NCBI GenBank assembly: GCA_964244895.1
Contig: CAXTKV010000088.1
Coordinates: forward strand, 1 to 10,896
From: an uncultured Deinococcales bacterium
Lineage (GTDB): Bacteria > Deinococcota > Deinococci > Deinococcales > JAAFIG01
Length of the DNA: 10,896 nt
Reading direction: 5' to 3'
The position numbers and the translations under genes are program-made. The notes under the pieces were generated by a model. It ran no database searches, was not told the origin of the DNA, and was given only the letters and a program-made list of their open reading frames with translations. This document shows positions 1 through 10,896 of this stretch, piece by piece (position 1 is the stretch's first letter; each line of letters starts with the position of its first letter).

Positions 1-209
1 GCCTCGAAACCCTGAGGGGCAGCCTTGCCCGCCTTCAGTTCGTACCGCTTGAACAACTTCCCGTCTCGCACGAGGCAGCACGTGCCATCCAGCTTGACGG
101 TGGCACGTCCTTCACCAGTGAAAACCCATTCAGTTCCCGGCACAACTTCATTGCGCACGAGTCGATCCCCGTCGTAATTTCGTTGAAACAGCGTGACGAT
201 TTTTTGCAT
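1..209 (-). CDS. 5' part (69 aa, runs off the window) of a DUF5565 / RLIG1 (C12orf29)-like ATP-dependent RNA ligase
   Basis: Not in the ORF track. Manual translation from ATG 209 (SD GGAGA at 213-217) gives MQKIVTLFQRNYDGDRLVRNEVVPGTEWVFTGEGRATVKLDGTCCLVRDGKLFKRYELKAGKAAPQGFE. TVKLDGTCC contains the nucleotidyltransferase motif I (KxDG) and resembles TEKVDGTCC of C12orf29/RLIG1 as I recall it. Confidence 0.8.
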   Translation of the reverse strand, partial: MQKIVTLFQRNYDGDRLVRNEVVPGTEWVFTGEGRATVKLDGTCCLVRDGKLFKRYELKAGKAAPQGFE

Positions 210-290
210 GATTCTCCGTGGTCGCACGATGTTTTCAGGCACGAACCTGGTATTTCGTTGTGTCGAACTTGATGGTTGTCGTCTCGAGAA

Positions 291-348
291 TACACCGTCC
301 AGCACGGCATTCTTGATGCTCGAGAATTCACTGTCCTGGACGGTGTTC
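291..348. repeat. Paired quasi-palindromic intergenic motif, locus 1 (centres 301 and 337, 36 bp)
   Basis: TACACCGTCC-A-GCACGG ... CACTGTCC-T-GGACGGTGTTC. Confidence 0.85.
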
Positions 349-417
349 CTGATTTACGAAAGGATGTTCGATGGAGTCCCAACCCGCTCGAGTTCGGTCG
401 ACATCGTCTGGGACGCG

Positions 418-1461
418 TCAACCACCGGGCTCGAGAATCACCTTGCTGGCCTGGCGTCGATCAAAAAGCGCGTAGCCTTCAGCCGCGTCCAGCAGGCTCA
501 TGCGGTGGCTGACCACCACGGTCGGGTCGATCCTGCCGGACGCCACGAGTTTCAGCGTGGTGTCGATGTCGCGGTGAATGTTCGCCAGCCCGACGCGGAA
601 ACTCACGTCCTTGTTGAGGCTGTCGCGCAAGGGGTATTCCAGGGTTTCGGTGGTGCTGACGCCGACCGCGCTGATGCGCCCGCCGGGACGCACCAGCTCG
701 AACGCCAGCAGGATGGTTTTCGTGCCGCCGACCGCTTCGACGATCACGTCCGCGCCGTCTCCGTCGGTGATCTCGAGCACGCGGCGCACGGGGTTGGATT
801 CCCTGGAATCGACGCCGATGGCTCCGAGCGATTCCGCCAGCGCCACGCGTTCGGGCACCAGGTCGATCGCGATCACGCGACCCGCACCCTGCGCGAAGGC
901 GCTCTGCACCGCCATGATCCCGACCGGGCCGCAACCGATCACCGCGACCGTTTCACCGGGCTCGAGCTGCGCGTTCTTGACCGCGCCGTAGGCGGTCGTC
1001 AGGATGTCGCCGCAGAAGAGCGCGGCCTCGTCGGAAACACTTTCAGGGATGGCGCGCAGGTTCACGTCGGCCACGGGAATCCGCGCGTATTCGGCCTGCG
1101 TGCCGTTCAGGTTGCCGAACACCGGCCCGTACCCAAGCACGCCCGCCGCGACGCACTGGTGGTACTCGCCGCGACGGCAGGCGCGGCAGCGCCCGCAGGC
1201 CGTGTGGAAGGTGCCGACCACCCGATCACCGACCTGGAAGCCGCGCACGCCGGGGGCAGCGGCTTCGATCACGCCGGTGTACTCGTGTCCGCAGGTGTCG
1301 CCGGGCAGCATCGGAATATCGCCGTGCAGCAAATGCAAATCGGAACCGCAGATCGCGCACTTGGTGACGCGCACGATCGCGTCCTGGTCGTCCTGCAATT
1401 CGGGTTCAGGCACGTCGGACACGGTCATGACACCGATGTCCTGGAAGGTCACGGCTTTCAC
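418..1461 (-). CDS. Zinc-dependent medium-chain alcohol/aldehyde dehydrogenase (FDH-like MDR family), 347 aa
   Basis: Motifs CGSDLH, GHE, structural-Zn CGRCRACRRGEYHQC, GDILTTAY and Rossmann GCGPVG. The likely start is GTG 1461 (MKAVTFQD), with SD GGAG at 1466-1469 and a GTGA overlap with the upstream SCP2 stop. The track's extension to 1857 looks spurious. Confidence 0.93.
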   Translation of the reverse strand: MKAVTFQDIGVMTVSDVPEPELQDDQDAIVRVTKCAICGSDLHLLHGDIPMLPGDTCGHEYTGVIEAAAPGVRGFQVGDRVVGTFHTACGRCRACRRGEYHQCVAAGVLGYGPVFGNLNGTQAEYARIPVADVNLRAIPESVSDEAALFCGDILTTAYGAVKNAQLEPGETVAVIGCGPVGIMAVQSAFAQGAGRVIAIDLVPERVALAESLGAIGVDSRESNPVRRVLEITDGDGADVIVEAVGGTKTILLAFELVRPGGRISAVGVSTTETLEYPLRDSLNKDVSFRVGLANIHRDIDTTLKLVASGRIDPTVVVSHRMSLLDAAEGYALFDRRQASKVILEPGG

Positions 1462-1883
1462 GGTTCTCCGGGGAAGGCCGTTTCCGCCTGCGTGGCGCAA
1501 TGCACCAGTTCCTTGGCGGCGGCCACGTAGCGCGCCAGCACGGCCATGTTGCCTTTGACCAGCTTCAACTTGCCGCGCAGCAAACCCTGGATCGGCTCGA
1601 GCTTGCCCTCGAGCACCTGACGCCAGGTGTACGCGTCCGCGCTGACGATGTACTGCGCGTGCGCCAGGTCGTCCGGGCTGGCGGCGCGACCGTCGCGGCA
1701 TTCGCCGTGCCACAAATCGAAATACGCGCTGCGCGCTTCGGGCACGCCGATGCTCGGGTCGGATTGCAGCGTGAAGACCATCGCGCCTTCCCAGGTTTTG
1801 GCGGCCTGTTTGTACCCGGCGCTGTTGCGAATCACGTCTGCGGCGGTTTTCGCCCATTCGTCGCTGAATAACTCGAGCTTCAT
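1458..1883 (-). CDS. SCP2 sterol/lipid-binding domain protein, 141 aa
   Basis: MKLELFSDEW...YKQAAKTWEG...TWRQVLEGKLEPIQGLLRGKLKLVKGNM is a typical SCP2 C-terminal signature. ATG at 1883, SD GAGGAGG at 1891-1897. Confidence 0.88.
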   Translation of the reverse strand: MKLELFSDEWAKTAADVIRNSAGYKQAAKTWEGAMVFTLQSDPSIGVPEARSAYFDLWHGECRDGRAASPDDLAHAQYIVSADAYTWRQVLEGKLEPIQGLLRGKLKLVKGNMAVLARYVAAAKELVHCATQAETAFPGEP

Positions 1884-1920
1884 GCGTCGGCCTCCTCGAG
1901 AACCTTGAGTGTGTGACCGC

Positions 1921-1926
1921 ATCCTA
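1921..1926 (-). promoter_or_regulatory. Putative -10 box (TAGGAT) of the SCP2-ADH operon
   Basis: TAnnnT hexamer about 25 nt upstream of the SD sequence. Confidence 0.5.
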
Positions 1927-1954
1927 GCCCGCGCTTCCCCAAAACGCGATGCGC

Positions 1955-2017
1955 GAGAACACCGTCCTGGACAGCGTCGTTTGATACGCAAGATTCCGCG
2001 TGCTGGACGGTGTTCTT
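1955..2017. repeat. Paired motif, locus 2 (centres 1968 and 2004, 36 bp)
   Basis: GAGAACACCGTCC-T-GGACAG ... CGCGTGC-T-GGACGGTGTTCTT. Confidence 0.9.
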
Positions 2018-2086
2018 CGATTTTTGGCTCGAGACGCGAAGCTCGAGGATTCGCGTTCGCGCTGGAAACTCGAGCATCCTTTTTTC

Positions 2087-2176
2087 GTCATCCTGAACTT
2101 TGTTCAGGATCTTTCGCCGTTGTGCAGCCTGACTCGCTCACCTCGAGATCCTTCGTCGTGAACTCTTCAGGATGAC
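2087..2176. repeat. 90-bp REP/RPE-like palindromic element (GTCATCCTGA family)
   Basis: 11-bp terminal inverted repeats GTCATCCTGAA / TTCAGGATGAC, internal hairpin ATCCTGAAC-TTT-GTTCAGGAT, and inner AGGATCT / AGATCCT arms. Confidence 0.8.
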
Positions 2177-2187
2177 AGCGTGAAAGC

Positions 2188-3033
2188 TCAGGCCGAACCC
2201 AATTCCACGTCGATCGGGTACGACCCCAGCACCTTCACGAAGGTCGCCTTCTGGAGCAAATTCACCAGCGCCCGCGAGACGACGGGATCGTTGGCGTGAC
2301 CCTCGAAATCCACATAGAACACGTAACTCCAGGCGCGGTCGCGGCGCGGACGGGATTCGATCTTGGTCATGTTCAATCCCGCGAGCGTGGAGAGCGAATC
2401 GATCAGCGCACCCGGCTTGTGGCGCACGGCGAAGACGATGCTGGTCTTGAAGGTGTGGTCGGTGCGCGCGGGTTCCTCGCGGGAAAGCATGAAAAAGCGC
2501 GTGTAGTTGAACTCCTCGTCCTCGATGGCTTCCTTCAAGATCTCGAGGCCGTACAGTTCGGCGGCGCGGCGCGACGCGATCACGGCCTCGTCGCGGGCTT
2601 CTCGAGCCACGAGTTCCTGCGCGCTGCCCGCCGTGTCGAAGGCTTCGACGGCTTTGAGGTTGTGCTCCGCGATGAAGCCATCGCATTGCGCCAGCGCCTG
2701 CGGATGAGAGCGCACCACGCGCACGTCGGAAAGTTTCACGCCCGGCAGGGCCATCAGGCAGTGCGAGACGCGCACCACGATCTCTCGGGCGACGTGCAAG
2801 TCCGTCTCGAGGAGCAGATCAAAATTCTGGTAGATTGCGCCCGCCAGCGAGTTTTCCACCGGCACGACGCCCAGGTCGGCGGAGCCATCGCGCACGGCGG
2901 CGAAGACCTCGTGGAAGGTGCGGTAGCCGCGCGGTTCGGCGTGCTGGCTGGCCTCGCGCGCGGCGATCTCGCCATACGCGCCGGGCACGCCCTGGAAGGC
3001 GACGGTGACAGGGTTCACGGCTGCTGATTTCAT
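2188..3033 (-). CDS. pheA: Prephenate dehydratase (PDT + ACT domain)
   Basis: Motifs [45 protein letters not shown] and NMTKIESRP...[12 protein letters not shown] 3033 lies 7 nt after a TACCCT -10 box. Confidence 0.96.
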
Positions 3034-3040
3034 GATTGCC

Positions 3041-3070
3041 AGGGTACGCGCGCAATCCACTTTCACGCAA
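3041..3070 (-). promoter_or_regulatory. Leaderless-type promoter of pheA (TTGCGT-18 nt-TACCCT-7 nt-ATG)
   Basis: -10 at 3041-3046, -35-like at 3065-3070, no SD sequence. Confidence 0.65.
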
Positions 3071-3078
3071 GTTGATTC

Positions 3079-3129
3079 AAGAACACCGTCCCGGACGCAT
3101 TCTCGAGAACACGTGCCGGACGGTACTTT
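3079..3129. repeat. Paired motif, locus 3 (centres 3092 and 3117, 25 bp)
   Basis: AAGAACACCGTCC-C-GGACGC ... CACGTGC-C-GGACGGTACTTT. Confidence 0.9.
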
Positions 3130-3132
3130 TCA

Positions 3133-3268
3133 GTCCTCCCCCGTTTACACGGGAGGTGGCATCAGCCCGCCTTGGGCTGATGCCGGAGGAGTCTGGCGCG
3201 ACCCCTCCGTCTCGAGCCATCCAACATCGGGATGACTCGATCCACCTCCTCTACTTCGCAGGGGATGG
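3133..3268. repeat. Inverted doublet of CCTCCCC-type structured REP units (3133-3193 on +, 3200-3268 on -)
   Basis: Each unit reads CCTCCCC-loop-GGG(G)AGGTG-[variable hairpin]-GGAGG(G/A)GTC. The hairpins are GGCATCAGCCC/GGGCTGATGCC and TCGAGTCATCC/GGATGGCTCGA. Confidence 0.82.
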
Positions 3269-3289
3269 CACAAACCAGGGTCTCGCGGT

Positions 3290-4528
3290 TCAGCTCGCGA
3301 GTTTCGCCATCGTGCGGGCCAGAACTTCGATGCCACGGGCGATGTCCTCGGGTGCGGCGTACTCGTCGGGGCGGTGGCTGACCCCGGCGCGGCACGGAAT
3401 GAAAATCATGCCGACAGGCGCGATGCGCGCCATGAACAACGAATCGTGGTACGCCCGAGAGACCATCTCGAGGCGCGGCAGGTTCATGTCGTCGCACGCG
3501 GCGCGGATCGCGTCCAGCACGGTTGGGTCGCTCAGTGCGGGCGGGTCGGAATTGATCACCTCGAGCGTGAAGTCAATCTCGCGCCTGCCGCAGATTTCTT
3601 CGATGGCATCCTGCACCCGATTGACGGCCTCGTCGCGCCTCGCGCCGTCGATGTCGCGCACGTCGATGCCCAGGGTCGCTTGACTGGGAATGCTGTTGAT
3701 CGCGCCGGGATGAATTTCGAGGATGCCGGTCGTGCCCACGGCGTCGATCGCGCCCGCGTCCAGCGCGGCTTTCTCGACCGCCAGCGCGATCTCGGCAGCG
3801 GCCAGAAGCGCGTCGCGGCGTCCGGGCATCAGGCGCGCCCCGGCGTGGCCGCCCTCGCCGGTCAGGCGCACGAAGAAACTGGCGGGTGCGGCGATGGCGG
3901 TCACGATGCCGATGGGCAGGTGTTGCTGCTCGAGGATCGGGCCTTGCTCGATGTGCAATTCCACGAAAGCGGCGTAACGATCCGCGCCCAGTCTGACGGA
4001 CTCGAGTGCGCCCGTGAAGCCCGCACCCGCGCGCACCGTCTCGGGATCGAGGCCTTCGGCGTCGCGCAGGGCGCGCAGCTGATCGGGCGTGAACGCGCCC
4101 GACATCGCCCGAGAACTCAGGCAGCCCACGCCGAAGCGCGTGGGTTCCTCGGCGGTGAACATGATCAGTTCCAGTGATCGGGTGGGCGCAAAACCCGCGC
4201 GCTTCAACGCCCGCAGCGCCTCGAGCCCGCCCAGCACGCCGACCGTGCCGTCAAAGCGCCCCGAGTGCGGAATCGCGTCCGCGTGCGAACCCGTCGCCAC
4301 CGCCGGAAGACGCTGGTCAGAACCTTCCATACGCACGAACAGCGTGCCCAACGCGTCCTCGCGCCATGTGAAACCCGCCTCGTCGCACAAGGATTTGATG
4401 TAGGCTCGCGCTTCCAGATCGGTTTTCGTGTACAGCACGCGCGTCACGGCTGGCGCTGGCGCGTCCGAAAACGAGGCCAGATGCTCGAGTTCGGCCCAGA
4501 CGAGGTCAATATCGACGTGAATGTCCAT
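3290..4528 (-). CDS. M20 metallo-amidohydrolase, most like (S)-ureidoglycolate amidohydrolase (plant UAH-type), 412 aa
   Basis: Motifs GSHADA, G..DGTVGVL, EEPTRFG, ELHIEQGP, GHAG and SH.PDE. SDAPAPAVTRVLYT and SRAYHDSLFMARIAPVGMIFIPC resemble plant UAH rather than AllC (SGAGHDA). The gene is adjacent to allE. Confidence 0.88.
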   Translation of the reverse strand: MDIHVDIDLVWAELEHLASFSDAPAPAVTRVLYTKTDLEARAYIKSLCDEAGFTWREDALGTLFVRMEGSDQRLPAVATGSHADAIPHSGRFDGTVGVLGGLEALRALKRAGFAPTRSLELIMFTAEEPTRFGVGCLSSRAMSGAFTPDQLRALRDAEGLDPETVRAGAGFTGALESVRLGADRYAAFVELHIEQGPILEQQHLPIGIVTAIAAPASFFVRLTGEGGHAGARLMPGRRDALLAAAEIALAVEKAALDAGAIDAVGTTGILEIHPGAINSIPSQATLGIDVRDIDGARRDEAVNRVQDAIEEICGRREIDFTLEVINSDPPALSDPTVLDAIRAACDDMNLPRLEMVSRAYHDSLFMARIAPVGMIFIPCRAGVSHRPDEYAAPEDIARGIEVLARTMAKLAS

Positions 4529-4535
4529 GCGCTCG

Positions 4536-4541
4536 AGTCTA
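4536..4541 (-). promoter_or_regulatory. -10 box TAGACT 7 nt upstream of ATG 4528 (leaderless-type)
   Basis: TAGACT-CGAGCGC-ATG, no SD sequence. Confidence 0.65.
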
Positions 4542-4551
4542 AGGGTCGCGC

Positions 4552-4614
4552 GACCCCTCCGTCACCAGCCGACACCGGGCTGATGACATCTCCCCTATCA
4601 AGGCAGGGGAGGAC
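4552..4614 (-). repeat. CCTCCCC-type structured REP unit
   Basis: Reverse complement GTCCTCCCCTGCCTTGATAGGGGAGATGTCATCAGCCCGGTGTCGGCTGGTGACGGAGGGGTC is colinear with 3133-3193 and has compensatory stem changes. Confidence 0.85.
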
Positions 4615-4630
4615 AAAACTCGTCGGGCTC

Positions 4631-4690
4631 GAGAAGACCGTCCAGGACGGGGTTTCTCGAGCGTCAAAAACCGCGTGTGGAACGGTCTTT
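4631..4690. repeat. Paired motif, locus 4 (centres 4644 and 4679, 35 bp)
   Basis: GAGAAGACCGTCC-A-GGACGGGGTTTC ... CGCGTGT-G-GAACGGTCTTT. It abuts the allE stop codon. Confidence 0.82.
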
Positions 4691-5429
4691 ACTCGAGCGG
4701 GTGGCGGTTCCAGTCCTTGTAGATCAGGTACGCGCTCGGCGTCTTGCCCAAAGCACCGAACCATTGCGGGCAGTACGGAGCCATGTAGATCACGTCCCCG
4801 GCGGTGACGGGATACCAGGCGTCGGACAGGCGGTAGATGCCGCCGCCCGTCAGCATCACCAGGCCGTGCTCCATGACGTGAACCTCGACCATTGATAAAC
4901 TTGCGCCGGGATCGTAGATCATGGTGTTGACCGCGAAATCGAAGGCGGGATCGTCGGGCAACAGCACCCGCACCCTCAAGGCCGGGTCACCACCCAACGG
5001 GCTCGAGGCGAGCTTATTGGCGTTGCCGACCAGGAATTTGGGCGGTTTGACGCCCTCCAGATCCTGGTAGGGTTTCTCGATCACGATGCTGCGGGACGCT
5101 GTTCTGGACGCGATCTCGTGCTCCTGCTCGGGCGGGATGTACGCGTACCCGCCGGGTTTGAGCGCGTGGGATTTCTTGCCGATCTGCAGGCTCAACTCGC
5201 CGTCCAGCACGTACACGAATCGGCTGGCGTCGGGGTCTGCCCGACCGAACACGCCGCCCGGTTGCGCCTCGACGGTGTACTCCGTGAATCCCGCCCCGAG
5301 CGTCGGGTTGATGTGAACGATGCAGGTCGCGTCGACGAATCCCGGCCAGGCCGCGCGGACGAAGGTGTCCGCCGTCAACAGGGCGTGATCGGGTTTGACG
5401 CTGGTGCGGGTGAATCCGAGTTGCTGCAT
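4689..5429 (-). CDS. allE: (S)-ureidoglycine aminohydrolase (bicupin), 246 aa
   Basis: Motifs LGFTRTSVKPDHALLT, FDFAVNTM, VEVHVMEHGL...GGGIYRL..WYPVTAGDVIYMAPYCPQWFGALGK...YLIYKDWNRHP. ATG at 5429 with SD GGAGG at 5437-5441. Confidence 0.95.
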   Translation of the reverse strand: MQQLGFTRTSVKPDHALLTADTFVRAAWPGFVDATCIVHINPTLGAGFTEYTVEAQPGGVFGRADPDASRFVYVLDGELSLQIGKKSHALKPGGYAYIPPEQEHEIASRTASRSIVIEKPYQDLEGVKPPKFLVGNANKLASSPLGGDPALRVRVLLPDDPAFDFAVNTMIYDPGASLSMVEVHVMEHGLVMLTGGGIYRLSDAWYPVTAGDVIYMAPYCPQWFGALGKTPSAYLIYKDWNRHPLE

Positions 5430-5449
5430 GGTCTCGCCTCCGTCCCAGG

Positions 5450-5458
5450 AGTCTGGCA
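5450..5458 (-). promoter_or_regulatory. Possible extended -10 (TG-C-CAGACT) for allE
   Basis: Lies 8 nt upstream of the SD sequence. The first base is non-consensus. Confidence 0.35.
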
Positions 5459-5499
5459 CGGGGCGCGCCCACGGCGCGAATCTCGAGCCCTGAGATCCC

Positions 5500-5580
5500 A
5501 AGAACACCGTCCCGGACGCAATTTCAAGGACGCGTGCTGGACGGTGCTTTCAGTCCTCCCTCACTTCGCGGGAGAGGCAA
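5500..5580. repeat. Paired motif, locus 5 (centres 5513 and 5538, 25 bp), followed by a single REP hairpin
   Basis: AAGAACACCGTCC-C-GGACGC ... CGCGTGC-T-GGACGGTGCTTT CAGTCCTCCCTCACTTCGCGGGAGAGGC. This is a near direct repeat of 3079-3156. Confidence 0.9.
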
Positions 5581-5611
5581 AAAAGCGGGTTCTCGAGATC
5601 GGGCGTGCGGC

Positions 5612-6175
5612 TTAACCGTCCACCAGCGCCCGATAGTTCGCCAGTCCCGGCGCGGCGAAGGTCTCGAGCAGCTCCATCCAGAGCGAGGTCTGACCCAACA
5701 GCGGCCTCGAGAGCACCAGGTAGGTCGGGCCTTTCAGGTTCACGAACGCGGCGCGGCGATCCGGCGGCAGGGTCACGGAACCGATCAGGTTATCGATCAG
5801 ATCGCAGACCTTGACGGCCCAGGCTTCGGCATCCTGGGCGCGTTCGAGCCGCGAAACCATGCCCGCCCAGCGCCGGTCTTTCCCGAGCCCCGTCCTGACC
5901 TCCAGGCTCATGTCGTGGCTGGAGAGGTCGACGATCTCGAGGGTGCGCTCCGAGTACCCCAGCTCGCGCAAGTTCTCGAGCGAGGTCTCGCCGTCCTCGA
6001 CGATATCGTGCAGCAGCCCAGCCAACACCACGTCCTGGGCGTAACCGTGCCGCGTCAGGCGTTCGGCGACGCGCAGGCTGTGATGGTACGCGGGTTCCGT
6101 GGAACCCTTGCGTACCCCCGGAATTCTCTGGCTGACGAGCTTCACGCCGAGCTGATAAAGCGGATCTTGGGTCAT
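5612..6175 (-). CDS. Stand-alone RelA/SpoT-type HD-domain hydrolase (HD_4 / small alarmone hydrolase / Mesh1-like), 187 aa
   Basis: RKGSTEPAYHHSLRVA, LAGLLHDIVEDG and VKVCDLIDN match the RSH HD motifs R..GEPY..H, AALLHD.VED and VKLADRLHN. Confidence 0.8.
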   Translation of the reverse strand: MTQDPLYQLGVKLVSQRIPGVRKGSTEPAYHHSLRVAERLTRHGYAQDVVLAGLLHDIVEDGETSLENLRELGYSERTLEIVDLSSHDMSLEVRTGLGKDRRWAGMVSRLERAQDAEAWAVKVCDLIDNLIGSVTLPPDRRAAFVNLKGPTYLVLSRPLLGQTSLWMELLETFAAPGLANYRALVDG

Positions 6176-6181
6176 GCCTTC

Positions 6182-6187
6182 AGTCTA
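6182..6187 (-). promoter_or_regulatory. -10 box TAGACT 6 nt upstream of ATG 6175 (leaderless-type)
   Basis: TAGACT-GAAGGC-ATG. Confidence 0.65.
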
Positions 6188-6194
6188 GTCCCGT

Positions 6195-6247
6195 AAGAAC
6201 ACCGTTCCACACGGTGTTCTTTGAAGTGCGTGCTGGACGGTGTTCTT
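6195..6247. repeat. Paired motif, locus 6 (centres 6208 and 6234, 26 bp)
   Basis: AAGAACACCGT-TCCAC-ACGGTGTTCTT (perfect 11-bp arms) ... GCGTGC-T-GGACGGTGTTCTT. Confidence 0.9.
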
Positions 6248-6291
6248 TGATGGGAGTCTCGAGCCGGGTGCGGTCGGCAAGGATCAAAGGC

Positions 6292-6933
6292 TCACAGCGA
6301 CCCGTTTCTCGAGGCCGGGCGCACGACCCTGGTGACGACCCAGCGGTGCGGCGCAATCTGCCGGGTACGGGTGAAGCCGTGGTTCTCGAAGGCGGCCATC
6401 GGCCCGGTGTGCAGGAACGAACCCGCGAGCGTGCGGTCGTCGGTCTCCTCGGGGTAGCCCTCGACCGTGCCGCCCCCGACGCGGGCGATCTCGGCCAGCG
6501 CCCCACCGAGCGCGGCGTTGGCGACGCCACGACCGCGCAGGCCCTTGCCGGTGAAGAAGCACGTGATGCGCCAGTCCGGCATGGCGACCAGGCCCTTCTC
6601 GTACAGGCGTCGGCTCTTGATCTCCGGCAGCTCGTCGGGGGAGCCGAACTGACACCAGCCCAGGCACTGATCGCCGTCGAAGACCAGCGCGGCGTGGGTG
6701 CGGCCATCATGGACGCGCTGCTCCTTCTCGGCTCGGTTTTGCGCCGCCGTGCGCCCCTTGAGCCTGACGTGAAAGCCCATGCACCAGCAGCCTCCCCAGA
6801 TACCGTTATTCGCCTCGACGAGTTGCGCAAATGCGTCCCAGGTGTCAGGTGTTAGCGGCCTGACCGCGTACTCGCTCGTGTCGGAAGCCTCGGCTGGCCT
6901 TCTGGAAATGTCCGTCGAAATTTTTTTAGCCAT
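6292..6933 (-). CDS. GNAT-family N-acetyltransferase (GCWC-motif type), about 213 aa
   Basis: Motifs WGGCWCMGFH, GWCQFG, ITCFFT..GLRGRGVA (acetyl-CoA binding), VEGYP and FENHGF. Likely ATG 6933 overlaps the upstream DinB stop. Confidence 0.88.
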   Translation of the reverse strand: MAKKISTDISRRPAEASDTSEYAVRPLTPDTWDAFAQLVEANNGIWGGCWCMGFHVRLKGRTAAQNRAEKEQRVHDGRTHAALVFDGDQCLGWCQFGSPDELPEIKSRRLYEKGLVAMPDWRITCFFTGKGLRGRGVANAALGGALAEIARVGGGTVEGYPEETDDRTLAGSFLHTGPMAAFENHGFTRTRQIAPHRWVVTRVVRPASRNGSL

Positions 6934-7495
6934 CGCTTTCCCCTGGAGCGTTCGCCCCTGGAGCCGCGCCACCGGACGGCTCCGCCCTGAGGTACCACAG
7001 GTCGAGGCTAGGCGGTTTGTGCCCGAGCGAGCGGATCATCTGCACGATCTGAGCGGTGTGGCGCACCTCGTGCTGCATGGCGTGCCAGACGACCTCATCG
7101 GCTGACATGGTTTCTGGGCGATCCTCGGCGAGCTTGACCGCAGGGTTCTCTGCGACGACGGCCATCAGCGCGGGCCAGCGGGCCAACGTGTCCGTCTCTA
7201 CGGCTCGCCAGTACGCCAGCAGAGATTCCAGTGATTCATTTTGATGGTGCCAGTACGCGTCCTCGGAGGTCGGCGCTCTGTTCATGGCATCCATCACCAT
7301 CGGTTGACCGAGCAAATCCCCTCGGAACCAGCCGTCCTCGACCACGGCGATGTGCGCCACCAGGTCCTTGATGCAGCGCGCTCCGTCCGTCGGAACGACC
7401 GCTTTTGAAAGCGTCTCGTCGGGTAGGGTCTCGAGCGAGGCCCAGAGTTTGCGGCGCGCCCACATCAGGTAACGGTAGAACGCTTCTGCGGTCAC
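6926..7495 (-). CDS. DinB/YfiT-family four-helix metalloprotein, 189 aa
   Basis: His pattern IKDLVAHIAVVEDGW and WHAMQHEVRHTAQI..MIR.LG..PP. GTG start with SD AGGAG at 7503-7507. Confidence 0.9.
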   Translation of the reverse strand: MTAEAFYRYLMWARRKLWASLETLPDETLSKAVVPTDGARCIKDLVAHIAVVEDGWFRGDLLGQPMVMDAMNRAPTSEDAYWHHQNESLESLLAYWRAVETDTLARWPALMAVVAENPAVKLAEDRPETMSADEVVWHAMQHEVRHTAQIVQMIRSLGHKPPSLDLWYLRAEPSGGAAPGANAPGESDG

Positions 7496-7537
7496 GTGAA
7501 GACTCCTTTTCGCGGAACAGTCGTGACGATCCGCTGT

Positions 7538-7846
7538 TCAAGCGCGGCTGCGGGCGCGTCGGGCGTGAACCTCGAGTTGCACGGTCACGGTATCGCCTTC
7601 TTCCAGACCTTCCGCTTCGCGGACGCTGGTTTTGATCGGCACGACGTAGCGGCCCTCTTTGGGAAACAAGGAGGTCTTCCATTCGGTCTCACCGATGCGC
7701 GCGTTGACCGGGATCATGCCCCAGCCGTAGGTCACCAACCTCGCGGCAGTCTTGATGGCGGCGCACTCCGATTCTGGAACGGTCACGAAGTAATACGGGG
7801 CGGGGCCGCGCCAGTGCCAGATTTCACCGCGAAATTCCAGGCTCAT
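7538..7846 (-). CDS. DUF1905 domain protein, 102 aa
   Basis: F.GEIWHWRGPAPYYFVTVP...YGWGMIPV.ARIG.TEWKTSLFPK...YVVPIK.SVR.AEGL..GD.VTV. Confidence 0.88.
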   Translation of the reverse strand: MSLEFRGEIWHWRGPAPYYFVTVPESECAAIKTAARLVTYGWGMIPVNARIGETEWKTSLFPKEGRYVVPIKTSVREAEGLEEGDTVTVQLEVHARRARSRA

Positions 7847-7855
7847 GGGTTCAAC

Positions 7856-8371
7856 CTATTTCTGAATCAGGTCTGAGGCAGCCACAGCATCGGCTGAAGC
7901 TCGATCGCCGGTGACCGCGCGGCGGTGGTAGTCAATCTGCCCGAGGTGATACACCAGGTGCGTCAGAAACTGAAGCAGGGTGAGCCTGATCGAGAATTCT
8001 GCGTCCGCGAATTGCACCGGAAAGGCTTCCTTCAAGCGGTCTTCGCTCAGGTTTGCGAAGGCTGCCCGCACAGCTTGTCCGGCTCTCGAGAGTTCTCGCT
8101 TGAGTTCGTTTCGGGACGCGTCGCGCCTGCTGAATTCCGCCGCTCGATCCCGAACGTATCCCGACTCGCCGAGTACCGCCCCAAAAAAGTATTGCAAACT
8201 TCCCGCCAGGTGCAAGAACAACGTGCCTGCCGGGTTAGGCAAGCCCGGAAGTTCTTTCCAGATGCCCCTTTCGTCGGGGTAGAGGTCTAGCTCGCGCTCC
8301 AGGGTGGCCAACTCGCGCAAGTAGAGCGTTGCTAGTTCCTGGAGCAGGCTCGGGTCGGTGGCTTCTGGCAT
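7856..8371 (-). CDS. DinB-family (DUF1572 / DinB_2-like) protein, about 171 aa
   Basis: Motifs NPAGTLFLHLAGSL...YVRDRAAEF and LTHLVYHLGQIDYHRR. SD GGAGGT at 8378-8383 favours ATG 8371. Confidence 0.87.
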   Translation of the reverse strand: MPEATDPSLLQELATLYLRELATLERELDLYPDERGIWKELPGLPNPAGTLFLHLAGSLQYFFGAVLGESGYVRDRAAEFSRRDASRNELKRELSRAGQAVRAAFANLSEDRLKEAFPVQFADAEFSIRLTLLQFLTHLVYHLGQIDYHRRAVTGDRASADAVAASDLIQK

Positions 8372-8399
8372 GTCCATACCTCCGTTCATTGTTACGAAA

Positions 8400-8429
8400 A
8401 TTGTACTGAGAATTACGCTAACACCGTAT
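8400..8429 (-). promoter_or_regulatory. Promoter of the DinB operon: -10 TACAAT (8400-8405) plus an RDRM-like 17-mer TTACGCTAACACCGTAT (8413-8429)
   Basis: AT-rich stretch. The 17-mer has 2 mismatches to the DdrO-box pattern TTAYGYYnnnRRCRTAA. Confidence 0.5.
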
Positions 8430-8492
8430 TATGGCGCGGTCAACCTGCGACCTCACGCGGTCAGAGCGCCCCGAACAGTGCTGTAGCGCCGC

Positions 8493-8543
8493 AAACACCG
8501 TCCTAGACGAGATTCCCGAGAATGCGTCCAGGACGGTGTTCTT
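8493..8543. repeat. Paired motif, locus 7 (centres 8504 and 8530, 26 bp)
   Basis: AAACACCGTCC-T-AGACG ... GCGTCC-A-GGACGGTGTTCTT. Confidence 0.88.
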
Positions 8544-8556
8544 TAGGGACACACAT

Positions 8557-8591
8557 GAAAAGCCCTCGAGCCAGACGGCGCTCGAGGGCTT
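8557..8591 (-). terminator. Probable intrinsic terminator of the desaturase gene
   Basis: 12-bp perfect stem AAGCCCTCGAGC / GCTCGAGGGCTT with an 8-nt loop, ending in TTTTC. It starts 16 nt after the stop. The U-tract is short. Confidence 0.65.
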
Positions 8592-8607
8592 CGGGTTTGC
8601 GCGTGGC

Positions 8608-9717
8608 TCAATCGTCGGCGGAAATCGGCTCGGGCTGGGCGCGCTGCGTGGGCCACAAGGGGTTCGGCACGAGCGGCACGGGATCGATCTTGTCCATGCC
8701 GTAGCTGGCCTCGTACTTCTGGATTTTCTGGTAGAGCTTCTGCACGTCGCGCTCGAGGTTGGTGGGATCAAACGTCTCCCAGATGGCGGTCTGGCGCATC
8801 TGACCGTCCTCGTCGGGAACCAGGCGCGTGCGTTTGATGCCGTCCTCGAGGTGGCGCTTGCCCTTGACGCCGAACTGGTCGAACACGACCGCCACCACGT
8901 CGCGGGCGTACTCGCGCGGCCCGTAGATGGCGGTGCGGTACGCGACCTCGTAGAACGCATCCCAGTTGGGCACGATATCGCTGGCGGGCATGGCGAAGTG
9001 GTTGATCACGTCGCGCATGGCTTCCAGGGTTTCAGTCGGGTAGTAGTACATGAACAGCTTCGCGCATTCCAAAAAGAAGTTGTAGTGCGCGGCCTCGTCA
9101 GCCGCGATGGTCACCGAGACCTTGGCCAGCACGGGGTCTTCGTTGCCCAGCATTTCTTCTTTGGTGGGCTTACCGACCGCGACTTTGGCCAGGTTCAGGT
9201 AGTTGAGCTGCGTGGCGCGCTCCTGGAAAACGGTGTACAGCAACACGTGCAACGCGTCATCCCAAGGTAGCTTCCACTCGTTGGTGCGCAGCTGGTACTT
9301 GTAATCCTCGAGGTACGCGGGCGTGCGGCTCTTGGAGAACAACACCGCGTTCTCCCAGGTGTCGGCGTGCTTTTCTTCCTCGCTGCCCCAGCGCATCTGG
9401 AAGTGGCTGCGACCGTGGCTGCGGCGCACCATGTAGAGGAATTTCGCGACGTAATCCGGCGCGTACTGCTCGACGGCGAAGAAGCCTTCGAGCACCTGCT
9501 GGACTTGCGGGCTGTAATCGGTGCGCATGTTGCGCCAGTCGAAACCCGAATCCGGGTTCCAGTTGCGGGTTTCCTGGCTGCGGGAGGTGTACCAGCGGTA
9601 CAGACCCAGGATGCCGCGTTCGATCAGGCGGTCGCGGTAGGAACGGGACAGCAGGGCGGCGGGTGAAACCGGGCGGTCGGCCTCGATCAGTTCTCGAGGG
9701 GGCGTGATGATGTTCAT
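8608..9717 (-). CDS. Soluble di-iron acyl-ACP desaturase family protein (FA_desaturase_2, ferritin-like), 369 aa
   Basis: Two ExxH motifs (WGSEEEKHAD, IAADEAAHYNFF), plus YTVFQERATQLNYLN and FAMPA. SD AAGGAG at 9722-9727. Confidence 0.88.
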   Translation of the reverse strand: MNIITPPRELIEADRPVSPAALLSRSYRDRLIERGILGLYRWYTSRSQETRNWNPDSGFDWRNMRTDYSPQVQQVLEGFFAVEQYAPDYVAKFLYMVRRSHGRSHFQMRWGSEEEKHADTWENAVLFSKSRTPAYLEDYKYQLRTNEWKLPWDDALHVLLYTVFQERATQLNYLNLAKVAVGKPTKEEMLGNEDPVLAKVSVTIAADEAAHYNFFLECAKLFMYYYPTETLEAMRDVINHFAMPASDIVPNWDAFYEVAYRTAIYGPREYARDVVAVVFDQFGVKGKRHLEDGIKRTRLVPDEDGQMRQTAIWETFDPTNLERDVQKLYQKIQKYEASYGMDKIDPVPLVPNPLWPTQRAQPEPISADD

Positions 9718-9797
9718 GGGACTCCTTGCATGGGGTGGGTACTCGAGCCGTGCGGCTCGGGTGGTTCAGACTTCAGCGTCGGGATGAATGGCTCATC

Positions 9798-10241
9798 TTA
9801 CGCGTTGAAGCGCACCCACAAGACGAAGGATTTGCGCCAGACCGACGACGGATTCGGGCGGCGCGCCCACTCGCAGGAACCGGCCAGGAAGGCCAGAACG
9901 CTTTTCAGCACGACATCGAGCGTGATCCGTACCGTCAGCGGGCGCGTCACCCAGGCCATGCTGGACGGGGTTTCGTCGCGCTCTTCGCGCTGCAAGGCCA
10001 GGAAAGCGGAAATCAAAGCGGCAATCAACCACGCGCGGCTGGCCTCGAGCCGCGCCGTGCCGGACTGCCAGGTCGGACTGGCCTCGAGCCGCAACACGAA
10101 CGCCTGCCAGGACGGGTTGGCCTCGAGCCGAGAGACCAGCGCCGAGACCTCGAGCCGCGCGGCCAGCGACGATCCGACGATTCGTGCCGCCACGAGCGGC
10201 AACGCCAATCCCAACTCCAGTCGGAGCGTCGGGACGGGCAT
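9798..10241 (-). CDS. Hypothetical hydrophobic protein with 13-aa RLEA..W repeats (existence and start uncertain)
   Basis: Co-oriented ORF filling the gap, with an in-frame 39-bp repeat. No recognisable family and no SD sequence. Confidence 0.4.
   Translation of the reverse strand: MPVPTLRLELGLALPLVAARIVGSSLAARLEVSALVSRLEANPSWQAFVLRLEASPTWQSGTARLEASRAWLIAALISAFLALQREERDETPSSMAWVTRPLTVRITLDVVLKSVLAFLAGSCEWARRPNPSSVWRKSFVLWVRFNA
10039..10130. repeat. Degenerate 39-bp tandem repeat (about 2.4 units) anchored on GGCCTCGAGCCG
   Basis: CTCGAG at 10044, 10083 and 10122 (39-bp period), then at 10149. The units share CTGCCAGG.CGG. Confidence 0.75.
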
Positions 10242-10323
10242 GGCGCGCAGGACAATCACAGGGTCAGCGTACCAGGAACGAACCGGGCAGATTGGGGCGT
10301 TTGACCGTCTCAAATCATGATTT

Positions 10324-10364
10324 GAACACCGTTCAAACCGAAAATTGGTGTCGTGGACGGCGTG
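10324..10364. repeat. Degenerate paired-motif copy (centres about 10335 and 10354)
   Basis: GAACACCGTTC-A-AACCG ... TGTCG-T-GGACGGCGTG. The 19-bp spacing does not fit the pattern of the other loci. Confidence 0.45.
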
Positions 10365-10432
10365 CAATACCAAAGACTCGCGAGCCTGAGAATCCATCCC
10401 GAGATCGACTCCAGGAAGCCGGGCTGAGATTC

Positions 10433-10482
10433 GAGAACACCGTCCAGCACGCAGAACAAGGATGCCCTCAGGGACGGTCTTT
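10433..10482. repeat. Paired motif, locus 8 (centres 10446 and 10471, 25 bp)
   Basis: GAGAACACCGTCC-A-GCACGC ... CCTCA-G-GGACGGTCTTT. The right site overlaps the last codons and stop of the thioesterase gene. Confidence 0.8.
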
Positions 10483-10863
10483 GCTCAGCCCGGCTCGAAT
10501 CTCTGGTGGAAGCGGCGTCGGCGCGTTCGTGCCGTGCCGCACACCGACGTAGGTAATGAACGCCGTAAAACAGGCGCGCTCATCGATGCTCGCTTCAAAT
10601 TGCACTTCAAAAGACGTGTTGCCCCAACGCCCCACCGACACCGCGATCTCGAGCACGTCGCCCAGGCGCGCGGGCGCGTGCCACTCGATCGCGGCCTTCT
10701 TGAGCATCACGTCGTGCCCGATGGCCTCGAGCCCTTCCGGGACGCAATCCCTGATCCAGCAATCCATCGCGTCGTCGCAGTAGGAAAGGTAATTCGCGTT
10801 GAAGACCACACCCTGCGGATCGAGTTCCCCGTACCGGACGCGCAACGAATGCAGGTAAGCCAC
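10468..10863 (-). CDS. Acyl-CoA thioesterase (4HBT / YbgC / FadM hotdog fold), 131 aa
   Basis: Motifs LRVRYGELDPQGVVFNANYLSY.D, IEWHAPARLGDVLEI and GNTSF. GTG start lies 5 nt after TAGAGT (10869-10874). Confidence 0.92.
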   Translation of the reverse strand: MAYLHSLRVRYGELDPQGVVFNANYLSYCDDAMDCWIRDCVPEGLEAIGHDVMLKKAAIEWHAPARLGDVLEIAVSVGRWGNTSFEVQFEASIDERACFTAFITYVGVRHGTNAPTPLPPEIRAGLSKDRP

Positions 10864-10896
10864 GCATCACTCTAACCGCAAGGTTTGGCTTGCGGC

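What the first reader, a model, noticed from the sequence alone, without database searches (positions are those of the whole stretch)
291..10482. Helically phased paired-palindrome element in every large intergenic gap
Seen directly: eight clear loci (291-348, 1955-2017, 3079-3129, 4631-4690, 5500-5550, 6195-6247, 8493-8543, 10433-10482) each hold two copies of a dyad with ideal form GAACACCGTCC-N-GGACGGTGTTC. The outer half-sites are conserved and the inner half-sites are degenerate. Centre-to-centre spacings are 36, 36, 25, 35, 25, 26, 26 and 25 bp. These form two classes about 10.5 bp (one B-DNA turn) apart with no intermediates, while the linker sequence varies. The element is absent from tight operon junctions. 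It borders functionally unrelated genes (Phe synthesis, purine catabolism, lipid genes, RNA ligase), at about one locus per 1.3 kb. Inference: spacing quantised by a helical turn suggests two protein dimers binding duplex DNA cooperatively in fixed geometry. An RNA hairpin would not be expected to impose that constraint. The density seems too high for a normal regulon, so this may be an undescribed genome-wide architectural or insulator site, or the recognition site of the enzyme that spreads the element. I do not recognise it as parS, matS, LexA, RDRM or a known REP.
Basis: partly seen in the sequence, partly recalled or inferred. Interest (0 to 1): 0.9.

Follow-up and report, generated by a model that had tools for sequence, protein, structure and literature searches.

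The report
Paired DNA-bending sites punctuating gene ends

Summary
Confirmed. All eight loci and spacings are exact. Genome-wide there are 1,437 strong pairs at 25/26 or 35/36 bp (1,780 with weak partners). They are non-clonal, nearly always one per gap and crowd stop codons. The pair was found only in this lineage, but the single dyad is order-wide and lies where IHF binds elsewhere. It sits in the 34-bp gap between oriC DnaA boxes (18 of 19) and at -23 and -117 in type I-C CRISPR leaders (23 and 18 of 30). Those offsets are the midpoints of the IHF-consensus matches in other phyla's leaders. It also lies beside tRNA/integrase sites and plasmid rep genes. The genome has three HU-type genes and none passes an IHF cut-off. 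Best reading: a symmetric, GC-rich IHF-substitute bend site, likely read by HU, amplified into double-bend modules at gene ends. Binding, bending, function and the mode of spread are untested. Terminator, MITE and REP membership tests failed. The scan noted this repeat before on another piece of this genome and called it REP-like (e1-2224752).

The parts
290..348 (.). paired dyad, centres 301/337, spacing 36
1957..2015 (.). paired dyad, centres 1968/2004, spacing 36
3081..3128 (.). paired dyad, centres 3092/3117, spacing 25
4633..4690 (.). paired dyad, centres 4644/4679, spacing 35; abuts the cupin gene stop; a congener contig aligns through it
5502..5549 (.). paired dyad, centres 5513/5538, spacing 25
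6197..6245 (.). paired dyad, centres 6208/6234, spacing 26; a congener contig aligns through it
8493..8541 (.). paired dyad, centres 8504/8530, spacing 26
10435..10482 (.). paired dyad, centres 10446/10471, spacing 25; the right dyad is weak and overlaps the thioesterase stop
10324..10365 (.). probable decayed ninth copy (two outer arms, centres about 19 nt apart), below the PWM threshold
   Evidence: seen in sequence

Best explanation
Each 23-bp palindrome (core CGTS-YNR-SACG with A/T-rich flanks) occupies the positions held by IHF sites in other bacteria and is likely the Deinococcota bend site of an HU-type homodimer; this lineage carries about 1,800 pairs of it, many at gene ends, where two dimers would fold the DNA into a fixed double bend. 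SHOWN: the motif lies at a fixed offset in the oriC inter-box gap and on the IHF axis of type I-C CRISPR leaders across the order, and beside tRNA/integrase sites and plasmid rep genes; the pair spacing is quantised; copies keep place and length in congeners. INFERRED: the binder is a DNABII protein whose prolines kink the two pyrimidine-purine steps that flank the 9-bp core (9-bp kink spacing recalled from IHF/HU structures). The symmetry would reflect a homodimer. Spacings of 2.4 and 3.4 turns would give an S-shaped rather than a closed bend. The module would act as a topological or structural boundary after transcription units, as proposed for E. coli RIB/BIME-1. The pairs probably began as copies of one unit, by an enzyme not found here, and are now kept by selection. 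Rough odds: IHF-equivalent bend site 0.8; binder is HU-type given that, 0.65; boundary or compaction role of the pairs 0.45.
For: oriC: 19 of 30 dnaA loci could be anchored without using the motif. In 18 of those 19 the best core match in the 34-bp gap between DnaA boxes lies 19-20 bp before the DUE-side box (mean 7.21 of 10 against 3.56 +/- 0.88 over offsets). G000's own origin has it. IHF and HU bind the analogous R1-R5M gap of about 35 bp in E. coli (PMC10325909, passages). CRISPR: leaders were found with a pattern that lacks the motif. Of 30, 23 score >=8/10 at -22..-25 and 18 at -113..-119, against a 3.7% background for best-of-4. In 16 correctly anchored I-C leaders from Cas2 loci the best distal site is at -115..-118 in 16 and the best proximal site at -22..-24 in 12 (this set overlaps). 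In 13 leaders from named non-Deinococcota plasmids and unnamed viral contigs the motif is absent (<=6/10 proximal). In 8 of them IHF-consensus matches centre at -30/-17 and at -122..-124/-110..-113 in opposite orientations; the midpoints, -23.5 and about -117, equal the dyad centres. I-C leaders are described as carrying several IHF sites (bioRxiv 2023.05.26.542337, passages). Single dyads lie beside RepA genes (5 loci, PF10134), 12-16 bp from tRNA ends (6 loci, 3 with PF00589 integrase hits), in a cI/cro-like gap, and as 77-79 and 87-89 bp pairs around mobile-element promoters. 14 of 42 G000 tRNAs have the core at +15..+17. G000 has three PF00216 genes and none reaches the ihfA/ihfB cut-offs. 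All 32 Deinococcota DNABII arms read have a V-K/R-P-G-T tip unlike IHF's R-N-P-K-T. Pair: within 25 nt of a stop in 106 of 163 long convergent gaps (31 expected) and 241 of 566 tandem gaps (56 expected); two per gap in 4 tandem gaps of 200-300 nt against 55 expected. Occupancy is 291/426 convergent, 917/1,708 tandem and 174/502 divergent gaps. Two orthologous pairs keep their length, with 2/36 outer-arm, 9/32 core and 15/28 middle differences.
Against: No binding, bending or knockout data. D. radiodurans HU is described as binding by DNA structure, with no motif reported (bioRxiv 10.64898/2026.08.18.745388, abstract and passages). Another HU shows no leader preference (PMC13769266, passages). 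Leaders and origins of related genomes are not independent. 11 of 30 oriC loci were dropped for lack of an anchor, including all five of family f5; one search shows the site in some of those and not in L277 or L278. The named T. thermophilus plasmid leader lacks a clear proximal site, and the distal site is weak in families f4 and f5. 5 of 13 control leaders have no IHF match in the slots. Many low-copy hits in genus g7 lie in genes or plain contexts. About 50 bits per pair far exceeds the 11 bits needed to mark 2,500 sites (inflated by ascertainment), which points to copying. In the 25 class rare variants are mirrored across arms twice as often as chance (322 against 152), a hint of hairpin-level events. 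Perfect single dyads after tRNAs look like terminators. The 18 other genomes of the family have 1-3 HU genes each and lack the pairs (one copy in G005 aside), so the pairs are dispensable in relatives.
Confidence: 0.62

Rival explanations
1. The pair is a selfish REP/REPIN-like unit that captured the host bend site, was spread by a transposase that is now lost or unassembled, and has no host function as a pair; it survives after stop codons because it does least harm there.
For: REP-like distribution near 3' ends and in convergent or tandem gaps (compare PMC3733652 passages). Lineage-restricted: 2 of 201 genomes in the order, the second with one copy. Absent from plasmid- and island-like contigs (0 of 33 gaps on C15). 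Excess information content. Tandem and divergent gaps with an element are about 67 nt longer.
Against: No master sequence: 728 of 728 span-48 copies are distinct and the mean nearest-neighbour distance is 6 of 48 or 11 of 58. No target duplication. No Y1, IS110 or RT gene in a 91%-complete genome. Strong one-per-gap rule. Orthologous copies keep length and arms while the middle turns over. No clean insertion polymorphism in the congener pieces listed by two read-layings (tables were cut).
Confidence: 0.2
2. The dyad is the IHF-equivalent site, but the binder is an unrelated, still unknown sequence-specific protein conserved in Deinococcota, as mycobacterial mIHF is unrelated to IHF (recalled).
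For: All the positional evidence names no protein. The outer arm is 90-99% conserved at most positions, which suggests base-specific reading beyond what HU usually does. DrHU is described as structure-specific.
Against: The axis coincides with the IHF axis and the conserved YR steps are 9 bp apart, which fits a DNABII fold. HU is proposed for wide oriC gaps, with T. thermophilus among the origins listed. Borrelia Hbb is an HU/IHF-family protein with a mapped oriC site (PMC2811001, passages). No DUF1931 histone in G000.
Confidence: 0.22
3. The pairs are RNA hairpins: bidirectional terminators or 3' mRNA stabilisers.
For: They lie just after stops and are enriched in convergent gaps. Most fold end to end (485 of 503 and 280 of 331). 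Arm mirroring occurs in the 25 class. Perfect dyads with T tails follow some tRNAs.
Against: No G.U excess on the transcribed strand (493 against 552 A.C in class 25; 350 against 446 in class 35). Five or more T in the next 8 nt in only 5-9%. Real elements fold about as well as random half-chimeras, and only 1 kcal better in class 25. No arm covariation in class 35 (66 against 70). 174 of 502 divergent gaps carry one. No Rfam match. RNA gives no reason for a 10-bp step.
Confidence: 0.1
4. A DNA uptake sequence driven up by biased transformation.
For: Thousands of copies and inverted pairs after genes; 174 hits inside coding interiors against 38-47 in synonymous shuffles.
Against: Only 24 of 1,780 pairs lie inside genes; fixed single-copy positions in oriC and leaders; quantised spacing is unexplained.
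Confidence: 0.03

Closest known systems
IHF binding sites (E. coli oriC R1-R5M gap, type I-C/I-F CRISPR leaders, lambda att, plasmid origins)
   Same: Same places and the same axis: oriC inter-box gap, leader -23 and -117, beside tRNA/integrase sites and rep genes.
   Different: Symmetric, GC-rich core instead of the asymmetric AT-rich IHF consensus; no gene passing ihfA/ihfB cut-offs; binding untested.
E. coli RIB / BIME-1 (two REPs around an IHF site at 3' ends of transcription units; Boccard and Prentki 1993, seen only as a cited title and a one-line description in PMC2817692)
   Same: A repeated intergenic unit of fixed geometry that carries an architectural-protein site and sits at gene ends.
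   Different: Here the unit is two bend sites with no REP arms, two length classes one turn apart, about 1,800 copies, non-clonal, and no RAYT found.
GTAG/CGTC REPs and REP dimers/REPINs (PMC3733652, passages)
   Same: Short, palindromic, intergenic, close to stop codons, lineage-restricted, in inverted doublets.
   Different: No terminal GTAG/CGTC tag, no master sequence, no Y1 transposase in the assembly; the monomer has a conserved single-copy role at oriC and CRISPR leaders.
Borrelia Hbb and Thermotoga/E. coli HU at oriC (PMC2811001, PMC10325909, passages)
   Same: Non-IHF DNABII proteins acting at a defined origin site.
   Different: HU's site choice there depends on DnaA; no GC-rich consensus or genome-wide paired amplification is described in the passages read.

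Membership tests
IHF site | matches the IHF consensus (recalled) | tested here: not met
   2 of 30 Deinococcota leaders have a <=2-mismatch match centred at -36..-12; the dyad core is GC-rich
IHF site | lies in the wide DnaA-box gap next to the DUE | tested here: met
   18 of 19 anchored origins
IHF site | lies on the proximal and distal bend axes of type I-C leaders | tested here: met
   23/30 and 18/30; axis from control leaders
IHF site | host encodes IHF alpha and beta | tested here: not met
   three PF00216 genes, all far below himA/hip cut-offs; they are also below the E. coli HU cut-offs, and the best PDB match of one is the HU of entry 5eka
IHF site | bound and sharply bent by a DNABII protein | not testable with these tools
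   needs EMSA, permutation assay or ChIP
RIB / BIME-1 | two REPs flanking one IHF site | tested here: not met
   the unit is two dyads with 2-13 nt between them
RIB / BIME-1 | located at 3' ends of transcription units | tested here: met
   strong stop-proximal and convergent bias, though 214 of the assigned pairs' gaps are divergent
GTAG/CGTC REP, REPIN | terminal GTAG or CGTC tag outside a stem-loop | tested here: not met
   CGTC lies inside the dyad; the ends are GAAC/GTTC
GTAG/CGTC REP, REPIN | associated Y1 transposase (RAYT) | tested here: inconclusive
   0 PF01797 hits, control rang in 6 of 14 genomes, assembly 91% complete
GTAG/CGTC REP, REPIN | dominant master sequence (recalled) | tested here: not met
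   728/728, 116/116, 373/373 and 158/158 distinct
MITE | terminal inverted repeats | tested here: met
   outer 11-bp arms
MITE | target-site duplication | tested here: not met
   no excess for k = 2-8 over nine offsets
MITE | clonal subfamilies with conserved linkers | tested here: not met
Intrinsic terminator | U tract after the stem | tested here: not met
   5-9% with >=5 T in 8 nt
Intrinsic terminator | RNA-level selection on the stem (G.U bias, covariation) | tested here: not met
   mirroring in class 25 only
DNA uptake sequence | abundant inside coding DNA (recalled) | tested here: not met
   24 of 1,780 pairs in genes; about 4-fold coding excess of single hits

The most novel reading that the evidence does not exclude
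Deinococcota HU is a sequence-guided IHF substitute with its own symmetric GC-rich code. One lineage has written that code as about 1,800 helically phased double kinks at half of its larger gene boundaries, a DNA-encoded nucleoid folding and insulation pattern akin to nucleosome positioning, with a separate structured 39-nt micro-element parasitising the sites.
Probability: 0.35. Interest if true: 0.92.

Novelty: new variant of a known kind. Interest (0 to 1): 0.82.

Why it matters
It gives a concrete sequence answer to what replaces IHF in a phylum that lacks it, testable at once in Deinococcus radiodurans and Thermus thermophilus at oriC, CRISPR leaders, att sites and plasmid origins. It would also challenge the view that HU reads only DNA shape. 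The genome-wide pairs are a natural experiment in hard-wired nucleoid architecture: one site geometry repeated at half of the larger gene boundaries, with a built-in one-turn variant. Ten paper searches listed no paper describing the motif; they cover open-access text only, I read passages rather than whole papers, and supplements were not opened.

Tried and rejected
Rfam on the window: two chance-level hits, E > 2. Mobilising enzymes in G000: PF01797, PF00078 and PF02371 gave 0 hits; PF04986 gave 0 but its control rang nowhere, so it is uninformative. The 11 tyrosine-recombinase hits show no special dyad arrangement. Integron attC and IS91-end resemblances (recalled) were dropped: there is no polarity to transcription and the neighbours are housekeeping genes. 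Longer-range phasing between successive elements: none (Rayleigh p >= 0.07). A variant paired element in relatives: none in 567 kb sampled from five family genomes. Viral contigs: 0 pairs and 1 contig with single dyads. Plasmid blastn: nothing meaningful. No RNA holder was listed. The read-layings on one metagenome gave no clean presence/absence and their tables were cut. Of 30 Cas2 loci, 14 were left out of the leader count (no array, other subtypes or unclear first repeat); six non-I-C leaders among them showed no dyad. 57 of 65 viral pattern hits were not arrays. Of eight non-Deinococcota plasmid loci, Tistrella, Streptomyces and Bacillus gave no usable leader anchor and were left out. My first oriC anchoring was inconsistent and was redone. 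Gene calls come from my own hexamer model (4,516 genes): stops are reliable, starts approximate. Elhai 2008, Santiago-Frangos 2021 and Boccard 1993 were not held, so claims from them are second-hand or recalled.


Full report
OBSERVATION. The eight loci are real and their centre spacings are 36, 36, 25, 35, 25, 26, 26 and 25 bp. The window is G000:C88:1-10896 of a 5.12-Mb, 328-contig, 91%-complete genome. A same-family record is titled Deinococcales. The 11-bp half-site occurs 1,324 times exactly, against 3-73 for five permuted controls. A PWM gives 4,854 strand hits against 6 in the reversed genome. Pair spacings are 25:714, 26:102, 35:449 and 36:172, with shoulders at 24 and 34, minor classes at 30 (21) and 41 (18), and 1 at 46. 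With weak partners there are 1,780 pairs in the four main classes and 738 lone dyads.

ANATOMY. In copies selected on the outer arms only, dyad positions 5-9 are 95-99% conserved. The unselected inner positions 15-17 are A 0.93, C 0.98 and G 0.87/A 0.13 (span-48 class). The core is therefore CGTS-YNR-SACG, and pyrimidine-purine steps at 7/8 and 16/17 flank a 9-bp centre (CG 96% and YR 98%). A/T tracts lie about one turn out on each side. Inner halves come in a long and a short form, which accounts for the one-base split within each class. Every copy is distinct, there is no target duplication, and there is no polarity to transcription.

GENOMIC CONTEXT. With my own gene calls, 1,536 pairs are fully intergenic, 156 overlap a gene end, 24 are inside genes and 64 lie at contig edges. 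They fill 291/426 convergent, 917/1,708 tandem and 174/502 divergent gaps of 80-500 nt, and 8/880 gaps under 50 nt. They crowd stop codons (106/163 against 31 expected; 241/566 against 56) and almost never double up (4 against 55 expected). Plasmid- and island-like contigs lack pairs: C15, a RepA-like replicon, has 0 of 33 gaps and one dyad upstream of rep.

NOT AN RNA HAIRPIN. There is no G.U excess on the sense strand, no U tract, and folding energy close to that of random half-chimeras. Arm mirroring exists only in the 25 class, which may reflect templated repair of a short inverted repeat (inference).

DISTRIBUTION. The 25/26 pair pattern is found in 2 of 201 genomes of the order. The second has one copy, on a contig whose ORFs look plasmid-like by eye. 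Three metagenome contigs 75-86% identical to G000 carry it. Two keep it at the orthologous site with unchanged length and 2/36, 9/32 and 15/28 differences in outer arms, core and middle; the third site differs. Contigs of a closer congener align through three window elements and two on C7, and break at five other element-bearing gaps with length changes of 0, 2, 23, 33 and 84 nt. The copies look vertically kept, not freshly mobile.

THE SINGLE DYAD IS ORDER-WIDE. A half-dyad pattern gave 39 hits in 60 other genomes against 13 for the reversed control, and 28 of 61 genomes of genus g7 matched a related pattern. The loci fetched (20, 30, partly the same) include 5 beside RepA genes, 6 at 12-16 bp from tRNA ends (3 with integrase Pfam hits), one in a cI/cro-like gap, and eight mobile-element loci with dyad pairs 77-79 or 87-89 bp apart around a promoter-like stretch. 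The rest lie in genes or plain contexts. That is the list of places where IHF works (established knowledge), so I tested two landmarks anchored without the motif.

CRISPR LEADERS. In 16 correctly anchored type I-C leaders, 15 from g7 and one from G000, the best distal site is at -115..-118 in all 16 and the best proximal site at -22..-24 in 12. A pattern built only from the leader and repeat motifs hit all five families. Of the 30 loci returned, from four families, 23 score >=8/10 at -22..-25 and 18 at -113..-119, against 3.7% background. A named Deinococcus wulumuqiensis plasmid leader scores 10 and 9, while a named T. thermophilus one lacks a clear site. In 13 comparison leaders the dyad is missing. 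Eight carry IHF-consensus matches at -30 or -17 and at -122..-124 or -110..-113, in opposite orientations. The midpoints are -23.5 and about -117, the dyad centres. The preprint on the I-F integration complex states that most I-F and I-C leaders hold several IHF sites (passages).

ORIGINS. In 19 of 30 dnaA loci I could anchor the DUE-side box pair. In 18 the best core match in the 34-bp inter-box gap is at -19/-20, with mean 7.21 against 3.56 +/- 0.88. IHF binds the R1-R5M gap in E. coli, HU can take its place, and T. thermophilus is among the origins listed for a potential HU region (PMC10325909, passages).

THE BINDER. G000 has three PF00216 genes, none passing IHF cut-offs; all 41 genomes searched have at least one, and many have only one. 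All 32 arm tips read in G000 and families f1, f2, f4 and f5 differ from IHF next to the intercalating proline; Thermotoga HU shares the valine. A homodimer fits a symmetric site, and a 9-bp kink spacing (recalled) fits the conserved YR steps. Against this, DrHU is described as structure-specific. The binder is inferred, not shown.

MECHANISM. Shown: positions, spacing, constraint. Inferred: two HU-type dimers kink each pair. At 2.4 or 3.4 turns the bends would not close a circle but would offset the helix in an S shape. The mobile-element pairs share that phase (7.4-7.5 and 8.4-8.5 turns), while the two leader sites (8.9 turns) and the rare 30/41 classes are near in-phase. Placed after stop codons and most often between convergent genes, such modules could absorb transcription-driven supercoils or bound transcription units, as proposed for RIB/BIME elements (second-hand). 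The high information content (about 50 against 11 bits) suggests the pairs began by copying. No Y1, IS110 or RT gene was found, so the spreading mechanism is open.

COMPARISON AND VERDICT. It works like an IHF site, and as a repeat like RIB/BIME-1, but it fails membership of IHF sites by sequence and of REPs, MITEs and terminators. Its distribution facts agree with mine, but the oriC and leader results contradict 'ordinary'. A word search of earlier findings for the IHF-like reading returned nothing. Verdict: new variant of a known kind, interest 0.82.

Noticed in passing
G000 genome-wide, e.g. C3:3098, C10:32867, C21:25648, C106:15909; L006: A structured 39-nt micro-element (starts GCG, ends CAAGAA, tandem and nested copies, compensatory stems by eye) inserts at one exact bond of the dyad half-site. 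26 of 46 clusters have the dyad remainder as 3' flank. It is present in 19 of 19 genomes of the family, where it also lands in REPs and genes. No Rfam match. It recalls the Nostoc SDR elements; SDR5 inserts precisely into HIP1 (PMC4390886 passage).
   Followed up: partly
window 2086-2180: Inverted doublet of a CGTC/TGTC-type REP, a separate family (22 copies against 1 control), although no RAYT gene was found.
   Followed up: partly
window 3134-3265, 4547-4615, 5552-5580: A second family of GC-rich hairpin repeats with CCTCCCC...GGGAGG arms next to three of the pairs (I1).
   Followed up: no
whole genome and family: CTCGAG is highly over-represented (about 4-7 per kb) in G000 and in all five relatives sampled, independent of the pairs; HIP1-like.
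   Followed up: no
G000:C151:8015-11705: An array of about 25 tRNA genes, with pairs and dyads between them.
   Followed up: no
L054, L055, L056, L062, L064, L067, L081, L094: Mobile-element leading-region genes (a DUF3560 neighbour and an unknown protein of about 270 aa) preceded by a repeated promoter-like cassette flanked by two dyads 77-89 bp apart.
   Followed up: partly
L053 (190-kb viral contig): Three perfect or near-perfect single dyads, each in a repeated promoter-like context, near a ribonucleotide reductase gene.
   Followed up: partly
G000:C36:30853-30886: The first spacer junction of the type I-C array recreates a dyad-like sequence; probably chance.
   Followed up: no
G000 41-bp class, e.g. 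C14:10498, C37:2269, C111:3814: The rare 41-bp pairs often use a different arm dialect (G at position 4).
   Followed up: no
L001 (G005:C557:1660-1703): One intact pair on a plasmid-like contig of another genus, suggesting DNA transfer from this lineage or a binning error.
   Followed up: partly
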